Shown here one piece after another: positions 1 to 64,000 of a DNA stretch of 64,000 nt. The DNA is from Escherichia coli. Lineage in GTDB: Bacteria; Pseudomonadota; Gammaproteobacteria; Enterobacterales; Enterobacteriaceae. The notes below the pieces were generated by a model. The model made no database searches, had not been told where the DNA came from, and saw only the letters and a program-made list of their open reading frames with translations. Numbering within the stretch: position 1 is the first letter of the stretch; each line of letters begins with the position of its first letter. The DNA is taken from NCBI RefSeq assembly GCF_044324785.1, contig NZ_CP172127.1; one strand, 5' to 3'. Both the position numbers and the translations under genes were made by a program.

Positions 1-545
1 GCACTGTTACCACGGGCATTTGCCATCAGCACGGCAATTGAGTACTGATGTGAAAAAAATTGTAAGCGGCGGGTAGATGCCAGTAGGTCGGGTTCCCCCA
101 GACATTGCCCTGTCGTAAACAGTGAACAGGTCGGGTCCATATCCATACCTTGCGGTTGTTCATCGACCACCGTGATGGTTCTGGAACGACGGCCCAGACA
201 TGCACCATGACTCTGATGGTAGATCCCTGGCGTTTTTCGCCACGGTGCGAACACCGCAATTCCACGAATAAAGCGATCGTTATATTCAACGGGAAGGCCG
301 GCAATGATGGTCATTCGCCAGGTCGTTGCAGCATAACAAAGCGGGTCTAACAGCGAGAGATCGGGTGGGGCAGGAAGGGCACGTCGCGAATAATCACACC
401 CCAGTAAAGAAAGCGATGGAAAAACTAACAGCTGACATTGTTGCCTGGCGGCGGCCCTCACAAACTCCAGATGATGAGCTACCTGTTCGGTGAGTGAGGT
501 TTTACGAGGCTCATATTGCGCTGCTGCAACTTTCCAGAACGACAT
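1..545 (-). CDS. yobB: Carbon-nitrogen hydrolase family protein YobB, 3' end cut by window edge
   Basis: Open minus-strand frame from ATG at 543-545 to window start (no stop in frame, checked by hand); translation begins MSFWKVAAAQYEPRKTSLTEQVAHHLEF; sits downstream of holE as in K-12. Not listed in ORF track because it runs off the edge. Confidence 0.75.
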   Translation of the reverse strand, partial: MSFWKVAAAQYEPRKTSLTEQVAHHLEFVRAAARQQCQLLVFPSLSLLGCDYSRRALPAPPDLSLLDPLCYAATTWRMTIIAGLPVEYNDRFIRGIAVFAPWRKTPGIYHQSHGACLGRRSRTITVVDEQPQGMDMDPTCSLFTTGQCLGEPDLLASTRRLQFFSHQYSIAVLMANARGNS

Positions 546-646
546 AATGACTTCCTTTTCAAAATGACTGCAAATTATGGGGGCGGTTTAGAAAATACTC
601 ATAATTTAGCAGGCGTTATGTAAGAAAGTGTAACTCTGTATAAGTT

Positions 647-877
647 TTATTTAAGTTTGGGCTCGTAAGGTAAACGTGACAGATTGACCGAAGCCAAACG
701 GTGGGCGATAAGCCGCTCGCGAAACCAGCTGCGCAAATGTTCAGGCTGTTCACGTTCAACTGCTTCAGCGATCACCGGCATATTGTAGCGTTCTTTAAAT
801 GCCACCCCGGCCGCAGCCAAATCGACATTCACTTTATCCATTTCTGTTTGATCCAGTTTAGCCAGATTCTTCAGCAT
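647..877 (-). CDS. holE: DNA polymerase III theta subunit
   Basis: Track ORF 647..964 trimmed to internal Met; 76-aa product [76 protein letters not shown] recognised as HolE. Confidence 0.9.
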
Positions 878-1015
878 TCTTAATCTCCTCATCATTCGCG
901 GGCAAAAGTTACTAAGAGTGAGCCTGGATGGCAAGCCGGAATTGATGATCCTCGACTCAGACATTAGACAGGGTTATGCTCTGTAAAAAAGTTATTACAA
1001 AAAGGAATAGATAAT

Positions 1016-1390
1016 ATGACTTCAACTGCACGCACCCTTCGCTACGCGCTGGCAATCCTGACCACTTCGTTGGTGACACCTTCCGTCTGGGCACATGCGC
1101 ATTTAACGCATCAGTATCCTGCGGCAAACGCGCAAGTGACAGCTGCCCCGCAGGCAATTACTTTAAACTTCTCGGAAGGCGTTGAAACAGGATTCAGTGG
1201 TGCAAAAATCACGGGGCCAAAAAACGAAAATATTAAAACATTACCGGCGAAGCGGAATGAGCAGGACCAAAAGCAACTGATTGTTCCACTGGCCGATTCG
1301 CTGAAACCCGGAACCTACACCGTTGACTGGCATGTTGTTTCGGTGGACGGGCATAAAACGAAAGGACACTACACCTTTAGCGTGAAATAA
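1016..1390 (+). CDS. yobA: CopC-family periplasmic protein YobA
   Basis: 124-aa ORF with N-terminal signal peptide and AAGGAA Shine-Dalgarno upstream; recognised as YobA; 3 nt before yebZ. Confidence 0.9.
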   Translation: MTSTARTLRYALAILTTSLVTPSVWAHAHLTHQYPAANAQVTAAPQAITLNFSEGVETGFSGAKITGPKNENIKTLPAKRNEQDQKQLIVPLADSLKPGTYTVDWHVVSVDGHKTKGHYTFSVK

Positions 1391-1393
1391 ATC

Positions 1394-2266
1394 ATGCTGG
1401 CGTTTACCTGGATCGCGCTGCGATTTATCCATTTCACCTCGCTGATGCTGGTTTTTGGCTTCGCAATGTACGGTGCCTGGCTGGCCCCCTTAACGATTCG
1501 TCGCTTGCTGACGAAGCGTTTTCTGCGTTTACAACAGCACGCTGCCGTCTGGAGTTTGCTCAGTGCCACTGCAATGCTCGCCGTTCAGGGCGGGTTGATG
1601 GGAACGGGATGGACAGATGTATTTTCGCCAAACATTTGGCAGGCTGTTTTGCAAACGCAGTTTGGTGGCGTCTGGTTATGGCAAATTGTTCTCGCCCTCG
1701 TAACGTTGATCGTCGCCCTTATGCAACCGCGGAATATGCCACGTTTGCTGTTTATGCTCACTACCGCGCAATTTATTCTGCTGGCGGGAGTCGGGCATGC
1801 GACGCTGAATGAAGGGGTAACGGCGAAAATCCATCAGACTAATCACGCGATTCACCTGATTTGTGCGGCGGCGTGGTTTGGGGGATTACTGCCGGTGCTC
1901 TGGTGTATGCAACTCATCAAAGGCCGTTGGCGACACCAGGCTATTCAGGCGCTGATGCGTTTTTCCTGGTGCGGGCATTTTGCGGTGATCGGCGTACTGG
2001 CAAGCGGCGTTCTTAATGCATTGTTGATTACCGGATTTCCCCCCACGCTTACGACTTACTGGGGCCAACTCTTATTGCTCAAAGCTATCCTGGTGATGAT
2101 TATGGTGGTCATCGCGCTGGCTAATCGTTATGTTCTTGTACCGCGCATGAGGCAGGATGAAGATCGTGCGGCTCCCTGGTTTGTGTGGATGACTAAACTC
2201 GAATGGGCGATAGGTGCGGTAGTGCTGGTGATCATCAGCCTGCTTGCGACTCTCGAACCTTTTTGA
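1394..2266 (+). CDS. yebZ: CopD-family inner membrane protein YebZ
   Basis: 290-aa polytopic hydrophobic ORF immediately after yobA; length and sequence match YebZ. Confidence 0.9.
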   Translation: MLAFTWIALRFIHFTSLMLVFGFAMYGAWLAPLTIRRLLTKRFLRLQQHAAVWSLLSATAMLAVQGGLMGTGWTDVFSPNIWQAVLQTQFGGVWLWQIVLALVTLIVALMQPRNMPRLLFMLTTAQFILLAGVGHATLNEGVTAKIHQTNHAIHLICAAAWFGGLLPVLWCMQLIKGRWRHQAIQALMRFSWCGHFAVIGVLASGVLNALLITGFPPTLTTYWGQLLLLKAILVMIMVVIALANRYVLVPRMRQDEDRAAPWFVWMTKLEWAIGAVVLVIISLLATLEPF

Positions 2267-2278
2267 TGGATTACGAAA

Positions 2279-2620
2279 ATGATGAAAAAAAGTATTCTGG
2301 CGTTTCTGTTACTCACCAGTTCTGCAGCGGCGCTGGCTGCACCGCAGGTGATTACCGTCAGCCGTTTTGAAGTGGGTAAAGACAAATGGGCGTTTAATCG
2401 CGAAGAGGTGATGCTGACTTGCCGACCGGGTAATGCTTTGTATGTCATTAACCCAAGTACCCTCGTGCAGTATCCGTTAAACGATATTGCACAAAAGGAA
2501 GTCGCCAGCGGGAAGACTAAAGCCCAGCCCATTTCGGTGATTCAGATTGATGATCCTAACAATCCCGGCGAAAAAATGAGTCTGGCACCGTTTATAGAGC
2601 GAGCTGAAAAACTCTGTTAA
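2279..2620 (+). CDS. yebY: DUF2511 secreted protein YebY
   Basis: 113-aa [23 protein letters not shown]... with signal peptide; third gene of yobA-yebZ-yebY. Confidence 0.85.
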
Positions 2621-2650
2621 TTACCTAAAATAGCCTTTTGATTTCCAATA

Positions 2651-2690
2651 AAAAACCGCCTCAGCTCTTTCACCAGAACGGGCGGTTTTT
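2651..2690. terminator. Bidirectional intrinsic terminator (yebY on +, RyeA on -)
   Basis: aaaaaccgcc...ggcggttttt: GC stem flanked by A-tract upstream and T-tract downstream, so a U-run follows the hairpin on either strand. Confidence 0.5.
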
Positions 2691-2763
2691 AACATTTAAG
2701 CTGATGACCACCGCGCTTTTTATTGACCATTTTGCACGCAAACTGGAAAACCTGGCGTCGTCA

Positions 2764-2774
2764 TCTATTCTTAA
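2764..2774 (+). promoter_or_regulatory. Sigma-S type extended -10 element for sdsR
   Basis: TCTATTCTTAA matches the RpoS extended -10 consensus (TCTATACTTAA) at 10 of 11 positions, placed to start transcription at about 2778. Confidence 0.5.
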
Positions 2775-2777
2775 AGG

Positions 2778-2881
2778 GCAAGGCAACTAAGCCTGCATTA
2801 ATGCCAACTTTTAGCGCACGGCTCTCTCCCAAGAGCCATTTCCCTGGACCGAATACAGGAATCGTGTTCGGTCTCTTTTTA
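2778..2881 (+). ncRNA. sdsR: sRNA SdsR (RyeB), RpoS-dependent
   Basis: Sequence GCAAGGCAACTAAGCCTGCATTAATGCCAACTTTTAGCGCACGGCTCTCTCCCAAGAGCCATTTCCCTGGACCGAATACAGGAATCGTGTTCGGTCTCTTTTT recognised as SdsR; ends in hairpin CCGAA..TTCGG plus T-run; about 104 nt. Confidence 0.7.
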
Positions 2882-3014
2882 TCTGTTAAAAGCCAGAAGC
2901 ATTCCCTTCGCTGACTTTATAGTCAACCATAACACACACTCTACTGTCTGAGTCCAGCGTTTTTTAACATTCTTGTTAAGATTATGTGATCTTTAGCGCG
3001 GGAGGAAAATATTG

Positions 3015-3671
3015 ATGAAACAGCCTGCGCCCGTTTATCAGAGAATTGCGGGTCATCAATGGCGACATATCTGGCTTTCAGGCGATATACACGGTTGTCT
3101 TGAGCAGTTGCGCCGCAAATTATGGCATTGTCGTTTTGATCCGTGGCGAGATTTACTTATCTCAGTGGGAGATGTTATCGATCGTGGGCCGCAAAGTTTA
3201 CGTTGTCTGCAGTTACTGGAACAACATTGGGTTTGTGCGGTAAGAGGCAATCATGAACAGATGGCGATGGATGCGCTGACATCTCAGCAGATGTCTTTGT
3301 GGTTGATGAATGGCGGCGACTGGTTTATTGCGCTGGCAGATAATCAACAGAAACAAGCGAAAACGGCGCTGGAAAAATGTCAGCATTTGCCCTTTATTCT
3401 TGAAGTACACAGTCGCACCGGCAAACATGTTATTGCTCATGCCGATTATCCAGATGATGTTTATGAATGGCAAAAGGACGTTGATTTGCATCAGGTCTTG
3501 TGGAGCCGCTCGCGATTAGGTGAACGCCCAAAAGGGCAGGGAATTAAAGGTGCTGATCATTTCTGGTTTGGTCATACACCGTTGCGACATCGCGTGGATA
3601 TTGGCAACCTGCATTATATTGATACCGGTGCTGTCTTTGGGGGCGAACTGACTCTTGTGCAATTGCAATAA
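3015..3671 (+). CDS. pphA: Serine/threonine protein phosphatase 1 (PrpA)
   Basis: Track ORF 3012..3671 (219 aa) with the second Met giving 218 aa, MKQPAPVYQRIAGHQWRHIWLSGDIHG; calcineurin-like phosphoesterase signature GDxxDRG present (GDVIDRG). Confidence 0.9.
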   Translation: MKQPAPVYQRIAGHQWRHIWLSGDIHGCLEQLRRKLWHCRFDPWRDLLISVGDVIDRGPQSLRCLQLLEQHWVCAVRGNHEQMAMDALTSQQMSLWLMNGGDWFIALADNQQKQAKTALEKCQHLPFILEVHSRTGKHVIAHADYPDDVYEWQKDVDLHQVLWSRSRLGERPKGQGIKGADHFWFGHTPLRHRVDIGNLHYIDTGAVFGGELTLVQLQ

Positions 3672-3863
3672 TTAAAAATCACCGTACTCCTGTGCTGGTC
3701 GCCAGAAACCATCAATAAAATCCTCGATTGGAAAACAACCGCCATGGCGGATCCGTTGATCGCTCATAGAATAAAGACACTGCTGTTCCGTGTTGTAGAC
3801 ATCCACAACAATATCTTCACAACCGCCATCCAGGTAGCAAACAAAAAGTACCAGCGCGAACAT
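3672..3863 (-). CDS. yebW: Small protein YebW (63 aa)
   Basis: Track ORF 3672..3947 trimmed to internal Met: MFALVLFVCYLDGGCEDIVVDVYNTEQQCLYSMSDQRIRHGGCFPIEDFIDGFWRPAQEYGDF. Confidence 0.8.
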   Translation of the reverse strand: MFALVLFVCYLDGGCEDIVVDVYNTEQQCLYSMSDQRIRHGGCFPIEDFIDGFWRPAQEYGDF

Positions 3864-3967
3864 TTCATCCCCGAAGTGTGGTGCCGTACCGTTAAGTTTA
3901 GGAGAGATTTTACAACGGGGGAATAACCAGGACAAATAACCCGCCATGCCGACGGGTTCTTTTTGGA

Positions 3968-4204
3968 TCAGGCAAGACGCATAATCCAGGCATCAGATTG
4001 TTGATCGTAACGGGTACGGTAAAGGACAGAGTGTTCGCCATTTAGCAGGGCAGGAATACTGGTTTCAGCATCCCAGGCATCCAGTTGCATACATAAATCG
4101 GGGTCTGATTTACAAGGAATGGTTAACGTTCGATCACCCGGCGATTCACCGTGTAATTCGCCGTCGTCGATTTCAAAAGCGCCTATGCGCACACTGGTTT
4201 TCAT
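3968..4204 (-). CDS. yebV: Small protein YebV (78 aa)
   Basis: Track ORF 3968..4219 trimmed to Met6: MKTSVRIGAFEIDDGELHGESPGDRTLTIPCKSDPDLCMQLDAWDAETSIPALLNGEHSVLYRTRYDQQSDAWIMRLA. Confidence 0.8.
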   Translation of the reverse strand: MKTSVRIGAFEIDDGELHGESPGDRTLTIPCKSDPDLCMQLDAWDAETSIPALLNGEHSVLYRTRYDQQSDAWIMRLA

Positions 4205-4321
4205 CTTCGTGCTCTCCATTTAGCTGCCGATTGTGGTACGACCAGTCCGATCGCACCATTTTTCAGCCTAGTTGAGGCAGCCGAATGTGCCAGTCAAAAA
4301 GTGCGCTTTTTTTGTGCGCTG

Positions 4322-5761
4322 TCAGGCGTTACCGGTAAAAAGTTTCCCATCTCGCACCAGTTCACGCGGGTAGCTGTTTTTCAGTCGCGAACCAATTCGT
4401 TTGGCTAAACCAATCGGCTGATGCTGGAAAGTAACTAATACATCATCCGCTACTGGCGCGGCTTGCGGGTAAACATCGCGCCCGCGATACCACTCTTCCG
4501 CTTCCTGCGGTGTCAGTTCAAAAGCGTTCACATTGTCGGGGGAGGCAAGGGCAATAACCGCTTCATGCTGCCAGCGATAACCTTTATTATGCGTTTCGGC
4601 AAGTTTAATCCCCAACCGAGAAAATCGGACTTTACCGATCAGGGCTTCAATGCCTACCGGGAACAACCACAGTTCTTTGTCGCGTTGCCAGAGTCGCAGG
4701 TTTCCATCCCAGTTTAAGCCAACACTTGCAGCCGCCTGACGAATTTGTCCGGCTTCGCGATCTTTTACCGGGCTAAACGGAAAATTGCCCACTTTGTATT
4801 TTGGGGCGGGTAACGCAGGAATCGCCTTGGTTTTACGCAGACGAGCAACGAAGAAGCCTTCGCAGTCGTAAATTTGTGGGAAAACATGCAAAAAACCTTC
4901 TTCGGTCAACGCCTTGTTTGCACCAGGGAAGAGATCGCCAAGCGGTAAAAACTCTACTGCGTCGGGGTAAGTCTCTTTCAGCCACAGGCAAACAGCTTCG
5001 TTTTCTTCCTTGTTTAAGGTACAGGTTGAGTAGACCAGCGTACCGCCAGTACGTAAAGCGTGAAAGGCACTGTCGATCAGTTCTCGCTGGGTCGCCGCAA
5101 TTTCCTGATTGCTTTCCGGTGACCAGTTTTTCAGTGCGTCGGGATCTTTGCGCACTACGCCTTCGCCAGAGCAGGGGGCGTCCAGCAGAATGGCATCGAA
5201 CATTTCTGGTAACGCCGCACCAAAGACGCGACCATCAAAATGAGTCAGAGAGACGTTACGGATACCGCAGCGACTGATATTGGCATGTAACACTTTTACC
5301 CGGCTGGCAGAAAACTCATTGGCAAGGATCGCCCCTTCGTTATTCATCCTCGCGGCAATTTGCGTCGTTTTTGAGCCTGGCGCGGCAGCGACATCCATCA
5401 CCCGCTGTGGTGCATTACCGTCAGCAAACAAGGCGGCGACGGGCAACATTGAACTGGCTTCCTGAATATAAAACAGGCCACTTAAATGCTCGGCGGTACT
5501 ACCCAATGGCAAGGCATCTTCATCGTCGCGTTCAATCCAGAAACCTTCTTCACACCACGGAATTGGCGTAAGCGTCCAGCCATAAGGGGCGGTTAATTGC
5601 AGGAAATCAGCAACGGAGATTTTCAGCGTATTAACGCGAATACTGCGGCGCAACGGGCGCTGACAGGCGGCAAGAAAATCATCAAATGAGAGCGTCGAAG
5701 GCATCGCTTCGCGCATTTGTGTCAGAAAGGCGTCCGGGAAATAAACGGTGTGTTGGGCCAC
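4322..5761 (-). CDS. rsmF: 16S rRNA m5C1407 methyltransferase RsmF
   Basis: 481-aa track ORF; annotated product is 479 aa, so probable GTG start two codons in; SAM-methyltransferase motifs ([20 protein letters not shown]) visible. Confidence 0.9.
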
Positions 5762-5840
5762 GAGCATGTACCACTGGCAAAAAAACAGGCGCGCAGTTTA
5801 GCATAAACGCTCCGGCGCAGGCACGCCGGAGCAGTGAGCA

Positions 5841-8474
5841 TTATTTGGGAAGCGCTGTTCCCCATTCACGCCACTCTTTCGGTTCACTTTCCTGCAACAG
5901 GAAGTGCTTGCCTTCCTGAGCTTTCGGTGCCAGCGGCGTACCCGGAGGCGTAGCGAAGGCGATGCCGCCACGGATAAACTGGTTAAAGGTGCCGGTTTTT
6001 ACTACGCCGCCCGTCAGACCAAAGTCCAGACTGTAACCCGATGCCAACCAGAAGACGGAATTGTTACGCACCAGGTGTTGATAGCGTTTACTGATGCGCA
6101 TCGCAATCATCACGCGATCTGACAATGTCCCCAGCGTCATTCCGGTAACCGTACCGACTTCCAGACCACGGAACAGCACAGGTGTACCGATACCTAACGA
6201 ACCGGCTTCCGGCGCTTCAACAATAATGCTTAAGCCATCCAGGTAACGCGAATCAGTTATGGTGGCCTCTTGTAATTCAAAGTCGCGGCGAGGATTGCCC
6301 CGGCCTGGTTCGACGTTGATATACGGCTGGAGGATAGTATCAAGATGCTCAACGCCAGCTGCCGAAATTTGCGGTGTGACCACTGAGAAGCGCGTACCAC
6401 CGCGAGCAAAGGTCTGGACATATTCCGGATAGAGCACCGCCTTTGCCTGTACTTCATTGCGCGCGGTAATCAGATCCAGCGTCTGGATTTGCCCGATATC
6501 AATACCGAGATAGCGAATTGGCATCCCGACCGCCAGTTTTCCGGCATCGAAAGCGTGAAGCGTAATCTGCCCGCCAACCGCACGGGCTGCTGTTTCGGAA
6601 GCATACAGAATACGCTTATCGCCTTTACGCTGACTGGCGCTGGCACCGCTGAGGTTATCGAAGCTAATGGCTCCCTTTAATGCTCTGGAGAGCGGGGATG
6701 CCTGTACGGTCAGGCCACTACCATTCAGCTGAACTTTCGCCCCGCCTTCTGCCCAGAACACGCTATTGCTGGTCAGAAGGTTGCGATACTCCGGCTTAAT
6801 ATGCAGATCGATATCAAACGCGTTAGCTCGCGGACGCACAGTAATAACTTCACCAACTTCAAATTTACGGTACAGCACTACCGATCCTGCCTGCACATCC
6901 GGCAGTGTCTCTGCACTCAAACTTACGGTTGTGGTGGGTAAATCGCTAAGGCTGTTCTCCAGCGCTTTTTCCAGATTGGCATACAGTGGATAGCTGGCTT
7001 TCATCTCGCCTTTATCGCCCGGCAGAATACGTATCCCGCCGTTAATCCATTCTGAGGCGCTGGCACCGAGAAACTCAACGCCATCCAGCCCCACCTTCAC
7101 GTCGACACGGCTGTTGACGACAAATTTGCTATCGCCTTTTACCAGTTCGCGATGCTGAGGCTCGATGGCGACGGTAAAGGTGACGCCTTTGCTGGTGAGT
7201 TTACGATCAATAACCTGGCCTACCTGCACGCCGTGAAGAATGAGCGGCTGACCAGCATCAATGCCGTAACTTTCTGGTGCTGTCAGGGTCAGTGTCAGAA
7301 CATCCGGCTCTTGTAGCAGGGCTTTTTCACCTGGCACAACAACGAACTCTTTGCGTGGCTCGCCATCGCCGGGCACCAACTCAAAGGTTTTTCCGGTCAG
7401 CAGGGCGCTGAGATTGGCATCGCTAAGGGATAATTTCGGATTACGTAATTCGATGCGGGTATTTTCACGAAGCAGGGTGACGACGCTGGGATCAACGGTC
7501 ATTTCTCCGGTGACTTTACCACCAGGATTTAAATCCAGTTTAGTCAGCTGTCCGACTTCCAGCCCCTGATACATTAACGGCGTCGAGTCGGCGGTTAATC
7601 CGGCCCCACTCGGCAGTTCCAGTTTTATTATTACGCCACGCTGGCTGTGGGCGAGATCTTCATACAGACCAAAGGTATCTTCCGCCTCGGCAGGTTTCGA
7701 CTCTTCAGGTGAATCGAAGGCAATCGCACCGTTAACCAGTGCCGCCAGACTTTCCAGTTTCACCTTCGCGCCACTGATACTGACGTTGGCATCAACGCCG
7801 GAAACGTTCCAGAAACGGCTACCTTTTTTCACCAGGTCGGTAAAACGCCGCTCGATCAGGACATCAATCACCACACCTTGCTTGTTGGGATTGATGGCAT
7901 AGTCGTAGACTTTTCCGACCGGGATCTTGCGGAAATAGACCAATGAACCGCTGTTCAGCGAACCGAGATCGGGGGCTTGCAGGTGGATCATCAAATCGCC
8001 ATTGTCCAGCCGATATTTCGGTTGGGTATCGAGTGCGACAAAGTGATCCTGCTCTTTACCTTTACCTGGCATCATGCCGATATAGTTACCACCGACGAGG
8101 GCGTCCAGCCCGGAGACACCTGCCAGCGAGGCCTTTGGCGTCACCAGCCAGAACTGTGTCTCTTCGCGCAGCGCATCTTTCATATCGGACTTGATGCTGA
8201 CCTTGACTTCAATCTTACGAAGATCGTCGCTCAGGCTGATATCCTGCACAGTTCCGACTTCAACGCCCTGATAACGAACAGGCGTACGGCCTGGAACAAT
8301 ACCATCCGCCGACATAAAGTCGATGGTGACGGTATTGCCCCGGTCCTGATAACTGTCCCAAATCAGCCAACCAGCAATCATTAGCGCGATGAACGGCAGC
8401 AGCCAGAAAGGTGAGATACGGCGTTTGTTTTTAATCTGCGCTTCAGTCGTCGAAGCGGGCGTTTCCTGACTCAT
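5841..8474 (-). CDS. letB: Lipophilic envelope-spanning tunnel protein LetB (YebT), multi-MCE domain
   Basis: Track ORF 5841..8516 (891 aa) trimmed to Met15 (MSQETPAST...) gives 877 aa; repeated MCE-like segments; overlaps letA by 32 nt. Confidence 0.9.
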
Positions 8475-9726
8475 GTGCATCCCAAAGTAAGCGGCTGTCC
8501 AGCCATTCCACAGCAAGAATAGTCAAAATTACCGCTGCGCCGAAATAAAACGCAGCCGGTCCCATAGTAAAAGCGAGGATCTGATCGCGATTAATCAGCG
8601 ACATGGTTAAAGATATGACAAACAGGTCGAGCATCGACCAGCGACCAATCCAGGTCACCATCCGCAGTAACAGAATGCGTGTGCGTAAACCTTGCTGGCA
8701 TTTAAAATGAATACTCAACAGTAAAGTGAACATGACGATCACTTTAGTAAACGGTACCAGAATACTGGCGATAAACACGATTCCCGCAACGGCAATGTTG
8801 CTACTTGCCAGCGACATAATTCCGGAAAGAATTGTATCTTCCTGCCGTCCTCCGTTCAGATAAATGATAGAAATAGGCAACAGGTTGGCAGGTAACAACA
8901 AAACGATTGACGCTAACAGCGCCGCCCAGCATTTTTGCAGACTATGACGGCGACGCAGGCGTAGCGGGATATGGCAACGCGGGCAGCGACCACGCTGATC
9001 AGGATAGCCGGTAAAATGGCACCCAAGACAGACACGGAGTTTCTCGTCCCTACGCGTAGCGGGGCGCTGCGGATAAAATCGCTCCCACAGTTCTTCGACA
9101 TTGAGATGTGACAACGTCACCGTCGTTAAAATCACCAACGCCACAAAAGAGAACAAGCCGACACCCGCCTGGATATGGGCATAATCCTGCACCTTTATAG
9201 AAGCAACGCCAATGCCGACCAGGTAGATATCGAGCATTACCCACTCTTTCAGTCGTTCAAGCATCAGCAGTACCGGACGTAAATTCATTCCCAGTCGGTT
9301 ACCAAACCATAAATAAGCTATGGAGGTCACCAGAATGAGGGGGGCACCGATAACGCAGAAAAAGACCATCGACCCCGTTATCGCATCGCCCTGTTTGGTC
9401 ATTTGCCAGATGCCTTGCATAACGTTGGCGTCAATACGAATGCCTAACAGCCAGATATGCAACAGCGGTTCGCCCCAGGCAAACGGCATAAGCAACAGCA
9501 TGGTGAAGGCCATTGCCGCCAGGCGCGTTAGCGACCAGTCGCGCCCGTCACGAATTTTTGCCTGACAGCGCGGACAATAGGCACTTTGATGAGAATTTAT
9601 CTCGGGCAGGCTAAACAGCATGTCACATTGCGGGCAACGTTGGTAATCACCACGCGGCAGTTCCTCACCGATAGCCCTCACTGTTATCTTTTTTGTCGGC
9701 GTAATTTGTGGTGTGTTAAGAGCCAT
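8443..9726 (-). CDS. letA: Inner membrane protein LetA (YebS), PqiA family
   Basis: 427-aa ORF with two CxxC...CxxC zinc-ribbon-like motifs each followed by hydrophobic segments; immediately upstream of and overlapping letB. Confidence 0.9.
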
Positions 9727-9855
9727 GACGTGCCAAATGTAATAAGAATTAACATTAATCTTAACCCATGATGGGAATGATCTTGAGCATTAACGCATTT
9801 AATGCTTATTTTAATAGGCTGGCAGTTCCTGGTAAGACAACCAAGTGATTATATA

Positions 9856-10353
9856 ATGAACAAAACAGAATTTTACGCGGATTTAAATCGCGACTTTAAC
9901 GCGCTGATGGCAGGAGAAACCAGTTTTCTGGCAACGCTTGCGAACACCAGTGCGTTGTTATATGAGCGTCTCACTGACGTAAACTGGGCAGGTTTTTATT
10001 TGCTTGAGGACGATACACTGGTGCTCGGACCATTTCAGGGCAAAATTGCCTGTGTCCGGATACCCGTCGGGCGCGGCGTGTGCGGTACTGCGGTTGCCCG
10101 CAATCAAGTGCAGCGTATCGAGGATGTTCATGCGTTTGACGGGCATATTGCCTGTGATGCGACGAGTAATTCTGAAATTGTTCTGCCGCTGGTGGTGAAA
10201 AATCAGATTATTGGTGTTCTCGACATCGATAGTACCGTCTTCGGTCGCTTTACAGACGAGGACGAGCAAGGCTTACGTCAGCTTGTGGCACAGCTTGAAA
10301 AGGTGCTTGCAACGACGGATTACAAAAAATTCTTTGCGAGCGTCGCAGGATAA
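9856..10353 (+). CDS. msrC: Free methionine-(R)-sulfoxide reductase MsrC (GAF domain)
   Basis: Track ORF 9802..10353 trimmed to MNKTEFYADLNRDFNALMAGETSF... (165 aa). Confidence 0.85.
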   Translation: MNKTEFYADLNRDFNALMAGETSFLATLANTSALLYERLTDVNWAGFYLLEDDTLVLGPFQGKIACVRIPVGRGVCGTAVARNQVQRIEDVHAFDGHIACDATSNSEIVLPLVVKNQIIGVLDIDSTVFGRFTDEDEQGLRQLVAQLEKVLATTDYKKFFASVAG

Positions 10354-10449
10354 TCAACGGATAACGTAGCATTTACTGATAGCGTCATTATAATGACGCC
10401 TGTTCATGCCTGCGCTTGTTGGCTACGTCCGTTGTAATCAGGAAATTTC

Positions 10450-11148
10450 ATGGAAAATCAACCTAAGTTGAATAGCAGTAAAGAAGTAATCGCGTTTCTG
10501 GCCGAACGTTTTCCCCACTGTTTCAGTGCGGAAGGTGAAGCGCGTCCGCTGAAAATCGGTATTTTTCAGGATTTGGTCGATCGTGTTGCCGGGGAAATGA
10601 ACCTGAGCAAAACGCAATTGCGATCCGCTTTACGTCTCTACACTTCGAGCTGGCGTTACCTTTACGGTGTTAAACCCGGCGCAACGCGTGTCGATCTTGA
10701 CGGCAACCCATGCGGTGAGCTGGACGAGCAACATGTAGAGCATGCTCGCAAGCAGCTTGAAGAAGCGAAAGCGCGTGTTCAGGCACAGCGTGCTGAACAG
10801 CAAGCGAAAAAACGCGAAGCTGCCGCAGCTGCTGGTGAGAAAGAAGACGCACCGCGCCGTGAACGCAAGCCACGTCCGACCACGCCACGCCGCAAAGAAG
10901 GCGCTGAACGTAAACCTCGTGCGCAAAAGCCGGTAGAGAAAGCGCCAAAAACAGTAAAAGCACCTCGCGAAGAACAGCACACCCCGGTTTCTGACATTTC
11001 AGCTCTGACTGTCGGACAAGCCCTGAAGGTGAAAGCGGGTCAAAACGCGATGGATGCCACCGTATTAGAAATCACCAAAGACGGCGTCCGCGTCCAGCTG
11101 AATTCGGGTATGTCTTTGATTGTGCGCGCAGAACACCTGGTGTTCTGA
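10450..11148 (+). CDS. proQ: RNA chaperone ProQ
   Basis: 232-aa [28 protein letters not shown]... with basic Ala/Lys/Arg/Glu-rich linker then C-terminal domain. Confidence 0.9.
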
Positions 11149-11167
11149 AACGGAGGCCGGGCCAGGC

Positions 11168-13216
11168 ATGAACATGTTTTTTAGGCTTACCGCGTTAGCT
11201 GGCCTGCTTGCAATAGCAGGCCAGACCTTCGCTGTAGAAGATATCACGCGTGCTGATCAAATTCCGGTATTAAAGGAAGAGACGCAGCATGCGACGGTGA
11301 GTGAGCGCGTAACGTCGCGCTTCACCCGTTCTCATTATCGCCAGTTCGACCTCGATCAGGCATTTTCGGCCAAAATCTTTGACCGCTACCTGAATCTGCT
11401 CGATTACAGCCACAACGTGCTGCTGGCAAGCGATGTTGAACAGTTCGCGAAAAAGAAAACCGAGTTAGGCGATGAACTGCGTTCAGGAAAACTCGACGTT
11501 TTCTACGATCTCTACAATCTGGCGCAAAAGCGCCGTTTTGAGCGTTACCAGTACGCTTTGTCGGTACTGGAAAAGCCGATGGATTTTACCGGCAACGACA
11601 CTTATAACCTTGACCGCAGCGAAGCGCCATGGCCGAAAAACGAGGCTGAGTTGAACGCGCTGTGGGACAGTAAAGTCAAATTCGACGAGTTAAGCCTGAA
11701 GCTGACAGGAAAAACGGATAAAGAAATTCGTGAAACCCTGACTCGCCGCTACAAATTTGCCATTCGTCGTCTGGCGCAAACCAACAGCGAAGATGTTTTC
11801 TCGCTGGCAATGACGGCGTTTGCACGTGAAATCGACCCGCATACCAACTATCTTTCCCCGCGTAATACCGAACAGTTCAACACTGAAATGAGTTTGTCGC
11901 TGGAAGGTATTGGCGCAGTGCTGCAAATGGATGATGACTACACCGTTATCAATTCGATGGTGGCAGGTGGCCCGGCAGCGAAGAGTAAAGCTATCAGCGT
12001 TGGTGACAAAATTGTCGGTGTTGGTCAAACAGGCAAGCCGATGGTTGACGTGATTGGCTGGCGTCTTGATGATGTGGTTGCCTTAATTAAAGGGCCGAAG
12101 GGCAGTAAAGTTCGTCTGGAAATTTTACCTGCTGGTAAAGGGACCAAGACCCGTACTGTAACGTTGACCCGTGAACGTATTCGCCTCGAAGACCGTGCGG
12201 TTAAAATGTCGGTGAAGACCGTCGGTAAAGAGAAAGTCGGCGTTCTGGATATTCCAGGTTTCTATGTGGGTTTGACAGACGATGTCAAAGTGCAGTTGCA
12301 GAAACTGGAAAAACAGAATGTCAGCAGTGTCATCATCGACCTGCGTAGCAATGGCGGTGGGGCGTTGACTGAAGCGGTATCGCTCTCCGGTCTGTTCATT
12401 CCATCCGGTCCGATTGTTCAGGTCCGTGATAACAACGGTAAAGTTCGTGAAGACAGCGATACCGATGGGCAGGTTTTCTATAAAGGCCCGCTGGTGGTGC
12501 TGGTTGACCGCTTCAGTGCTTCGGCTTCAGAAATCTTTGCCGCGGCAATGCAGGATTACGGTCGTGCGCTGGTTGTGGGTGAACCGACGTTTGGTAAAGG
12601 CACCGTTCAGCAATACCGTTCATTGAACCGTATTTACGATCAGATGTTACGTCCTGAATGGCCAGCACTGGGTTCTGTGCAGTACACGATCCAGAAATTC
12701 TATCGCGTTAACGGCGGCAGTACGCAACGTAAAGGCGTAACGCCAGACATCATCATGCCGACGGGTAATGAAGAAACGGAAACGGGTGAGAAATTCGAAG
12801 ATAACGCGCTGCCGTGGGATAGCATCGATGCCGCGACCTATGTGAAATCGGGAGATTTGACGGCCTTTGGACCGGAGCTGCTGAAGGAACATAATGCGCG
12901 TATCGCGAAAGATCCAGAGTTCCAGAACATCATGAAGGATATCGCGCGCTTCAACGCTATGAAGGACAAGCGCAATATCGTTTCTCTGAATTACGCTGTG
13001 CGTGAGAAAGAGAATAATGAAGATGATGCGACGCGTCTGGCGCGTTTGAACGAACGCTTTAAGCGCGAAGGTAAACCGGAGTTGAAGAAACTGGATGATC
13101 TACCGAAAGATTACCAGGAGCCGGATCCTTATCTGGATGAGACGGTGAATATCGCACTCGATCTGGCAAAGCTTGAAAAAGCCAGACCCGCGGAACAACC
13201 CGCTCCCGTCAAGTAA
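11168..13216 (+). CDS. prc: Tail-specific protease Prc (Tsp)
   Basis: Track ORF 11120..13216 trimmed to MNMFFRLTALAGLLAIAGQTFA (signal peptide), 682 aa; 19 nt after the proQ stop. Confidence 0.9.
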   Translation: MNMFFRLTALAGLLAIAGQTFAVEDITRADQIPVLKEETQHATVSERVTSRFTRSHYRQFDLDQAFSAKIFDRYLNLLDYSHNVLLASDVEQFAKKKTELGDELRSGKLDVFYDLYNLAQKRRFERYQYALSVLEKPMDFTGNDTYNLDRSEAPWPKNEAELNALWDSKVKFDELSLKLTGKTDKEIRETLTRRYKFAIRRLAQTNSEDVFSLAMTAFAREIDPHTNYLSPRNTEQFNTEMSLSLEGIGAVLQMDDDYTVINSMVAGGPAAKSKAISVGDKIVGVGQTGKPMVDVIGWRLDDVVALIKGPKGSKVRLEILPAGKGTKTRTVTLTRERIRLEDRAVKMSVKTVGKEKVGVLDIPGFYVGLTDDVKVQLQKLEKQNVSSVIIDLRSNGGGALTEAVSLSGLFIPSGPIVQVRDNNGKVREDSDTDGQVFYKGPLVVLVDRFSASASEIFAAAMQDYGRALVVGEPTFGKGTVQQYRSLNRIYDQMLRPEWPALGSVQYTIQKFYRVNGGSTQRKGVTPDIIMPTGNEETETGEKFEDNALPWDSIDAATYVKSGDLTAFGPELLKEHNARIAKDPEFQNIMKDIARFNAMKDKRNIVSLNYAVREKENNEDDATRLARLNERFKREGKPELKKLDDLPKDYQEPDPYLDETVNIALDLAKLEKARPAEQPAPVK

Positions 13217-13221
13217 TATCA

Positions 13222-13252
13222 ATCAGGCACAAGAAATTGTGCCTGATTTTTT
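13222..13252 (+). terminator. Intrinsic terminator after prc
   Basis: atcaggcacaa-gaaa-ttgtgcctgat hairpin followed by TTTTTT. Confidence 0.8.
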
Positions 13253-13407
13253 AACAGCGGCAAGATGCTGTAAATCAGATGCTACAAAATGTAAAGTTGT
13301 GTCTTTCTGGTGACTTACGCACTATCCAGACTTGAAAATAGTCGCGTAACCCATACGATGTGGGTATCGCATATTGCGTTTTGTTAAACTGAGGTAAAAA
13401 GAAAATT

Positions 13408-14289
13408 ATGATGCGAATCGCGCTCTTCCTGCTAACGAACCTGGCCGTAATGGTCGTTTTCGGGCTGGTACTGAGCCTGACAGGGATACAGTCGAGCAGC
13501 GTTCAGGGGCTGATGATCATGGCCTTGCTGTTCGGTTTTGGTGGTTCCTTCGTTTCGCTTCTGATGTCCAAATGGATGGCATTACGATCTGTTGGCGGGG
13601 AAGTGATCGAGCAACCGCGTAACGAAAGGGAACGTTGGCTGGTCAATACTGTAGCAACCCAGGCTCGTCAGGCGGGGATCGCTATGCCGCAAGTGGCTAT
13701 CTACCATGCGCCGGACATCAACGCTTTTGCAACCGGTGCGCGCCGTGATGCCTCTCTGGTTGCTGTCAGCACCGGTTTGCTGCAGAACATGAGCCCGGAT
13801 GAAGCCGAGGCGGTAATTGCTCATGAAATCAGCCACATCGCCAATGGTGATATGGTCACCATGACGCTGATTCAGGGCGTGGTGAACACCTTCGTTATCT
13901 TTATTTCCCGTATTCTGGCGCAGCTTGCCGCGGGTTTTATGGGCGGAAATCGTGATGAAGGTGAAGAGAGCAACGGCAACCCGCTGATCTACTTTGCGGT
14001 TGCAACGGTTCTGGAACTGGTGTTTGGTATTCTGGCGAGCATTATCACCATGTGGTTCTCGCGTCATCGTGAATTCCACGCTGATGCGGGTTCAGCAAAA
14101 CTGGTTGGTCGCGAGAAAATGATTGCTGCATTGCAGCGCCTGAAAACCAGCTATGAACCGCAAGAAGCAACCAGCATGATGGCTTTCTGCATTAACGGTA
14201 AGTCGAAATCGCTCAGTGAGTTGTTCATGACTCACCCGCCGCTGGATAAACGTATTGAAGCTCTGCGTACGGGTGAATACCTGAAGTAA
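13408..14289 (+). CDS. htpX: Membrane zinc metalloprotease HtpX
   Basis: 293-aa ORF with HEISH zinc-binding motif ([11 protein letters not shown]) and transmembrane segments. Confidence 0.9.
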
Positions 14290-14308
14290 TATGAAGTAAA
14301 TACTAAAA

Positions 14309-14337
14309 AGCGCGTCCTGATCGACGCGCTTTTTTTA
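14309..14337. terminator. Intrinsic terminator after htpX, overlapping the yebQ stop codon
   Basis: agcgcgtc-ctgatc-gacgcgct hairpin with A-run before and T-run after; the T-run contains the minus-strand yebQ stop codon. Confidence 0.75.
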
Positions 14338-15708
14338 TGCCCTGGCTCGTGGCTGAGTGATACGTAAACCACTGACACAGGCAGCAATCACTGCCAGAAT
14401 AGCCGCAGCCATCAGCGAGACGTGCGTACCATTATCACCAAACTGATTTAGCATTAGCGCCACCAGCGCCGCGCCGCTACTCTGACCCAGTAGACGAGCC
14501 GTCCCTAACATGCCACTGGCTCCACCGCTACGTTCACGAGGAGCAGAGGTAATAATGGTGTGGTTATTGGGTGACTGGAATAAGCCAAATCCAGCACCAC
14601 ATAAGATCATCGGCCAGATAATATTGATATCCGCAGGTGACGCGGGTAGTAGAACCAGGGAAAAAAGCCCCGCAGCCATGATTAACAATCCTAAAGCACC
14701 CAGCAATCCTGCATGTACGCGTTCAATCAAATAGCCTGCCAGCGGAGCCATCACCATTGTTGCTAACGGCCACGGTGTCAGAAGTAAACCTGTTTCGACT
14801 TCACTACGCCCGAGCACGGTTTGCAGGTAAAAGGGCAGGGAAACCATTGCCAGCATTTGTGCGCAGAAAGAGCAAACAGATGTGCAAATAGAAAGTGTAA
14901 ACAGCGGGATACGCAGTAAATCCACCGGTAGCAGCGGTACGGGAAGAGAAAGCTGGCGGCGAATAAAGAAAATACCAACGACAACCATTACCACCAGTTC
15001 CGCACCAATCAATGTCAGCGATTGCCCCTGAGCGAAACCACTCAACGCAGTGATAAGCAGGCCGAAGGTTAACGCGTTCATCACGGCGCTGGGCAGGTCG
15101 AAACGGGGTTTACTGGCGCGAGAACCATTGGGTGGCAGAAAACGCATTGCCAGAAGCAGGGCGATAATTCCCAACGGTACGTTGATTAAAAATAACCATT
15201 TCCAGGATGCGATGGAGAGGATTGCTGCAGCAATTGTCGGCCCGGCAGCAGAAGAGACGGCAACAATAAACGAGTTTATGCCCATCCCTCTACCCAGAAA
15301 ACGTTGTGGATAGATCAGGCGGATAAGTGCGGTATTAACGCTCATCAAAGCTGCACCGCCGAAACCTTGTATGACACGCGCAAGGGTGAGCATTTGCAGC
15401 GAATCAGAAAGGGCGCAGAACAGTGAAGACAACAGAAAAACGACCAGACCGCATTTATAAACACGTCGATAGCCAAACATATCCCCCAGAAACGAAAACG
15501 AGAGCAGGGAGATGACAATGGCGATTTGATAGGCGTTCACTACCCAGATGGAACTGGCCGGTGTGGCATGAAGGTCTGTGGCGATTGTTGGCAAGGCGAC
15601 GTTGGCGATTGCACCGTCAAGCACAGCCATCGAAATACCAATCACAATGGTTAATATCGCACCGTATCGCTGGGGCAACGGCAGGCCGTCGGCCTGAACT
15701 TTTGGCAT
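14335..15708 (-). CDS. yebQ: MFS-family efflux transporter YebQ
   Basis: Track ORF 14335..15819 trimmed to MPKVQADGLPLPQRYGAILTIV... (457 aa); 14-TMS-like hydrophobic profile. Confidence 0.85.
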   Translation of the reverse strand: MPKVQADGLPLPQRYGAILTIVIGISMAVLDGAIANVALPTIATDLHATPASSIWVVNAYQIAIVISLLSFSFLGDMFGYRRVYKCGLVVFLLSSLFCALSDSLQMLTLARVIQGFGGAALMSVNTALIRLIYPQRFLGRGMGINSFIVAVSSAAGPTIAAAILSIASWKWLFLINVPLGIIALLLAMRFLPPNGSRASKPRFDLPSAVMNALTFGLLITALSGFAQGQSLTLIGAELVVMVVVGIFFIRRQLSLPVPLLPVDLLRIPLFTLSICTSVCSFCAQMLAMVSLPFYLQTVLGRSEVETGLLLTPWPLATMVMAPLAGYLIERVHAGLLGALGLLIMAAGLFSLVLLPASPADINIIWPMILCGAGFGLFQSPNNHTIITSAPRERSGGASGMLGTARLLGQSSGAALVALMLNQFGDNGTHVSLMAAAILAVIAACVSGLRITQPRARA

Positions 15709-15884
15709 AGGAATTTTATATCTTTGGTGAATAATCAACAGGGGTAAGATTCTAGCACTGATATTCACGGTGGATGTCGCAGAATTGTAACTAACCGGCA
15801 AAAGATGGATTGCGACCACCCAGGTGCGAAATTATAATAAAAAACAGTTCTGATTTTTATAAAACACTCGCAATGAGGTGATAA

Positions 15885-16676
15885 ATGGCTAACGCAGATC
15901 TGGATAAACAGCCTGATTCTGTATCTTCCGTGCTAAAAGTTTTTGGCATTTTGCAGGCGCTGGGTGAAGAGCGCGAAATAGGGATAACCGAGCTGTCGCA
16001 ACGCGTCATGATGTCAAAAAGCACCGTTTATCGCTTTTTACAGACCATGAAAACCCTGGGTTATGTGGCGCAGGAAGGGGAGTCGGAGAAATATTCCCTG
16101 ACCCTGAAATTGTTTGAACTGGGCGCTCGCGCGTTACAAAACGTCGATTTAATTCGTAGCGCAGATATCCAGATGCGTGAGATCTCCCGCCTGACGAAAG
16201 AAACTATCCACCTCGGCGCACTGGACGAAGACAGTATTGTTTACATTCACAAAATTGACTCTATGTACAATTTGCGCATGTATTCACGGATTGGGCGTCG
16301 TAATCCGCTGTACAGCACCGCGATTGGTAAGGTACTGCTGGCATGGCGCGATCGCGATGAAGTGAAGCAAATTCTTGAGGGCGTGGAGTATAAACGCAGT
16401 ACCGAGCGGACCATCACCAGTACAGAAGCGTTATTACCCGTTCTGGACCAGGTGCGCGAGCAGGGGTATGGCGAAGATAACGAAGAGCAGGAAGAAGGGC
16501 TGCGATGCATTGCGGTACCGGTATTTGATCGCTTTGGCGTGGTCATTGCCGGTTTGAGCATCTCCTTCCCGACGTTGCGTTTCTCTGAAGAGCGTTTAAA
16601 GGAATATGTCGCAATGTTGCATACCGCAGCGCGCAAAATTTCTGCCCAAATGGGTTATCACGACTATCCATTCTGA
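15885..16676 (+). CDS. kdgR: IclR-family transcriptional regulator KdgR
   Basis: 263-aa ORF with N-terminal helix-turn-helix and IclR effector domain; recognised as KdgR. Confidence 0.9.
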   Translation: MANADLDKQPDSVSSVLKVFGILQALGEEREIGITELSQRVMMSKSTVYRFLQTMKTLGYVAQEGESEKYSLTLKLFELGARALQNVDLIRSADIQMREISRLTKETIHLGALDEDSIVYIHKIDSMYNLRMYSRIGRRNPLYSTAIGKVLLAWRDRDEVKQILEGVEYKRSTERTITSTEALLPVLDQVREQGYGEDNEEQEEGLRCIAVPVFDRFGVVIAGLSISFPTLRFSEERLKEYVAMLHTAARKISAQMGYHDYPF

Positions 16677-16683
16677 TGAGAGT

Positions 16684-16724
16684 AAGAACCTGTCTGAATA
16701 TCAAACAGACAGGTTCTTTATTTA
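16684..16724 (+). terminator. Intrinsic terminator after kdgR
   Basis: aagaacctgtctg-aatatcaaa-cagacaggttctt perfect 13-bp stem followed by TTTATTT. Confidence 0.8.
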
Positions 16725-16819
16725 GCATGAGAAAAATAAAGTTGAAGGTGGCGTTATATTAAACGCACTTCCGATAAGAATATTTTACTCATGAGTGAGA
16801 ATCTGGTTATTTATTACCC

Positions 16820-17059
16820 TTAACCATTATCGACCACAATATTGCTTTTACGTAACAACGGGCAATCTGTTATCCCCAGAAAACCACTTTTAGTGTGCAG
16901 GTATTGTACCGTGCTGGTGCCTCTGGCGGTCAGATAGGTACATTGCAAACCTAATCCCGCGGCATTCTCTTTGCTTCCAATCAAAACGCCATATCCGCTG
17001 AGTAATAATCCTATCCATACCAGTGCTATCAGCATAACTGTGCGAATGATGAATCGCAT
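16820..17059 (-). CDS. yobH: Small membrane protein YobH
   Basis: 79-aa ORF MRFIIRTVMLIALVWIGLLLSGYGVLIGSKENAAGLGLQCTYLTARGTSTVQYLHTKSGF... Confidence 0.8.
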   Translation of the reverse strand: MRFIIRTVMLIALVWIGLLLSGYGVLIGSKENAAGLGLQCTYLTARGTSTVQYLHTKSGFLGITDCPLLRKSNIVVDNG

Positions 17060-17161
17060 TACAACCTCTTCTCTTTTTATGTTCGCTTAATCGTAGCGGC
17101 AATATGCGCTGAAGCAAGCGACTCATTCTGAAAAAGCACGAATATCGACATAGTTAGGCGC

Positions 17162-17187
17162 TGTTTAACTAACGCATGCTAGTTTAA
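17162..17187 (+). promoter_or_regulatory. Candidate PhoP-box-like direct repeat upstream of mgrB
   Basis: TGTTTAA ... AGTTTAA direct repeat about 30-55 nt upstream of the mgrB start; mgrB is a known PhoPQ target, but the half-site spacing here does not match the 5-nt-spacer consensus, so this is tentative. Confidence 0.3.
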
Positions 17188-17217
17188 TGACATAAGGTAG
17201 GTGAAACGGAGATTGGA

Positions 17218-17361
17218 GTGAAAAAGTTTCGATGGGTCGTTCTGGTTGTCGTGGTGTTGGCTTGCTTGCTGCTTTGGGCGCAGGTATTCAACATGATGTG
17301 CGATCAGGATGTACAATTTTTCAGCGGAATTTGTGCCATTAACCAGTTTATCCCGTGGTGA
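17218..17361 (+). CDS. mgrB: PhoQ-inhibiting small membrane protein MgrB (47 aa, GTG start)
   Basis: Hand translation from GTG: (M)[46 protein letters not shown]; ACGGAG Shine-Dalgarno 7 nt upstream; missed by the track (below 60 aa, non-ATG). Confidence 0.85.
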
Positions 17362-17435
17362 TATCATTTTTTCAGCACTAGATTTTCTTCCTCTCCAGCA
17401 GTGGTAGAATAGCGCCTCTACTCAGAGGTGGTGAA

Positions 17436-17723
17436 ATGAACGAAGTTGTAAATTCAGGCGTGATGAACATTGCGTCTTTGGTTGTATCGGTGGTGGTTCT
17501 TCTTATCGGGCTCATCTTGTGGTTTTTTATCAATCGTGCCAGTTCACGGACTAACGAACAGATTGAACTGCTTGAGGCGTTGCTGGATCAGCAAAAACGT
17601 CAAAATGCACTGTTACGTCGTTTGTGCGAAGCAAACGAACCAGAGAAAGCAGATAAAAAGACCGTTGAGAGTCAAAAATCGGTTGAAGACGAAGATATTA
17701 TTCGTCTGGTCGCCGAACGATAA
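17436..17723 (+). CDS. yebO: Small membrane protein YebO
   Basis: 95-aa ORF MNEVVNSGVMNIASLVVSVVVLLIGLILWFFINRASSRTNEQIELLEALLDQQKRQNALLRRL... Confidence 0.8.
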   Translation: MNEVVNSGVMNIASLVVSVVVLLIGLILWFFINRASSRTNEQIELLEALLDQQKRQNALLRRLCEANEPEKADKKTVESQKSVEDEDIIRLVAER

Positions 17724-18392
17724 TCCTTCCTCAATCTTGAGTAACCCCGTCGTTGAAGGGTTACTCAATTCATCCTGATTATACGCACTGCCATGGTGCA
17801 ACTGCTTCAAATTAAAACTCTGGTCTGACTTCAAATAATTATCATATTATTTATTTGCGTAACGGGATATCAGAAAAAGATATTTAGCCCATTAATTTAT
17901 TAGGATGTTTACATCGGATTTGTGATTAAGTGTGGTATTATTTATTAGCGAAACGTTTCTCTCTTGATTTTTTTGCGCATTCATCAATTTTTCTTATTTT
18001 AAATTTACAATACCTTTGGCGATTGACTTCTCTTTGGGGTGATTGATAGCCGTTAACTGACTGTTTTATGAGAAAAAGTGATATAACTTTTTATTCATTG
18101 CATAGCAGAAAATGTGATATTGCACGCACTATGTAATAACTTCTCCCATTGGCCTGGAACAACTGAACTTATTGAACTATGTTAGAAAATACGTCAGTTT
18201 AAGTATCTGCCTGAACTGGCAAGGTTAAGCACAATGATATATCGGCGCGTATTCCGTTGCATAAGTGTGCAAAAAAAGTGGAAGACGTATCGAGATTTGT
18301 GCGTCTGATCGAGACATGTTTAAAAATGGCTTGCCATAATTAACGTTGTATGTGATAACAGATTTCGGGTTAAACGAGGTACAGTTCTGTTT

Positions 18393-18536
18393 ATGTGTGG
18401 CATTTTCAGTAAAGAAGTCCTGAGTAAACACGTTGACGTTGAATACCGCTTCTCTGCCGAGCCTTATATTGGTGCCTCATGCAGTAATGTGTCAGTTTTA
18501 TCTATGTTATGCCTGCGGGCGAAGAAAACAATCTAA
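18393..18536 (+). CDS. yobF: Small protein YobF (47 aa), co-transcribed with cspC
   Basis: Hand translation [47 protein letters not shown]; stop 12 nt before the cspC start. Confidence 0.8.
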
Positions 18537-18548
18537 GGAATTTTTCAA

Positions 18549-18758
18549 ATGGCAAAGATTAAAGGTCAGGTTAAGTGGTTCAACGAGTCTAAAGGTTTTG
18601 GCTTCATTACTCCGGCTGATGGCAGCAAAGACGTGTTCGTACACTTCTCTGCTATCCAGGGTAATGGTTTCAAAACTCTGGCTGAAGGTCAGAACGTTGA
18701 GTTCGAAATTCAGGACGGTCAGAAAGGTCCGGCAGCTGTTAACGTAACAGCTATCTGA
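18549..18758 (+). CDS. cspC: Cold-shock-family protein CspC
   Basis: 69-aa [72 protein letters not shown] with RNP1/RNP2 motifs. Confidence 0.95.
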
Positions 18759-18803
18759 TCGAATCCACTGATCTGAAGTGTGAATACGCTTCAATCTCGC
18801 TAT

Positions 18804-18830
18804 AAAGCCTCGTCGAATGCGAGGCTTTTT
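18804..18830 (+). terminator. Intrinsic terminator after cspC
   Basis: aaagcctcg-tcgaatg-cgaggctttttt hairpin plus T-run. Confidence 0.8.
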
Positions 18831-18923
18831 ACTTTGCTTTCTCTTCGCTCCAGTCGTTCGGATATTTGCCCGCCGCGTGATTCGCGTTACACTTGCGGCC
18901 TTTAGTATCCTGCCGGAGTTGTC

Positions 18924-19733
18924 ATGTCGTTTTCCTGTCCACTTTGCCATCAGCCTCTTTCGCGTGAAAAAAACAGCTATATCTGTCCCCAGCGACATCA
19001 GTTTGATATGGCGAAAGAAGGGTATGTCAATCTGCTGCCCGTTCAGCATAAACGGTCTCGTGATCCGGGCGACAGCGCGGAAATGATGCAAGCACGCCGC
19101 GCATTCTTAGATGCCGGACATTATCAGCCGCTGCGTGATGCAATTGTCGCTCAACTGCGGGAACGGCTTGATGAAAAGGCCACAGCGGTGCTGGATATTG
19201 GCTGTGGTGAAGGGTATTACACACACGCATTTGCCGATGCGCTGCCCGAAATCACCACGTTTGGCCTGGATGTCTCGAAGGTAGCGATAAAAGCGGCGGC
19301 GAAACGCTATCCGCAGGTCACTTTTTGTGTTGCTTCCAGCCACCGTTTGCCGTTTTCCGATACCAGTATGGACGCCATAATACGTATTTACGCGCCGTGT
19401 AAAGCAGAAGAATTAGCGCGAGTAGTGAAGCCTGGCGGTTGGGTCATTACTGCCACGCCGGGACCGCGACATTTGATGGAGCTGAAGGGGCTGATTTACA
19501 ATGAAGTACATCTTCATGCACCACATGCAGAACAACTGGAAGGTTTTACATTACAGCAGAGTGGTGAGTTGTGTTATCCGATGCGTCTTCGCGGTGACGA
19601 AGCCGTCGCATTATTGCAGATGACGCCGTTTGCCTGGCGTGCGAAGTCAGAAGTCTGGCAAACACTGGCAGCAAAAGAAGTGTTCGACTGCCAGACGGAC
19701 TTTAATATTCACCTCTGGCAGCGTTCTTATTAA
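18924..19733 (+). CDS. rlmA: 23S rRNA m1G745 methyltransferase RlmA
   Basis: 269-aa ORF with N-terminal Cys4 zinc motif (CPLCHQ...CPQRH) and SAM-binding DIGCGEG motif. Confidence 0.9.
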
Positions 19734-20296
19734 CCGTGGAAGTGCGTCCAGAGGATCTGGACGCCGATGCCGATCAGTACCAGCCCACCGAGAATTTCCG
19801 CTTTTTTCCCAATAATTGAGCCGATAAAGCGACCAACCATCATCCCTAATGTCGACATAATCAAGGTTGCACAACCAATGGCCAATGCGGTCGCGATAAT
19901 GTTGACCTGCAGAAAGGCGAGACCAACACCCACAGCCATGGCATCCAGGCTGGTGGCAATCGCGGTGGTTACCAGTAGCCAGAAACCGTGTCGACGGCGC
20001 GGTTCTTGATCTTCATCATCTGCGCCACGAAAACCCTCAATAATCATTCGCCCGCCGAGGAATATCAGCAGCACAAACGCAATCCAGTGGTTCCATTCAA
20101 GGACAAACCGGCTGGCTAACATGCCCATTCCCCAGCCGATCAGCGGCGTCAGGGTTTCGACGGCACCAAAAATAAGGCCGGTTCGCAACGCTTCAGAAAA
20201 TTTCGGTTTATGGAGGGTGGCACCTTTACCGATTGATGCAGCAAATGCATCCATCGACATACCAAACGCAAGAAGAACAGTAGCAGTGATATTCAT
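19730..20296 (-). CDS. mntP: Manganese efflux pump MntP
   Basis: Track ORF 19730..20350 trimmed to [25 protein letters not shown]... (188 aa); stop codon overlaps the rlmA stop in a TTAA tetranucleotide. Confidence 0.85.
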
Positions 20297-20525
20297 GACA
20301 ACGTCCTGACCGGGGTATCCATAAAACACATCATCGCCCCCAGCAAACATGCATACATGAACGACAAACCGCGATGGTTTTCGCGTTCATGCAGGCATAG
20401 CGATTGATGTGCATATGGTCTCGCCTGACTGAAAGTGTTCAGTCCGTACGTGCCACGTTTTGCAACGAGTATGTTGACACGTACATTTCCGGAATCTGGA
20501 AATCGGCTACTCCCCAAATGAGGGC
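20297..20525 (-). ncRNA. mntP 5' leader containing yybP-ykoY-type Mn2+ riboswitch
   Basis: Minus-strand leader contains the hallmark motif TTGGGGAGTAGCC (plus-strand 20507-20519 region) and an ...AGACCATATGCACATC... segment; known long Mn-responsive mntP leader. Confidence 0.6.
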
Positions 20526-20661
20526 GCAACCTTAACATATTTTGAGAATATAAAACAACTGTTGGAATATATTATTTCATTGCTTTATTGATAACGATTT
20601 TCATTTAGATTTATATATCAATGAAACGTTAAAATAAATAACAAATAAGGGAAGGGGTAAT

Positions 20662-20718
20662 ATAGCCTAAGCTATGTCTGATTATTAAAAATACACTAAA
20701 CATAGCTTTGGCTAAATT
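20662..20718. promoter_or_regulatory. Two MntR-box-like palindromes upstream of the mntP leader
   Basis: ATAGCCTAAGCTAT (perfect 5-bp arms) at 20662-20675 and AAACATAGCTTTGGCTAAATT at about 20698-20718, resembling the AAACATAGC..GCTATGTTT MntR operator. Confidence 0.45.
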
Positions 20719-20724
20719 GATAAC

Positions 20725-21183
20725 TTATTGAGTTGAAACGAGAAGCTTATAAATTTTTTCCAGATCGTCGATATTTCGAACGCGGATTAACAGCCGACGC
20801 TGTTCTAATTGCATCACCAACACGCCATCTTCCGACAAGTTCATCGCTTTGATTCGGCTATATTCAATCCAGACATTGGCGAAGAAAAAACCTTTTTGTT
20901 TAAAGATGATCTTCGGAACGCGGATCCAGAATATATAAAAACCCATCAGAGCCAGTGCACTTAATAACCATGTTGTTATTAGCGCGCCATGATTCGTGAC
21001 GTTGTTATAGATAAGAATGACAATCAATCCGACGAAGATAACGCTATCGATGCGACCACGCCGGAGCAAAGGAATTGCCAGCAGAGTGGGGCCGTTACGG
21101 CGGGGCATGATGAACTGATCGTAGATCGCGAAGGCCAGGAGTGCGGCGATGAAAAGAATCAGTACCAGGTCCGTGATTGTCAT
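20725..21183 (-). CDS. yobD: Inner membrane protein YobD (UPF0266)
   Basis: 152-aa hydrophobic [43 protein letters not shown]... Confidence 0.85.
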
Positions 21184-21195
21184 TAATCCTCCAGA

Positions 21196-21222
21196 TAAAA
21201 AAACGGGGCCAAAAGGCCCCGG
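21196..21222 (-). terminator. Intrinsic terminator after manZ
   Basis: Minus strand reads ccggggcc-tttt-ggccccg followed by TTTTTTT. Confidence 0.8.
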
Positions 21223-21237
21223 TAGTGTACAACAGTC

Positions 21238-22098
21238 TTACAGTCCCAGCAGGCCGCAAGCGTAACCAGCGATACCGATGACGAAGAAGCCAACGATGAT
21301 CCACAGCGGGTTAACTTTTTTGCGTAGTAGCCACATACAGGCAAAGGTCAGCAGCAGTGGTACCAGGCCTGGCATTAACTGGTCCAGAATAGTCTGAACA
21401 GTGGTAACGTGTTCTTTGCCCGTCTGGTCAGTAATGCGAGAGACAACCAGCGGGATGTTGACATGCGTCCACTTGTTAACTAATGCCCCCATGACAAACA
21501 GGCCGAGGATAGACGCCCCTTCCGTCAGTTTTTGCAGGAAACCACCACCCATATCTTTAACGATATCGATACCTTTGGAGTAACCATACGCTACGCCGTA
21601 GTAACGGGTTGCCAGACGCACCAGGTTAAACAAGATGAAGAACAGCAGCGGACCTAACAGGCTGCCGCTCATTGCGATACCGGCACCAAGCGCTGCAAAT
21701 ACCGGACGTACGGTTCCCCAGAAGATCGGGTCGCCTACACCAGCCAGCGGCCCCATCAAACCGACTTTGATACCGTTGATAGCACCGTCATCGATCTCTG
21801 CGCCATTAGCACGCTGTTCTTCCAGCGCCAGGGTTACGCCGAGAATCGGCGCAGCCACGAACGGCTGGGTGTTAAAGAACTCCAGGTGACGGCGAATAGC
21901 TTGTTTACGAGCTTCGTTGTTCTCAGGGTAGAGGCGACGAATTGCCGGTACCATAGAGAAGCAGAAACCCAGTGCCTGCATACGTTCGAAGTTCCATGAA
22001 CCCTGGAAGAGGTTAGAACGCAGGAAGACGCCACGAATATCACTTTGAGTGAGTTTTTTCTCGGTGGTAGTTTGAGTTGTATCAACCATTTCGCTCAC
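21238..22098 (-). CDS. manZ: PTS mannose-specific EIID component
   Basis: 286-aa ORF MSEMVDTTQTTTEKKLTQSDIRGVFLRSNLFQGSWNFERMQALGF...; last gene of manXYZ. Confidence 0.9.
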   Translation of the reverse strand: MSEMVDTTQTTTEKKLTQSDIRGVFLRSNLFQGSWNFERMQALGFCFSMVPAIRRLYPENNEARKQAIRRHLEFFNTQPFVAAPILGVTLALEEQRANGAEIDDGAINGIKVGLMGPLAGVGDPIFWGTVRPVFAALGAGIAMSGSLLGPLLFFILFNLVRLATRYYGVAYGYSKGIDIVKDMGGGFLQKLTEGASILGLFVMGALVNKWTHVNIPLVVSRITDQTGKEHVTTVQTILDQLMPGLVPLLLTFACMWLLRKKVNPLWIIVGFFVIGIAGYACGLLGL

Positions 22099-22101
22099 CT
22101 G

Positions 22102-22902
22102 TTAGTCCAGTTCGTTATCGAGATCGTTGTTACCAGCAGCCTGAGCAGGCGCACCGGCTACGCGGTTGTATTTCGGGCTAAGTTGGATGTAGAGCACTGC
22201 CATAACAGTACCAATCACACCCAGAGCAACCAGGTTAAAGTTGGTGAATGCTGCGGTTACGAAGCCGAGGTAGAAGAACGGCATCAGGTAGCCAGCACGC
22301 ATCATGTTGATAACCATCGCATAACCAACCACCACGATCATGCCACCGGCGATATTCAGACCATTGGTCACCACTTCCGGAATCGCATTCAGCATGTTCT
22401 GTACTTCGCTGGTACCAACAGACAACGCAACGATGACGGCCGGAATAGCCACACGCATTGCTTGCAGGAACAGAGAAGAAACGTGGATCCAGGAAATCGC
22501 TGTCAGGTTGCCGTTATCAGCAGCCTTATCCGCAGCGTGCTGGAAAGCAACGGTAATAGTACGAACGATGATGGTCAGTACCTGGCCCGCAGCGGCCAGA
22601 GGGATTGCCAGTGCGATACCTGCACCAATGCTCTGATGACCTGCGATAACCAGAATAGTAGAAATGATGGAAGCCAGAGCGGCGTCAGGCGCAACTGCAG
22701 CACCGATGTTCATCCAGCCCAGCGCGATCATTTCCAGCGTACCACCGATAATAATACCGGTTTTCATATCGCCAAGAACGATACCCACCAGGGTACACGC
22801 GATTAGCGGACGGTGAAACTGAAATTCATCGAGGATTGATCCCATACCTGCGATACAGGCTACGATAAATACCAGCACAATTTGAAGAGTGGTAATCTCC
22901 AT
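22102..22902 (-). CDS. manY: PTS mannose-specific EIIC component
   Basis: 266-aa polytopic ORF; stop of manY is 3 nt before the manZ start. Confidence 0.9.
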   Translation of the reverse strand: MEITTLQIVLVFIVACIAGMGSILDEFQFHRPLIACTLVGIVLGDMKTGIIIGGTLEMIALGWMNIGAAVAPDAALASIISTILVIAGHQSIGAGIALAIPLAAAGQVLTIIVRTITVAFQHAADKAADNGNLTAISWIHVSSLFLQAMRVAIPAVIVALSVGTSEVQNMLNAIPEVVTNGLNIAGGMIVVVGYAMVINMMRAGYLMPFFYLGFVTAAFTNFNLVALGVIGTVMAVLYIQLSPKYNRVAGAPAQAAGNNDLDNELD

Positions 22903-22964
22903 TGTACTTCTCCTGTTTACGTAAGACTAAAGTGTGAAAACTGAGTGATAATCAACACAATACG

Positions 22965-23936
22965 TTACTTATCGATTTTGCTGATCAGATCCATCATTTT
23001 CAGTTTCGGATCGGTGGAAACCTTACGGACTTCCAGCTCAATACCGCGCGCATTCAGTTTCTTGAACGCCTCGATATCTTTTTCATCAACCGAAACCGCG
23101 TTATTCACCTGGGTTTTACCCTGACGGAATGCCATACCACCGACGTTAACAGAGGTGATTTTCACGCCGCCTTCAACGAGACGCTCTACATCTGTTGGGT
23201 TGGTAAATAACAGCATTACACGTTCGCCAGCATATTTCGGGTTGTTGTAGACGCGAATCATTTTGGCAACATCAACTACGTGTGCTGTTACGCCCGGAGG
23301 TGCAACCTGGGTGAGCAGTGTCTTACGAACGGTATCCGCAGCCACTTCATCACTAACAACAATAATACGGGAGACATTGGTTTCTTTGGTCCAGCGGGTG
23401 GCGACCTGACCGTGAATCAGACGGTCGTCGATACGCGCAAGGCCAATAACCATGTAGTCGTTTGGCCCCATTGGTTTTGCCGGAGTTGGAGCCGCTTTTG
23501 GTGCTGCGGCAGCGGGTGCTGGCGCAGCTTTTTCAACCGGTTTGGCTTTCAGTGCTTTCACGCCTTCACGGCCTGTTTCTACTGCCAGCGCAACCAGTTC
23601 ATCAAAGCTTGGGTCATCATCACGGGCCATTAACGTTTCCACGAGCATTGGAATGTTAACGCCTGCAATGACTTCATAATGCTCTTTGTCGACGACAATG
23701 CGGCTGGCAGCATTGAACGGGCTGCCTCCCCATGTATCAACGAGAAACAGCACGCCTTTAGTGGTGTCGAGTTTTGCCAACTGAGCGTTGTACTTTTCAA
23801 TCAGCGTTTCGGCATTTTCACCTGGAACGAAATCGATCCAGCCGACGTTTTCCTGCTCGCCTAACAGCATTTCTGCCGTTTTAAGCAACTGCTCTGCAGC
23901 CCAACCATGTGTGCCTATAACAATAGCAATGGTCAC
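22965..23936 (-). CDS. manX: PTS mannose-specific EIIAB component
   Basis: 323-aa ORF MTIAIVIGTHGWAAEQLLKTAEMLLGEQENVGWIDF... with Ala/Pro-rich hinge (KAAPAPAAAAPKAAPTPAKP) between the IIA and IIB domains. Confidence 0.9.
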   Translation of the reverse strand: MTIAIVIGTHGWAAEQLLKTAEMLLGEQENVGWIDFVPGENAETLIEKYNAQLAKLDTTKGVLFLVDTWGGSPFNAASRIVVDKEHYEVIAGVNIPMLVETLMARDDDPSFDELVALAVETGREGVKALKAKPVEKAAPAPAAAAPKAAPTPAKPMGPNDYMVIGLARIDDRLIHGQVATRWTKETNVSRIIVVSDEVAADTVRKTLLTQVAPPGVTAHVVDVAKMIRVYNNPKYAGERVMLLFTNPTDVERLVEGGVKITSVNVGGMAFRQGKTQVNNAVSVDEKDIEAFKKLNARGIELEVRKVSTDPKLKMMDLISKIDK

Positions 23937-24050
23937 TTGCTACCTCCTTTATTATCGTTAACACCTCAACGTGCCAGATGTATTTTTGAATCGTCGTCCA
24001 CAATCGAATCGATTCAGATAAGGGCTACAACCAAAAACCCCTGCGTTTCG

Positions 24051-24101
24051 CGATTTATTTTAGATATCGAAAAAATTATTTTATGTGATGAAGATCCGTA
24101 A
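24051..24101. promoter_or_regulatory. Candidate Mlc/NagC-type operator and CRP-like half-site in the manX-yoaE divergent region
   Basis: TTATTTTAGATATCGAAAAAATTATTTTA (A/T arms around a central CG) followed by TGTGATGAAGATCCGTA; manX is a known Mlc/CRP target. Pattern-based only. Confidence 0.3.
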
Positions 24102-24398
24102 TTTAACTTTCGATTAGCAGAAATTTCGAAAGGTAAAATATCCTTGTCACATTCGTTTGCAAAGGAAGGTAAATCTTTGCCAAATCAGAGGCGTCTCTGA
24201 TATGTTTAACTCCCGTTTAACAACCATGGAGTATAGGGCAGTAGCCCGCAGTATGGATCGTCACCGACGTCATTTCAGCATCAGGCCTTTTAACGCCTGC
24301 CTTTCTGGCACTCTATGCCGCACCTTTCGTTTGCATTTTGTCGTTACGCCTGCATTATTTCTGGCGTCGAATAGCTATTCCTTAAGCAGGAGCTTGTC

Positions 24399-25955
24399 AT
24401 GGAATTCTTAATGGACCCCTCAATTTGGGCGGGGCTACTCACGCTTGTTGTTCTCGAAATTGTGCTGGGTATCGATAACCTGGTCTTCATCGCCATTCTT
24501 GCTGACAAACTGCCGCCAAAACAACGCGATAAAGCGCGTTTGCTGGGATTATCACTGGCGCTGATTATGCGTCTGGGGCTGCTGTCGCTGATTTCATGGA
24601 TGGTCACGCTGACCAAACCGCTATTTACCGTCATGGATTTCTCCTTCTCCGGACGTGACCTGATTATGTTGTTCGGGGGAATATTCTTGCTGTTCAAAGC
24701 AACAACCGAACTGCATGAACGGCTGGAAAACCGCGATCATGATTCCGGTCACGGTAAAGGCTACGCCAGTTTCTGGGTGGTCGTCACACAGATCGTCATC
24801 CTTGACGCCGTCTTCTCGTTGGATGCGGTAATTACGGCAGTAGGGATGGTTAACCATCTGCCAGTGATGATGGCGGCGGTAGTGATTGCGATGGCGGTTA
24901 TGCTGCTGGCATCGAAACCGCTGACGCGATTTGTTAACCAGCATCCAACGGTGGTGGTGCTCTGTCTGAGCTTCCTGTTAATGATTGGTCTGAGTCTGGT
25001 GGCAGAAGGTTTCGGTTTCCACATTCCGAAAGGTTACCTGTATGCCGCGATTGGCTTCTCGATCATCATCGAAGTGTTTAACCAGATTGCGCGTCGCAAC
25101 TTTATTCGTCACCAGTCGACTTTGCCGCTGCGAGCGCGTACTGCCGATGCCATCCTGCGTTTGATGGGCGGGAAACGTCAGGCCAATGTTCAGCACGATG
25201 CCGATAACCCGATGCCGATGCCGATCCCGGAAGGTGCATTTGCCGAAGAAGAACGTTACATGATTAACGGCGTACTCACGCTGGCGTCGCGTTCTCTGCG
25301 CGGGATCATGACGCCGCGCGGTGAAATAAGCTGGGTTGACGCTAATCTCGGGGTCGATGAAATCCGCGAGCAGCTGCTCTCCTCACCGCACAGCCTGTTC
25401 CCGGTATGTCGCGGTGAACTGGATGAAATCATCGGAATCGTACGTGCTAAAGAACTGCTGGTGGCGCTGGAAGAGGGCGTTGATGTGGCGGCGATTGCTT
25501 CGGCGTCTCCGGCGATTATCGTCCCTGAAACCCTCGATCCGATCAACCTGCTGGGCGTGCTGCGTCGTGCTCGCGGGAGCTTTGTTATCGTGACCAACGA
25601 GTTTGGTGTGGTACAAGGCTTGGTCACGCCGCTGGATGTGCTGGAAGCCATTGCGGGTGAATTCCCGGACGCTGACGAAACGCCGGAAATCATTACTGAT
25701 GGTGACGGCTGGCTGGTAAAAGGCGGTACAGATTTGCATGCCTTGCAGCAGGCGCTTGATGTTGAGCACCTTGCCGATGACGATGATATCGCGACGGTCG
25801 CGGGCCTCGTGATCTCGGCAAATGGTCACATTCCCCGTGTGGGCGATGTGATTGATGTAGGTCCACTGCATATCACCATCATTGAAGCCAATGATTATCG
25901 TGTTGATCTGGTTCGCATTGTTAAAGAGCAACCGGCGCACGATGAAGATGAGTAA
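24399..25955 (+). CDS. yoaE: TerC-family membrane protein with CBS/CorC C-terminal domains, YoaE
   Basis: 518-aa ORF: N-terminal polytopic TerC-like half, C-terminal soluble CBS-pair and transporter-associated region. Confidence 0.9.
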
Positions 25956-25958
25956 GCG

Positions 25959-27557
25959 TTAACGTAACGGCATAACGGGCGTGATATGTCCATTATGCCG
26001 GGCGGGCGGCGGTTGGCTGCCCGCCAGCCATTTGGGAAAATCACGTAGCGGCATCGGCTGTGCGTACAAATACCCTTGCAAAATATGCACGCCATGACGG
26101 CGCAAATACTTCGCCTGTTCTTGCGTTTCCACGCCCTCCGCCACCAGTTCAATATTCAGTCTTTGCCCCAGCGCGATGATGATATCGGTCACCGTCGAGT
26201 TAACCGCGTCAGAACCTATAGCTGCGGTAAATGACTTATCAATTTTCAGCACGTCAGGACGTAATGTTTCAAGCCAGGAAAACGAGCTGTTGCCGGTGCC
26301 GAAGTCATCAATCGCCAGTTTGACGTTTTTACGATGCAGCTCGCGGGCAATCCGATAATCCACATCCAGTAAGGCATCGCGTTCGGTGATTTCGAGGATC
26401 AGTTGCTGAATCGGGTGAGCGCTAAACCAGTACTGATTGAGATCTTTTATCAGCACACCACGGCGAAAATGGCTGGGTGCGACGTTAATGCCAACATGAA
26501 ACTGACTACTCATAGGGAAAACATGGCGCTGACGAATGGTTTCTGCCATCACATAGCGGGTCAGTGGCACAATTAAATGATGTTCTTCCGCGATAGGAAT
26601 AAACACATCCGGTGAAATCCAGCCCTGACGCGGATTGTTCCAGCGCAGCAAAATCTCTACACCAATACATTGCTGGCTGCGCGCATTAAGCAAAGGCTGA
26701 CAGAACAATTCGAACTCATGTTGCGCCAGGCCCAGATTGATTTCACGGGAAAAACTCATCCGGTAAGCGGTCGCCAGCCAGGCGATATAGCCCACAAGTA
26801 AACTTAGAAGCACCGCCAGCGGTAATTGTGTTGGAAGATAGTGCCATGCCAGCGCCGTAGCCCCCGGACCATTAACGTTAATGGTAAAAGGAAAGCGTTG
26901 CGAAGAAACCTGATAGTTTTCATTGTCTTCAGGTTGCGGAAGGGTATCTACCAGCCCATTACCATAGAGCAAATGCCGATTGTCCACCGTCAGGCTGGCG
27001 CTACTGATTTGCGGCAGTTGTGGCTCAAGCAGCATTGCCGCCAGTAAGTCGATGTTAATCATCTCCATGACCCCAGCATTGCTACTGCCCGCTGCTGGCG
27101 TCCATTGAATCAAAACCGGACTGCCTTTAATCAGGGCACGGTCGATCGTCAGGCGTAAAAGTGGTTGCGGTGCAGGAAGTTCAGCCAGAATGTCCACGAC
27201 GGGCACATTGCGATAACCAAAAATGCTGGAGCAATAAAGTGTGCCGTCTTGCACCAGGCCAATGGATCGCACAGTTTGGAGTTTTGCCGCCTGTTTACGT
27301 AATGGCAAATGGGCGACAGAGCAGGGCAGACCAATTAGCGGAAGTAAGACTTCGCTACCTGCCTGTAGGGGAAGCAGTACTTTATCTAATTCCTCTACAG
27401 CGTGATTGGCGAATTGTACTACCCGTTGTTGATTTAAGTTACGCTGTGAAATAAATCGCACGCTCAGGGTCGAAGCGAGCGTAACGAGTGCGCAAATCGT
27501 ACAAACAATCATTCGATTACGGCGATAGGTTTTAATGATCCGTTGTGCTTTTTGCAT
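25959..27557 (-). CDS. pdeD: c-di-GMP phosphodiesterase PdeD (YoaD), CSS-motif sensor plus EAL domain
   Basis: Track ORF 25959..27587 trimmed to MQKAQRIIKTYRRNRMIVCTI... (532 aa); EAL-domain motifs EITER, DDFGTG and QGYLY visible. Confidence 0.85.
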   Translation of the reverse strand: MQKAQRIIKTYRRNRMIVCTICALVTLASTLSVRFISQRNLNQQRVVQFANHAVEELDKVLLPLQAGSEVLLPLIGLPCSVAHLPLRKQAAKLQTVRSIGLVQDGTLYCSSIFGYRNVPVVDILAELPAPQPLLRLTIDRALIKGSPVLIQWTPAAGSSNAGVMEMINIDLLAAMLLEPQLPQISSASLTVDNRHLLYGNGLVDTLPQPEDNENYQVSSQRFPFTINVNGPGATALAWHYLPTQLPLAVLLSLLVGYIAWLATAYRMSFSREINLGLAQHEFELFCQPLLNARSQQCIGVEILLRWNNPRQGWISPDVFIPIAEEHHLIVPLTRYVMAETIRQRHVFPMSSQFHVGINVAPSHFRRGVLIKDLNQYWFSAHPIQQLILEITERDALLDVDYRIARELHRKNVKLAIDDFGTGNSSFSWLETLRPDVLKIDKSFTAAIGSDAVNSTVTDIIIALGQRLNIELVAEGVETQEQAKYLRRHGVHILQGYLYAQPMPLRDFPKWLAGSQPPPARHNGHITPVMPLR

Positions 27558-27687
27558 GCGGGCCACCCTGTAAGCGTATGGCGACAAACGCCTGACGCAA
27601 CAGTGGAAGTGTAGTGGGGAAAATTACAGCAGACGAGAAAGCGGGGATAAATTCGCCCATCCGTTGCAGATGGGCGAGAAAGAAGTA

Positions 27688-29052
27688 TTAGTCACACTGG
27701 ACTTTGATTGCCAGACCACCGCGTGAGGTTTCGCGGTATTTGGCGTTCATGTCCTTACCGGTTTCGTACATCGTTTCGATAACCTTATCTAGCGAGACGC
27801 GCGGTGCGCTGGTGCGGCGCAGAGCCATCCGTGCGGCGTTAATCGCCTTCACAGAGGCAATAGCATTACGCTCAATGCACGGCACCTGAACCTGCCCTGC
27901 AACAGGGTCACAGGTCAGACCGAGGTTGTGCTCCATGCCAATTTCCGCCGCCACACAAACCTGTTCCGGGCTACCGCCCAACAGCTCGGCAAGGCCCGCA
28001 GCAGCCATTGAACAGGCAACACCCACTTCGCCCTGGCAACCAACTTCCGCACCGGAAATAGAGGCGTTCATTTTATACAATGCACCAATCGCGCCCGCTG
28101 CCATAAAGTAACGGGTATAGATGTCCGGGCTGACCGATTCAATAAAGTGGTCATAGTAAGCCAGCACTGCCGGAACGATACCGCAGGCACCGTTGGTTGG
28201 CGCAGTTACCACACGACCACCGGCGGCGTTTTCTTCGTTAACTGCCAGCGCAAACATGTTTACCCAGTCAATGACATTCATCGGATCGTTAGACAGTTTA
28301 TCGCTGGAAACCAGCATCCGGCGCAGGGCAGACGCACGACGCGGCACGCGCAGCGGGCCTGGCAGTACGCCTTCGGTGTTCATCCCGCGATCGATACATG
28401 CCTGCATGGTTTGCCAGACATGCGCGAAATACTCGTCGATCTCTTTCTTGCTGTGCAGCGCCAGTTCATTCTGCATAGCGAGACCAGACAGCGAATAGCC
28501 GGTTTCGTTACAGTACGCGAGCAGTTCGGTGGCAGATTTGAACGGATACGGCACGCTCACTTCGTTGGCGGCATCCTGACCAAAGTGTTCTTCATCGACG
28601 ATAAAACCGCCGCCGATGGAATAATAAGTTTTGCTGTAGACGACTTCATCGCCATTATAGGCGTGGATTTGCATACCGTTTTCATGCAGCGGCAGGTTAC
28701 CGTTATGAAAACGCATCCCGTTGTCGCGCGGGAAATCCACTTCATGCCGTCCCTGTGCCAGCAGCAGACGTTCGCGCTCTTCTACGTCGCGAATAAAACC
28801 GGGAATACTGTCGATATCCACGGTGGCAGGTTCGTTACCTGCAAGACCCATAATAATGGCGATATCGGTGTGGTGGCCTTTACCCGTCAGCGACAGTGAA
28901 CCATAAACGTCCACGGCAACGCGAGTAACGCTATCCAGTAAGCCTTTTTCGACCAGATCATCGACGAACTGTTTACCCGCCTTCATAGGCCCTACGGTAT
29001 GGGAAGATGAGGGACCAATCCCCACCTTAAACATGTCGAATAGACTAATCAC
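27688..29052 (-). CDS. sdaA: L-serine dehydratase 1
   Basis: 454-aa [32 protein letters not shown]... recognised as SdaA. Confidence 0.9.
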
Positions 29053-29235
29053 GATAATACTCCTGACAAGGTGACTGGACTTCCAGTAACGAACTAATAA
29101 CAGCGCATAGTGTAAGAGGGAACGCGGCGACTGGCTTAACTATTCACATGAATTAAACTAATCAAAAACCGCGATTTAACTAATATTGCGATGATTGTCT
29201 CAAGTAGTGTTTTGTAGATGTAAAGATAAGTATAG

Positions 29236-29814
29236 TCAGGGTTTCACACCAATTTGCAGCGCCAGTTCACGAATTATGCCTGCGGTCATTCCCCATACAA
29301 AATACTGTTCGTACCAGGACAGCCATACCCGATGTGAATCGCCACGGCGGTAGATATCTAAAGGGTGATAACGACCCAGATGTAATGCCTGGGCGAGCGG
29401 CATTTCAAACACCGCCGAGACTTCATCTTCACTGGCGCGATACGGCAGATCGGGCGGGATAATGCCGACCACCGGGGTTACCTGGTAGCCAGTTACGCTA
29501 TCGACGGGCGGCAGCACGCCGATAACTTCAACGGCGGAAGGCGGTATAGCGACCTCTTCTTCAGCTTCGCGCAGCGCGGCGGCGATAACTGATGTGTCCG
29601 TGTCATCGACTGCACCTCCAGGGAATGCCACTTGTCCGGCGTGTTTACGCAGATGAATCGAACGCTGAGTCAGCAATAACCCCGGTTGCGGTCGACGGAC
29701 GATGGGGATTAACACGGCAGCCTGACGATGATTTAGGGTTTCCCGGTTAATTTGCGGGCGCAAAAGTTGAAAGCGCGATAAAAAATCATCAAGCGTCAGG
29801 CTACGGTATTCCAC
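29236..29814 (-). CDS. nudL: Nudix CoA pyrophosphohydrolase NudL
   Basis: 192-aa ORF with Nudix box ([23 protein letters not shown]); start 3 nt after the pabB stop. Confidence 0.85.
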
Positions 29815-29817
29815 GTC

Positions 29818-31179
29818 TTACTTCTCCAGTTGGCGTAATATCTTATTAACTTTATCAAAAGTTTCCTGATATTCCGCTTCTTCCTGGCTATCGGCGACAA
29901 TTCCACCGCCCGCAGAGCAGTAAATTTGTCCGTTAATGGCAGTCAGCGTGCGGATAGTAATGCTGGTGTCCATGTTGCCGCAAAAGCTCAAATAGCCAAT
30001 GCTGCCGCACCAGGCATTGCGTCGGTGCGGTTCCAGTTCGTCGATAATTTCCATAGCCCGTACTTTCGGAGCCCCAGTTATTGAGCCACCAGGAAAAGCT
30101 GCGCGCAGCAGATCGCTGGCGTGTAACTGTTCTGGTAGCCGCGCCGTTATGGTGCTGACCAGATGATGCACGGCAGGGAAGGGTTCGACCACGAACAGCT
30201 CTGGTACTTTTACCGAACCAGCTACGGCAACGCGACCGATATCATTACGCATTAAATCAACAATCATCAGATTTTCAGCGCGATCTTTCGCTGAGTTCGC
30301 CAGTTTTTCTGCTTGTTTGCTATCTTCCTGAGGATCGGGCAGGCGTGGTAGCGTGCCTTTAATCGGGCGGGTCTGGATTTCACTATTATCACAAAGGATA
30401 AACCGCTCTGGCGAAAGGCTTAAAATCGCACCCTGTTCAAGACGTAAAAAAGCGCTAAACGGCGCGCGGTTGGCCTGATTAAGCTGAAGGAATGCCTGCC
30501 ATTCATCGCCAGAATAGGTCGTATGAAAACGCTGGGCGAGATTCACCTGATAGCAATCACCACTGTGCAGATATTCCTGTACCTGGCGAAATTTTTCGCC
30601 GTACTGCTCGCGGGTCATATTGGATTGCCAGTCGGAAGTGAGCGTGAAATCTTCCTGCGGCGAGAATTGCTGGCTTTCCAGCCAGGCCCGACGAGCATTG
30701 ACATCATTATGACTCAGCAAAGAAACTGTTTGACGCTGGTGGTCAACAACCAGCGCCCAGTCGTAGATACCCACTACCATATCAGGCAGAACGATATCTT
30801 GCTGCGCAATTTCTGGCAGTGACTCAAAACGGCGGCCCAGATCGTAGCCAAACAACCCCAGCGCGCCGCCCTGAAATGGCAAATCTTCGTTATGCGCTGG
30901 GCGAATGTCTGCGCGATCCAGCACCTGCTGGAGCACCTGTAGCGGGTCATCAGTGGTCGTTGTGCGTTTTTCGCTTTCACTAACAACGGTTTCTTTACCG
31001 AAAGTGGTTAAAGTGCAAATCGGCTCGGCGACCACAATATCAAAGCGGCTATACGGATGATCGGCATAGCCGGAGTGTAAAAGCATCGCCCACGGCAGGT
31101 GGCTTAAGCGGGAGAAATAAAATTCAGCGGCGTCCTGACGCCAGGGTAAAGTAATCACAGCGGGAGATAACGTCTTCAT
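29818..31179 (-). CDS. pabB: Aminodeoxychorismate synthase component 1
   Basis: 453-aa chorismate-binding enzyme ORF; recognised as PabB. Confidence 0.9.
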   Translation of the reverse strand: MKTLSPAVITLPWRQDAAEFYFSRLSHLPWAMLLHSGYADHPYSRFDIVVAEPICTLTTFGKETVVSESEKRTTTTDDPLQVLQQVLDRADIRPAHNEDLPFQGGALGLFGYDLGRRFESLPEIAQQDIVLPDMVVGIYDWALVVDHQRQTVSLLSHNDVNARRAWLESQQFSPQEDFTLTSDWQSNMTREQYGEKFRQVQEYLHSGDCYQVNLAQRFHTTYSGDEWQAFLQLNQANRAPFSAFLRLEQGAILSLSPERFILCDNSEIQTRPIKGTLPRLPDPQEDSKQAEKLANSAKDRAENLMIVDLMRNDIGRVAVAGSVKVPELFVVEPFPAVHHLVSTITARLPEQLHASDLLRAAFPGGSITGAPKVRAMEIIDELEPHRRNAWCGSIGYLSFCGNMDTSITIRTLTAINGQIYCSAGGGIVADSQEEAEYQETFDKVNKILRQLEK

Positions 31180-31252
31180 CAGTCCTGACTCTACTGGCTA
31201 TGTGCCGGGTAGCATGAAATAATTAGCGCCAACAATTTAGCAGGAGTTAACA

Positions 31253-31432
31253 ATGTTTGCAGGTTTACCTTCACTCACCCATGAACAGCAGCAAAAAGCC
31301 GTCGAGCGGATCCAGGAACTGATGGCACAAGGGATGAGCAGCGGCCAGGCAATCGCGCTGGTGGCAGAAGAGCTGCGTGCCAACCATTCCGGCGAGCGAA
31401 TCGTGGCGCGTTTTGAGGATGAAGACGAGTAA
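31253..31432 (+). CDS. yoaH: UPF0181 small protein YoaH (59 aa)
   Basis: Hand translation [59 protein letters not shown] with CAGGAG Shine-Dalgarno; track shows only the antisense ORF. Confidence 0.8.
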
Positions 31433-31486
31433 CACACTTATCCGTATCGTTTTCGTTATAGAAGCCGATGGTTATTTGATTGTGAG

Positions 31487-31527
31487 AAAAAGGACGCTTT
31501 TCATATGTGATTAAAAGCGTCCTGACC
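31487..31527. terminator. Hairpin terminator between convergent yoaH and yoaC
   Basis: aggacgctttt-catatgtgatt-aaaagcgtcct 11-bp stem; on the minus strand it is followed by a T-run, so it is best supported as the yoaC terminator. Confidence 0.65.
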
Positions 31528-31551
31528 CATTTATGCTGATGTAAATTTAAC

Positions 31552-31851
31552 TTAGACCAGTGCTTTTAGTTCTTCCTGCATATATGTTGAAAAGTATTCA
31601 GGATTTTTAATCACAGAGCGTTCACCTGTCTCCATTTTTTTTGCCCATCCAACCATTTTTTCCGTGAACCCAGGGTTCCAGCCTTCCTGGTCAGCTCGCG
31701 CCGTAATATCAGCGGCACTCGCGGGTACTCCCAGTTCTTTTAAATATTTAAAGATTCCCTTCGCCGTGCTTTCATTCATCGAACTTGGTGTTGGCGCTGA
31801 TACATCCATGGCACCAATGAAATCCAGGGCTTTATCTATTACAGCAGGCAT
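31552..31851 (-). CDS. yoaC: DUF1889 protein YoaC
   Basis: Track ORF 31552..31911 trimmed to MPAVIDKALDFIGAMDVSAPTPSS... (99 aa). Confidence 0.8.
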   Translation of the reverse strand: MPAVIDKALDFIGAMDVSAPTPSSMNESTAKGIFKYLKELGVPASAADITARADQEGWNPGFTEKMVGWAKKMETGERSVIKNPEYFSTYMQEELKALV

Positions 31852-32272
31852 ATTCTTATCCTTAAAATTAACCATGTTATCGATAAGGCTATATATGACC
31901 TTAATTTGCATCTAATATCAAAGGGATTATAACGATATGGCACGAGTTAACCTGTTGACATTCAGGTGTTTTAAAGGTAGCAGCTCATGGTGTGTTATCC
32001 AGTAAGAGGGAGAAAATTAACGGTCAGTCCGCACGCTATAACCAAATTGTTCAGCTAAGAAAGAAAACCAGAGATGCTAATCGAAGGGTGAACACAACGG
32101 CATTGTTATGTTTATTTATATAGTTAGTTTTATAGCTAAAATTGAAATTATAAAAATAAATAATGAATTAGCAGGAGCATCAACAGTAATATCTTAATCT
32201 CTGGTCGATTTATGTAAAACCGACCAGTATTATCGATAAATTATCGTCTGACTTATTTTGCTTCGATAAAGC

Positions 32273-32617
32273 TTACACCGCAGCCACAATCTTAATTTCA
32301 ACTTTATACTTCGGGTTCATCAAACCCGCTTGTACCGTGCAGCGCACCGGCGCATGACCCGCGACAACCCAGGCATCCCACGCTTTATTCATCGCCGCGA
32401 AGTCGTTTTTATCGGCCAGGAAAATGGTGGCATCCAGAATGCTCGATTTATTGCTGCCCTGTTTTTCCAGCACGGCGTCAATCTGCGCCAGCGTGTTGGC
32501 GGTTTGCTCAAAGGCATCGGCGTCGAGGTTTTCCGGTACACCAGTGTAGTAGAGCGTGTTGTTGTGGATTACTACATCAGACCAGCGGGCTTCAGCATCG
32601 ATACGAACGATAGTCAT
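32273..32617 (-). CDS. yoaB: RidA/YjgF-family protein YoaB
   Basis: Track ORF 32273..32665 trimmed to MTIVRIDAEARWSDVVIHNNTLYYTGVPENLDADAFEQT... (114 aa). Confidence 0.8.
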   Translation of the reverse strand: MTIVRIDAEARWSDVVIHNNTLYYTGVPENLDADAFEQTANTLAQIDAVLEKQGSNKSSILDATIFLADKNDFAAMNKAWDAWVVAGHAPVRCTVQAGLMNPKYKVEIKIVAAV

Positions 32618-32748
32618 CATTTTGTCCTCATTATACTTCCATTTTCGTGCTGCAAAGACTGCCACAATGTGAGGTCGCCGTCACCACTTCAACTGGCGAA
32701 AGCGCCCTCATCCTGACATAATCCCTGTTCAAATCAACAGGGGGTAGT

Positions 32749-34659
32749 GTGACGGACGATTTTGCACCAGACGGTCAGCTGGCGAAAGCGATACCAGGCT
32801 TTAAGCCGCGAGAACCACAGCGACAGATGGCGGTAGCCGTCACCCAGGCGATAGAAAAAGGCCAGCCGCTGGTGGTGGAAGCAGGAACCGGTACGGGCAA
32901 AACCTACGCTTACCTGGCCCCTGCGCTGCGGGCGAAAAAGAAAGTCATTATCTCGACCGGCTCAAAAGCGTTGCAGGATCAGCTCTACAGCCGCGATTTG
33001 CCAACAGTCTCAAAGGCGTTGAAATATACGGGCAACGTGGCGTTGCTGAAAGGGCGCTCAAACTACCTCTGCCTCGAACGTCTCGAACAGCAGGCGCTGG
33101 CGGGCGGCGATCTGCCGGTACAAATCTTAAGCGATGTGATCCTGCTGCGCTCCTGGTCTAATCAAACAGTCGATGGTGATATCAGCACCTGCGTCAGCGT
33201 GGCGGAAGATTCACAGGCGTGGCCGCTGGTCACCAGCACCAACGACAACTGTCTTGGCAGCGACTGCCCGATGTATAAAGATTGCTTTGTGGTCAAAGCA
33301 CGTAAAAAAGCGATGGACGCCGATGTGGTGGTGGTAAACCATCATCTCTTTCTGGCGGATATGGTGGTTAAAGAGAGTGGATTTGGCGAGTTGATCCCGG
33401 AAGCGGACGTCATGATCTTCGACGAAGCCCATCAGCTACCGGACATTGCCAGCCAGTATTTTGGTCAGTCACTCTCCAGTCGACAACTGCTCGACCTGGC
33501 AAAAGACATCACCATCGCCTACCGCACCGAATTAAAAGACACCCAGCAGTTACAAAAGTGCGCTGATCGTCTTGCCCAGAGTGCGCAGGATTTTCGTCTG
33601 CAACTCGGTGAGCCAGGTTATCGCGGTAACCTGCGTGAGCTGTTAGCTAATCCGCAAATTCAGCGGGCATTTTTACTGCTCGATGACACCCTGGAACTTT
33701 GTTATGACGTGGCGAAACTGTCACTGGGGCGTTCCGCCTTGCTGGATGCGGCATTTGAGCGCGCCACGTTGTATCGCACACGGCTGAAGCGGCTAAAAGA
33801 GATCAATCAGCCGGGCTACAGCTACTGGTACGAATGCACTTCGCGCCATTTTACTCTGGCTCTCACGCCGCTCAGCGTGGCGGATAAATTCAAAGAGTTA
33901 ATGGCGCAAAAGCCCGGTAGCTGGATCTTCACCTCAGCAACGCTGTCGGTGAACGACGATCTGCATCATTTCACCTCGCGGCTTGGGATAGAACAGGCGG
34001 AGTCGTTGCTATTGCCAAGCCCGTTTGATTACAGCCGCCAGGCGTTACTCTGTGTGCCGCGCAACCTGCCGCAAACCAATCAACCGGGCTCCGCACGGCA
34101 ACTGGCGGCAATGTTGCGACCGATCATCGAAGCTAACAACGGTCGTTGTTTTATGCTTTGTACCTCGCACGCCATGATGCGCGATCTGGCCGAGCAGTTC
34201 CGCGCTACCATGACGCTTCCCGTTTTGTTGCAGGGGGAAACCAGCAAAGGGCAACTGTTGCAGCAATTTGTCAGTGCCGGTAATGCGCTTCTTGTGGCAA
34301 CCAGTAGTTTCTGGGAAGGGGTGGACGTGCGTGGCGATACATTGTCATTGGTAATTATCGACAAATTGCCGTTTACCTCGCCGGATGATCCACTGTTAAA
34401 AGCGCGCATGGAAGATTGTCGTTTGCGCGGTGGCGACCCGTTCGATGAAGTACAACTGCCGGATGCGGTGATTACTCTCAAGCAGGGAGTAGGGCGACTG
34501 ATTCGCGACGCCGACGATCGCGGCGTGCTGGTGATTTGCGATAATCGGCTGGTGATGCGCCCTTACGGCGCGACGTTTCTCGCCAGTCTGCCGCCCGCGC
34601 CGCGCACCCGTGACATTGCCCGTGCGGTTCGCTTCCTTGCGATACCATCCTCCAGGTAA
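32749..34659 (+). CDS. yoaA: DinG-family ATP-dependent DNA helicase YoaA
   Basis: 636-aa ORF with Walker A (GTGKT), DEAH box (DEAH) and an Fe-S-type Cys cluster region; recognised as YoaA. Confidence 0.9.
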   Translation: MTDDFAPDGQLAKAIPGFKPREPQRQMAVAVTQAIEKGQPLVVEAGTGTGKTYAYLAPALRAKKKVIISTGSKALQDQLYSRDLPTVSKALKYTGNVALLKGRSNYLCLERLEQQALAGGDLPVQILSDVILLRSWSNQTVDGDISTCVSVAEDSQAWPLVTSTNDNCLGSDCPMYKDCFVVKARKKAMDADVVVVNHHLFLADMVVKESGFGELIPEADVMIFDEAHQLPDIASQYFGQSLSSRQLLDLAKDITIAYRTELKDTQQLQKCADRLAQSAQDFRLQLGEPGYRGNLRELLANPQIQRAFLLLDDTLELCYDVAKLSLGRSALLDAAFERATLYRTRLKRLKEINQPGYSYWYECTSRHFTLALTPLSVADKFKELMAQKPGSWIFTSATLSVNDDLHHFTSRLGIEQAESLLLPSPFDYSRQALLCVPRNLPQTNQPGSARQLAAMLRPIIEANNGRCFMLCTSHAMMRDLAEQFRATMTLPVLLQGETSKGQLLQQFVSAGNALLVATSSFWEGVDVRGDTLSLVIIDKLPFTSPDDPLLKARMEDCRLRGGDPFDEVQLPDAVITLKQGVGRLIRDADDRGVLVICDNRLVMRPYGATFLASLPPAPRTRDIARAVRFLAIPSSR

Positions 34660-34716
34660 TTTGTTACGGAGTATGGTATGATGCGCGCCTTTTTATTGAT
34701 CTAAGCACGAAGACCC

Positions 34717-35412
34717 ATGCGAATTCTGGCTATCGATACCGCGACAGAGGCCTGCTCTGTCGCTCTGTGGAACGACGGCACTGTCAACGCTCATTTTGAG
34801 CTTTGCCCTCGTGAACATACTCAACGAATTTTACCGATGGTGCAGGATATCCTGACCACCAGCGGAACTTCCCTGACTGACATTAACGCTCTGGCTTACG
34901 GGCGCGGCCCCGGTAGCTTTACTGGCGTGCGCATTGGTATTGGCATCGCGCAAGGGCTGGCACTTGGCGCAGAGCTGCCGATGATTGGCGTCTCCACGCT
35001 AATGACGATGGCGCAAGGGGCGTGGCGCAAAAACGGCGCAACACGCGTGCTGGCAGCCATTGACGCGCGAATGGGCGAAGTTTACTGGGCCGAATATCAG
35101 CGTGATGAAAACGGTATCTGGCACGGTGAAGAAACCGAAGCCGTACTCAAACCTGAACTCGTTCATGAACGGATGCAACAGCTTTCCGGGGAATGGGTGA
35201 CGGTAGGTACAGGCTGGCAAGCCTGGCCGGATCTCGGTAAAGAGAGCGGGCTGGTTTTGCGCTACGGAGAAGTTTTACTGCCAGCGGCGGAAGATATGCT
35301 GCCGATTGCTTGTCAGATGTTTGCCGAGGGTAAAACGGTGGCGGTGGAACATGCCGAACCGGTTTATTTACGTAACAACGTCGCATGGAAGAAACTTCCG
35401 GGCAAAGAATGA
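34717..35412 (+). CDS. tsaB: tRNA t6A37 biosynthesis protein TsaB (YeaZ)
   Basis: 231-aa [21 protein letters not shown]... (inactive Kae1/TsaD paralogue fold). Confidence 0.9.
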
Positions 35413-35450
35413 ATCTTAAGAGTATGCCCTGAGAAAAAAGGAGTCGCATC

Positions 35451-36032
35451 ATGGCGGTTCAAAAGAATGTTATCAAAGGCATACTGGCAGGTACGTTTGC
35501 GCTAATGCTGAGCGGTTGTGTCACTGTGCCGGACGCCATTAAAGGCAGCAGTCCCACGCCGCAACAAGATTTAGTTCGGGTGATGAGTGCGCCGCAGCTG
35601 TACGTTGGTCAGGAGGCTCGCTTTGGCGGCAAAGTGGTTGCGGTACAAAACCAGCAAGGGAAAACCCGCCTGGAAATTGCTACCGTACCGCTGGACAGCG
35701 GTGCCAGACCGACGCTGGGAGAACCTTCTCGCGGGCGCATTTATGCCGATGTGAATGGTTTTCTTGATCCGGTCGATTTCCGTGGGCAGCTGGTGACAGT
35801 TGTCGGGCCAATCACCGGTACGGTTGACGGAAAAATCGGCAACACGCCCTATAAATTTATGGTGATGCAGGCAACAGGTTACAAACGTTGGCATTTAACC
35901 CAGCAGGTGATTATGCCGCCTCAGCCGATTGATCCATGGTTTTATGGCGGTCGTGGCTGGCCCTATGGCTACGGCGGATGGGGCTGGTATAATCCCGGCC
36001 CTGCGAGAGTACAAACAGTTGTAACTGAATAA
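35451..36032 (+). CDS. yeaY: Slp-family outer membrane lipoprotein YeaY
   Basis: 193-aa ORF with lipobox (LSGC) and Gly/Trp/Tyr-rich C-terminus. Confidence 0.85.
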
Positions 36033-36053
36033 TTGCTTGTTTTTAAAGAAAAA

Positions 36054-36087
36054 GAAACAGCGGCTGGTCCGCTGTTTCTGCATTCTT
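36054..36087 (+). terminator. Hairpin after yeaY
   Basis: gaaacagcgg-ctggt-ccgctgtttc perfect 10-bp stem followed by a T-rich tract (tgcattctt). Confidence 0.5.
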
Positions 36088-36146
36088 ACGGTAAAGATAA
36101 AAATAAATAGTGACGCGCTTCGCAACCTTTTCGTTGGGTAATTATC

Positions 36147-36164
36147 AAGCTGGTATGATGAGTT
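36147..36164 (+). promoter_or_regulatory. Candidate FadR operator upstream of fadD
   Basis: AAGCTGGTATGATGAGTT matches the FadR consensus AACTGGTCNGACCNGTT at about 11 of 16 informative positions; about 75-90 nt upstream of the fadD TTG start. Confidence 0.45.
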
Positions 36165-36236
36165 AATATTATGTTAACGGCATGTATATCATTTGGGGTT
36201 GCGATGACGACGAACACGCATTTTAGAGGTGAAGAA

Positions 36237-37922
36237 TTGAAGAAGGTTTGGCTTAACCGTTATCCCGCGGACGTTCCGACGGAGATCAACCCTGACCGTT
36301 ATCAATCTCTGGTAGATATGTTTGAGCAGTCGGTCGCGCGCTACGCCGATCAACCCGCGTTTGTGAATATGGGGGAGGTGATGACCTTCCGCAAACTGGA
36401 AGAACGCAGTCGCGCGTTTGCCGCTTATTTGCAACAAGGGTTGGGACTGAAGAAAGGCGATCGCGTTGCGTTGATGATGCCTAATTTATTGCAATATCCG
36501 GTGGCGCTGTTTGGCATTTTGCGTGCCGGGATGATTGTCGTAAACGTTAACCCGTTGTATACCCCGCGTGAACTTGAGCATCAGCTTAACGATAGCGGCG
36601 CATCGGCGATTGTTATCGTGTCTAACTTTGCCCACACTCTGGAAAAAGTGGTTGATAAAACCGCCGTTCAGCACGTAATTCTGACCCGTATGGGCGATCA
36701 GCTATCTACGGCAAAAGGCACGGTAGTCAATTTCGTTGTTAAATACATCAAGCGTCTGGTGCCGAAATACCATCTGCCAGATGCCATTTCATTTCGTAGC
36801 GCCCTGCACAACGGCTACCGGATGCAGTACGTCAAACCCGAACTGGTGCCGGAAGATTTAGCTTTCCTGCAATACACCGGCGGTACCACTGGTGTGGCGA
36901 AAGGCGCGATGCTGACTCACCGCAATATGCTGGCGAACCTGGAACAGGTTAACGCGACCTATGGTCCGCTGTTGCATCCGGGCAAAGAGCTGGTGGTGAC
37001 GGCGCTGCCGCTGTATCACATTTTTGCACTGACCATTAACTGCCTGCTGTTTATCGAACTGGGTGGGCAGAACCTGCTTATCACTAATCCGCGCGATATT
37101 CCAGGGTTGGTAAAAGAGTTAGCGAAATATCCGTTTACCGCTATCACTGGCGTTAACACCTTGTTCAATGCGTTGCTGAACAATAAAGAGTTCCAGCAGC
37201 TGGATTTCTCCAGTCTGCATCTTTCCGCAGGCGGAGGGATGCCTGTTCAGCAAGTGGTGGCAGAACGTTGGGTGAAACTGACTGGACAGTATCTGCTGGA
37301 AGGTTATGGCCTGACCGAGTGTGCGCCGCTGGTCAGCGTTAACCCGTATGATATTGATTATCATAGTGGTAGCATCGGTTTGCCGGTGCCATCGACGGAA
37401 GCCAAACTGGTGGATGACGACGACAACGAAGTACCACCGGGTCAACCGGGTGAGCTTTGTGTCAAAGGACCGCAGGTGATGCTGGGTTACTGGCAGCGTC
37501 CGGATGCTACCGATGAAATCATCAAAAATGGCTGGTTACACACCGGCGACATCGCGGTGATGGATGAAGAAGGATTCCTGCGCATTGTCGATCGTAAAAA
37601 AGACATGATTCTGGTTTCCGGTTTTAACGTCTATCCCAACGAGATTGAAGATGTCGTCATGCAGCATCCTGGCGTACAGGAAGTCGCGGCTGTTGGCGTA
37701 CCTTCCGGCTCCAGTGGTGAAGCGGTGAAAATCTTCGTAGTGAAAAAAGATCCATCGCTTACCGAAGAGTCACTGGTGACTTTTTGCCGCCGTCAGCTCA
37801 CGGGCTACAAAGTACCGAAGCTGGTGGAGTTTCGTGATGAGTTACCGAAATCTAACGTCGGAAAAATTTTGCGACGAGAATTACGTGACGAAGCGCGCGG
37901 CAAAGTGGACAATAAAGCCTGA
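36237..37922 (+). CDS. fadD: Long-chain fatty acid-CoA ligase FadD (TTG start)
   Basis: Track ORF 36171..37922 trimmed to TTG-initiated (M)[25 protein letters not shown]... (561 aa); AMP-binding motif [11 protein letters not shown] present. Confidence 0.9.
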
Positions 37923-37940
37923 GCGTTAAGTCAGTCGTCA

Positions 37941-37967
37941 GACGCCGGTTAATCCGGCGTTTTTTTT
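37941..37967 (+). terminator. Intrinsic terminator after fadD
   Basis: acgccgg-ttaat-ccggcgt hairpin followed by TTTTTTT. Confidence 0.85.
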
Positions 37968-37991
37968 GACGCCCACTAAAGAGAATACAAT

Positions 37992-39119
37992 TTGAATTAC
38001 CAAATGATTACCACGGACGATGCGCTGGCTTCTTTGTGTGAAGCCGTCCGTGCCTTTCCGGCGATAGCCCTGGATACTGAATTTGTTCGTACGCGCACCT
38101 ATTACCCGCAACTGGGTCTAATTCAACTTTTTGATGGTGAGCATCTGGCGCTAATTGATCCTCTCGGGATCTCCGACTGGTCACCGCTGAAAGCGATCCT
38201 GCGCGATCCGTCCATCACAAAATTTCTCCATGCGGGCAGTGAAGATCTGGAAGTGTTCCTCAATGTCTTTGGCGAATTACCACAACCCTTGATTGACACG
38301 CAAATCCTTGCTGCCTTCTGCGGACGCCCGATGTCATGGGGTTTCGCTTCCATGGTGGAAGAGTATTCCGGCGTTACGCTGGACAAGAGTGAATCGCGCA
38401 CCGACTGGCTGGCCAGACCGCTGACCGAACGTCAGTGTGAATACGCAGCGGCGGATGTCTGGTATCTGTTACCGATCACCGCAAAGCTTATGGTAGAAAC
38501 GGAGGCCTCCGGCTGGCTACCTGCGGCGCTGGATGAATGCCGCCTGATGCAAATGCGTCGTCAGGAAGTCGTTGCACCGGAAGATGCCTGGCGTGATATT
38601 ACCAATGCCTGGCAGTTACGCACACGCCAACTGGCCTGTCTGCAACTGTTAGCCGACTGGCGACTGCGCAAGGCGCGGGAGCGCGATCTGGCGGTGAACT
38701 TTGTCGTGCGTGAAGAGCATTTGTGGTCGGTAGCGCGTTATATGCCGGGAAGTTTAGGCGAACTGGACAGCCTGGGCTTATCCGGTAGCGAAATCCGCTT
38801 TCACGGTAAAACGCTGCTGGCGCTGGTGGAAAAAGCGCAGACATTGCCGGAAGAGGCCTTACCGCAGCCGATGCTTAACCTGATGGACATGCCGGGTTAT
38901 CGTAAAGCGTTTAAAGCGATTAAGTCGTTGATTACTGACGTGAGCGAAACGCACAAGATCAGCGCCGAATTGCTGGCATCGCGTCGGCAAATCAACCAAC
39001 TGCTGAACTGGCACTGGAAACTGAAACCGCAGAACAATTTGCCGGAGCTGATTTCCGGCTGGCGTGGTGAGCTGATGGCGGAAGCATTACACAATTTATT
39101 GCAGGAATATCCGCAGTAA
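37992..39119 (+). CDS. rnd: Ribonuclease D
   Basis: 375-aa ORF with DEDDy 3'-5' exonuclease and HRDC regions; recognised as Rnd. Confidence 0.9.
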   Translation: MNYQMITTDDALASLCEAVRAFPAIALDTEFVRTRTYYPQLGLIQLFDGEHLALIDPLGISDWSPLKAILRDPSITKFLHAGSEDLEVFLNVFGELPQPLIDTQILAAFCGRPMSWGFASMVEEYSGVTLDKSESRTDWLARPLTERQCEYAAADVWYLLPITAKLMVETEASGWLPAALDECRLMQMRRQEVVAPEDAWRDITNAWQLRTRQLACLQLLADWRLRKARERDLAVNFVVREEHLWSVARYMPGSLGELDSLGLSGSEIRFHGKTLLALVEKAQTLPEEALPQPMLNLMDMPGYRKAFKAIKSLITDVSETHKISAELLASRRQINQLLNWHWKLKPQNNLPELISGWRGELMAEALHNLLQEYPQ

Positions 39120-39125
39120 AATCTT

Positions 39126-39168
39126 CCGAAGCCGGACTGGGCGCGCTCAGCGCCACATCCGGCTTCGG
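39126..39168. repeat. REP-like palindromic element between convergent rnd and yeaX
   Basis: ccgaagccgg ... ccggcttcgg 10-bp inverted repeat enclosing a GC-rich core; contains the CCGGATG-type REP signature (catccggc). Confidence 0.45.
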
Positions 39169-39172
39169 CAAA

Positions 39173-40138
39173 CTACAAATCCAACACCAGGCGTTTACCC
39201 TTCGCGCGCGAACAACAGATCAACATACTTTGCTGGCTGGCACGCTCTTCATCGCTAAAATACTGATCCCGATGGTCAGCTTCACCTTCCAGTATTGCCG
39301 TTTCGCAGGTTCCGCATACCCCTTCACGACATAAACATTCCACTTTCGCTGCTTTATTATTTTCAATAACCTGCAAAATAGTCATCTCTTCCGGCACCAC
39401 ATACTCTTTACCGGAACGGGCAAGCACCAGGGTAAATGCATCGCCGGTTTTGTCTTCAATCGCAAATTGTTCAAAGTGCAGCGTATCGGCGGCGATGTCC
39501 AGACGCGCAGCTTCACTTCTTACCGCCTCATTTAGCGCTTCGGGGCCACAGGTATAAACATGTGTGCCAGGTTCGATATCCGCCAATAATCGCGCTAATT
39601 CCAGTCGTGTTCCGGTTGATGAATGATGCAAATGGACTTTCTCAGCCTGCGGATGCTGGACTAGCTCATCACGAAATGCGCAACTTTCTGGATTTCGTGA
39701 GCAGTAATGTAACTGCCAGTCGACGTCGCTGTATTGCATCTCTGCCAGGTGCGACAGGAAAGGGGTGATACCAATGCCTCCCGCGATAAACAGATGCTTT
39801 CTGGCCGAGGGAATTAGCGCAAACAGGTTATTAGGCGTTGAAATCGTTAACCGATCGCCCACTTTTACCTGCTGATGCAAAAAGCGGGAACCGCCGCGCG
39901 AGTTTTCCTCCAGCCGAACGGCAATCTGATAACAAGAGGTGTCATGCGGCGAACTCAGTAGTGAATACGCATTGCTGTACTCGTTATCACCATCGCTCAT
40001 CTGCACAATGACGTGACTTCCTCCGGTAAACGCAGGTAATGGTTTGCCATCGGTTGCCACCAGCGTGAAGCGTTTCACCTGTTCGGTAAGCGGTTCAATT
40101 TGGCTCACCTGTACTTCAAACATTTGATAGTCTGACAT
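39173..40138 (-). CDS. yeaX: Carnitine monooxygenase reductase subunit YeaX (CntB); FNR-like reductase with C-terminal 2Fe-2S ferredoxin
   Basis: 321-aa ORF with C-terminal Cys cluster (CREGVCGTCE) typical of plant-type ferredoxin domains. Confidence 0.85.
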   Translation of the reverse strand: MSDYQMFEVQVSQIEPLTEQVKRFTLVATDGKPLPAFTGGSHVIVQMSDGDNEYSNAYSLLSSPHDTSCYQIAVRLEENSRGGSRFLHQQVKVGDRLTISTPNNLFALIPSARKHLFIAGGIGITPFLSHLAEMQYSDVDWQLHYCSRNPESCAFRDELVQHPQAEKVHLHHSSTGTRLELARLLADIEPGTHVYTCGPEALNEAVRSEAARLDIAADTLHFEQFAIEDKTGDAFTLVLARSGKEYVVPEEMTILQVIENNKAAKVECLCREGVCGTCETAILEGEADHRDQYFSDEERASQQSMLICCSRAKGKRLVLDL

Positions 40139-40193
40139 TGCTGTACTCCATCAAAAATCAGCCCAGCGGCGGAAAATACCGCCGCCGATGTCA

Positions 40194-41318
40194 TTAGTCC
40201 TTAAACACCTGCGCCAGCAGATTATGGAAATGGGCGATACCATGTTCGGAAATTCCGCTACCGCTACTGTCGGCCATGATGCGCCCCTGACCACGATAGC
40301 CACGCGATTTCAGCCCTTTCTGTACGCTTTCAACCAGACGTAAATCTTCCGGACGGAACACATCGCGATACCACTCAATCAGCGATTTTTGCTCGTCGGT
40401 TAACTCTTCATTGGTGAAGTAAATATCGTAGTTTTGCAGGGTAGTTTCAGAATCCACCGGGAATTCATAAATGACCGTCATCATCCCTTTGATCGGGGTG
40501 ACGTTCAGCATCGTGCACGGCCACAGCCAGAAACCGTGGAATGCCGCATCCGTGCCCTCTTCGAATTTGAAAGACTGTTCGGACGGTTTGGCGAAACCGT
40601 ACTGCAGCGTCCAGTTACCGTGCATGGTGTGCCAGTAACGATCAACCTGAACGGAGTCGGAGAAACCTGGATGCGCCGGACCACAGTGATAGCACTCGAG
40701 ATAGTTATCGACAATGTTCTTCCAGTTGGCAGGCGTGCGGGTGGTAAAGCGGGCCGCCAGTTTCAGGTCGTGGACTTCCGGGCAGGCTTCCAGCACTTTC
40801 GCGCCCAGACCGGGTAACTGATCTTCTACGCTGGTGGCGTTGGGGTCCATGTTGATGAAGACGAATCCGGCATATTCTTCCAGACGCACCGGAACCAGTT
40901 GCGCTTTGTCGCTATCGAAATTGGCGACGTTTTCGCAGTTACGTGCATGGGCCAGATTGCCATCGAGTTTGAATGCCCATGCGTGATACGGGCAGGTAAT
41001 CACATTTTTTGCTTTTCCTTCACCGCTCAACAACTGATGACCACGGTGCGGACACACGTTATAGAACGCGCGCAAAACCTTATCACGACCGCGTACCAGC
41101 ACGATGCTTTCGCCAATGATCTCACGCGTCACATAATCATTGGCATTAGCCAGTTCGCTGCTGTGAGCGACGCAAATCCAGCTTTTGGCGAAGACGTTCT
41201 CTTTTTCGTGTTCAAAGGCGTTCTGATCGGTATAAAAACGGGCAGGAATGGTCCACGCCTCTTGCGGGTTAGCGCAAAAATTTTCGGGTAGTACAAAGTC
41301 AGGGCTCAGATTGCTCAT
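40194..41318 (-). CDS. yeaW: Carnitine monooxygenase oxygenase subunit YeaW (CntA), Rieske-type
   Basis: Track ORF 40194..41438 trimmed to MSNLSPDFVLPENF... (374 aa); Rieske motif CPHRGHQ...CPYHAW present. Confidence 0.85.
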   Translation of the reverse strand: MSNLSPDFVLPENFCANPQEAWTIPARFYTDQNAFEHEKENVFAKSWICVAHSSELANANDYVTREIIGESIVLVRGRDKVLRAFYNVCPHRGHQLLSGEGKAKNVITCPYHAWAFKLDGNLAHARNCENVANFDSDKAQLVPVRLEEYAGFVFINMDPNATSVEDQLPGLGAKVLEACPEVHDLKLAARFTTRTPANWKNIVDNYLECYHCGPAHPGFSDSVQVDRYWHTMHGNWTLQYGFAKPSEQSFKFEEGTDAAFHGFWLWPCTMLNVTPIKGMMTVIYEFPVDSETTLQNYDIYFTNEELTDEQKSLIEWYRDVFRPEDLRLVESVQKGLKSRGYRGQGRIMADSSGSGISEHGIAHFHNLLAQVFKD

Positions 41319-41349
41319 AGGGTTACCTTTATCGTTAGGATGATGGCGC

Positions 41350-42960
41350 TCAGTTGTCGCCTTTGAATACGGTTCCCGCAGGGAGCACTGGTGTTTTTTC
41401 CAGGGCTTCAACCGGTGTCTGCGGGAGATAATGTTCAACTTGATGAGCCGGAATGTCGGCGTAATCCTGTTTCAGCCAGCGAATAAATCCGCCGACTTTC
41501 ACCAGTAAAATGACGAGGAAGGGAAGGGCTGTGAGCACGACGGTGGTTTTCATCGTTTCCAGCGAAGCACCGGTAAACAAGATGGAAAGCGGGATCAGAG
41601 TGATCACCACGCACCAGAAAAGACGCAGCCCACGGTCAGGATCTTCACCTTCCTGGAGATTACGCGTACTGGTCGCCGCCATGGTGTAGGCCACCGCATC
41701 CATATGCGAGGCAAGGAAAATAATCATCACGCCCAGGTATGCGGCGAGGAACAATTTACCGGCTGGCAACGACATCAGAACTTGCTGCACAGCTGTTTCA
41801 CCGCCCAGTGTTTCCAGCACCTGTGGGACGTTGATTACGCCATTGATAAACTGATGAATGGCATAGCTTTCCATTACGCCGAAGAAGAACCAGCAACCGA
41901 CGGTGCTGCCGAGGATCAGTCCCCAGATAACTTCTTTAATCTTATGACCGCGGGAAACGCGGGTGACAAACATTGCTACGCCAGGCGTGTATGAGATCCA
42001 CCACAGCCAGTAGAAAACGGTCCAGTTGCGGGTAAATGAACCATCGCCAAGCGGATCGGTGAATAAGCTCATTTGCAGGAAGTTTTGCGTGGTCAGGCCG
42101 ATGGCATTGATGATGCTGTTGGTAATAAATTCGGTTGGACCGACAATCAGCACCAGTAATGGCAGCAGGAACGCGCCCCAGCCAACCATTTTGCTCAGAC
42201 GTTGCAAACCGTTGTTGATACCAATCCATGAGCTTAGGCAAAAAATGCCGCCGGAAAGCAGGATCACAAATGCCTGCACGGTGAAGTTATCGGGTAAACC
42301 GGTCAGTGCGGAAAGTCCACGAGTAAAGGTTGCTGCGGTGACAACAAGGGAAATAGTCAGTGCGCCGACAGTGGCGATCAGGAACATCAAATCAACCAGT
42401 TTTCCCCATGGGCCTTGCGGGCGAACGCCGGTAATCGCGGCAATAATGCCGGAAAGACTCAGACCTTTGTTTTTCCGCACATGAAAGTGATAAGCCATGA
42501 TTAATGAGGCCAGCGTATAAGTTGCCCAGGCGCTGATGCCCCAGTGGAAGAAGGAGTAAGGGACGCTAAATTCGAGTGCCTGTTGTGAACGCGGTGCGAT
42601 ATTTAATCCAGGCGTTTGATAATAATAGGCCCATTCAGCAACCCCCCAATAAAGCGTAGAAGAACCTAAACCGGCACAAATAAACATAAACAGCCAGGAG
42701 AGCGTGCTGTATTCCGGTTTTCCTTCGCCAAGACGAATATTGCCGTATTTACTGGTGGCTAAATAAATCACCAGTCCCATTGCCAGCAAAACCAATACCT
42801 GTACGGCGGAACCTAACGTACGCGTAACAAAAGTGTATATTGCGTTGGCCGCGTCGGCCGATTGTTGTGGGAAAAGGCTTAATGCAGCTGCGATGAAAAG
42901 AATGGCCACCAGGCTGATGCTTATCAGCGGCACATCTTTTTTCTTAACATTGCTCATCAT
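41350..42960 (-). CDS. yeaV: BCCT-family transporter YeaV (probable carnitine/betaine-type carrier)
   Basis: 536-aa polytopic ORF; N-terminal region resembles CaiT/BetT-type BCCT carriers from the first Met, so the full ORF is kept; exact start uncertain. Confidence 0.8.
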
Positions 42961-43210
42961 GAGTCATCTCCTGGGCATAAAAGCCCGTCTCTGGCTTTTG
43001 CCAGTTGTAATTATTTGCAGGGTAATGAGTTGTATGTTGTGTTTAACAAATTGATTATTTGCATGTTACATAAATTAAACAATTAAGAATACGGAAAGCC
43101 ATAAAACACGAAACGGAAACAATAAAAGGTGAAATGACGCAGGTTATTAACTGCAAAGAACGAATAAAAAAACCGCGTCAGTGACGCGGTTCAAATAAAC
43201 TGGTTTGACC

Positions 43211-44296
43211 TTAACGCAAAATAATTTTGCAAATCGCGTCGGCAACCTGTGGCGTGGTGGCACTGCCTTTCATATCCGGTGTTTTCGGCCCGTGAGCAAT
43301 CACTTCTTCAATCGCTGCCAGAATACCGTTATGCGCTTGCTGGAAACGCTCATCGCCATTGCCGAGAAAATCGAGCATCATTGCACCGGCCCAAATTGTG
43401 GCAATAGGGTTAGCAATATTTTTCCCGTAGATATCCGGCGCGGAACCGTGAACAGGCTCGAAGAGCGACGGGAAAGTGCGTTCCGGATTCAGGTTGGCGG
43501 ATGGGGCAATGCCAATGGTGCCGGTGCAGGCCGGGCCAAGATCGGAAAGGATATCGCCAAACAAATTGGACGCCACCACCACATCGAAGCGTTCCGGCTG
43601 CATCACAAAACGCGCGCAGAGAATATCAATATGCTGCTTGTCCCAGCGGATCTCCGGGTAATTCTCGGCCATTGCTTCCACTCGCTCATCCCAGTACGGC
43701 ATGCTGATGGCTAAACCGTTTGATTTAGTGGCAGAGGTTAGCGTCTTACGTGGGCGGCTTTGCGCAAGTTCGAAGGCATAACGCAAAATGCGATCGACAC
43801 CACGACGCGTAAATACCGATTCCTGAATGACGACTTCATGCTCTGTACCTTCATTCACTCTACCGCCGAGCGAGGAATATTCGCCTTCGGTGTTTTCCCT
43901 GACCACGTAAAAATCGATGTCGCCAGGCTGTTTTCCCGCCAGCGGGCAGGGAACGCCAGGAAAGAGACGAACCGGGCGCAGGTTGACGTACTGGTCGAAT
44001 TCACGACGAAATTTCAGCAGCGAACCCCACAACGAAATATGGTCCGGAACGGTGTCCGGCCAGCCGACGGCACCAAAATAGATGGCGTCGAAACGGCTAA
44101 GTTGCTCATGCCAGTCGTCCGGCATCATTTTACCGTGATGGCTGTAATACTCGCAGCTCGCCCACTCCATTTGCTCAAAACTCAAGGCGAAGCCCCAGCG
44201 CTCAGCGGCAGCCTGTAACACGCGAATCCCTTCAGGAAGGACTTCTTTGCCAATCCCGTCTCCCGGGATCGCAGCAATACGCATCGTTTTCATCAT
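43211..44296 (-). CDS. dmlA: D-malate dehydrogenase (decarboxylating) DmlA
   Basis: 361-aa isocitrate/isopropylmalate dehydrogenase-family ORF MMKTMRIAAIPGDGIGKEV... Confidence 0.9.
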   Translation of the reverse strand: MMKTMRIAAIPGDGIGKEVLPEGIRVLQAAAERWGFALSFEQMEWASCEYYSHHGKMMPDDWHEQLSRFDAIYFGAVGWPDTVPDHISLWGSLLKFRREFDQYVNLRPVRLFPGVPCPLAGKQPGDIDFYVVRENTEGEYSSLGGRVNEGTEHEVVIQESVFTRRGVDRILRYAFELAQSRPRKTLTSATKSNGLAISMPYWDERVEAMAENYPEIRWDKQHIDILCARFVMQPERFDVVVASNLFGDILSDLGPACTGTIGIAPSANLNPERTFPSLFEPVHGSAPDIYGKNIANPIATIWAGAMMLDFLGNGDERFQQAHNGILAAIEEVIAHGPKTPDMKGSATTPQVADAICKIILR

Positions 44297-44398
44297 TGGG
44301 TTCTCACTTCCTGACCATCAAAATTGACAACATCACCATCCTATAATTGACTGAAAAGGAATTAATCCCCGTAACTGGTGAAACATAAAACACGAATC

Positions 44399-45322
44399 AT
44401 GAATAATTTACCGCTGCTGAACGATTTGCGCGTCTTTATGCTGGTGGCTCGCCGGGCTGGTTTTGCCGCCGTGGCGGAAGAACTGGGCGTTTCACCGGCG
44501 TTCGTCAGCAAGCGCATCGCCTTGCTGGAGCAAACGCTAAACGTGGTGTTGTTACACCGCACCACCCGCCGCGTCACCATTACCGAAGAAGGAGAGCGGA
44601 TTTATGAATGGGCGCAGCGGATTTTGCAGGATGTCGGTCAGATGATGGACGAACTTTCTGACGTGCGTCAGGTGCCACAGGGGATGCTGCGTATTATCAG
44701 CAGCTTTGGTTTTGGACGACAGGTGGTGGCTCCGGCGTTATCAGCGCTGGCGAAGGCGTATCCGCAACTGGAATTACGTTTTGATGTGGAAGACCGGCTG
44801 GTCGATTTGGTCAATGAAGGTGTCGATCTCGATATTCGCATTGGCGATGACATCGCCCCTAATTTAATCGCCCGCAAACTGGCGACCAATTACCGCATTC
44901 TCTGCGCGTCGCCGGAATTTATTGCGCAACATGGCACGCCGAAACATTTAACCGATCTTTCTGCATTGCCGTGCCTGGTCATTAAAGAGCGCGATCATCC
45001 TTTTGGTGTCTGGCAATTACGCAATAAAGAAGGCCACCATGCGATTAAAGTCACCGGCCCACTGTCGTCTAATCATGGAGAAATTGTCCATCAGTGGTGT
45101 CTCGATGGGCAGGGGATTGCTCTGCGTTCCTGGTGGGATGTTAGCGAAAACATTGCCAGTGGTCATTTAGTGCAAGTGCTACCGGAATATTACCAGCCAG
45201 CGAACGTCTGGGCCGTTTATGTTTCAAGGCTGGCGACGTCAGCGAAAGTGCGGATAACGGTAGAATTTTTACGCCAGTATTTTGCCGAGCACTACCCGAA
45301 TTTTTCACTGGAGCATGCCTGA
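44399..45322 (+). CDS. dmlR: LysR-type transcriptional regulator DmlR
   Basis: Track ORF 44378..45322 trimmed to MNNLPLLNDLRVFMLVARRAGFAAVAEELGVSPAFVSKRI... (307 aa); divergent from dmlA. Confidence 0.85.
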   Translation: MNNLPLLNDLRVFMLVARRAGFAAVAEELGVSPAFVSKRIALLEQTLNVVLLHRTTRRVTITEEGERIYEWAQRILQDVGQMMDELSDVRQVPQGMLRIISSFGFGRQVVAPALSALAKAYPQLELRFDVEDRLVDLVNEGVDLDIRIGDDIAPNLIARKLATNYRILCASPEFIAQHGTPKHLTDLSALPCLVIKERDHPFGVWQLRNKEGHHAIKVTGPLSSNHGEIVHQWCLDGQGIALRSWWDVSENIASGHLVQVLPEYYQPANVWAVYVSRLATSAKVRITVEFLRQYFAEHYPNFSLEHA

Positions 45323-45379
45323 TTAATGATTCAATTATCGGGTTGATATCGGGTTAAAACCTGATTTTCTCCTTTCTAA

Positions 45380-46087
<708 letters not shown>

Positions 46088-46170
46088 TACTTTCAGCCCG
46101 CGTTGTCGCGGGCTTCCCATCTGTAATCCTCCCTGATTCTTCTCTGATATGGTGCTAAAAAGTAACCAAT

Positions 46171-46193
46171 AAATGGTATTTAAAATGCAAATT
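46171..46193 (+). promoter_or_regulatory. Candidate NsrR operator upstream of yeaR
   Basis: AAATGGTATTTAAAATGCAAATT resembles the NsrR inverted repeat (AANATGCATTT-N-AAATGCATNTT); about 70-90 nt upstream of yeaR, a known NsrR target. Confidence 0.4.
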
Positions 46194-46259
46194 ATCAGGC
46201 GTACCCTGAAACGGCTGGAATAAACCATTTTCAGCGCATTCACCGAAGGAGGGAAAAGG

Positions 46260-46619
46260 ATGCTGCAAATCCCACAGAATTATATTCATACGCGCTCAAC
46301 GCCTTTCTGGAATAAACAAACTGCGCCTGCCGGAATATTCGAACGTCATCTTGATAAAGGAACGCGCCCGGGAGTTTACCCACGCCTTTCCGTTATGCAT
46401 GGGGCGGTCAAATATCTCGGCTACCCTGATGAACACAGTGCAGAGCCTGATCAAGTGATCCTTATCGAAGCGGGGCAGTTTGCGGTGTTCCCTCCAGAAA
46501 AGTGGCACAACATTGAAGCCATGACTGACGATACTTATTTCAACATTGACTTCTTCGTTGCCCCTGAAGTCCTGATGGAAGGTGCGCAACAACGGAAAGT
46601 CATTCATAACGGGAAATGA
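46260..46619 (+). CDS. yeaR: DUF1971 protein YeaR
   Basis: 119-aa ORF MLQIPQNYIHTRSTPFWNKQTAPAGIFERHLDKGTRPGVYPRLSVMHG... Confidence 0.85.
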   Translation: MLQIPQNYIHTRSTPFWNKQTAPAGIFERHLDKGTRPGVYPRLSVMHGAVKYLGYPDEHSAEPDQVILIEAGQFAVFPPEKWHNIEAMTDDTYFNIDFFVAPEVLMEGAQQRKVIHNGK

Positions 46620-46622
46620 ATC

Positions 46623-46805
46623 ATGGGCAAAGCAACGTATACCGTGACCGTCACCAATAACAGCAATGGCGTTTCTGTCGATTATGAAACAGAGACGCCG
46701 ATGACTTTGCTGGTGCCAGAAGTGGCGGCTGAAGTGATAAAAGATCTGGTGAATACCGTGCGTTCTTATGACACGGAAAACGAACATGATGTTTGTGGTT
46801 GGTAA
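46623..46805 (+). CDS. yoaG: Small protein YoaG (60 aa)
   Basis: 60-aa ORF MGKATYTVTVTNNSNGVSVDYETETPMTLLVPEVAAEVIKDLVNTVRSYDTENEHDVCGW; 3 nt after the yeaR stop. Confidence 0.8.
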   Translation: MGKATYTVTVTNNSNGVSVDYETETPMTLLVPEVAAEVIKDLVNTVRSYDTENEHDVCGW

Positions 46806-46952
46806 TTATCTCTGATCGTTGATGGCGCAATTTCTGCGCCATCGCAAAAAAATCCTCCGTGATGCTCGTCACAAATTTTGCCCTCCCGATGTTGTGCTAT
46901 GCTTTTTATCAGCGACTAACCCGCTAATGCAAAACAGATAAGTGAGGAAACA

Positions 46953-47201
46953 ATGGGCATTCTGTCATGGATTATTTTTGGGCTTATTGCCGGTATTCTG
47001 GCGAAGTGGATCATGCCAGGTAAAGATGGTGGTGGATTCTTTATGACTATCCTGCTGGGGATAGTCGGTGCCGTAGTCGGCGGATGGATCAGCACGCTGT
47101 TTGGCTTTGGTAAAGTCGATGGCTTCAATTTTGGCAGCTTCGTGGTTGCCGTTATTGGCGCGATTGTCGTGCTGTTTATCTACAGAAAGATTAAAAGTTA
47201 A
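46953..47201 (+). CDS. yeaQ: GlsB/YeaQ/YmgE-family small membrane protein YeaQ
   Basis: 82-aa ORF MGILSWIIFGLIAGILAKWIMPGKDGGGFFMTILLGIVGAVVGGWISTLFGF... Confidence 0.85.
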   Translation: MGILSWIIFGLIAGILAKWIMPGKDGGGFFMTILLGIVGAVVGGWISTLFGFGKVDGFNFGSFVVAVIGAIVVLFIYRKIKS

Positions 47202-47214
47202 CGTTTAAATTGCA

Positions 47215-47248
47215 CAAAGGCTGCACACAGGCAGCCTTTGCTATTTTC
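47215..47248 (+). terminator. Intrinsic terminator after yeaQ
   Basis: caaaggctgc-acacag-gcagcctttg hairpin followed by ctattttc. Confidence 0.7.
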
Positions 47249-47259
47249 TAGATGTGACG

Positions 47260-47334
47260 TTACCACCATCCCAGCTCAGTGCCGAGTACGACAATAATCG
47301 CCACACCCATCATAATAATCGTTGTTTTTTTCAT
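47260..47334 (-). CDS. yoaJ: Tiny hydrophobic protein YoaJ (24 aa)
   Basis: Hand translation of minus strand MKKTTIIMMGVAIIVVLGTELGWW; start 2 nt after the yoaK stop. Confidence 0.7.
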   Translation of the reverse strand: MKKTTIIMMGVAIIVVLGTELGWW

Positions 47335-47336
47335 CT

Positions 47337-47435
47337 TTATGCTCCCGGGGCAGCATAGCCGCCAATAAAAAACCATGCTAAAAATACGACCGCTGTAATA
47401 AAGATTACAACCGGAAAAATAATACCGATTCGCAT
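47337..47435 (-). CDS. yoaK: Tiny hydrophobic protein YoaK (32 aa)
   Basis: Hand translation of minus strand MRIGIIFPVVIFITAVVFLAWFFIGGYAAPGA; sits between dgcP and yoaJ on the same strand. Confidence 0.7.
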   Translation of the reverse strand: MRIGIIFPVVIFITAVVFLAWFFIGGYAAPGA

Positions 47436-47467
47436 GTTATCACCAATCAAAAGGATGTGAATACGCC

Positions 47468-48493
47468 TCAGGAATGTAGCGCTGGATGCGCGACAAAAGG
47501 GGTTTTCTGTTTGTGTTTTTTCTCCTGATACATCGCGATATCGGCAGCATGCAGGGCACTGTCTGCATCGGTCGTTTCAGGATCGACTTCTACTATGCCA
47601 AGACTGGCACCGGGATAATACAAATCAACATCACCTAAGTGATATTCTCCACGTATTTGCTGTTGAATACGTTCTCGCAGCGACGAAATATCCGCATTCT
47701 CGTTGTTCAGTGAAACAACCAAAAACTCATCACCGCCGAGACGACCAATAACTTCGCCATTTTGCTGGAGCGTATTAAGGCGCTCGCCAACCTGAATGAG
47801 GAACAAATCACCACTATTATGACCAAAACGATCGTTGATTAATTTGAAGTTATCCAGATCGATAAACGCGATCATTATCTTATGGTTAAGATGTCGGGCG
47901 AGAGAAAACAGCGTCGTCAGGTTTTCAAAAATCGCCCGCCGATTCGGTAGCCCGGTTAACGAGTCGGTATACGATTGCGCAATCAGCGCAGCATTGGCTT
48001 CGCGCAGCTGTTCTACCAGCGCCTCTTTTTGAATATATTGTGCAATCAGTCCGGCGAATAACTGCAAAACCTGTTCCGCGCGTTCACTCCACTGGCGCTT
48101 CTCACTACTGGCGGCGCAAAGCGTGCCATAGAATGATCCATCCGGTAAGTGAATTGGCGTGCTCAGAAATGTGGTGATGCCAAGATTGCGTGCCGCAATA
48201 CAGTCGCCCCAACGGTCAGGGACTTCATCGCTGAAAAAGCAGTTTTCATCAATGGCGCGTTTGCATAACGAGTAATCCCACGAGACGGTAAAATTCTCCG
48301 GGATGTGCATTTTCTGGCTGTTACGGGCAAACATAATATGCTGCAGGCGCGCTTCGACATCCACTTTGGTCAGGTAGGTTGATTCCATATCAGTGACCAT
48401 TTCCAGCATCTCCAGAAGCTGTCGGACCAGGCTTTCCAGTGACTGTTCTTTGGCAAGGGATTGCGAGACGCGGGCGATAATCTGATCTGACAC
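47468..48493 (-). CDS. dgcP: Diguanylate cyclase DgcP (YeaP), GAF-GGDEF; GTG start
   Basis: Track ORF 47468..48622 trimmed to GTG-initiated (M)SDQIIARVSQSLAKEQSLESLVRQLLEML... (341 aa); GGDEF active-site motif RLGGDEF present. Confidence 0.85.
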   Translation of the reverse strand: MSDQIIARVSQSLAKEQSLESLVRQLLEMLEMVTDMESTYLTKVDVEARLQHIMFARNSQKMHIPENFTVSWDYSLCKRAIDENCFFSDEVPDRWGDCIAARNLGITTFLSTPIHLPDGSFYGTLCAASSEKRQWSERAEQVLQLFAGLIAQYIQKEALVEQLREANAALIAQSYTDSLTGLPNRRAIFENLTTLFSLARHLNHKIMIAFIDLDNFKLINDRFGHNSGDLFLIQVGERLNTLQQNGEVIGRLGGDEFLVVSLNNENADISSLRERIQQQIRGEYHLGDVDLYYPGASLGIVEVDPETTDADSALHAADIAMYQEKKHKQKTPFVAHPALHS

Positions 48494-48675
48494 GAAACAA
48501 CTCCAGGATACGGCGGGTAAATGCTGATTATTTAATCTTTGCAGGCATGATAAAACATCATCAACAAAGATGAAACAAGGCGTAATATGATTTGAGTGAA
48601 TGTAATAAAAATAGTGCTGCAAAACAAAACGATACCGCGATACTCTAAGCCTGGATAAATATGTGAGATCAATAA

Positions 48676-48930
48676 ATGAAAATTATCAGTTTTGTTCTGC
48701 CTTGCTTGCTGGTTCTGGCTGGTTGTTCAACCTCTTCTCAGCCAGAAGCACCTAAACCGCCGCAGATTGGTATGGCAAATCCGGCGTCGGTCTATTGCCA
48801 GCAGAAGGGCGGGACGCTCATTCCAGTGCAGACAGCGCAAGGGGTCAGCAACAATTGCAAATTACCGGGCGGTGAAACGATTGATGAATGGGCATTGTGG
48901 CGACGGGACCATCCGGCTGGTGAAAAATAA
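48676..48930 (+). CDS. yoaF: DUF333 lipoprotein YoaF
   Basis: 84-aa ORF with lipobox (LAGC) MKIISFVLPCLLVLAGCSTSSQPEAPKPPQIGMANPASVYCQQKGG... Confidence 0.8.
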   Translation: MKIISFVLPCLLVLAGCSTSSQPEAPKPPQIGMANPASVYCQQKGGTLIPVQTAQGVSNNCKLPGGETIDEWALWRRDHPAGEK

Positions 48931-48951
48931 CCGCCGGATGCTGTACTAAAA

Positions 48952-49299
48952 TCACAAGCTACGTAGCCAGTCGGCCAGCACCAGCGCATGGTTCTGCGTG
49001 GTGTTTTTTGCTGAGTAGAGCAGGGTCAGCGGCTGTTTTTTGGCGATGTCCGCCAGCCGCTTTCCTTCTTGCTCGTGTTGCGCCAGTTCTGCAAGATATT
49101 GCTCGCGAAAGGTTGCAAAATCGACGACTTCGCCGTGAAAGGCTTTGCGCAGTTCCGTTGACGGCGTGATTTCTTTATCCCACTCATCAAGGGCTAAATC
49201 GGTTTTTTTGATACCACGCGGCCAGAGGCGGTCGACCAGTACGCGATAACCATCGCTCTGTTCTGCCGGATCATAAACGCGTTTGCACTGAATATTCAT
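48952..49299 (-). CDS. yeaO: DUF488 protein YeaO
   Basis: Track ORF 48952..49320 trimmed to MNIQCKRVYDPAEQSDGYRVLVDRLWPRGIKK... (115 aa). Confidence 0.8.
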   Translation of the reverse strand: MNIQCKRVYDPAEQSDGYRVLVDRLWPRGIKKTDLALDEWDKEITPSTELRKAFHGEVVDFATFREQYLAELAQHEQEGKRLADIAKKQPLTLLYSAKNTTQNHALVLADWLRSL

Positions 49300-49353
49300 C
49301 GTGTTTGTTCTCCCTTCCACGCATGATTGGTCACGTCACTATAGCACCGGATA

Positions 49354-50535
49354 TTAGCGAATTTCTTTGTCTCTCCCGGCGCAAAGTCCGAAAATCGCCA
49401 TCAGTAGTGAAAGTATGGCAACACCCATCAATGGTATGGACCAGTCACCGTTAGTATCGTGTATTTTACCCATCAGCGGCGGCCCACAGGCTGCCAGCAA
49501 ATACCCGACGGATTGTGCCATCCCCGAGAGTGCCGCCGCCTGATGCGCAGAACTTGCCCGAAGACCAATGAACGTCAACCCTAGTATCATTGTTGCGCCG
49601 GAACCAAAACCGAAAAGCAGAGTCCAGGTGATCGCGTGCGCTGGCATAAAGCAGAGCCCAACCGCGCCCACTGCGCACATCAAGGCAACGAACGCTGCAA
49701 TACCACGCTGATCTTTCACATGATGTAAGAAAAGTGGGATCAGCAAACCGGGAGCTGCTGTGGCTAGTTGCAGCAAACCATGCAGTGAACCCGCCTGTGC
49801 TTCGCTATAGCCGTGACTGATGAGGATCGCCGGAAGCCAGCCAATAATCACGTAATAGATCAGTGAGTTGATCCCAAGAAACAATGTTACCTGCCAGGCA
49901 AGCGGCGAACGCCAGATACCCCGAGTATGTAAGGCGCGTGAGGTACTCAAATTTGCATGTTGTTGACTTCGCCACTGTGGCAGCCATAAAAAAAGAGCCA
50001 GCAGAGGAAAACACATCAGCATGAGCAACGCGCCTTGCCAGCCAAAACCGTTCAAAGCCAGCGGCACGACCATAGCCGATCCCAGTGCCGCTGCAGCTCC
50101 CATTGTCAGGGAATATGCGCCGGTAAGTCTGGCGACGGAATGAGGGAAATCGCGTTTAATTAATCCTGGCAGTAAGACATTGCCTAATGCAATCCCACCG
50201 CCAATGACCGCTGTACCGCCAAATAATAAGTAAGGCGAAGGGAGAGAGCGAATTGCGATACCAGCACAGATCAAAAGTAACGCGGCAAACAGGCTACGCT
50301 CCATACCAAAACGTCGCGCCACCGGGGCAGCCAGCGGTGAGATTAGCGCAAAGGCTAATAATGGCAGGGTGGTCAATAAGCCGGTTTGCGCCGTCGTCAG
50401 CGAGTAAGCGAAACGAATCGTATCCAGTAACGGTGCTGCGCCGGTAAAGGTGACGCGTAATGTTGTGGCAATCATTAGAATGCCAGCGATAAGGACAATC
50501 CTGTTTTTGCCGCTTAATGAAGTTGAACAGGTCAT
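49354..50535 (-). CDS. yeaN: MFS transporter YeaN (cyanate-transporter-like family)
   Basis: 393-aa 12-TMS-like ORF; divergent from nimR. Confidence 0.85.
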   Translation of the reverse strand: MTCSTSLSGKNRIVLIAGILMIATTLRVTFTGAAPLLDTIRFAYSLTTAQTGLLTTLPLLAFALISPLAAPVARRFGMERSLFAALLLICAGIAIRSLPSPYLLFGGTAVIGGGIALGNVLLPGLIKRDFPHSVARLTGAYSLTMGAAAALGSAMVVPLALNGFGWQGALLMLMCFPLLALFLWLPQWRSQQHANLSTSRALHTRGIWRSPLAWQVTLFLGINSLIYYVIIGWLPAILISHGYSEAQAGSLHGLLQLATAAPGLLIPLFLHHVKDQRGIAAFVALMCAVGAVGLCFMPAHAITWTLLFGFGSGATMILGLTFIGLRASSAHQAAALSGMAQSVGYLLAACGPPLMGKIHDTNGDWSIPLMGVAILSLLMAIFGLCAGRDKEIR

Positions 50536-50631
50536 ATGCTTCTCATTGTTACAAACGAGGCTGTACCTTACCGTTTTTATTGTTATGTTGAATCAAGCTA
50601 AAATGACAAATTATCGCTAAATTCGGACAAA

Positions 50632-51453
50632 ATGATGCATAGGTTGAATCTCAATGGCTATGAACCCGACCGACACCATGAAGCCGCGGTCGCATTTTGT
50701 ATTCACGCCGGAACGGATGAGTTAACCAGTCCTGTACATCAGCACCGCAAAGGGCAGCTGATACTGGCGCTACATGGTGCAATTACCTGTACGGTGGAAA
50801 ATGCTTTGTGGATGGTGCCGCCGCAATATGCGGTTTGGATACCGGGAGGGGTGGAACATAGCAATCAAGTGACAGCTAACGCTGAACTCTGTTTTCTGTT
50901 TATCGAACCCAGCGCAGTGACAATGCCGACAACCTGTTGCACATTGAAAATATCGCCCTTATGCCGGGAATTAATTTTAACCCTGGCAAACAGGACGACG
51001 ACTCAGCGTGCTGAGCCGATGACCCGCAGATTAATTCAGGTCCTGTTTGATGAACTCCCTCAGCAGCCACAACAACAGCTGCACCTACCCGTTTCTTCTC
51101 ATCCTAAAATTCGCGCGATGGTGGAGATGATGGCGAAAGAGCCCGTCGAGTGGGGGTCATTGGGGCAATGGGCTCGCTTTTTTGCGATGAGTGAACGCAA
51201 TCTTGCCCGACTGATAGTGAAAGAGACGGGGTTGAGTTTTCGCCAGTGGCGTCAGCAGTTACAGCTGATTATGGCGCTTCAGGGATTAGTGAAAGGCGAT
51301 ACTGTACAGAAAGTTGCTCATACGCTGGGGTATGATTCAACAACGGCCTTTATTACTATGTTTAAGAAAGGCCTGGGGCAAACGCCAGGCCGATATATTG
51401 CGGGATTAACTACTGTTTCCCCACAATCAGCGAAACCAGACCCGCGGCAATAA
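50632..51453 (+). CDS. nimR: AraC-family transcriptional regulator NimR (YeaM)
   Basis: 273-aa ORF with N-terminal cupin-like domain and C-terminal AraC helix-turn-helix; 3' end overlaps yeaL by 44 nt. Confidence 0.85.
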
Positions 51454-51856
51454 GCGGGCCAACCGGTACGCCGCGAAACAGCGCCACGCCCAAAACAGTG
51501 CCCACCAGCAGCCCGGCGACCAGTTGCGGCTGGCTGCCCATTAACGTCACGCCGCGCCCACCTAGCCAGGAGACAATAACGCCTACTGCAATTGCCACCA
51601 GCGATTTCCAGTTCAGAAACGAGTGAATCAGGGTTGAGGGCGGTAGCGTCCCGCTGGCGATGGGGGCCATAACGCCAATCGTCAGAATGATTATCCCGAT
51701 ACTTAGCCCCTGTTTTTCAATCCACGGGAAAAAGGTGCTTAACGGTGTGACGCGGACAATGATTAACACCAGAATTGAAACGGCGACAGTGGTGTTATGA
51801 CTGATAAAGCCCAGCGCAGCTAACCCGAGCAGGATCAGCAAAGTGACATCAAACAT
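51410..51856 (-). CDS. yeaL: UPF0756 membrane protein YeaL
   Basis: 148-aa hydrophobic [42 protein letters not shown]... Confidence 0.8.
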
Positions 51857-52025
51857 CGTGGTTTCCTTGCCAAAGAATAATAAGCCTGCTTACTTTACGC
51901 TTGCTGCAGGAAGGAAGTAGAAAATCTTTACGTTTTTTGCATAAAAAATCAGGCGAACTGTCATCAAACTGCCATTTGCGCACGCTAACAATAACGTGAA
52001 AACAGCTATCTCCCGGGGGCATACT

Positions 52026-52130
52026 ATGAACGATCAAATGTTCGTCGAGACTCTGATTATCACGTCATCGTTTTTTGCCATTGCTGTTGTGCTGGTTTTG
52101 TCCGTTCTTCTTATCGAACGGACAGGCTAG
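52026..52130 (+). CDS. yoaI: Small membrane protein YoaI (34 aa)
   Basis: Hand translation [34 protein letters not shown]; its stop abuts the yeaK stop on the opposite strand. Confidence 0.7.
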
Positions 52131-52634
52131 TTACGCAGTGCGGCGGAAATTGACCAGTTCTGGTTGCGCAATGCGCAAATAATCCGCGGTTTTCAAAATA
52201 ACGGATTTATCCAGCATGCCTGCATTGAAGGCGATTTCATCAAATCGTTCGAAGAGTAGGGGATCGGCAACCAGTTTGAGTTTTGGATGGAAGCTGAAAG
52301 GGGGGATCGCGCCGAAGACACAGCCTGTGAGTTCATCGACTTCCGCCGGGCTGGCCAACGAAGCGCGTAATCCGCCTATATGGCTGGCGAGTTGGCTCAG
52401 ATCGGCCTGTTGATCGGCAGCGAGGATCGCCAGAACATGTTGATTTACACCATTGCCTTTGACTTTACATACCAGTGCCTTAGCCCCCTGGCCTAAAGCG
52501 GTGCCACGAATTTCTGACACCGCTTCACATTTACCTACCGCTTCATGGGTAACGACGCGGAAGTCAGCACCTTCTTGTGATAATAAAGCGATTAACCGCT
52601 GATGCGTCACGCTTCCTTTAGCCATTTCAGTCAT
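52131..52634 (-). CDS. yeaK: YbaK/ProX-family aminoacyl-tRNA deacylase YeaK
   Basis: 167-aa ORF MTEMAKGSVTHQRLIALLSQEGADFRVVTHEAVGKCEAVSEIRGTALGQGAKALVCK... Confidence 0.85.
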   Translation of the reverse strand: MTEMAKGSVTHQRLIALLSQEGADFRVVTHEAVGKCEAVSEIRGTALGQGAKALVCKVKGNGVNQHVLAILAADQQADLSQLASHIGGLRASLASPAEVDELTGCVFGAIPPFSFHPKLKLVADPLLFERFDEIAFNAGMLDKSVILKTADYLRIAQPELVNFRRTA

Positions 52635-52676
52635 TTCATGCTCCTGAGATTACAAGCAAACAACCACAGAAGGTTA

Positions 52677-54167
52677 TCATGAACGGCTGTTTTTGTTCTG
52701 CTTATTGACATATAAACGCTCATCGGAAGCTTTATACGCATCATGTAACGTATCGTTTTCTTTCATCGCGTAAATACCGGAAGAGAAGCCGATCTCTTTC
52801 TGCGGCGCGATATGTTGCAGACGTTTTTCGATACGTTCAGGCAGTTGTGCTGCAATTTGCGGCGTTGAATCGACAAGAATGATGCAGAATTCATCGCCAC
52901 CGAGTCGGATGGCATAATCACTTTTACGAATCGACTGTTTAATCGCCTGCGCTAATAACGTAATCGCTAAATCCCCCTCCTGATGACCGAGGGTGTCATT
53001 TATTTGCTTTAACTTGTCCATGTCAATTGCAATAAACATCACCGAAGAACCGGATTGCACCAGTTTCTGCAACCGCTGCTCCAGTTCAGGGGTTAAAATT
53101 TTGCGATTATACAGTCCAGTCATCGCATCACTAATATTTTCTCGCGACACATTTTGGTATAAACGGAAGTGCATCCGGACCATATTCAACAAAATTAATG
53201 CCGTCAAAATCCAGAACAGAACGCTTTTCCACGAAGACGTGATAAAGTAAAGAATATCAATGGATAACGAGACACGAATGCCGCCCGGTAAGTCATGGAC
53301 GTAACTGACATACTGGAACAGATTATCTTCGCTCTGGTTGATGATAATGTCGCGCCCCGAATCGGTATCGGTTAGCGTGACATTGAGAAAACGCCAGAGG
53401 AGAGGGCGGTCATGAGTGTAAAAGATATTCCGCAGATTGTTTTTGTTAATATCCAGCAGCACAATCCCTTTTAGCTGCCCTGCGACATATACCGGCGTCA
53501 GCAAACTCATCACGTTCTGTTTAGTACGCTGATCCTGGTAAATGCTCGATAATACGGTACGCCCGGTAAATACCTTTTCAATATCTTTGCGATCGATGCC
53601 AATACTTCCTGACTGCAGGAAAGACCAGTTATTCATCGCAAAGTACTCAACATTAACCGGCTCATAAAAATAGACATAGCGGTCATTGAGATCGAGATAA
53701 TAGTGAAATTTCTCTTCGGCCATCCCAAGACCTGAACCGTAATCATCCTGGTGGCGGTTGCCTTCCACTGCCTGATCAAAAGCGGGTAATAGTGCAGCAG
53801 CTTCCACAATTGTGTCGCAGTCAGTGGATGCGGTTTGTAGTGTGCCGCGTAAGCCCGGGTATTTATGGGCAGTCAGGTTTAAGCCATGGGTATTATTGGC
53901 AGACTCAAAAGCCTCGCAGATGGCGCGCCGCTGTTCTGGCGACACTTCCGACTGCTCAGCAGCGAGAGCGCGCATCACATGCGCGGCAATACTCTGATTC
54001 TGATACTTATCATAAAGAAAGGAGGAGTCTGCTCTCTGCACGATATAGCGCAGATAGGCACTCATTGCTCTGTCGCTGGCGACAAGTTCAAAAATAAGGA
54101 AGGAAGATGTCAGCACAATGACACTTGCGGCGATAAAATGCCGGAGCATTCTATGGTGCAATTTCAT
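52677..54167 (-). CDS. dgcJ: Diguanylate cyclase DgcJ (YeaJ), membrane sensor plus GGDEF
   Basis: Track ORF 52677..54347 trimmed to MKLHHRMLRHFIAASVIVLTSSF... (496 aa); GGDEF motif RLGGDEF present. Confidence 0.85.
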   Translation of the reverse strand: MKLHHRMLRHFIAASVIVLTSSFLIFELVASDRAMSAYLRYIVQRADSSFLYDKYQNQSIAAHVMRALAAEQSEVSPEQRRAICEAFESANNTHGLNLTAHKYPGLRGTLQTASTDCDTIVEAAALLPAFDQAVEGNRHQDDYGSGLGMAEEKFHYYLDLNDRYVYFYEPVNVEYFAMNNWSFLQSGSIGIDRKDIEKVFTGRTVLSSIYQDQRTKQNVMSLLTPVYVAGQLKGIVLLDINKNNLRNIFYTHDRPLLWRFLNVTLTDTDSGRDIIINQSEDNLFQYVSYVHDLPGGIRVSLSIDILYFITSSWKSVLFWILTALILLNMVRMHFRLYQNVSRENISDAMTGLYNRKILTPELEQRLQKLVQSGSSVMFIAIDMDKLKQINDTLGHQEGDLAITLLAQAIKQSIRKSDYAIRLGGDEFCIILVDSTPQIAAQLPERIEKRLQHIAPQKEIGFSSGIYAMKENDTLHDAYKASDERLYVNKQNKNSRS

Positions 54168-54347
54168 GATAAATGGCACTCCTTCGGTTAGTGAAACGAG
54201 AAAACCAGTTAAAGTTCGATTGCGGCCTGGCACAGGGGCGCTAATTATACTCATCTCTGCGCCGCTGGGGAGGGGAAATTTAGGGGTAATAGTAATAAAT
54301 TGTATGCAAAAGCCACGCAAAAAGCATGGCTCTGAATATTTTTGCAC

Positions 54348-55823
54348 TTAAATATGATGAATAATCACTTTGTTGCCCCCATCGCTTTTCGCTTCGCGTA
54401 AGGCTTTATCTGCTTCCGTCATGACAAGCGAGATATTACGTGTGTCACCCGTTGAAAAAACCGTGCCAATACTGATGGTCATTTGCTCAGGAACATCATA
54501 TCTGTTACTAAAGCCGGTCAGGAGTTCGACATTTTTACGCATACGATCCGCAATGATTTTTGCCTGGGCACTATTGAGTTCGGTAAATAGCAAGCCAAAC
54601 ACCTCACCCTCCAGTCGCGCTAAAATATCATCGGGGCGGATGCTTTGCTGGATAATATCGACAATTGAAACCAGCACTTTATCACCCACACGATGTCCCC
54701 ATTGGGCATTGATGCGTTTGAACTGATTAATATCAACCAGCATGACACAGAAGTCCTTAACAACAGGTCGCGACAATAATGACTCTACGCTGTTGAAAAA
54801 GTAGCGCCGATTATAAATATTGGTCAGCACATCATGAACTGCCAGTTTGCTGGAGAGTTGCAGTTCCTGAAAAATGTTATAAATCAGAAAAGACACAACA
54901 AACAGTTTACTGGAGACTTCAATCCCGCGACTGATATACCAGATGGTATAATTATACTCATCCAGAGTCAGTAGAAGTAAGTTGCAGCATAGCGATGCCA
55001 GACATAATAATGCTATTAACGGCCATAGTTCGCTGGCTAATCGTGTACGCATGATAATAAAGAACAGTAAAAATGCCCACAGACAAACCAATATTTTTGT
55101 ATAGTTGATTCCCCAGGTCGCAGTATGGTTGTCCGGACAGTAATCGACGACATACAAAGAATAGTCAGCGTTATAACTGCTCAGATTGTGTGCCAGAAGG
55201 GGAAAAACTAAAAAAGGAATCAGCGCCAGCAACAGGATCCCCGTTTTTTTCTTATTGTTGTCAAGGATGTTGTCTTTACCATAACAAAAGAGCGCCAGCG
55301 AGGTTAAACAAATAAAACTGAGTTGGCGGAAAATATAGAAAATAGAAACATCATTCGACTTTGTCTGGATCAGTGTGCTGTCGTTGATTGGTTTATGGAT
55401 AATTACAATGGTTTCAACTAAATAGATAAGGCCACTTAAAAATGCAAGGCTTAAAATGAGTGTTGGTAAAATTTGTTTGTTAGTGAAATATTTCATTAAC
55501 ATGAAAAGAAAAATGACGGCGTTAAGGAAAAACAAAGCCACAACAACCATCAGGTAATTCATCTGTGGGATGAGTTTTACATTCGTGTTTTCGTTATATA
55601 AGGTAGTAATGCAAAATAAAATTAACGTCAGCAATAAACTGAAAATAAAAAAGCCTTGAGCTTTTAATTTTTGTGTACCCATAGAAACCATAAAAAGGAG
55701 AGCAATGTGAGTGCTGGATTTTATTGATGGCAGAGATATATAGTTTTGACCAGGATCAATTTTCGTTAACGATAAAAAATATTTAAAGAATAACCCCAGG
55801 GAAACACGTGTTGACCGAATCAT
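54348..55823 (-). CDS. dgcI: GGDEF-domain membrane protein DgcI (YeaI), MASE-type N-terminal domain
   Basis: 491-aa ORF: long polytopic N-terminus plus C-terminal GGDEF domain with variant motif (RLEGEVF in place of GGDEF). Confidence 0.85.
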   Translation of the reverse strand: MIRSTRVSLGLFFKYFLSLTKIDPGQNYISLPSIKSSTHIALLFMVSMGTQKLKAQGFFIFSLLLTLILFCITTLYNENTNVKLIPQMNYLMVVVALFFLNAVIFLFMLMKYFTNKQILPTLILSLAFLSGLIYLVETIVIIHKPINDSTLIQTKSNDVSIFYIFRQLSFICLTSLALFCYGKDNILDNNKKKTGILLLALIPFLVFPLLAHNLSSYNADYSLYVVDYCPDNHTATWGINYTKILVCLWAFLLFFIIMRTRLASELWPLIALLCLASLCCNLLLLTLDEYNYTIWYISRGIEVSSKLFVVSFLIYNIFQELQLSSKLAVHDVLTNIYNRRYFFNSVESLLSRPVVKDFCVMLVDINQFKRINAQWGHRVGDKVLVSIVDIIQQSIRPDDILARLEGEVFGLLFTELNSAQAKIIADRMRKNVELLTGFSNRYDVPEQMTISIGTVFSTGDTRNISLVMTEADKALREAKSDGGNKVIIHHI

Positions 55824-55969
55824 TTTTCCGAATGATTGTTTTCTGGAACTAAATTGTGTAAAGGTTATGCTGTCATATTTAAAGCGATTGTAAGCTAATG
55901 TATGTAATAAATGAGATAATTTACAGTGAGCTAAAAATCAGCCAGGCGATAATGACCCGGCTGATAGTT

Positions 55970-57265
<1,296 letters not shown>

Positions 57266-57365
57266 CTACATTTGCCAACTGTATGCTACGCCTGTGTTGC
57301 CGCTTCTCTGGCCCACGGTTCGCTGTCGTTGTAGGCCCGGTAGCATGTGTACCGGGCCAGGGTTG

Positions 57366-59300
57366 TTAAGACGATTTACGTACGCGCAAATACCATTCGC
57401 ACAGTAAACGCACCTGTTTACGGGTGTAGCCTTTTTCCATCATACGGTCGACAAAGTCGTCATGTTTCTTCTGCTCGTCGGTTGACGTTTTGGCGTTAAA
57501 CGAAATAACCGGCAACAGCTCCTCGGTATTGGAGAACATTTTCTTCTCAATAACCGTGCGCAGTTTTTCATAGCTGGTCCAGTTCGGATTGCGTCCGCTG
57601 TTATTCGCTCTGGCGCGCAGTACGAAGTTAACAATCTCGTTGCGGAAATCTTTTGGATTACTGATCCCCGCCGGTTTCTCGATTTTCTCCAGCTCGGCGT
57701 TAAGAGACTCGCGGTCAAACAACTGCCCGGTATCCGGATCGCGATACTCCTGATCCTGAATCCAGAAATCCGCGTAGGTAACATAACGGTCGAAAATGTT
57801 TTGCCCATATTCGGAATAGGATTCAAGGTAGGCCGTCTGGATCTCTTTGCCGATAAACTCGGCATATTTCGGGATCAGATAACCTTTCAGGAACTCCAGA
57901 TAGCGTTCTGCCTGCTCTTGCGGGAACTGCTCGCGCTCGATCTGCTGTTCCAGGACGTAGAACAGATGGACCGGGTTTGCCGCCACTTCTACATGATCGA
58001 AGTTGAACACGCGGGAGAGGATCTTAAACGCAAAACGCGTCGACAGACCGTTCATCCCTTCATCGACACCGGCATAGTCACGATATTCCTGATACGACTT
58101 GGCTTTGGGATCGGTGTCTTTCAGACTTTCGCCATCATAAACCCGCATCTTTGAATAAATGCTGGAGTTTTCTGGCTCTTTCAGGCGCGAAAGAATGGAG
58201 AAACGTGACAGTGTTTCCAGCGTGCCAGGGGCGCAGGGGGCGTGAGTCAATTCACTGTGATTAAGCAATTTCTCGTAGATTTTGATCTCTTCGGAAATGC
58301 GCAAGCAATACGGCACCTTCACGATGTAAACACGATCGAGGAAGGCTTCGTTGTTTTTGTTATTACGGAAAGTGACCCATTCGGATTCGTTCGAGTGGGC
58401 GAGAATAATCCCGTTGAACGGCAGGGCGGAGATACCTTCCGTCCCGTTGTAGTTACCTTCCTGAGTGGCGGTTAGCAAGGGATGCAGCACTTTTATCGGT
58501 GCTTTAAACATCTCGACAAATTCCATGATCCCCTGATTGGCGCGGCACAGCGCACCGGAATAGCCGTAGGCGTCCGGGTCATTCTGCGCGTAGTGTTCGA
58601 GTTTACGAATATCGACTTTCCCAACCAGCGCGGAGATGTCCTGGTTGTTCTCATCACCGGGTTCCGTTTTGGCGATAGCAATTTGTTGCAGAATTGACGG
58701 CCAGACCTTCACTACCCGGAACTTAGTGATATCGCCACCAAATTCATGCAGGCGTTTTGCCGCCCACGGCGACATGATGGTGCCGAGATAACGGCGAGGA
58801 ATGCCATACTCTTTTTCCAGAATCTGCGCATCTTCCTGCGGATTGAAAAGACAGAACGGATGATCGTTGACCGGGCTACGCTCACCGTTGGCGCTCAATA
58901 CATAAATCGGTACGAGCTGCATTAATGATTTCAGTCGCTCAGCAAGCGATGATTTACCCCCACCCACAGGCCCCAGCAGATACAGGATTTGTTTCTTCTC
59001 TTCCAGCCCCTGAGCCGCGTGTTTCAGATAAGAGACAATCTGTTCAATCGCGTCTTCCATGCCGTAAAACTCTTCAAACGCCGGATAACGTGCAATGACC
59101 CGGTTAGAAAAGAGTCGAGAAAGTCTGGGTTCCTGGGCTGTATCGACCATGACAGGCTCACCGATAGCCATCAATAGCCGCTCAGCCGCGTTGGCATAAG
59201 CACTGCGATCTTGCCGACAAGTGGTAAGAAACTCCTGCAGTGTGAACTCTTCGTCCTTGGCAGCTTCATATCGCTGGCGATAGTGATCGAATATATTCAT
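57366..59300 (-). CDS. yeaG: PrkA-family serine protein kinase YeaG
   Basis: 644-aa ORF; Walker A P-loop (LLGPVGGGKSSL) near the N-terminus; recognised as YeaG. Confidence 0.9.
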   Translation of the reverse strand: MNIFDHYRQRYEAAKDEEFTLQEFLTTCRQDRSAYANAAERLLMAIGEPVMVDTAQEPRLSRLFSNRVIARYPAFEEFYGMEDAIEQIVSYLKHAAQGLEEKKQILYLLGPVGGGKSSLAERLKSLMQLVPIYVLSANGERSPVNDHPFCLFNPQEDAQILEKEYGIPRRYLGTIMSPWAAKRLHEFGGDITKFRVVKVWPSILQQIAIAKTEPGDENNQDISALVGKVDIRKLEHYAQNDPDAYGYSGALCRANQGIMEFVEMFKAPIKVLHPLLTATQEGNYNGTEGISALPFNGIILAHSNESEWVTFRNNKNNEAFLDRVYIVKVPYCLRISEEIKIYEKLLNHSELTHAPCAPGTLETLSRFSILSRLKEPENSSIYSKMRVYDGESLKDTDPKAKSYQEYRDYAGVDEGMNGLSTRFAFKILSRVFNFDHVEVAANPVHLFYVLEQQIEREQFPQEQAERYLEFLKGYLIPKYAEFIGKEIQTAYLESYSEYGQNIFDRYVTYADFWIQDQEYRDPDTGQLFDRESLNAELEKIEKPAGISNPKDFRNEIVNFVLRARANNSGRNPNWTSYEKLRTVIEKKMFSNTEELLPVISFNAKTSTDEQKKHDDFVDRMMEKGYTRKQVRLLCEWYLRVRKSS

Positions 59301-59735
59301 GGTATGCCGTCCTTTCGTTTTTTAGCACAGGTTAAGAGCCGTTCATATGAATAGTAGAGGCTCCCGGAAGAGGTAAACTGAACGACGTCTCTTGCTAAAA
59401 CACAGCAACTCTCATGCCATTTTATCGACGATGAGAACAACGTGCCCGGTGATACACCTTCAAAATTAAGCGTAGATGGCAAATGGAAAACTTGCCTACA
59501 CGGCTTTCTTAATTTCAATGGCATATCAACAACTCATCCATAAATTTTGCATAATTAATGTAAAGACCAGGGTCGCCAGTAACGCTAAATTCATTTGGCT
59601 GTAAGCGCGATGTCATCCGCGTCAGGAAAATTAAACAGTTACTTTAAAAAATGAAAACGTAAAAAGGTTGGGTTTCGATGTATTGACGGGTAAACTTTGT
59701 CGCCCGCTAAACATTTGTTTAAGGAATGATTAATT

Positions 59736-60482
59736 GTGACCAAACTCAAACTTCTGGCACTTGGAGTGCTTATCGCAACGTCTGCAGGCGTAGCGCACGC
59801 TGAAGGTAAATTTTCCCTGGGCGCAGGCGTAGGTGTCGTTGAACACCCATATAAAGATTACGATACCGATGTTTACCCAGTACCGGTAATCAACTATGAA
59901 GGCGATAACTTCTGGTTCCGTGGCTTAGGTGGTGGTTACTACCTGTGGAATGACGCAACGGACAAACTTTCAATTACCGCTTATTGGTCGCCGCTTTACT
60001 TCAAAGCGAAAGACAGTGGCGATCACCAAATGCGTCACCTGGATGACCGTAAGAGCACCATGATGGCTGGTCTGTCTTATGCTCACTTTACCCAGTACGG
60101 TTACCTGCGTACCACCCTGGCTGGCGATACCCTGGATAACAGCAACGGCATCGTCTGGGATATGGCCTGGTTGTATCGTTACACCAACGGTGGCCTGACC
60201 GTGACTCCGGGTATTGGTGTGCAGTGGAACAGCGAAAACCAGAACGAATACTATTATGGCGTATCGCGCAAAGAGTCTGCTCGCAGCGGTCTGCGTGGCT
60301 ATAACCCGAACGACAGCTGGAGCCCTTACCTGGAGCTGAGCGCCAGCTACAACTTCCTCGGCGACTGGAGTGTTTACGGTACCGCGCGCTACACCCGTCT
60401 GTCTGATGAAGTTACTGACAGCCCAATGGTGGATAAATCCTGGACTGGCCTGATTTCTACCGGGATCACCTACAAATTCTGA
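59736..60482 (+). CDS. mipA: MltA-interacting outer membrane protein MipA
   Basis: 248-aa ORF with signal peptide and beta-barrel-like C-terminus ending in the aromatic ...TYKF. Confidence 0.9.
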   Translation: MTKLKLLALGVLIATSAGVAHAEGKFSLGAGVGVVEHPYKDYDTDVYPVPVINYEGDNFWFRGLGGGYYLWNDATDKLSITAYWSPLYFKAKDSGDHQMRHLDDRKSTMMAGLSYAHFTQYGYLRTTLAGDTLDNSNGIVWDMAWLYRYTNGGLTVTPGIGVQWNSENQNEYYYGVSRKESARSGLRGYNPNDSWSPYLELSASYNFLGDWSVYGTARYTRLSDEVTDSPMVDKSWTGLISTGITYKF

Positions 60483-60571
60483 TAATGCATCTTTCCAGGG
60501 CATTTTGTGCATAAAAACAGGGCGTAATGCCCTGTTTTGCATTACGGTGGTGCAATACCTGGGAGGAAACA

Positions 60572-61426
60572 ATGCAACAAAAAATGATTCAATTTAGTGG
60601 CGATCTCTCACTGCCAGCCATAGGGCAGGGAACATGGTATATGGGCGAAGATGCCAGTCAGCGTAAAACAGAAGTTGCTGCACTACGCGCGGGCATTGAG
60701 CTCGGTTTAACCCTCATTGATACCGCCGAAATGTATGCTGATGGCGGTGCCGAAATGGTGGTTGGGGAAGCATTAACCGGCCTGCGTGAGAACGTCTTTC
60801 TCGTCTCTAAAGTCTATCCGTGGAATGCTGGCGGGCAAAAAGCGATAAATGCATGCGAAGCCAGTTTACGCCGTCTCAATACTGATTATCTCGATCTCTA
60901 CTTATTACACTGGTCTGGCAGTTTCGCTTTTGAAGAGACTGTCGCAGCGATGGAAAAATTGATTGCCCAGGGAAAAATCCGCCGCTGGGGCGTTTCTAAC
61001 CTTGATTATGCCGATATGCAGGAACTCTGGCAGCTGCCGGGGGGAAATCAGTGTGCCACTAATCAGGTGCTTTACCATCTCGGTTCACGAGGGATTGAGT
61101 ACGATCTACTCCCCTGGTGCCAGCAACAGAAGATACCGGTGATGGCTTACAGTCCGTTAGCTCAGGCCGGGCGGTTGCGCAATGGGCTGCTAAAAAACGC
61201 AGTAGTCAACGAAATTGCACATGCTCACAATATCAGCGCGGCACAAGTATTGTTAGCGTGGGTAATCAGCCATCAGGGGGTGATGGCGATTCCAAAAGCG
61301 GCCACGATAGCCCATGTCCAACAAAATGCGGCTGTGCTTGAGGTTGAACTTTCGTCAGCGGAATTAGCTATGCTGGATAAGGCATATCCGGCACCAAAAG
61401 GTAAAACTGCGCTGGATATGGTGTGA
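60572..61426 (+). CDS. yeaE: Aldo-keto reductase YeaE
   Basis: Track ORF 60527..61426 trimmed to MQQKMIQFSGDLSLPAIGQGTWYMGED... (284 aa). Confidence 0.85.
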   Translation: MQQKMIQFSGDLSLPAIGQGTWYMGEDASQRKTEVAALRAGIELGLTLIDTAEMYADGGAEMVVGEALTGLRENVFLVSKVYPWNAGGQKAINACEASLRRLNTDYLDLYLLHWSGSFAFEETVAAMEKLIAQGKIRRWGVSNLDYADMQELWQLPGGNQCATNQVLYHLGSRGIEYDLLPWCQQQKIPVMAYSPLAQAGRLRNGLLKNAVVNEIAHAHNISAAQVLLAWVISHQGVMAIPKAATIAHVQQNAAVLEVELSSAELAMLDKAYPAPKGKTALDMV

Positions 61427-61468
61427 TGTTGATACGTGCCGGATGCATCGCACCCGGCACACAACATT
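61426..61468. repeat. REP-like palindrome between convergent yeaE and yeaD
   Basis: gatgttg-atac-gtgccggatgcatcgcacccggcac-acaacatt: nested inverted repeats with GCCGGATG core. Confidence 0.45.
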
Positions 61469-61476
61469 AACGCAAA

Positions 61477-62361
61477 TTAACGTTTGGCAACGCGAATGGA
61501 TTGCGCCAGATGTGCAGGTTTTTCTTTGGTGACTTTTTGCGTTTCTGAAGCGTAAGCCGTTTCTACACAAACAAAGGTCTTGTAGCCATCGTCCGGCATG
61601 TCGCCCATGCTAACTGAAAGCGCCGGTCCCGGATTCCAGCCTACAACGTTCAGATGATGCTGGTGACCTACGGCGATAATACGATTCAGCGCTTCATCAT
61701 TAATCACGCTGCAATCTTGCGGATTCAGATACACGCGATCGGTACGGTCAGGGAAGGTCTGAATACCGTCGGTCAGTACATCTTCTTTCGCGTCATTCAC
61801 TTTATCAATGAAGCGATCGCCCAGCCCACTGACGCTTACCTTAGCGATATCACCCACGTTAAAGTAGGTATGCAGGGCAGAGGTGGTTTCAAATTCGCCA
61901 TGTGATTCAAGATCGATTTCACAGGTTTTACCCACGCGGAAATGCGCTAACAGCGTAAAGTCGTGCGGCCAGAATTTTTTCGTCTCTTCGCTTTGCGTCA
62001 ATTCAAAAGTCAGCGCTACGCCATCAGCATCTTCATGATGTGATTTCAGCGTCCACGGCAGGTTGCGGGCAAAACCGTGCGCAGGCAGGCCTTGTTGTGC
62101 AGCCGGACCAAACCACGGCCAGCAAACCGGTACGCCACCGCGAATAGCGACGCCATTTTTGAACGGTGTGTTATTGCTCAACCACAGAACTTCTTCTTCA
62201 CCCGCAGGTTTCCATGAGAGAAGGTGTGCGCCCTGTAATGCAAAAGAGGCTTTTACCTGGGGATGATCGACCACAATGAGGTCCAGTTCATCCAGTTTAC
62301 GACGGGAGAGGACAGGGGAGATTTGTTCGATGACCGGAAGGGCAAAAATTTTCTTAATCAT
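61477..62361 (-). CDS. yeaD: Putative glucose-6-phosphate 1-epimerase YeaD (aldose-1-epimerase family)
   Basis: Track ORF 61477..62382 trimmed to MIKKIFALPVIEQISPVLSRRKLDELD... (294 aa). Confidence 0.85.
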   Translation of the reverse strand: MIKKIFALPVIEQISPVLSRRKLDELDLIVVDHPQVKASFALQGAHLLSWKPAGEEEVLWLSNNTPFKNGVAIRGGVPVCWPWFGPAAQQGLPAHGFARNLPWTLKSHHEDADGVALTFELTQSEETKKFWPHDFTLLAHFRVGKTCEIDLESHGEFETTSALHTYFNVGDIAKVSVSGLGDRFIDKVNDAKEDVLTDGIQTFPDRTDRVYLNPQDCSVINDEALNRIIAVGHQHHLNVVGWNPGPALSVSMGDMPDDGYKTFVCVETAYASETQKVTKEKPAHLAQSIRVAKR

Positions 62362-62392
62362 GACGCAGTCCTTTAACTTCATTTTATCAGGT

Positions 62393-62423
62393 AAAAAAAA
62401 GAGCGACCGAAGTCGCTCTTTTT
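62393..62423 (-). terminator. Intrinsic terminator after gapA
   Basis: aaaaaaaa-gagcgac-cgaa-gtcgctc-ttttt: symmetric hairpin with U-run on the minus strand downstream of the gapA stop. Confidence 0.8.
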
Positions 62424-62444
62424 AGATCACAGTGTCATCTCAAC

Positions 62445-63452
<1,008 letters not shown>

Positions 63453-63781
63453 CTATTTGTTAGTGAATAAAAGGTTGCCTGTAAAATTACAAAAACCTTA
63501 CGCAGCGTCAAGCGGAATCGTGTCAATCATTGCGACAAATCAATCCTGTGCCTAAGCATTACGCGACTGACTCGCCTCACTCTTCCTTTGGGCTTGAGAC
63601 CACATGGGGTCGGCGTCCCGAATTTTAAAGGGCAATTACGATAAAAATGTGATTTTCATCACGATTTAGGTGCAGCCATTTCGTCGAGATCAAGTTTAGG
63701 ACAAATTTTTGCCAGTTGGTGTTAATGTTTTGTTAGAATCAGTCGCGTAATGTGAGCACGATTAAAGTGAGATGTGAGCAA

Positions 63782-64000
63782 ATGGCTAATAAACCTTCGG
63801 CAGAAGAACTGAAAAAAAATTTGTCCGAGATGCAGTTCTACGTGACGCAGAATCATGGGACAGAGCCGCCATTTACGGGTCGTTTACTGCATAACAAGCG
63901 TGACGGCGTATATCACTGTTTGATCTGCGATGCCCCGCTGTTTCATTCCCAAACCAAGTATGATTCCGGCTGTGGCTGGCCCAGTTTCTACGAACCGGTG
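63782..64000 (+). CDS. msrB: Peptide methionine sulfoxide reductase MsrB, 3' end cut by window edge
   Basis: ATG at 63782; [73 protein letters not shown] with CxxC zinc motif; divergent from gapA. Confidence 0.9.

Follow-up and report, generated by a model that had tools for sequence, protein, structure and literature searches.

The stretch of Escherichia coli DNA analysed here, 64,000 nucleotides of contig NZ_CP172127.1 (assembly GCF_044324785.1) and called the window in the following, contains between yebY and pphA a spacer that is crossed by an open reading frame of 63 amino acids, and the question arises whether this spacer encodes a small protein or RNA and, in the latter case, whether one strand is used or both. 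Our analysis leads to the answer that the yebY-pphA spacer is almost certainly the known E. coli SdsR/RyeA locus, with two small RNAs encoded on opposite strands of the same DNA. The anatomy of this locus, i.e., its identity, promoters, terminators and conservation, was established at the sequence level. Positions 2200-3400 of the window comprise the end of yebZ/copD (at 2266), yebY, an intergenic region of 394 bp and pphA, and the yebY-pphA region is in reverse orientation relative to K-12. On the plus strand, yebY (2279-2620) is an open reading frame of 113 amino acids whose counterparts in K-12 and strain MEI003 bear the annotation yebY, and the downstream gene pphA (3015-3671; phosphoprotein phosphatase 1) was identified from its open reading frame and from annotation. 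When complete E. coli genomes were searched with a 301-bp query of the locus, matches of at least 95% identity were obtained in 5425 out of 5426 genomes, and chance can therefore be excluded as an origin of the features of this locus.

A single complete E. coli genome of this set lacks the locus. In total, the 301-bp query matched 5663 places in the 5425 genomes, including one on a plasmid, and in a few genomes the match was split between two places or a second partial copy was present, which suggests occasional insertions or duplications at sdsR/ryeA (compare hit H23, NZ_AP027783.1). Over the 1.2 kb of positions 2200-3400, identities of at least 99% to the window were observed in only three of the 5425 genomes, with strain MEI003 as the best match (99.1%); the remaining genomes showed 95-99% identity and SdsR itself was unchanged. 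Elsewhere in the window, two other Rfam families gave matches above their gathering scores, namely the cspA thermoregulator family at 18373-18833 (plus strand; 139.7 bits) and the small RNA sroD at 37881-37966 (plus strand; 115.2 bits). Matches to sR35 and sR23 at 467-515 were dismissed as chance, as their E values were 0.4-0.7 and their scores far below the gathering scores of these archaeal snoRNA families.

SdsR and the reading frame that crosses it

On the plus strand, the Rfam family RF00111 (SdsR_RyeB) matches positions 2781-2880 over the full length of its model (1-100) with a score of 114.4 bits (gathering score 38) and an E value of 2e-22. Similarly, the annotated sdsR gene of K-12 (b4433, 104 nt) is identical to window positions 2777-2880 in 104 out of 104 nucleotides. 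The ends of the K-12 transcripts have been mapped by primer extension, 5'/3' RACE and in vitro transcription (Choi et al., 2019; PMC6610125). That study placed the sdsR start one nucleotide past the annotated 5' end, at what is the G of window position 2778, and 3' ends of SdsR were found at +100 to +102, corresponding to window positions 2877-2879 within the T-run 2876-2880. From the Rfam match, the identity with K-12 and the mapped K-12 ends, SdsR (RyeB) is placed at 2778-2880. A previous sequence-only reading of this DNA had drawn SdsR from 2778 to 2881; according to the mapped K-12 ends its start is exact, and its end lies 1-4 nt too far, position 2881 being the A after the T-run. The RNA folds with a minimum free energy of -34.8 kcal/mol (z -4.4). 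Its start at 2778 lies downstream of yebY, which ends at 2620, and yebY is a conserved neighbour, with a YebY homologue upstream of the SdsR core at 109 of 121 loci among the matches listed.

The promoter in front of SdsR consists of a -35 element TGGAAA (2744-2749, plus strand) and, after a spacer of 16 bp, of the extended -10 element TCTATTCTTAA (2764-2774, plus strand), in which the hexamer TATTCT occupies 2766-2771 and the C at -13 is position 2765. Fröhlich et al. (2012; PMC3333887) described -13C, -14T/G, -8C, an A/T-rich discriminator and the 16-bp spacer as the features that give the sdsR promoter its selectivity for sigma-S. All of them are found in the window (T2764, C2765, TATTCT, C2770, TAA at 2772-2774 and the -35 element at 2744-2749). 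In K-12, a change of TATTCT to CTCGAG with the primer PM_SdsRR abolished SdsR, and SdsR was the only product when transcription was performed in vitro with sigma-S holoenzyme (PMC6610125). For the study of conservation, a genome collection was scanned with an SdsR-core pattern, yielding at least 120 loci, and 109 distinct promoter sequences were aligned. Among the loci listed, -13C, -12T, -11A and -7T were present in all 109 distinct enterobacterial sequences, -8C in 107 and the start G in 108 of them. In the same 109 sequences from the loci listed, columns 2744-2746 and 2749 of the -35 region were invariant, columns 2748 and 2750 were conserved to at least 94%, and conservation in columns 2700-2740 amounted to just about 35-70%. 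TATTCT at 2766-2771 is a -10 element of the sigma-S type, and the features of PMC3333887 together with the invariant core bear out the RpoS-type extended -10 that had been read in front of SdsR. By analogy with Salmonella and E. coli K-12, for which sigma-S dependence of SdsR has been demonstrated (PMC3333887, PMC6610125), this promoter would be used by sigma-S also in the present strain. From Salmonella and from the identical K-12 sequence, SdsR is known to accumulate in an rpoS-dependent manner in stationary phase, to bind Hfq and to repress in trans (PMC6610125, PMC3333887).

At its other end, SdsR is provided with its own Rho-independent terminator at 2846-2880 (plus strand), as had been proposed. 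Terminator scan and folding revealed an 11-bp stem (2846-2874) with a 7-nt loop, followed by CTTTTT, and a folding energy of -15.8 kcal/mol on the plus strand. In 105 sequences from among the loci listed, compensatory double changes were detected for five of the 11 stem pairs. On the minus strand the same hairpin reaches only -11.1 kcal/mol (z -1.7), and what follows it is CAGGGAA and no U-run. The SdsR terminator works in one direction only and, since its reverse form is weaker and lacks the U-run, RyeA is able to read through sdsR. When transcribed in vitro, both SdsR and RyeA end by Rho-independent termination (PMC6610125).

In K-12, pphA mRNA originates from the sdsR promoter by read-through of the SdsR terminator, and sdsR and pphA are co-transcribed (PMC6610125). 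The spacer between sdsR and pphA (2881-3020, plus strand) was considered as the site of a structured attenuator or of another terminator, and this was rejected, the fold of this segment being no better than that of shuffled sequences (z -0.64). A promoter-like sequence, CTGAAA-16 nt-TAAAAT, was noticed at 2604-2631 (plus strand), about 175 nt ahead of the start of SdsR, where it spans the last yebY codons and the first bases past the stop codon; transcripts from this site would run straight into the yebY terminator. An older report, as it is taken up in PMC6610125, assigned a heat-shock promoter of pphA to roughly this place, and in PMC6610125 this site is disputed as the source of pphA mRNA.

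The open reading frame of 63 amino acids (2723-2914, plus strand) begins with TTG and lies inside ryeA. We read it as a mechanical open reading frame and as non-coding, in agreement with the earlier view that it falls within an RNA locus. That this or another short open reading frame codes for a real small protein, so that the locus would be dual-function or a misannotated protein gene, is hardly conceivable to us, even though three E. coli, namely the window, K-12 and one more, keep the frame open over 68 codons, and even though an open reading frame of at least 50 amino acids in the same frame extends across the SdsR core at 41 of 112 loci among those listed. The ends of the frame are common only to the three E. 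coli examined (the window, K-12 and locus L038) and vary in nearly every genus. An in-frame TAG is located inside the 5' stem-loop of SdsR in Salmonella, Citrobacter and Klebsiella, other stops occur in Serratia and Yersinia, and from genus to genus the C-terminal tails show no relationship; in the cross-genus comparison the frame is thus broken or re-bounded outside E. coli. The segment of "protein" that is shared is the invariant RNA core in translation, with the same degree of fixation at all three codon positions. The TTG precedes the SdsR start by 55 nt and lies just past the yebY terminator, and no Shine-Dalgarno or other purine-rich site was found upstream of it. The deduced sequence had no match in Pfam and NCBIfam, no CDS is annotated at this place in K-12, in MEI003 or in the eight E. 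coli genomes listed, and a small protein in sdsR was not reported in the titles and abstract openings obtained by a full-text literature search. Two further short open reading frames, at 2638-2790 (plus strand) and 2670-2786 (minus strand), were rejected as genes, having no match in NCBIfam. In the E. coli genomes inspected, the annotation of the NCBI pipeline leaves the sdsR/ryeA stretch empty, and automatic tracks therefore tend to show only mechanical open reading frames there. A genome annotation should show two non-coding RNA genes at 2648-2918 and omit the 63-amino-acid reading frame.

RyeA and the terminator behind yebY

On the minus strand, the ryeA gene of K-12 (b4432, 272 nt) aligns colinearly to window positions 2648-2918 (271 nt), with four substitutions (at K-12 RyeA +15, +206, +221 and +255) and a terminal U-run of six instead of seven residues; the U-run that is shorter by one could slightly change the efficiency of termination. 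For K-12 ryeA, three adjacent starts were reported, of which the most downstream is the mature 5' end and corresponds to window position 2918 (PMC6610125). The 3' ends of K-12 RyeA, at +263 and at +269/+270, coincide with the end of the hairpin stem and with the last U, respectively, or about position 2650 in the window, and in vitro RyeA of about 270 nt is formed via Rho-independent termination (PMC6610125). According to the K-12 alignment and the mapped K-12 ends, RyeA (SraC) is placed at 2648-2918 on the minus strand, with a length of 269-271 nt. The antisense RNA that the sequence-only reading had drawn at 2645-2915 is indeed RyeA, with both ends shifted by 3 nt. Complementarity with SdsR extends over RyeA +39 to +141, and sdsR (2778-2880) is located wholly inside RyeA.

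The start of RyeA is preceded on the minus strand by the sigma-70 extended -10 element TGTTATGGT at 2926-2934, composed of TGT and TATGGT, with the hexamer at 2926-2931 and the TG at 2933-2934. In K-12, RyeA was lost when ACCATA (as read on the plus strand) was converted to CTCGAG with the primer PM_RyeAF. In vitro, sigma-70 holoenzyme produced almost only RyeA and was the only holoenzyme to transcribe ryeA (PMC6610125). Neither of the -10 hexamers confirmed by mutagenesis in K-12 is altered in the window, nor are their surroundings.

The Rfam family RF00101 (SraC_RyeA) matches 2740-2884 on the minus strand with 175.1 bits (gathering score 37; E value 4e-41). However, this model of 145 nt is mostly a mirror image of SdsR plus its promoter, and it also scores above threshold (47-53 bits) on the strand opposite to SdsR in Shewanella and Paraglaciecola, at loci that give no other sign of a RyeA. 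For these reasons, the RF00101 match alone is not independent evidence of an antisense RNA, and the identification of RyeA rests on promoter, start site and terminator instead. One might go further and take the minus-strand hit, which covers just the overlap with SdsR and the promoter, for nothing but the mirror image of SdsR, with no RyeA being made in this organism. We regard this as very improbable, since the validated ryeA -10, the start site and the terminator are all present and are identical or nearly identical to those of K-12.

The symmetric intrinsic terminator behind yebY (2650-2690, both strands) is formed by A6 (2650-2655), CCGCC (2656-2660), a 20-nt loop, GGCGG (2681-2685) and T5 (2686-2690). 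The A/T tracts on both sides of the hairpin, which had been noticed earlier, are accompanied by stable folds on both strands, with -15.6 kcal/mol (z -5.0) on the plus strand and -20.0 kcal/mol (z -4.7), followed by U6, on the minus strand. By analogy with K-12, where 3' RACE and in vitro transcription locate the end of the transcript (PMC6610125), it is supported that RyeA ends at the reverse-read yebY terminator, as had been suggested for a minus-strand transcript reading through the locus. The "shared bidirectional terminator" of the sequence-only reading is appropriate for the yebY/ryeA hairpin as far as RyeA is concerned. It is yebY and ryeA, not sdsR and ryeA, that share it, and yebY mRNA would stop at this hairpin (2650-2690), judging from its position 30 nt past the stop codon. 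The ryeA promoter, the read-through from sdsR into pphA, transcriptional interference and the type VIII toxin-antitoxin class are absent from that reading.

The antisense unit in other bacteria

A survey of the antisense unit was based on 104 enterobacterial loci with sufficient flanking sequence, among the loci listed. Of these, 63 possess an equivalent hairpin with A-run and T-run after yebY, and 51 show, downstream of sdsR, an extended -10 motif that reads in the antisense direction. Two unrelated types of this -10 were encountered among the loci listed: type A, TGnTATGGT, at 26 loci, including E. coli and the window, and type B, TG[GA]TATAA[CG], at 25 loci, including E. albertii, Salmonella arizonae and Klebsiella oxytoca (for example L005, L091, L078, L079, L055 and L065). 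In a reverse-complemented control, antisense motifs were found only three times. Among the loci listed, the symmetric yebY terminator was present at 50 of the 51 motif-bearing loci and antisense motifs were found at none of the 40 loci without the terminator (Yersinia, Serratia, Rahnella, Dickeya, Brenneria and others), a co-occurrence that is confounded by phylogeny, both promoter and terminator being traits of the Enterobacteriaceae. The single motif-bearing locus for which no terminator was called has an interrupted A-run, which was missed by the rule. The antisense -10 of E. coli is located roughly 20-40 nt nearer to sdsR than in most other genera, in agreement with the SraC of Salmonella being about 35 nt longer (PMC3333887).

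Such a distribution might mean that ryeA is a later, Enterobacteriaceae-specific add-on around a much older sdsR, which together with its sigma-S promoter reaches Shewanella and Paraglaciecola, that its antisense promoter arose anew or was exchanged on at least two occasions and was co-selected with that half of the yebY terminator which faces in reverse, and that convergent transcription is conserved and not the sequence of RyeA. We put this forward tentatively, as a reading that may well turn out otherwise. It concerns the family rather than the window and was partly anticipated by PMC3333887, where sraC was found to be poorly conserved and its -10 displaced.

Some observations concern the DNA downstream of sdsR. 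The motif GTCCAGCGTTTTTT in the spacer is conserved among loci with a type A antisense promoter. The sequence GTCCAG(C/G)GTTTTTT, located at 2948-2966 (plus strand), which in the antisense direction is 15-30 nt ahead of the ryeA -10, is kept in the aligned loci with an E. coli-type promoter, i.e., in E. coli, several Citrobacter, Enterobacter cloacae, Atlantibacter and Pseudescherichia. Its role may be that of a -35/UP-like element serving ryeA, or of a signal in the pphA leader. At the loci L005, L091, L079 and L055, a partial second copy of the 3' arm of the SdsR terminator with its U-run (GTATTCGGTCTTTTT) is situated about 55 nt downstream of sdsR. In these type B loci the copy looks like a duplication remnant or a back-up terminator, and it is absent from the window.

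Outside the Enterobacterales, SdsR homologues occur in five Shewanella and one Paraglaciecola among the matches listed (L025:9643-9745, L044:9565-9667, L056:2041-2143, L059:12361-12463, L110:4103-4204 and L100:11011-11110). In these RNAs the 3' two-thirds are conserved and the 5' end is different, and no yebY homologue adjoins them. The five Shewanella loci are preceded by C+TAYACT, corresponding to a -10 element with C at -13. All six homologues reach the gathering score of RF00111 and therefore fall within the known family.

Proposed operation of the locus and comparison with known systems

Given identical or near-identical sequences, expression, sigma-factor dependence, mutual degradation and targets are expected to be in this strain as they are in K-12 and Salmonella. 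In stationary phase or under stress, sigma-S RNA polymerase would start at 2778 from the TATTCT/-13C promoter. The product would be an Hfq-binding SdsR of about 100 nt, stopped by its own hairpin and U-run, and a fraction of the SdsR transcripts would continue into pphA. During growth, sigma-70 RNA polymerase would start on the other strand at 2918 from the extended -10, cross all of sdsR and its promoter and stop at the reverse yebY terminator, giving rise to RyeA of about 270 nt. RyeA would hold SdsR down in two ways, one of them being convergent transcription that interferes with the sdsR promoter, and SdsR would act in trans on targets such as the mRNAs of tolC, mutS, yhcB and ompD. Through this locus, pphA as well as genes of the outer membrane, of efflux and of mismatch repair are tied to the sigma-S stress response, as is already established.

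A different view is that ryeA acts mainly by convergent transcription, on the sdsR promoter and on the read-through into pphA, in which case RyeA would be no sequence-specific antitoxin and the toxin-antitoxin label an over-interpretation. In K-12, transcription of ryeA reduces transcription of sdsR and pphA in cis and RyeA supplied in trans has no effect on pphA (PMC6610125), and the change of SdsR in the absence of SraC is just about 1.5-fold (PMC3333887). Moreover, the RyeA-specific sequence beyond the overlap is poorly conserved (columns 2700-2740, about 35-70%), and the antisense promoter occurs in two unrelated types at variable distances, as would be expected if only the direction of transcription were selected. 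Nevertheless, we consider this view unlikely, although it is one to be taken seriously. Over-expression of either RNA leads to faster degradation of the other, and in a ryeA promoter mutant SdsR appears earlier in growth (PMC6610125). Interference and RNA-level mechanisms can coexist, and both transcriptional interference and mutual RNA degradation have been reported for K-12 (PMC6610125). We prefer the reading in which RyeA would restrain SdsR by both routes.

Type VIII toxin-antitoxin systems combine an RNA toxin with an RNA antitoxin, and SdsR-RyeA and creTA are their founding examples (TADB 3.0, PMC10767807). The type VIII layout according to TADB 3.0, overlapping RNAs from opposite strands, is what is found in the window, where SdsR (2778-2880) lies within RyeA (2648-2918). 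In K-12, growth inhibition by SdsR was reported to be neutralised by RyeA (Choi et al., 2018, as cited in PMC6610125). The toxicity of SdsR is known from over-expression, and the type VIII label would in the present case serve as a classification. Whereas creTA is linked to CRISPR-Cas, SdsR-RyeA is not and constitutes a core chromosomal locus.

Bidirectional intrinsic terminators between convergent transcription units have been described genome-wide in E. coli. They are composed of an A-tract, a GC-rich stem and a T-tract and are stable on both strands, and the same is true for the yebY-ryeA hairpin. The latter differs in that a non-coding antisense RNA makes up one of its convergent units, and termination on its yebY side is presumed from position.

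The closest comparison is with K-12 itself. With respect to sdsR (ryeB, b4433; RF00111), the RNA is identical and the sigma-S promoter, the terminator and the place downstream of yebY are the same; differences exist only in flanking bases and none within the RNA. With respect to ryeA (sraC, b4432; RF00101), the start, the extended -10 TGTTATGGT, the full overlap with sdsR and the reverse yebY terminator are the same, and the gene of 272 nt with U7 in K-12 compares with 271 nt, U6 and four substitutions in the window. The SdsR/RyeA pair is already known, and its representative in the window is an ordinary one with no unusual feature.

What the first reader, a model, noticed from the sequence alone, without database searches (positions are those of the whole stretch)
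3669..3674. pphA and yebW converge with directly abutting stop codons (TAATTA)
The pphA stop (TAA, 3669-3671) is followed immediately by the reverse-complement stop of yebW (3672-3674). No terminator hairpin can separate the two convergent transcription units, so each transcript must read into the other gene, creating obligatory antisense overlap.
Basis: seen in the sequence. Interest (0 to 1): 0.3.

Follow-up and report, generated by a model that had tools for sequence, protein, structure and literature searches.

The report
pphA and yebW end back-to-back
Two E. coli genes on opposite strands, pphA and yebW, end on adjacent bases, so their transcripts must run into each other; this is real and old, but it is a common, already catalogued arrangement.

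Summary
pphA (+, 3015-3671) stops at TAA 3669-3671, and yebW (-, 3863-3672) stops on the next three bases, 3672-3674. The K-12 annotation is identical.

No terminator can fit between the two genes. Published Term-seq lists no pphA or yebW 3' end near the junction. A 2025 RNA-seq map (ExcludonFinder) already lists yebW-pphA as a convergent "excludon".

What I add:
- **Conservation:** the 0-nt gap holds in 47 of 61 Enterobacteriaceae species that have yebW, although both stop codons change. Both proteins are conserved to their last residue, which explains most of this. Insertions did occur in Raoultella/Klebsiella and Salmonella.
- **Architecture:** yebW lies between the pphA stop and a conserved hairpin at 3938-3958. 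That hairpin is the mapped yebV terminator. In Enterobacter, which lacks yebW, it follows the pphA stop directly. pphA read-through should therefore cover all of yebW in antisense.
- **Own promoter:** yebW has a conserved promoter-like element of its own.
- **Termination:** no intrinsic terminator lies inside pphA on the yebW strand, so Rho is the likely terminator.

Tight convergent pairs are ordinary: three of nine in this window have gaps of 3 nt or less. Regulatory importance is untested. Low interest; already known.

The parts
3015..3671 (+). pphA coding sequence (218 aa, NinI-like Ser/Thr phosphatase); stop TAA at 3669-3671
   Evidence: ORF. NCBIfam NF008516 at 2.6e-132 and phrog_246 NinI-like. 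Annotation.
3669..3674 (.). The junction TAATTA: the pphA stop (3669-3671) directly abuts the reverse-complement yebW stop (3672-3674). The hexamer is its own reverse complement, so each stop is followed by U.
   Evidence: The 0-nt gap is present in 48 of the 62 loci that carry yebW.
3672..3863 (-). yebW coding sequence (63 aa, DUF1482 / YdfD-YebW family); ATG at 3863-3861. The longer 91-aa ORF starting at 3947 is not supported.
   Evidence: Pfam PF07358 at 1e-35. dN/dS 0.03-0.08 with saturated synonymous sites. Annotation. The upstream spacer varies in length by amounts that are not multiples of 3.
3868..3872 (-). yebW Shine-Dalgarno sequence (GGGGA here; GAGGA in most species)
   Evidence: Conserved GAGGAT 5-8 nt before the ATG in the spacer sequences.
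3895..3923 (-). Conserved promoter-like element for yebW. The -35-like TTCCCC is at 3923-3918, followed by a 17-nt spacer and the -10 TAAACT at 3900-3895 with C at -13 (CTACACT in most genera).
   Evidence: Consensus TTTCCCC-N17-CTAcAcT about 30 nt upstream of the ATG in 53 unique species sequences. Function and sigma factor are inferred, not shown.
3934..3966 (.). Conserved GC-rich hairpin AACCCGCCATGCCGACGGGTT (3938-3958). On the - strand it is followed by AUUU, with the mapped yebV 3' end at 3934. On the + strand it is followed by CUUUUUGG (3959-3966), making it the candidate end point for pphA read-through.
   Evidence: Term-seq 3' end at K-12 1,922,050. The hairpin is present in all 78 loci that have yebV. 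Stem pair 7 is T-A in 30, C-G in 21 and C.A in 9 of the unique sequences. In yebW-less Enterobacter it lies 6 nt after the pphA stop.
3968..4204 (-). yebV coding sequence (78 aa, DUF1480), the gene upstream of yebW on the same strand. It ends at its own terminator.
   Evidence: Pfam PF07351 at 1e-42. Annotation. RpoS dependence from PMC5437024 and PMC2907692.
2777..2880 (+). sdsR (RyeB) sRNA gene. Its sigma-S promoter and terminator read-through are reported to drive pphA transcription.
   Evidence: Rfam RF00111 at 2.5e-22. K-12 coordinates. PMC6610125.
2647..2918 (-). ryeA (SraC) antisense sRNA. Its terminator (hairpin 2688-2653, U-tract from 2652) is the first strong intrinsic terminator that a yebW transcript would meet on the - strand.
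   Evidence: Rfam RF00101 at 4e-41. K-12 coordinates. Terminator scan gives -17.7 kcal/mol.

Best explanation
pphA and yebW are a tail-to-tail gene pair with no intergenic DNA and no terminator of their own at the junction. Their transcripts therefore necessarily overlap in antisense. pphA mRNA is reported to arise mainly by read-through from the sigma-S sdsR promoter. After its stop codon it continues as an untranslated, C-rich RNA across the whole of yebW. It ends either by Rho action or at the conserved hairpin at 3938-3958, which is the mapped yebV terminator and has a U-run on the pphA strand in Escherichia. yebW is transcribed from its own conserved promoter-like element just downstream of that hairpin, and possibly also by leak-through from yebV. 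Its transcript runs antisense into the 3' part of pphA, where no intrinsic terminator exists, so Rho most likely ends it. The zero spacing persists mainly because both proteins are constrained to their last residue and only an insertion at one phosphodiester bond could change it. It is most likely a tolerated by-product of compact gene packing, with at most a modest interference effect, because pphA transcription is weak. Shown: the geometry, its conservation, the hairpin and its - strand 3' end, and published overlapping RNA-seq coverage. Inferred: Rho termination, use of the hairpin by pphA transcripts, the yebW promoter, and the size of any regulatory effect.
For: Geometry is established. 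No intrinsic terminator candidates lie on the + strand between 3393 and 3960, and none is credible on the - strand inside pphA. Term-seq lists only the yebV 3' end, at window 3934. yebW-pphA is listed as a convergent excludon. RNA downstream of both stops has C/G ratios of 1.3-2.3. The hairpin is conserved in 78 of 78 loci with a covarying stem pair. In 18 yebW-less, still syntenic loci the same hairpin directly follows the pphA stop, and one Trabulsiella genome keeps a yebW remnant. The yebW promoter-like element is conserved. The C-termini TLVQLQ* and QEYSDF* are conserved, and dN/dS is 0.03-0.08. pphA RNA declines along the ORF (PMC6610125). Tight convergent pairs are frequent.
Against: No 3' end on the pphA strand is reported at the hairpin. 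In Escherichia the + strand version of the stem has a C.A mismatch (-6.9 versus -11.4 kcal/mol on the other strand), and only 30 of 60 yebW-bearing species have 5 or more T in the following 8 nt. Rho involvement rests on base composition alone. No transcription start site data were found for yebW. ExcludonFinder's criterion is met almost automatically by a 0-nt gap whenever both genes are expressed. Conservation of the gap in 47 of 61 species leaves room for selection on the arrangement itself.
Confidence: 0.75

Rival explanations
1. This is a selected regulatory excludon. The zero spacing is maintained so that pphA transcription always silences yebW, and vice versa, through RNA polymerase collision, occlusion of the yebW promoter and RNase III cleavage of the duplex. 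The result would be reciprocal expression of a phosphatase and a small stress protein.
For: The pair is listed as a convergent excludon. The 0-nt gap is retained in 47 of 61 species despite stop-codon turnover. pphA read-through would cross the whole yebW gene including its promoter. The neighbouring ryeA/sdsR pair is already shown to act through transcriptional interference.
Against: Insertions of 3, 5 and 27-28 nt, a 4-nt overlap and complete loss of yebW are all tolerated in different lineages. pphA transcripts fade along the ORF. No reciprocal expression data exist for this pair. Both promoters look stationary-phase-related, which does not fit mutually exclusive expression. Conservation of the gap is explained by constraint on the C-termini.
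Confidence: 0.2
2. Termination at the junction is driven by collision. Converging RNA polymerases meet near the abutting stops and define both 3' ends without a canonical terminator, as proposed for the overlapping bidirectional terminators found by SEnd-seq.
For: The mechanism is described for E. coli convergent pairs (Ju et al. 2019, as summarised in bioRxiv 10.1101/2022.10.23.513370). The pair has no canonical terminator at the junction.
Against: That mechanism uses a hairpin-forming pause element in the overlap and works best for highly expressed pairs. Folding of the junction shows nothing beyond shuffled controls (z -0.56 and +0.15). Term-seq reports no discrete 3' ends there. pphA is weakly transcribed.
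Confidence: 0.07
3. This is a type-I-toxin-antitoxin-like module. YebW is a YdfD-like lytic small protein that is kept off by the antisense 3' UTR of pphA.
For: YebW belongs to DUF1482 together with the Qin lysis protein YdfD. YdfD is lytic when expressed (PMC8835842). The pphA read-through RNA would be fully complementary to yebW mRNA.
Against: Multicopy yebW was recovered as conferring resistance to gentamicin, ceftriaxone and levofloxacin, and a yebW knockout was viable, so there is no sign of toxicity. Identity to the phage YdfD family is only 34-41%. No dedicated antisense sRNA promoter or Rfam family is present in the region. Enterobacter lost yebW but kept pphA.
Confidence: 0.04
4. This is an annotation artefact: one of the two ORF ends is mis-called and the true genes are separated.
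For: yebW is short and uncharacterised. A longer alternative ORF of 91 aa exists.
Against: Both reading frames are conserved to the last codon across genera. dN/dS is 0.03-0.08 for yebW and about 0.1-0.18 for pphA. Both have family matches. The alternative ORF changes the start, not the stop.
Confidence: 0.01

Closest known systems
Convergent excludons / overlapping 3' UTRs of neighbouring genes (ExcludonFinder map of E. coli MG1655, NAR 2025, PMC12288877)
   Same: The genes are convergent, there is no terminator between them, and the transcripts overlap. This exact pair (yebW-pphA) is in the published list of 165, and two other tight pairs from this window (pdeD-yoaE, yeaO-yoaF) are also listed.
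   Different: Reciprocal expression and RNase III processing, the features that give an excludon its function, have not been shown for this pair. The overlap here is forced by a 0-nt gap rather than by long UTRs.
Bidirectional intrinsic terminators shared by convergent genes
   Same: The hairpin at 3938-3958 has an A-tract on one side and a U-tract on the other. It has a mapped 3' end for yebV. In Enterobacter it sits directly between pphA and yebV.
   Different: In Escherichia it does not lie between pphA and yebW. yebW is lodged between the pphA stop and the hairpin, so the terminator is about 267 nt beyond the pphA stop. Its + strand stem is weakened by a C.A mismatch.
Short convergent gene overlaps (for example 4-nt TTAA or CTAA stop-stop overlaps)
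   Same: Both belong to one continuum of tail-to-tail packing. Klebsiella orthologues of this pair overlap by 4 nt, as does mntP/rlmA in this window. E. coli has 75 overlapping convergent pairs.
   Different: In the window the two coding sequences share no nucleotide.
ryeA/sdsR convergent sRNA pair immediately upstream (PMC6610125)
   Same: It is in the same locus, uses the same logic of convergent transcription, has demonstrated transcriptional interference, and involves the same sdsR-pphA transcript.
   Different: ryeA and sdsR are fully overlapping non-coding RNAs with experimentally shown mutual degradation. pphA and yebW are protein-coding genes, and no effect has been measured.

Membership tests
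Convergent excludon | Neighbouring genes in convergent orientation with no effective terminator between them | tested here: met
   The gap is 0 nt. No terminator candidates lie at or near the junction on either strand.
Convergent excludon | Transcripts of the two genes overlap in vivo | not testable with these tools
   Published only: yebW-pphA is listed in at least 50% of 58 MG1655 transcriptomes. Term-seq shows no 3' ends near the junction.
Convergent excludon | Mutually exclusive expression and/or RNase III processing of the overlap | not testable with these tools
   No pair-specific data were found in the papers read.
Bidirectional intrinsic terminator serving the pphA/yebW pair | GC-rich hairpin with U-tracts on both strands, located between the two stop codons | tested here: not met
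   No sequence lies between the stops. The nearest such hairpin (3938-3958) is beyond yebW.
Bidirectional intrinsic terminator serving pphA and yebV | Conserved hairpin with covariation, A-tract and U-tract flanks, and mapped 3' ends on both strands | tested here: inconclusive
   The hairpin is present in 78 of 78 loci and stem pair 7 covaries (T-A, C-G, or G.U on the - strand). The - strand 3' end is mapped. No + strand 3' end is reported, and the + strand T-run has 5 or more T in 8 nt in only half of the yebW-bearing species.
Overlapping genes (shared coding nucleotides) | At least one nucleotide belongs to both coding sequences | tested here: not met
   The window and K-12 have a gap of exactly 0. 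The feature is met only in Klebsiella and R. terrigena orthologues, which overlap by 4 nt.
Type I toxin-antitoxin | Small toxic protein repressed by a dedicated cis-encoded antisense RNA | not tested
   No test of toxicity or of antisense repression was possible here. Published work points against toxicity: multicopy yebW gave antibiotic resistance and the knockout was viable. Rfam finds no sRNA over yebW. The only antisense candidate is the pphA 3' extension.
DUF1482 / YdfD-YebW protein family (YebW) | Significant match to the family profile over its full length | tested here: met
   PF07358 at 9.9e-36 covering profile positions 1-57 of 57. phrog_1092 at 4.5e-13. PGAP name 'YdfD/YebW family protein'.

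The most novel reading that the evidence does not exclude
The pphA 3' extension is a built-in, selected antisense regulator of yebW, a chromosomal relative of the phage lysis protein YdfD. On this reading, the zero spacing has been kept across Enterobacteriaceae so that stationary-phase sdsR-pphA transcription always crosses and shuts the yebW promoter and mRNA. The module would be a domesticated phage phosphatase plus small-protein pair wired as an excludon.
Probability: 0.08. Interest if true: 0.45.

Novelty: already known. Interest (0 to 1): 0.15.

Why it matters
It matters little as a discovery. The abutting stops are in the standard K-12 annotation, and the transcriptional overlap is already in a published excludon catalogue. 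The useful outcome is clarification:
- The pair is one of many tight convergent pairs.
- Its long conservation is mostly explained by constraint on the two protein C-termini.
- The nearest terminator belongs to yebV, not to either gene of the pair.

If the overlap did prove regulatory, it would link the sdsR/ryeA circuit to a small YdfD-family protein that affects antibiotic susceptibility. That would be a modest but concrete extension of a known circuit.

Tried and rejected
1. **Terminator hidden in the coding ends.**
   - The scan found a - strand hairpin inside yebW (nt 49-88 of the CDS, -12.2 kcal/mol, followed by UUUAUUCU at 3775). Only 6 of 62 species keep both the stem and the U-run, and it lies in translated sequence, so I rejected it.
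   - A + strand hairpin inside pphA (3278-3295) carries two substitutions (3279, 3284) relative to K-12, so it is not shared between strains. I rejected it as chance.
   - Folding of the junction itself on both strands is no better than shuffled sequence.
2. **Tool-predicted sigma-70 promoter for yebW** (TTGTCC-17-TAAAAT, 3935-3907). The scan found no more sites than shuffles give, and this site is not conserved outside Escherichia. The conserved element is the one at 3923-3895.
3. **Unknown RNA family at the junction.** Rfam at E<=1 over 1-9000 gave only RyeA and SdsR, plus two chance snoRNA matches.
4. **Extra nucleotide-level constraint on yebW from the antisense RNA.** Synonymous sites are saturated, as in the neighbouring genes, so there is none.
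5. **More 3'-end or start-site data.** No supplementary text was held, or no hits were found, for ExcludonFinder, the 3'-UTR valve Term-seq paper, TERMITe and ROSE. Thomason 2015 is not held.
6. **Annotation artefact.** Rejected on the evidence.

Full report
**Observation**

The window reads ...caa TAA TTA aaa atc... at 3666-3680.
- The + strand ORF 3012/3015-3671 is pphA. It matches NCBIfam NF008516 at 2.6e-132.
- The - strand ORF ending at 3672 is yebW. It matches Pfam DUF1482 at 1e-35.
- The pphA stop occupies 3669-3671. The reverse-complement yebW stop occupies 3672-3674.
- RefSeq annotates the same abutment in strain 2012C-4502 and in K-12 MG1655, where yebW is 1,922,121-1,922,312 and pphA 1,922,313-1,922,969.
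- The window is about 98.8% identical to K-12 here. It is identical at the junction and across the whole yebV-yebW spacer, so K-12 experiments transfer directly.
- The locus is present in 5,423 of 5,426 complete E. coli genomes.

**Is it unusual?**

As an isolated instance, it is not.
- Using the K-12 annotation of the collinear 50 kb, the window holds nine convergent CDS pairs. Their gaps are -4 (mntP/rlmA), 0 (this pair), +3 (pdeD/yoaE), 21, 45, 53, 58, 119 and 143 nt.
- Only the pairs with 45 nt or more show an obvious hairpin between the stops.
- Huvet & Stumpf 2014 count 75 convergent pairs in E. coli whose coding sequences actually overlap.

**Conservation**

A scan of one genome per species with PphA returned 80 loci.
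- Of the 61 that carry yebW convergent to pphA, 47 have a gap of exactly 0 nt. These span Escherichia, Citrobacter, Phytobacter, Kosakonia, Lelliottia, Leclercia, Yokenella and Trabulsiella.
- The stop hexamers vary: TAATTA, TAATCA, TAGTTA, TAGCTA, TGATCA, TGATTA and TAACTA.
- Eight loci (Klebsiella, R. terrigena) overlap by 4 nt, four (three Raoultella and one labelled Enterobacter) have +3 or +5, and two Salmonella subspecies have +27/+28.
- The Klebsiella state looks like the Raoultella +5 insertion followed by loss of the pphA stop; this is my reading of the sequences.
- Both proteins are conserved to the last residue (TLVQLQ* and QEYSDF*). yebW has dN/dS of 0.03-0.08, with synonymous sites saturated.
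- Stop-codon shifts are therefore selected against, and only an insertion at a single bond can change the gap. At least two such insertions occurred. I see no need to invoke selection on the zero spacing itself, although I cannot exclude it.

**What surrounds the junction**

Reading the - strand from yebV, the order is as follows:
1. yebV stop (3970-3968).
2. An A-run.
3. The hairpin AACCCGUCGGCAUGGCGGGUU (3958-3938), followed by AUUU.
4. A conserved TTTCCCC-N17-CTAcAcT element (window 3923-3895).
5. A Shine-Dalgarno sequence (3872-3868).
6. The yebW ATG (3863).

Adams et al. 2021 Term-seq lists a "primary yebV" 3' end at K-12 1,922,050 in two conditions. That maps to window 3934, right after the hairpin. 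They list nothing else on either strand up to sdsR at 1,923,104. So yebV has its own terminator, and yebW is most likely started from the conserved promoter-like element. Leak-through from yebV may also contribute.

The -10 of that element keeps T-A-N-N-N-T with a C at -13 in nearly all genera. From my own knowledge of sigma-S promoter consensus this looks sigma-S-like, but that is an inference. No start-site data were found.

The hairpin is present in all 78 loci that have yebV. Six outer pairs and pair 8 are invariant. Among the unique sequences, pair 7 is T-A in 30, C-G in 21 and C.A in 9. The C.A state is a G.U wobble on the yebV strand.

In Escherichia the hairpin is therefore strong on the yebV strand (-11.4 kcal/mol) and weaker on the pphA strand (-6.9 kcal/mol). 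The pphA strand does carry the better U-run, CUUUUUGG at 3959-3966.

**A natural experiment**

Eighteen still-syntenic loci lack an intact yebW; most are from the Enterobacter cloacae complex.
- In the Enterobacter loci the pphA stop is followed within 6 nt by the same hairpin and then the yebV stop (TAAtaaatAACCCGCCTTCGGGCGGGTT...).
- One Trabulsiella genome retains a truncated yebW remnant, while another Trabulsiella genome has the intact gene. Loss by deletion is therefore the simpler reading.
- In those species the hairpin is the only terminator available to pphA.
- By extension, in yebW-bearing species the pphA transcript has nothing to stop it before that hairpin, 267 nt beyond its stop. 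Its 3' extension would be antisense to the entire yebW gene, its ribosome-binding site and its promoter.

**Where do the transcripts end?**

- My scan finds no + strand terminator candidate between 3393 and 3960.
- On the - strand it finds no credible candidate inside pphA. The next strong hairpin is the ryeA terminator near 2652 (-17.7 kcal/mol).
- RNA downstream of both stops is C-rich and G-poor, with C/G of 1.3-2.3 in 78-nt windows. This composition favours Rho on untranslated RNA.
- I therefore infer Rho-dependent, heterogeneous termination on both sides, with the 3938-3958 hairpin as a backstop for pphA.
- This fits the absence of discrete 3' ends in Term-seq. It also fits the report that sdsR-pphA read-through RNA declines along the pphA ORF.

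**What is already known**

- ExcludonFinder (NAR 2025) lists yebW-pphA among 165 convergent excludons seen in at least 50% of 58 MG1655 transcriptomes. With a 0-nt gap the tool's criterion is met almost automatically once both genes are expressed, so this confirms overlap, not function.
- Choi et al. 2019 show that pphA is transcribed mainly from the sigma-S sdsR promoter by terminator read-through. They could not detect the reported heat-shock promoter.
- yebV is RpoS-dependent in Salmonella and in EDL933.
- Multicopy yebW was reported to confer resistance to gentamicin, ceftriaxone and levofloxacin, and a knockout was viable.
- YebW is 34-41% identical to phage YdfD-family proteins. PphA is a NinI-like phosphatase. 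Both genes therefore have phage relatives, but the trio is chromosomal and old.

**Verdict**

The arrangement is a common kind of compact convergent packing. Its deep conservation is mostly a side effect of constraint on both protein C-termini.

Details added here are the nesting of yebW between the pphA stop and the yebV hairpin, the conserved yebW promoter-like element, and the lack of any intrinsic terminator for yebW transcripts. Whether the overlap regulates anything is untested. I give a selected regulatory role about 0.2 and a toxin-antitoxin-like reading about 0.04.

Novelty: already known. Interest: 0.15.

Noticed in passing
window 2647-2918 (ryeA, - strand) and 2777-2880 (sdsR, + strand): The known mutually antisense sRNA pair SraC/RyeA and SdsR/RyeB lies just upstream of pphA (Rfam 4e-41 and 2.5e-22). 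An unterminated yebW transcript would run through antisense pphA into the RyeA sense region and end at the RyeA terminator.
   Followed up: partly
window 19730-19733: mntP and rlmA converge with a 4-nt overlap of their stop codons (TTAA). They are packed more tightly than the reported pair. The pair was not seen in the parts of the ExcludonFinder Table 1 returned by the search.
   Followed up: partly
window 25953-25961: yoaE (stop TAA at 25953-25955) and pdeD (reverse-complement stop TTA at 25959-25961) converge with only 3 nt between their stops. This pair is also in the published excludon list.
   Followed up: partly
window 3895-3923 (- strand): The conserved promoter-like element upstream of yebW has a -10 (CTACACT in most genera, CTAAACT here) with C at -13 followed by TAA. 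This resembles sigma-S-type promoters. No start-site data were found.
   Followed up: partly
L030, L036, L041 and other Enterobacter loci, about 3143-3185; L029 3143-3240: The Enterobacter cloacae complex lacks yebW cleanly, which leaves the pphA stop 6 nt from the yebV terminator hairpin. Trabulsiella odontotermitis TbOT1.10 keeps a truncated yebW remnant, whereas strain 01 (L034) has the intact gene.
   Followed up: partly
L006 (Escherichia albertii NBRC 107761) 3060-3110: pphA contains about six tandem copies of an 8-nt unit (ACGCCATT) where E. coli has single-copy coding sequence. This puts the C-terminal part in another frame. It could be a pseudogene, a slippage-prone repeat or an assembly artefact.
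   Followed up: no
window 3278-3295 (+ strand): A terminator-like hairpin inside pphA (GACATCTCAGCAGATGTC followed by TTTGTGG) could be read as a premature terminator. K-12 differs at two stem positions (3279, 3284), so it is probably chance.
   Followed up: yes
window 3672-3947 (- strand): The mechanical ORF for yebW is 91 aa, starting at an ATG that lies in the loop of the yebV terminator hairpin. Cross-species spacer lengths and the conserved Shine-Dalgarno sequence support the 63-aa form starting at 3863.
   Followed up: yes
window 3015-3863: Both genes of the pair have phage relatives. PphA matches the NinI-like phosphatase phrog_246 at 1e-87. YebW matches phrog_1092 and phage YdfD-family proteins at 34-41% identity. 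This suggests old domesticated phage genes.
   Followed up: partly
L007 and L008 (Citrobacter sp. wls619, C. youngae CCUG 30791): yebW abuts pphA with a 0-nt gap, but neither yebV nor rsmF was detected within 2.5 kb downstream. This implies a rearrangement or insertion next to yebW in these genomes.
   Followed up: no

Follow-up and report, generated by a model that had tools for sequence, protein, structure and literature searches.

A putative letB initiation site built into the end of letA in the letAB lipid-transport operon of Escherichia coli

Introduction

How does a downstream gene obtain its ribosomes when its start codon lies inside the preceding gene and in another reading frame? We addressed this question at the junction of letA and letB, within a 64,000-nt window (the whole stretch of DNA analysed) whose identity to complete RefSeq E. 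coli genomes is at most 99.0%. The locus is the letAB (yebST) lipid-transport operon of this strain. Published work, with structures, already covers the overlap of the two genes, the LetA zinc ribbons and the LetB tunnel. What is added here is small, namely a fixed letB start, a variable overlap, and a minimum of synonymous variation just 5' of the ATG.

The letAB operon and its products

The genes, the parts of their products and the candidate transcription signals are the following.

9726..8443, minus strand: letA (yebS), 427 aa, an ORF with the same coordinates as RefSeq yebS; encodes the inner-membrane lipid-loading subunit LetA with two LetA/PqiA modules (ORF, PDB and Pfam)
8445..8443, minus strand: letA stop codon TGA (sequence)
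9565..9636, minus strand: LetA N-terminal zinc-ribbon cysteines, C31xxC34...C51xxC54 (translation)
8974..9030, minus strand: LetA C-terminal zinc-ribbon cysteines, C233xxC236...C248xxC251 (translation)
8474..5841, minus strand: letB (yebT), 877 aa, same coordinates as RefSeq yebT; encodes LetB, a membrane-anchored tunnel protein with seven MCE domains (PDB and Pfam)
8342..6051, minus strand: LetB MlaD/MCE domains (PF02470), residues 45-137, 163-220, 280-353, 394-455, 514-589, 636-724 and 747-808
9808..9835, minus strand: weak candidate sigma-70-like promoter 5' of letA, TTACCA-16-TAAAAT (consensus scan only, 9/12 matches)
5808..5833, minus strand: intrinsic-terminator-like hairpin with an 11-bp stem and 8 G-C pairs, 8 nt past the letB stop

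LetA is 100% identical across its 427 aa to chain A of PDB 9n8w, and chain B aligns with LetB over its full length, residues 1-877. Compared with E. coli K-12 LetAB (PDB 9n8w/9n8x; PMC13017536), the locus agrees at 427/427 LetA residues and over an 877-residue LetB alignment, as well as in gene order, 32-bp overlap, two zinc ribbons and seven MCE domains, and differs only by strain-level nucleotide changes. PF04403 matched LetA at residues 66-217 (E 1.3e-38) and 263-418 (E 8.4e-43), giving two tandem modules. An earlier reading of the bare sequence (the original prediction) had described paired CxxC...CxxC motifs before hydrophobic blocks; all four CxxC motifs were located, each set standing ahead of one PqiA domain, and the spacings (n = 16 in the first set, n = 11 in the second) fit the family pattern CxxC-Xn-CxxC (n = 11-18). 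The conservation of these pairs in homologues, which it had proposed as a check, was high: in an alignment of 51 family members (28-49% identity), C31, C34, C51 and C54 did not vary, and C233, C236, C248 and C251 were at least 90% conserved. The C-terminal-module motif GRWSM-psi-D-psi-F is present as GRWSMLDLF (residues 361-369), with G361, W363, S364 and D367 invariant in the family alignment. The cysteine pairs form two essential, mutation-intolerant Zn-binding ZnR domains, and ICP-MS found ~2 Zn for each LetA (Santarossa et al., Nature 2026, PMC13017536).

LetB begins with a single hydrophobic membrane anchor (residues 20-39), followed by seven PF02470 MlaD matches, all with E <= 1.5e-4, in agreement with the repeated MCE-like segments first seen in its translation. 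LetA, a zinc-ribbon inner-membrane protein, loads phospholipid into LetB, whose hexamer forms a tunnel across the periplasm from seven MCE rings. The original prediction had called both cargo and direction of transport poorly defined. This no longer holds for the cargo, since phospholipid is accepted, and it stands for the direction: an export model exists, but its authors state that directionality is not yet established.

The two genes probably share one transcript, since promoter-like matches within letA were not above chance and a strong terminator hairpin follows letB. In the consensus scan, the number of promoter-like matches in the region equalled chance expectation. An internal letB promoter was considered and rejected, with one weak match only (8891..8864) and a match count at chance expectation.

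Geometry of the overlap

8443..8474, minus strand: letA/letB overlap, 32 nt, out-of-frame (sequence and RefSeq annotation)

The overlap codes for LetA residues 418-427 and LetB residues 1-11 in different frames (32 mod 3 = 2). RefSeq/PGAP annotation of E. coli genomes shows this geometry too, and an "overlap by 32 bp" has already been stated for letA/letB (Santarossa et al., Nature 2026, PMC13017536). The coordinates first proposed, a letB start at 8474 lying 32 nt within the 3' end of letA (stop at 8443-8445), are thus right; RefSeq places yebT at 8474..5841 rather than 3' of the letA stop, and retains the overlap. In the solved structure, LetA 419-427 lacks density, and LetB 1-13 is missing from the model, having been dropped for low predicted confidence (PMC13017536).

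The rarity of long overlaps, with <30 bp shared in >80% of overlapping gene pairs, speaks for an annotation artefact in which the true LetB start would lie 3' of the letA stop. We give this reading practically no weight. Between 8474 and codon 32 the letB frame contains no ATG, GTG or TTG, and its next ATG is codon 32 itself, within the transmembrane helix; ATG 8474 is present in every orthologue examined; and the Bhabha/Ekiert group takes the overlap as genuine (PMC13017536). The letB frame is already open 5' of the ATG at 8474..8472. Since the only in-frame starts before the membrane anchor are TTG 8516, ATG 8480 and ATG 8474, no alternative choice of start abolishes the overlap. Both upstream candidates were rejected: variable sites in the stretch 5' of 8474 hit second positions of the letB frame, and this stretch therefore does not behave as letB-coding. 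ATG 8480 is moreover missing in 19/82 loci and abuts GGG with zero spacer.

The letB initiation site and its conservation

8472..8484, minus strand: letB initiation core, TGG (Trp415)-GAT (Asp416) giving GGGA, 5-nt spacer TGCAC, ATG (sequence, duplex energy)
8483..8480, minus strand: GGGA Shine-Dalgarno, weak (duplex with the 16S rRNA 3' end, -4.0 kcal/mol)

None of the 82 Enterobacteriaceae loci lacks the letB ATG, and 8 Enterobacterales orthologues from further afield have it too. Four of the 82 loci have lost the letA stop, which lengthens LetA by 4 residues and moves the ATG from -32 to -44. Across nine diverse Enterobacterales loci, the ATG falls exactly 10 nt past the first base of the near-invariant Trp415 codon in every case (9/9), and the conservation of W415 itself in the LetA/PqiA family is at least 90% (51-member alignment). 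Overlap lengths among nine Enterobacterales lineages were 11, 20, 26, 32, 38 and 56 nt, the differences arising because the LetA tail differs in length. Judged from these alignments, what is conserved is where letB starts, and not how long the overlap is. The contig scan supplied close Enterobacteriaceae orthologues only (77-97% identity); deeper ones came from 12 single-protein look-ups, and the distant sample is small: 13 loci, of which one has no MCE gene downstream in the same orientation. An arrangement with letA immediately 5' of a multi-MCE gene was also found in Yersinia, Erwinia, Serratia, Providencia and Brenneria, and the pair overlaps or tightly abuts in nearly all orthologues examined.

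Two neighbouring features were also inspected. An A/U-rich enhancer 5' of the Shine-Dalgarno was rejected, the A/U content at -25..-11 being ordinary for the operon (36th percentile). The leucine codons TTA 413 and CTT 414 are unusual and invariant in Enterobacteriaceae, and are not retained in Brenneria.

Synonymous-site constraint around the junction

8439..8526, minus strand: block of extreme synonymous conservation, letA codons 401-427 and letB codons 1-12 (79 Enterobacteriaceae loci)

Within this block, mean synonymous codon entropy was 0.10-0.23, against an operon mean of 1.2 (79 Enterobacteriaceae loci), and the ten lowest 12-codon entropy windows all lay inside it. The constraint extends beyond dual-coding sequence: the 17 letA codons 401-417, wholly 5' of the overlap, gave 0.31, whereas none of 1,233 other windows fell below 0.81. 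The synonymous conservation 5' of the ATG shows that the nucleotides themselves serve a function of some kind.

One conceivable function is that the ~90-nt block (8526..8439) is a dedicated RNA-level element within the invariant LetA C-terminal motif RLLWD, which would set 1:6 LetA:LetB synthesis or receive post-transcriptional regulation. This would account for the finding that, in Enterobacteriaceae, non-dual-coding synonymous sites 5' of the letB AUG are the most conserved of the operon, and it would make both the LetA tail and the 32-nt overlap secondary consequences of the element. We regard it as improbable.

RNA folding at the junction

We next consider whether mRNA structure masks the letB Shine-Dalgarno and AUG, with ribosomes on the letA 3' end melting it and thereby giving new 30S subunits access. 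In a 400-nt partition-function fold, GGGA was mostly paired (unpaired probability 0.05-0.22), as was the GGGAUGC segment (0.05-0.28), in line with such masking. The strong synonymous constraint reaching ~50 nt 5' of the ATG points the same way and, as argued for MS2, a spacing of -32 would let a terminating ribosome keep the RNA open while leaving the site free. Against this, the 136-nt junction folded no better than shuffled controls (z = -1.5), RNAalifold on 19 orthologues gave -4.95 kcal/mol with virtually zero covariation and with the Shine-Dalgarno and AUG columns unpaired, and the small upstream hairpin GGCU-GGAC-AGCC is lost in the most distant orthologues. Coupling through RNA unfolding thus seems to us a doubtful explanation.

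The letB AUG itself was predicted to be largely unpaired. The weak Shine-Dalgarno and a GGGA mostly paired in the model run counter to independent initiation, and would favour dependence on letA translation. Two structural candidates were discarded. For a conserved hairpin that would mask this site, the single-sequence fold was not significant and the alignment fold lacked covariation, and a small GGCUGGACAGCC hairpin (8505..8492) showed changes in its loop only and was gone in distant orthologues.

Translation of letB

Translational coupling between letA and letB is plausible on the sequence. In its strict form, a ribosome would end letA at the UGA (8445..8443), back up ~30 nt and restart at the AUG at 8474, such that letB would need letA translation. 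The weak Shine-Dalgarno (-4.0 kcal/mol) is compatible with this, as are the near-universal overlap or abutment of the pair, the position of the junction as the operon's most constrained nucleotide stretch, and a phage fr/MS2 precedent at -38/-50 nt. However, the solved complex contains six LetB for each LetA (Santarossa et al., Nature 2026, PMC13017536), a ratio calling for more letB than letA initiations, and it is the start position that is conserved, not the overlap length (11-56 nt). Reinitiation in native E. coli pairs drops steeply with distance and collapses within ~20-40 nt, and -32 nt falls outside the predictive stop-start range of -8..+10 (Huber et al. 2023). Finally, refactored, non-overlapping ORFs served as the template of the LetA deep mutational scan (PMC13017536), although how letB obtains a ribosome-binding site in that construct was not apparent. 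Given the 1:6 complex, the variable spacing around -32, the failure of the folds to show a conserved inhibitory hairpin and the overlap-free version used in the scan, strict 1:1 reinitiation appears unlikely. Within the library searched, no paper linked yebS or yebT with translational coupling, or yebT with ribosome profiling.

We consider it somewhat probable that letB is instead translated mainly through independent initiation, at a start site built into the end of letA. The letB ribosome-binding site would sit in the last structured letA codons: the Trp415-Asp416 codons (UGG-GAU) would provide the weak GGGA Shine-Dalgarno, and the His418/Glu419 codons would supply the AUG 5 nt further on. 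The letA frame then continues through a short, disordered tail of variable length, giving rise to the overlap. Fresh 30S initiation, at a weak but accessible site, would be the main route to letB, with passing letA ribosomes giving partial help at most. The evidence counted for this reading comprises the fixed start beside a variable overlap, the weak Shine-Dalgarno, the synonymous constraint over and 5' of the start, the AUG predicted to be largely unpaired, the alignment fold without a conserved cover, the promoter-like matches no more frequent than chance within letA, the terminator past letB, the overlap-free template of the mutational scan and the 1:6 complex, with the steep fall of reinitiation over distance as background. 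Independent initiation would permit ~6 LetB per LetA, whereas obligatory 1:1 termination-reinitiation would not, with the 1:6 synthesis ratio being read from the stoichiometry of the complex.

Comparison with related systems

The paralogous MCE system PqiA-PqiB-PqiC of E. coli likewise has a two-module PqiA-family protein encoded directly 5' of a multi-MCE gene, and PqiA shares the Cys motifs of LetA and a C-terminal FDPRLxWD motif. In contrast to letAB, pqiA and pqiB do not overlap but are separated by a 4-nt gap, and pqiB has a strong Shine-Dalgarno, GAGGAG (-8.9 kcal/mol), inside the pqiA tail. PqiB also differs in length (546 aa), and the system has a third gene, pqiC, whose overlap with pqiB is 4 nt.

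The coat-lysis junction of phages MS2 and fr resembles letAB in that the downstream start lies -38 to -50 nt inside the upstream ORF, in another frame. There, coupling was shown experimentally, whereas in letAB it would be a prediction from sequence; for letAB, no conserved masking structure was found among 19 orthologues, and the needed product ratio of ~6:1 favours the downstream gene. Coupling at those phage distances, a point counter to independent initiation, indicates that a ribosome could conceivably scan back across 30 nt.

Implications for letA alleles

Both the ribosome-binding site and the start of letB are found 32-43 nt inside letA, and a highly conserved stretch extends ~50 nt beyond them in the 5' direction. 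A letA deletion or C-terminal tag that removes or disturbs 8443..8526 can therefore change how much LetB is made, and the effect can pass for a LetA phenotype. Deletions of the Keio design reportedly leave ~21 nt of the 3' end, and such letA alleles would be affected. More generally, the fixed start beside a variable tail would make this junction a tidy example of a long overlap arising passively.

The locus encodes the LetAB transporter

The gene order around the locus, yobB-holE-...-rsmF-letB-letA followed by msrC-proQ-prc-htpX..., is that of the E. coli chromosome. Its two genes and their junction are as follows.

Features of the letA-letB locus
9726..8443, minus strand: letA (yebS), open reading frame of 427 aa
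8474..5841, minus strand: letB (yebT), second frame, 877 aa from the ATG at 8474
8443..8474, minus strand: letA/letB overlap, 32 nt, out of frame

The original prediction placed the overlap at these coordinates and was right in every detail, as both the open reading frames and the RefSeq annotation agree, the yebS/yebT geometry in the latter being identical to that in the window. LetA matches chain A of PDB 9n8w/9n8x ("Intermembrane transport protein YebS") at 100% identity, and LetB can be aligned over its full length to chain B as well as to previously solved LetB structures (among them 6v0c). The LetA protein is also the same sequence as K-12 LetA; when window positions 1-25000 were compared with 5,426 complete RefSeq E. 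coli genomes, the top identity was 99.0% (strain N3), with the rest below 99%.

Pfam assigns LetA two PqiA domains, one at residues 66-217 and the other at 263-418; LetB receives seven MlaD/MCE domains, bearing out its description as repeated MCE-like segments. The paired CxxC motifs proposed for LetA are present as C31xxC34...C51xxC54 and C233xxC236...C248xxC251. In a 51-member LetA-family alignment (28-49% identity, E. coli PqiA among the members), the first four cysteines are invariant and the second four at least 90% conserved.

Much of this has been described by Santarossa et al. (Nature 2026, PMC13017536), whose cryo-EM structure of LetAB contains one LetA per six LetB. Their paper also gives the letA/letB overlap as 32 bp. 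Both cysteine clusters form zinc ribbons, with about two Zn bound, and cysteine mutations are not tolerated; the proposed model is one of export, in which LetA loads the LetB tunnel with phospholipid, although the authors regard directionality as still to be established (PMC13017536). The locus is LetAB itself, and all that the finding describes was known before, translational coupling being its one putative element. In the literature searched, no paper linked yebS/yebT to "translational coupling" or yebT to ribosome profiling. Our analysis adds a fixed distance between a Trp codon and the letB ATG, a variable overlap length and an exceptional degree of synonymous constraint 5' of that ATG, which refine the LetAB picture and do not change it.

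The letB start codon lies inside letA

Only three letB-frame start codons precede the membrane anchor (TTG 8516, ATG 8480 and ATG 8474). After these, the frame has no ATG until codon 32, within the anchor. We compared 82 Enterobacteriaceae loci, comprising the window, locus L001 and 80 genome-scan loci with LetA 77-97% identical. ATG 8474 is kept in all 82, and ATG 8480 is missing in 19. Upstream of 8474, the variable sites are letA third positions and hence letB-frame second positions, so this stretch does not behave as letB-coding. A letB start downstream of the letA stop, which would have spoken against the overlap, is excluded by the available in-frame starts and the universal conservation of ATG 8474 in these loci.

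The letB ATG stands at -32 relative to the letA end in 78/82 loci and at -44 in four (L013, L027 and L031 from Citrobacter spp., L062 from Superficieibacter). In these four, the letA TGA is now GGA, LetA gains 4 residues to reach 431 aa and the overlap is 44 nt, with the letB ATG the same; they are a direct example of overlap length changing easily.

This arrangement matters for deletion alleles. The Keio design reportedly keeps about 21 nt at the 3' end of a deleted gene. The letB Shine-Dalgarno (SD) sequence and ATG are located 32-43 nt inside letA, and a letA deletion keeping only the final ~21 nt would lose both. The published letA deletion strain is Keio collection-derived and was complemented with letAB, not letA alone; LetA's own role was separately secured by point mutants in a refactored plasmid (PMC13017536).

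Start position, rather than overlap length, is conserved

Deeper orthologues, found through exact-protein look-ups, have proQ-prc and/or rsmF as neighbours in all loci long enough to show flanks. Across nine Enterobacterales lineages, with LetA identity down to 37%, the Trp codon of a LetA C-terminal motif, R-L-(L/I/M)-W-(D/K), precedes the letB ATG by exactly 10 nt, counted from the first base of that codon. The overlap itself measures 32 nt in the window, Yersinia, Erwinia and Serratia, 26 nt in Providencia, 20 nt in Brenneria, and 56, 38 and 11 nt in three other lineages; homologues further off (34-39% identity) have an overlap of 8 nt or a gap of 25 nt. In the LetA family as a whole, conservation of W415 is at least 90%, and residue 418 marks the end of the second PqiA domain, the end of the resolved LetA structure and the exact site of the letB ATG. 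Density is missing for LetA residues 419-427, and LetB residues 1-13 are not in the model, were omitted from simulations because of low predicted confidence (PMC13017536). Because the Trp-to-ATG distance is fixed, the overlap length variable and folded LetA ends there, the selected feature is the position of the letB start relative to the end of LetA's folded part, and overlap length just tracks the length of the disordered LetA tail.

Two variations were seen among the LetB orthologues. In Providencia huaxiensis (L094 4202-6541; overlap 26 nt), LetB has 779 aa and six MlaD/MCE domains, not seven, and its tunnel would be one ring shorter. Early in-frame stops reduce letB to 726, 539 and 88 aa at L008, L017 and L061 (Citrobacter amalonaticus AUH_CA_2023_1, C. 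koseri NCTC10786 and Kluyvera ascorbata ATCC 33433), which could be pseudogenes or assembly errors.

Synonymous constraint extends upstream of the letB start

To calculate synonymous codon entropy in 12- and 17-codon windows, we aligned letA and letB by codon across 79 Enterobacteriaceae; since the sequences share ancestry, the comparison is descriptive, not a formal test. Mean entropy is about 1.2 in each gene. The ten lowest 12-codon windows all fall within letA codons 407-427 (0.10-0.23), followed by letB codons 1-12. The entropy of letA codons 401-417 is 0.31, versus a minimum of 0.81 among 1,233 other 17-codon windows. As these codons lie entirely 5' of the letB ATG and are not dual-coding, an RNA- or DNA-level feature beyond dual coding is conserved over the ~50 nt that precede the letB start, with the letB translation-initiation region as the obvious candidate.

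The codons for Trp408-Leu-Asp-Ser-Arg412 also form a small hairpin, GGCU-GGAC-AGCC (8492-8505, minus strand), located 18-31 nt ahead of the letB ATG. Seven lineages keep it, with the Ser codon always AGC and changes only in the loop or as G-U wobble, and the two most distant orthologues do not have it; the evidence is insufficient to propose a function.

Translation of letB

A single transcript for both genes is suggested by a promoter-like match ahead of letA (9835..9808), by promoter-like sites within letA that are no more frequent than chance predicts, and by a strong terminator hairpin (5833..5808). The letB SD is weak: GGGA, from codons TGG-GAT, forms a duplex of -4.0 kcal/mol with the 3' end of 16S rRNA and is separated from the AUG by a 5-nt spacer. 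In contrast to this SD and 32-nt overlap, the E. coli genes pqiA and pqiB lie 4 nt apart, with a strong SD (-8.9 kcal/mol). Upstream of letA (9727-9760, minus strand) there is essentially no SD, the best duplex reaching -1.5 kcal/mol, which fits a low LetA output relative to LetB.

Strict termination-reinitiation, in which letB would depend on ribosomes finishing letA, seems unlikely. In a LetA1:LetB6 complex, letB must initiate several times more than letA if synthesis is roughly proportional; reinitiation efficiency drops steeply with distance in native E. coli pairs, with a predictive range of -8..+10 nt (Huber et al. 2023); the overlap length is not conserved; and the deep mutational scan, a functional assay, used letA/letB refactored to two non-overlapping ORFs (PMC13017536). 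Somewhat less likely still is coupling by RNA unfolding at the letB site, for which the evidence is mixed. The GGGA bases are paired in a single-sequence partition function, but the junction folds no better than shuffled sequence (z = -1.5), and when 19 orthologues are folded as an alignment, the SD/AUG stays unpaired and covariation is lacking. We consider it reasonably probable that letB initiates mainly independently, from a weak but accessible site within the letA sequence, and that ribosomes translating letA assist only in part, if at all. Since coupling over -38/-50 nt is documented for phages fr and MS2, such partial coupling may operate here. The original interpretation is partly supported: the gene identities, overlap, Cys pairs and MCE repeats stand, and coupling would probably be partial at most.

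Other features of the window

Rfam and homologous RefSeq annotation located further elements.

Additional RNA elements and gene overlaps
2740-2884, minus strand: SraC/RyeA, 175 bits, antisense sRNA pair with SdsR/RyeB; known E. coli locus between yebY and pphA
2781-2880, plus strand: SdsR/RyeB, 114 bits
18373-18833, plus strand: Rfam cspA-type thermoregulator, 140 bits, across the yobF-csp pair; known element
~19730-19733: rlmA/mntP, convergent, 4-nt overlap (homologous RefSeq annotation)
~24399-24411, plus strand: small ORF yoaL/yoaE, 13-nt same-strand overlap (homologous RefSeq annotation)
37881-37966, plus strand: sroD sRNA, 115 bits

Follow-up and report, generated by a model that had tools for sequence, protein, structure and literature searches.

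Open reading frames stacked over the proQ linker of Escherichia coli are very probably shadow ORFs of a T-poor coding sequence

Background

Almost certainly, proQ is the only gene at the locus described here, and the four further open reading frames (ORFs A to D) that lie over its central part are shadow ORFs of its T-poor linker and helix coding sequence. The stack of ORFs over the proQ linker is real and more than a chance pattern, and its proximate cause is the depletion of T on the sense strand, which weighs more than either GC-richness or repetition of the DNA. Shadow ORFs, i.e., long non-coding ORFs in the alternative frames of real genes, are handled by gene finders and have been modelled statistically, and the proQ stack is an ordinary, already understood phenomenon. 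The locus lies in a 64,000-nucleotide stretch of Escherichia coli DNA (NCBI RefSeq assembly GCF_044324785.1, contig NZ_CP172127.1), the whole of which is referred to below as the window. A preliminary description of the locus had drawn attention to the stack and offered an account of its origin, and its claims are taken up together with the results that bear on them.

Methods

The structure of ProQ was modelled with AlphaFold on the basis of 28 orthologues. Frames open over at least 60 codons were located by a frame scan of the window, and one-strand stops were counted in 217-nt tiles placed every 50 nt along it. The expectation from the protein was obtained by resampling, in which the ProQ amino acids were kept fixed and synonymous codons were drawn from the codon usage of the window (34 long genes) in 5000 trials. 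Comparisons across species used 80 orthologous proQ loci from species-representative genomes of Enterobacteriaceae (80–99% protein identity), while the test of frame lengths by synonymous permutation within each gene used 81 distinct genes. An ORF was counted as intact in an orthologue when its start and its stop were kept and no internal stop was present.

Results

The proQ gene and its product

The gene and the parts of its product are located as follows.
10450..11148, + strand: proQ coding sequence, RNA chaperone ProQ, 232 aa plus stop (ORF, Pfam, RefSeq annotation)
10450..10806, + strand: FinO-like N-terminal domain, residues 1–119 (PDB 5NB9, Pfam PF04352)
10807..10989, + strand: basic low-complexity disordered linker, residues 120–180 (composition, entropy, pLDDT, NMR)
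10990..11145, + strand: Tudor-like C-terminal domain, residues 181–232 (Pfam ProQ_C 182–232, PDB 5NBB 180–232)

The preliminary description had named the gene proQ, and this name is secured by matches to the Pfam families ProQ/FinO (PF04352, residues 8–115, E = 1.6e−40, 137.9 bits vs. a cut-off of 27) and ProQ_C (PF17516, residues 182–232, E = 3.9e−24, 84.2 bits vs. a cut-off of 23.3), as well as by 100% DNA identity to E. coli RefSeq chromosomes on which proQ is annotated in the order msrC-proQ-prc. The RefSeq annotation beneath the match likewise gives the gene order msrC(yebR)-proQ-prc, and the 232-aa ORF on the + strand does hold the linker peptide that had been quoted from it. PDB entry 5NB9 matches residues 1–119 (E = 3.9e−75) and 5NBB matches residues 180–232, and the codon usage of proQ is best fitted by the coding class of a six-class codon model. 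The gene is carried by 5421 of 5426 complete E. coli genomes, and in 60 genomes sampled evenly from these 5421 it is the sole annotated gene at the locus. Both the three-part architecture and the msrC-proQ-prc neighbourhood are those of the studied E. coli ProQ (PMC5393179; PDB 5NB9, 5NBB), i.e., it is the same gene, and the protein of the window differs from that of E. coli K-12 at one residue only (A127T; at window position 10828, A127 in the window strain and T127 in K-12). Over proQ, the window strain and K-12 DHB4 differ at five positions, one of which changes an amino acid; the window strain is not K-12, and its proQ is 100% identical to that of E. coli strain N3.

The N-terminal domain ends, according to the AlphaFold prediction, in a long helix rich in K, Q, E, A and R (residues 93–127), after which no secondary structure is predicted for residues 128–178. 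The central part of the protein had been described as a disordered linker rich in Lys, Arg, Ala and Glu, a correct reading, which agrees with its composition, with the model and with NMR data (PMC5393179): the disorder prediction proposed in that description returned low pLDDT values (< 50) at residues 130–138 and 143–175, and residues 120–179 are covered by no solved structure. By NMR, SAXS and proteolysis, the inter-domain stretch of ProQ is a flexible, extended and charged linker (Gonzalez et al. 2017, PMC5393179). In the alignment of orthologues, the linker is the least conserved part of ProQ and carries indels (19 insertion columns).

Open frames over the linker

The following open frames and zones were found over the linker.
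10630..10980, − strand: shadow ORF A, of 116 aa from a GTG start, whose triplets coincide with the codons of proQ
10670..10963, − strand: shadow ORF B, 97 aa, GTG start
10742..10936, + strand: shadow ORF C, of 64 aa from an ATG start, in frame +1 relative to proQ
10779..10997, − strand: shadow ORF D, 72 aa, ATG start, rich in R, G, S and A, its wobble positions opposite those of proQ
10782..10933, both strands: zone in which five of the six frames are open over at least 60 codons (frame scan)
10782..10998, − strand: antisense stop desert of 217 nt, where the sense strand has no TTA, CTA or TCA in any register

All four had been reported as antisense ORFs, and the coordinates given for them are exact, but 10742..10936 lies on the sense strand, so that three are antisense. 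ORFs A, B and D occupy the three different antisense frames, one each. ORFs A and B overrun the linker by 140–180 nt, to 10630 and 10670, into sequence that codes for residues 61–119 of the folded N-terminal domain; this overrun covers the K/Q/E/A/R-rich helix in part, and helix residues 93–127 contribute to the open frames alongside the disordered segment.

The opposite strand had also been called stop-poor, which holds in full, with zero antisense stops over 10782..10998. This is the longest single-strand stop-free stretch in the window, where 217-nt tiles have a median of 8 one-strand stops and none is stop-free. A depth of five open frames of at least 60 codons is reached at 1.0% of the window positions, in eight places. 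Five frames are open, for example, at 43452..43625, inside a 361-aa dehydrogenase-like gene (43211..44296, − strand) that has no low-complexity segment, a case which means that ORF stacks arise without disordered linkers too. Another such place is 39071..39116, with all six frames open at 39076..39086.

T-depletion of the sense strand

The linker is strongly biased at both the protein and the DNA level. Of the 61 residues in ProQ 120–180, 48 are K, R, A, E or P, and the entropy is 3.09 bits vs. 4.07 in the N-terminal domain. The sense strand of the linker is composed of 33.9% A, 31.1% C, 26.8% G and 8.2% T (vs. 24.8% T across the window), with an AT skew of up to 0.63. Of the 22 T's within residues 98–179, none falls at codon position 1, 4 at position 2 and 18 at position 3. 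From base composition alone, the probability of a stop per triplet is as follows.
Window average: 0.048
GC content of the linker, no skew: 0.035
Linker as observed: 0.020–0.024

The stop-poor opposite strand had been attributed to repetitive, GC-rich coding sequence. The linker DNA is not repetitive, as Tandem Repeats Finder returned no rows for it and the direct repeats in it are short pairs of 10–20 nt, of a size expected by chance. It is GC-rich, moderately so (57.9% vs. 49.5% in the window), and this is a lesser driver than the depletion of T. Stop triplets number 6 per 183 nt in the linker, compared with a median of 10 in GC-matched tiles (56–60% GC) and 14 in all tiles. GC-richness was consequently rejected as a sufficient cause, and its contribution is partial.

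A sequence of steps very probably explains how the protein gives rise to the stack. ProQ residues ~98–179 (the end of the helix and the linker) consist almost wholly of K, R, A, E, Q and P and draw on the codons AAR, CGN, GCN, GAR, CAR and CCN, which can hold T, if anywhere, at the wobble position only, and T is scarce on the sense strand because these codons have none at positions 1 and 2. Stops in the five other frames all need a T on the sense strand, be it in TAA, TAG or TGA (sense) or in TTA, CTA or TCA (antisense), so that they nearly disappear over this segment, and their near-absence leaves long open frames in +1 and in all three antisense frames. The ends of ORFs A to D fall at the nearest accidental start or stop, and the four ORFs drift freely with synonymous changes in proQ and with indels in the linker. 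The +2 frame is the only closed one, and its stops come from NNT|GAA and NNT|AAA junctions (e.g., CGT|GAA and GCT|GAA), which create TGA and TAA, respectively.

Expectation from the ProQ protein

When synonymous codons were resampled on the fixed ProQ sequence, four alternative frames at the middle of the linker were open over at least 60 codons in 52% of the 5000 resamples, and at least three were open in 95%. The observed frame lengths are not above this expectation (P(sim ≥ obs) of 0.97, 0.65, 0.58, 0.12 and 0.75), and the +1 frame, which holds ORF C, is shorter than expected (65 codons vs. a median of 89, P = 0.97). The claim that the ORFs are spurious and stem from the amino acid composition of the linker is thus upheld, given that resampling rebuilds the stack and shows no excess of length. 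The stop desert is slightly more extreme than the ProQ sequence predicts, with zero antisense stops over 10782..10998 vs. 2.3 expected from the protein (P(0) = 0.056, a value biased downward by the post hoc choice of the boundaries).

A different reading is that the stack is a plain coincidence unrelated to the linker, of the sort met in any gene of a genome with ~50% GC. It could appeal to the seven other places in the window with five open frames, the one in the ordinary dehydrogenase-like gene among them, and to GC content, which alone tracks stop density (rho −0.69). Nevertheless, we regard it as extremely unlikely: the position of the stack matches that of the T-poor K/R/A/E/P segment exactly, GC-matched tiles hold more stop triplets than the linker, none of the other 217-nt tiles lacks stops on one strand, and the stack recurs in most orthologues as well as in 95% of the synonymous resamples. 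From this recurrence in orthologues and resamples it follows that the stack is a consequence of the protein sequence and no one-off accident.

Expression signals and database presence

A simple consensus scan found no sigma-70-like promoter on either strand between 10200 and 11400, and a simple consensus test found no Shine-Dalgarno sequence before the starts of ORFs A to D, whose anti-SD energies range from −1.1 (ORF A) to −3.0 kcal/mol (ORF C, within the random range), around a random median of −2.0 kcal/mol, compared with −4.3 kcal/mol for proQ itself. In the six-class codon model, ORFs A, B and C are best fitted by their own shadow classes (c-0, c-2 and c+1, respectively), and for ORF D a shadow class is likewise best, with the coding class fifth of six. 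The four ORF products gave no Pfam family even at E ≤ 1, and a collection of 15 billion proteins holds no exact copy of any of them. A structured or antisense RNA at the locus was considered and rejected, as a search of Rfam returned no family and its sole match, to a microRNA family, was a chance one far below threshold (E = 0.6, 20 bits vs. 70). Three matches to terminator-like hairpins followed by T runs occur within the linker on the antisense strand (10813..10858, −); they arise because the A-rich sense strand gives T runs on the antisense strand and, if functional, they would end antisense transcripts and thereby further hinder the expression of ORFs A, B and D.

In the published data sets, over the limited coverage open to us, no ORF overlapping proQ is mentioned: proQ, b1831, yebR and prc do not occur in the 18 supplementary files of a survey of embedded antisense overlapping genes in E. 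coli (where other locus tags may be in use), the Ribo-RET paper does not name proQ in its main text, and proQ appears once in the PIRT-Seq data, in a plain gene list.

The flanks of proQ hold several elements of their own. The msrC-proQ intergenic region (~100 nt) is nearly invariant across Enterobacteriaceae and contains a perfect 18-bp palindrome (GCGTCATTATAATGACGC, 10382..10399) that includes the consensus TATAAT and is kept exactly in 38 of the 80 loci. Judging by this sequence, the palindrome is probably the −10 element of the proQ promoter and possibly an overlapping operator as well; a weak −35 element is the reason why the consensus scan passed over it. In the mechanical ORF list, the downstream gene prc (11120..13216) is given a TTG start at 11120 and overlaps the end of proQ. 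The RefSeq start of prc is the ATG at 11168, 19 nt past the proQ stop, which opens a signal-peptide-like N-terminus (MNMFFRL...), and the gap between the two genes holds a GGAGG, a likely Shine-Dalgarno sequence.

Sense-strand ORF C

One could suppose that ORF C is expressed from the proQ mRNA, by internal out-of-frame initiation or by +1 frameshifting, and yields a small basic peptide. ORF C is indeed part of the transcript of an expressed gene and begins with ATG, out-of-frame internal initiation sites are known from E. coli (10.1101/520783), and the +1 frame is open over at least 60 codons in 90% of the orthologues. The probability of this reading is nonetheless close to nil. ORF C has no Shine-Dalgarno sequence and is shorter than the protein predicts, it is intact in none of the 80 orthologues (start kept in 49, stop kept in 3), and its translation has 49% identity across them. 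Even within E. coli its length varies, being 64 aa, 89 aa (CFT073 and AVS0223, where it is extended) or nil.

ORF C is missing in strain IAI1, where a 45-nt in-frame deletion in the linker (10816..10860) removes it and shortens all antisense ORFs. This deletion takes out 15 residues, leaves a ProQ of 217 aa and is flanked by short similar junctions (CGC|GAA and CGT|GAA); linker length thus varies both among E. coli strains and from one genus to another. In K-12, ORF B is cut from 97 to 67 aa by C10881T, a change that is synonymous in proQ.

Comparison across orthologues

The alternative frames are mostly open in the orthologues as well, which is what an effect of composition predicts, with widely varying lengths of 42–220, 26–151 and 5–172 codons in the three antisense frames. 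Synonymous permutation within the 81 genes gave mean P values of 0.36–0.67 for the antisense frames, with P < 0.05 in at most 4% of the genes. The +1 frame exceeded the permutation null at P < 0.05 in 12% of the genes, slightly above chance in a set of phylogenetically dependent sequences. The ORFs themselves are found in a patchy pattern, intact in 22 (A), 14 (B), 0 (C) and 9 (D) of the 80 orthologues. Of the nucleotide differences, 77.5% sit at codon position 3 of proQ, and the translated identity to E. coli is 0.88 for ProQ, compared with 0.54, 0.49, 0.49 and 0.82 for A, B, C and D. Synonymous sites of proQ show no extra constraint in the overlap zone, where synonymous diversity at conserved codons is 0.44 vs. 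0.36 elsewhere (equal or higher per amino acid). Conservation of the antisense ORFs independent of proQ, named in the preliminary description as the observation that would speak against spurious ORFs, was looked for in the 80 orthologues, and neither it nor purifying selection on the overlapping frames beyond the constraint on proQ was found.

ORF D requires closer consideration, given its higher identity. Elsewhere in proQ, the same frame class reaches translated identities of 0.87 and 0.78, and 76% of the D-frame triplets in the linker belong to four-fold codon boxes, since the antisense reading of R, A, E and P gives CGN, GCN, TCN and GGN. At the few informative Ala/Val sites, variants that change ORF D occur in 13 of 78, 19 of 81 and 23 of 69 sequences, and at one informative site a GCT|CA variant makes a stop in ORF D in four orthologues. 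In the Escherichia relatives L001–L003, ORF D is not intact. It has a premature stop in E. albertii, and its own stop is missing in E. whittamii and in a divergent E. coli (L003); in Salmonella, the ATG start is lost. Selection as an explanation for the 82% identity of ORF D and for the 96.7% of proQ-synonymous changes that are silent in its frame (vs. an unweighted expectation of 88.5%) was rejected in favour of frame geometry, four-fold boxes and freely varying informative sites. Such "conservation" of an antisense frame whose wobble positions lie opposite those of the host gene is a geometric artefact and no evidence of coding.

These observations bear on the view that one of the antisense ORFs, with D and A as the best candidates, is a genuine translated overlapping gene like nog1, ano, pop and asa of EHEC. 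Its appeal lies in the stop desert, which has no longer counterpart in the window and goes marginally beyond the expectation conditioned on the protein, in the identity and the co-silent changes of ORF D, and in claims of embedded antisense genes in E. coli (PMC9927249, PMC7103648). We consider it very improbable, as ORF D is intact in so few orthologues and is broken in its close relatives, its conservation equals that of its frame class and follows from the four-fold boxes, and a stop-creating variant occurs at one of its informative sites. ORF A is no better placed, its translation being 54% identical and interrupted by internal stops in 53 of the 80 orthologues, and the antisense ORFs together have no promoter or Shine-Dalgarno sequence that could be found, non-coding codon usage and no synonymous constraint on the proQ side. 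A further version, in which ORF D or A would be a young proto-gene restricted to Escherichia, with pervasive antisense transcripts of the linker-made stop desert feeding a low level of translation, is in our estimation highly unlikely too.

Discussion

Taken as shadow ORFs of proQ, ORFs A to D resemble those of other bacterial genes in every essential respect: they are embedded in a real gene, have the length that their host predicts, show shadow codon usage, lack expression signals and are unconserved. Nothing essential sets them apart, other than that they stand at the extreme end for this window, which they do because the disordered K/R/A/E/P linker strips the first two codon positions of T. 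We infer that none of the four is translated into a functional protein.

The experimentally supported antisense overlapping genes known from E. coli O157:H7 (nog1, ano, pop, asa and others; PMC5960689, PMC7103648, PMC9927249) are likewise ~60–200 codons long and embedded antisense in an annotated gene. They rest, however, on RNA-seq and Ribo-seq signal, promoters, and phenotypes or signs of selection, whereas ORFs A to D fail the tests of promoter, Shine-Dalgarno sequence, conservation and constraint.

What stands out as a cluster of ORFs above the well-known proQ gene is an artefact of annotation, and it matters only as a point of housekeeping. The same reasoning on T-depletion predicts that similar ORF stacks would be met over basic or acidic disordered linkers in other genomes.

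Follow-up and report, generated by a model that had tools for sequence, protein, structure and literature searches.

We analyzed a stretch of 64,000 nucleotides of Escherichia coli DNA (hereafter the window; positions are numbered from its first letter), in which the genes htpX and yebQ lie tail to tail. The htpX coding sequence occupies 13408-14289 of the plus strand, encodes 293 amino acids, and closes with TAA at 14287-14289, whereas yebQ occupies 14335-15708 of the minus strand, starts with ATG at 15708, and encodes 457 amino acids. Both genes were delimited by the list of open reading frames and by the RefSeq annotation of strain N3, to which the region from 13300 to 15900 is 100% identical; in this annotation of the same DNA, the genes of the region are named prc, htpX, yebQ, and kdgR. 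The region was matched at 95% or more in 5,423 of the 5,426 complete E. coli genomes. The HtpX protein scored 481.6 bits against the NCBIfam equivalog for protease HtpX (NF003965; cut-off, 245 bits), and YebQ is a DHA2-like MFS transporter whose match to TIGR00711 (226.9 bits) lies slightly below the cut-off of 230.2 bits. Together with the RefSeq names, these matches confirmed the two gene identities assigned in the preliminary description, which had been made from the sequence alone. The convergent genes are separated by a spacer of 45 bp (14290-14334), with the same boundaries in the list of open reading frames and in the RefSeq annotation of N3. Across the full 64 kb, the window and N3 were only 98.99% identical, and their differences comprised a cluster of small indels within manZ (21405-21442), a 7-nt insertion in the spacer between rnd and yeaX (39151-39157), and a 1-nt indel within yeaE at 61039, a gene that is annotated as frameshifted in N3.

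Published coordinates were transferred to the window by our own conversion (window position = 1925984 − MG1655 coordinate), anchored on the htpX coding sequence, which lies at 1911695-1912576 on the minus strand of MG1655. A consensus scan found a promoter-like site upstream of htpX on the plus strand (13332-13359), in which TTGAAA and TACGAT are separated by a 16-nt spacer, and the htpX transcription start published from SMRT-Cappable-seq (NC_000913.3, 1912618) corresponds to window position 13366, 7 nt 3' of this site. Farther upstream, the terminator of the co-directional prc gene (13223-13252) starts 6 nt past the prc stop codon and consists of the stem TCAGGCAC...GTGCCTGA followed by T6; a strong prc 3' end is found in published data at MG1655 1912729-30, approximately window 13254-55. 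Its flanks are symmetrical, with AA before the stem and T6 after it, and the scan therefore called the prc terminator on the minus strand too.

From position 14290 onward, the htpX-yebQ spacer, the yebQ stop codon, and the last yebQ codon read TATGAAGTAAATACT AAAAA GCGCGTC CTGATC GACGCGC TTTTTTT A TGC on the plus strand. The spacer thus holds an A5 tract (14305-14309), a 5' stem arm GCGCGTC (14310-14316), a loop CTGATC (14317-14322), a 3' stem arm GACGCGC (14323-14329), and a T7 tract (14330-14336) whose last two positions, 14335-14336, are common to the yebQ stop. The hairpin (14310-14329) has a stem of 7 bp, all of them Watson-Crick and 6 of them G-C pairs, and a loop of 6 nt; five A-T pairs can lengthen the stem to 12 pairs. 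Both arms are non-coding on both strands, and the loop is variable among E. coli strains and reads CTGCTC in O157:H7. A distance of 20 nt separates the stem from the htpX TAA, and on the opposite strand the GC stem lies 5 nt from the yebQ stop. This stop codon, TAA on the minus strand, occupies 14335-14337 (TTA on the plus strand) according to the reading frame, the list of open reading frames, and RefSeq, and it follows the last sense codon GCA (Ala) at 14338-14340. The preliminary description had recognized a real hairpin with an adjoining T-run, but had placed the T-run at 14331-14337, one position too far; the base at 14337 is an A.

The hairpin was predicted to be stable as RNA of either strand. 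The plus-strand RNA folded at -18 kcal/mol (z, -3.2), with 3 of 200 shuffled sequences equally stable, and the minus-strand RNA at -24 kcal/mol (z, -4.9), with none of 200 equally stable. A score of the d'Aubenton-Carafa type, built on ViennaRNA energies, was positive both ways (d, 31.1 in the htpX direction and 22.9 in the yebQ direction), and the T-tail scores were 4.98 for the T7 tract, which serves as the U-tract of the htpX terminator, and 4.18 for the predicted yebQ-direction terminator, in which the A5 tract is transcribed as U5 and followed by AGUAUUU. The consensus scan called a terminator with 12 pairs on the minus strand and did not list one on the plus strand, an omission that is probably a limitation of the tool, as the A-T extension of the stem leaves too few T residues for the tail. 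No Rfam family reached its gathering score over the terminator. Sub-threshold Rfam matches (STnc420, Trp leader, and others) were set aside as a generic resemblance to families that end in terminators. A repeated extragenic element (REP or similar) was also considered and rejected: the median number of places matched by an 81-nt query was one per E. coli genome, and with a single copy in 5,423 of the 5,426 complete genomes, the element belongs to no repeat family.

In E. coli K-12, the 3' end of the htpX mRNA has been mapped to MG1655 1911647, which is window position 14337. One data set (TRS; PMC10687069 supplement) lists a "Primary" htpX terminus at 1911643-1911653 with its peak at 1911647 or 1911644, and gives the identical hairpin sequence with a fold of -17.6 kcal/mol. 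In a second one, obtained by SMRT-Cappable-seq (PMC6131387 supplement), a full-length transcript that contains only htpX extends from 1912618 to 1911647; 50 reads were counted at the start and 21 at the end, 1 further read stops within 50 nt of this end, and 1 passes it by at least 50 nt, which corresponds to a readthrough of approximately 1 in 23 reads at the htpX terminator. The same supplement types the site as "terminator" and gives 1911665 as the center of the nearest known b1829 terminator, which is window position 14319, within the loop. Thus, the earlier proposal that the hairpin terminates htpX was borne out by two published data sets. With its GC stem-loop, its U7, and a 3' end at the end of the U-tract, the hairpin has the features of an intrinsic terminator of htpX. 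Because the A at 14337 corresponds to the U of the yebQ UAA on the other strand, the htpX transcript ends on the yebQ stop codon.

We addressed the conservation of the element by an HtpX scan with one genome per species, which gave 80 loci; in 28 species, all of them Enterobacterales, a convergent and near full-length yebQ lies beside htpX. Most of these 28 species kept the A-run, GC-stem, and T-run in the spacer, and in 17 of them, including members of Escherichia, Citrobacter, Enterobacter, Pseudescherichia, and Pseudocitrobacter, two Erwinia species, and Serratia oryzae, the yebQ TAA is made up of an A and the final two T of the T-run. Stem pairs were counted from extracted arms, as MAFFT misregistered stems with unequal loop lengths. 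Ten stem sequences were found among 21 species, in which all seven pair positions varied and no position held a non-pair, a full pairing that is partly so by construction because the hairpins were located by a perfect-stem search. Such varying and yet paired stems have the look that a structural, non-coding element would be expected to have. A-runs were also present at htpX terminators without a convergent yebQ in a comparison in which the calls of next-ORF orientation were noisy; given these A-runs and the symmetrical flanks of the prc terminator, an A-run is therefore no proof of two-way use. Among four sampled E. coli variants, the T-run and the stop codon were unchanged, and the differences lay in the loop, upstream of the hairpin, or in the top stem pair, where a change from C to T gives a G-U wobble on the htpX strand.

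Insertions and a frameshift were also observed at this site. An IS200C element is present in 188 of the 5,426 complete genomes of E. coli exactly between T14336 and A14337, within the yebQ stop codon (example copy, 1538-2249 of extracted locus L002). The end of this element (...TATTTATT) rebuilds TTA, and the yebQ stop is therefore kept; a hairpin and T5 at the IS200C end directly follow the stop and are a possible replacement terminator. A second, unrelated insertion sequence in the same small spacer, IS4, is situated within the terminator hairpin of E. coli isolate AHB7 (locus L089, 1545-3010), with a 13-bp duplication, GTCCTGATCGACG, that corresponds to window positions 14314-14326. In the draft genome of E. 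albertii NBRC 107761 (locus L003, 1035-1115), a 7-bp deletion near the 3' end of yebQ (GAGTGATACGTAAACCACTG to GAGTAATCCACTG) shifts the reading frame, and the shifted open reading frame crosses the whole hairpin and ends with TAG just before the A-run (...HKKARQPGRAF*; ...SGLLSHETRHKKARQPGRAF*). This frameshift may be real or may be an error of the draft assembly.

In the yebQ direction, the RNA of the minus strand reads GCA UAA AAAAA GCGCGUC GAUCAG GACGCGC UUUUU AGUAUUU, that is, the same stem and then UUUUUAGUAUUU. The layout is that of a bidirectional terminator, with A5 on one side, T7 on the other, and the hairpin between convergent genes. No yebQ 3' end was found in the supplements of TRS, SMRT-Cappable-seq, Adams et al. 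(eLife), or TERMITe; in particular, those of Adams et al. hold no entry at 19115xx-19117xx, and a b1828 transcript is wholly absent from the SMRT-Cappable-seq table, which points to a low expression of yebQ and not to readthrough. Among the papers found, the literature on "yebQ" consists of transporter studies. The U5 tract, the terminator score, and the conservation nevertheless suggest that the same hairpin likely terminates yebQ. The predicted 3'-end zone of the yebQ mRNA is 14298-14305 on the minus strand, from the usual distance of 7-9 nt between stem and 3' end; this zone corresponds to approximately 1911679-1911686 on the plus strand of MG1655.

Taken together, the results are best explained by a canonical Rho-independent terminator with a symmetrical A-run, GC-stem, and T-run in the htpX-yebQ spacer, a reading to which we assign a probability of roughly 0.85. 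The polymerase from htpX makes the GCGCGUC-CUGAUC-GACGCGC hairpin followed by U7, and the RNA is released at approximately 14337, over the complement of the yebQ stop. The polymerase from yebQ would make the complementary hairpin 5 nt past the UAA, followed by UUUUUAGUAUUU, and would probably stop at approximately 14298-14305, before reaching the htpX reading frame. With these two stop points, each mRNA would end short of the codons of the other gene, and the two 3' ends would overlap by approximately 35 nt. The site would in this way be a clean and conserved example of one hairpin that serves two convergent genes of a compact bacterial genome, with neither transcript entering the coding region of the other.

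A different possibility is that the hairpin works one way, terminating htpX while most transcription from yebQ reads through. While the polymerase is at the U-tract, the 5' arm would be hidden by a ribosome positioned on the UAA, which is 5 nt away from the stem, and the yebQ RNA would run antisense into htpX until it is ended by Rho or by collision with the htpX polymerase. This proposal draws on the work of Li et al. in E. coli, in which termination was approximately 90% with the stop codon 28 bp upstream of tR2 and less than 10% with the stop codon moved to 5 bp. The repression, in which the 5' arm of the tR2 hairpin is covered by the terminating ribosome, was abolished when translation and transcription were uncoupled (PMC4824070). 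The stop-to-stem distance of 5 nt on the yebQ side equals the spacing that largely inactivated tR2 in that reporter series, the yebQ-side U-tract is shorter (U5 vs. U7) with a lower score, and a yebQ 3' end is absent from the TRS and SMRT-Cappable-seq tables. However, low yebQ expression explains the absent 3' ends equally well. In addition, spacings of 5-7 nt from the stop codon are frequent among the native terminator-like sites of the window (prc, 6 nt; yebT, 7 nt; yeaH, 5 nt), and the prc site has a strong mapped 3' end. The tR2 reporter was highly expressed, and a coupling as tight as in this RFP reporter would be unlikely for the poorly translated mRNA of a membrane transporter. Thus, we consider one-way use unlikely, with about one chance in several. 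A related proposal is still far less probable and is offered as speculation: the 5-nt spacing between stop and stem, found in 17 of the 28 Enterobacterales species, might make the yebQ-direction terminator sensitive to translation. If so, a coupled ribosome at the UAA would block the hairpin and the polymerase would proceed antisense into htpX, whereas uncoupled transcripts would terminate, so that interference with htpX, a stress protease gene, would be linked to the translation of yebQ.

The mapped htpX 3' end could also be a processing product, with termination farther downstream and 3'-to-5' exonucleases trimming the RNA back to the hairpin. Stable hairpins do block exonucleases, and 3'-end sequencing alone does not separate termination from trimming. 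However, the htpX end lies at the last position of the U7 tract, 8 nt past the stem, which is the signature of intrinsic termination, whereas trimming would usually halt nearer the stem; moreover, the full-length capped reads that end at the site outnumber those continuing for at least 50 nt by 21 to 1. We therefore regard trimming as very improbable, and intrinsic termination accounts better for the htpX end.

The relation of the terminator to the yebQ coding sequence differed from what had been proposed for it. The preliminary description had placed the yebQ stop codon inside the T-run; the overlap is real, but just two T are shared, together with the A at 14337. It had further claimed that the final codons of yebQ are encoded within the stem. 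On the minus strand, however, the translation ends with ...RITQPRARA* and continues as non-coding KKRVDQDALF, and the entire stem-loop lies past the yebQ stop, in its 3' UTR, together with five T of the T7 tract. A terminator stem that encodes the final yebQ codons, and on which coding, structure, and termination would act at once as a triple constraint, has next to no chance of being correct in spite of the two-base overlap of stop codon and T-run and of the E. albertii draft, whose frameshifted yebQ suggests that such an arrangement can exist, for the yebQ frame closes at 14335-14337 with the non-coding stem (14310-14329) wholly downstream, RefSeq concurs, and the stem varies freely across genera (ten variants), as expected of non-coding sequence. 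Coding constrains the element at one point only, where its last two T and the A have to read TAA on the opposite strand. Synonymous mutagenesis of the C-terminal yebQ codons, which had been suggested earlier, would leave the hairpin untouched. TAA is the sole stop codon whose complement starts with TT; the yebQ TAA, which is TTA on the opposite strand, therefore merely prolongs the T-run, and it is the packing of the genes that brings this stop codon into contact with the end of the neighbor's T-run.

Other convergent pairs in the window are packed more tightly. The gaps of pphA/yebW and yoaI/yeaK are 0 bp and the yoaE/pdeD spacer is 3 bp, while rlmA/mntP overlap by 4 nt and nimR/yeaL by 44 nt; these junctions are situated at 3671/3672, 19730-19733, 25955-25959, 51410-51453, and 52130/52131. 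No canonical terminator hairpin was called by the window scan at the junctions of these five tighter pairs. Rfam matches at gathering level elsewhere in the window were SraC/RyeA and SdsR/RyeB on opposite strands, a cspA-type thermoregulator over yobF and a cold-shock gene, and sroD (2740-2884, 18373-18833, 37881-37966, and 20297-20720). A yybP-ykoY riboswitch has been described for E. coli mntP, and no Rfam match to this manganese riboswitch was observed 5' of mntP in the window.

The SEnd-seq sites of overlapping bidirectional termination (Ju et al. 2019) offer one comparison. According to a summary in a later preprint (bioRxiv 10.1101/2022.10.23.513370), these sites "do not resemble intrinsic terminators", and polymerase collision is the mechanism proposed for them. 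As far as that text describes them, they resemble the htpX-yebQ element in lying between convergent pairs, and the 3' ends would here likewise overlap by tens of nucleotides; unlike them, the htpX-yebQ element has, on either strand, the form of a textbook intrinsic terminator.

The closer relatives are bidirectional intrinsic terminators in tail-to-tail spacers, which have long been described as a class. The classic case is reportedly the E. coli tonB/P14 terminator, attributed to the 1985 work of Postle and Good. The TransTermHP paper treats the A-run and T-run flanks of bidirectional terminators as routine (PMC1852404). The htpX-yebQ element shares with tonB/P14 and the TransTermHP class a GC hairpin flanked by an A-run and a T-run, a short tail-to-tail spacer, and a hairpin and U-tract that are encoded by both strands. 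It differs from the class in that, in the data sets searched, mapped 3' ends were found for the htpX direction only, and in that the yebQ stop codon enters the T-run, a positional detail that leaves the mechanism the same. The catalogued b1829 terminator of K-12 lies at the same locus and has the same hairpin as the window; the A-run and T-run are identical as well, and in the compared segment the two differ by one base, in the third-from-last codon of yebQ (GGCTCG in the window vs. GGATCG in K-12, ...PRARA vs. ...PRSRA). Thus, the htpX terminator had been catalogued before and is an element of a known kind, with nothing outside known biology, placed so that the stop codon of a convergent neighbor extends its T-run.
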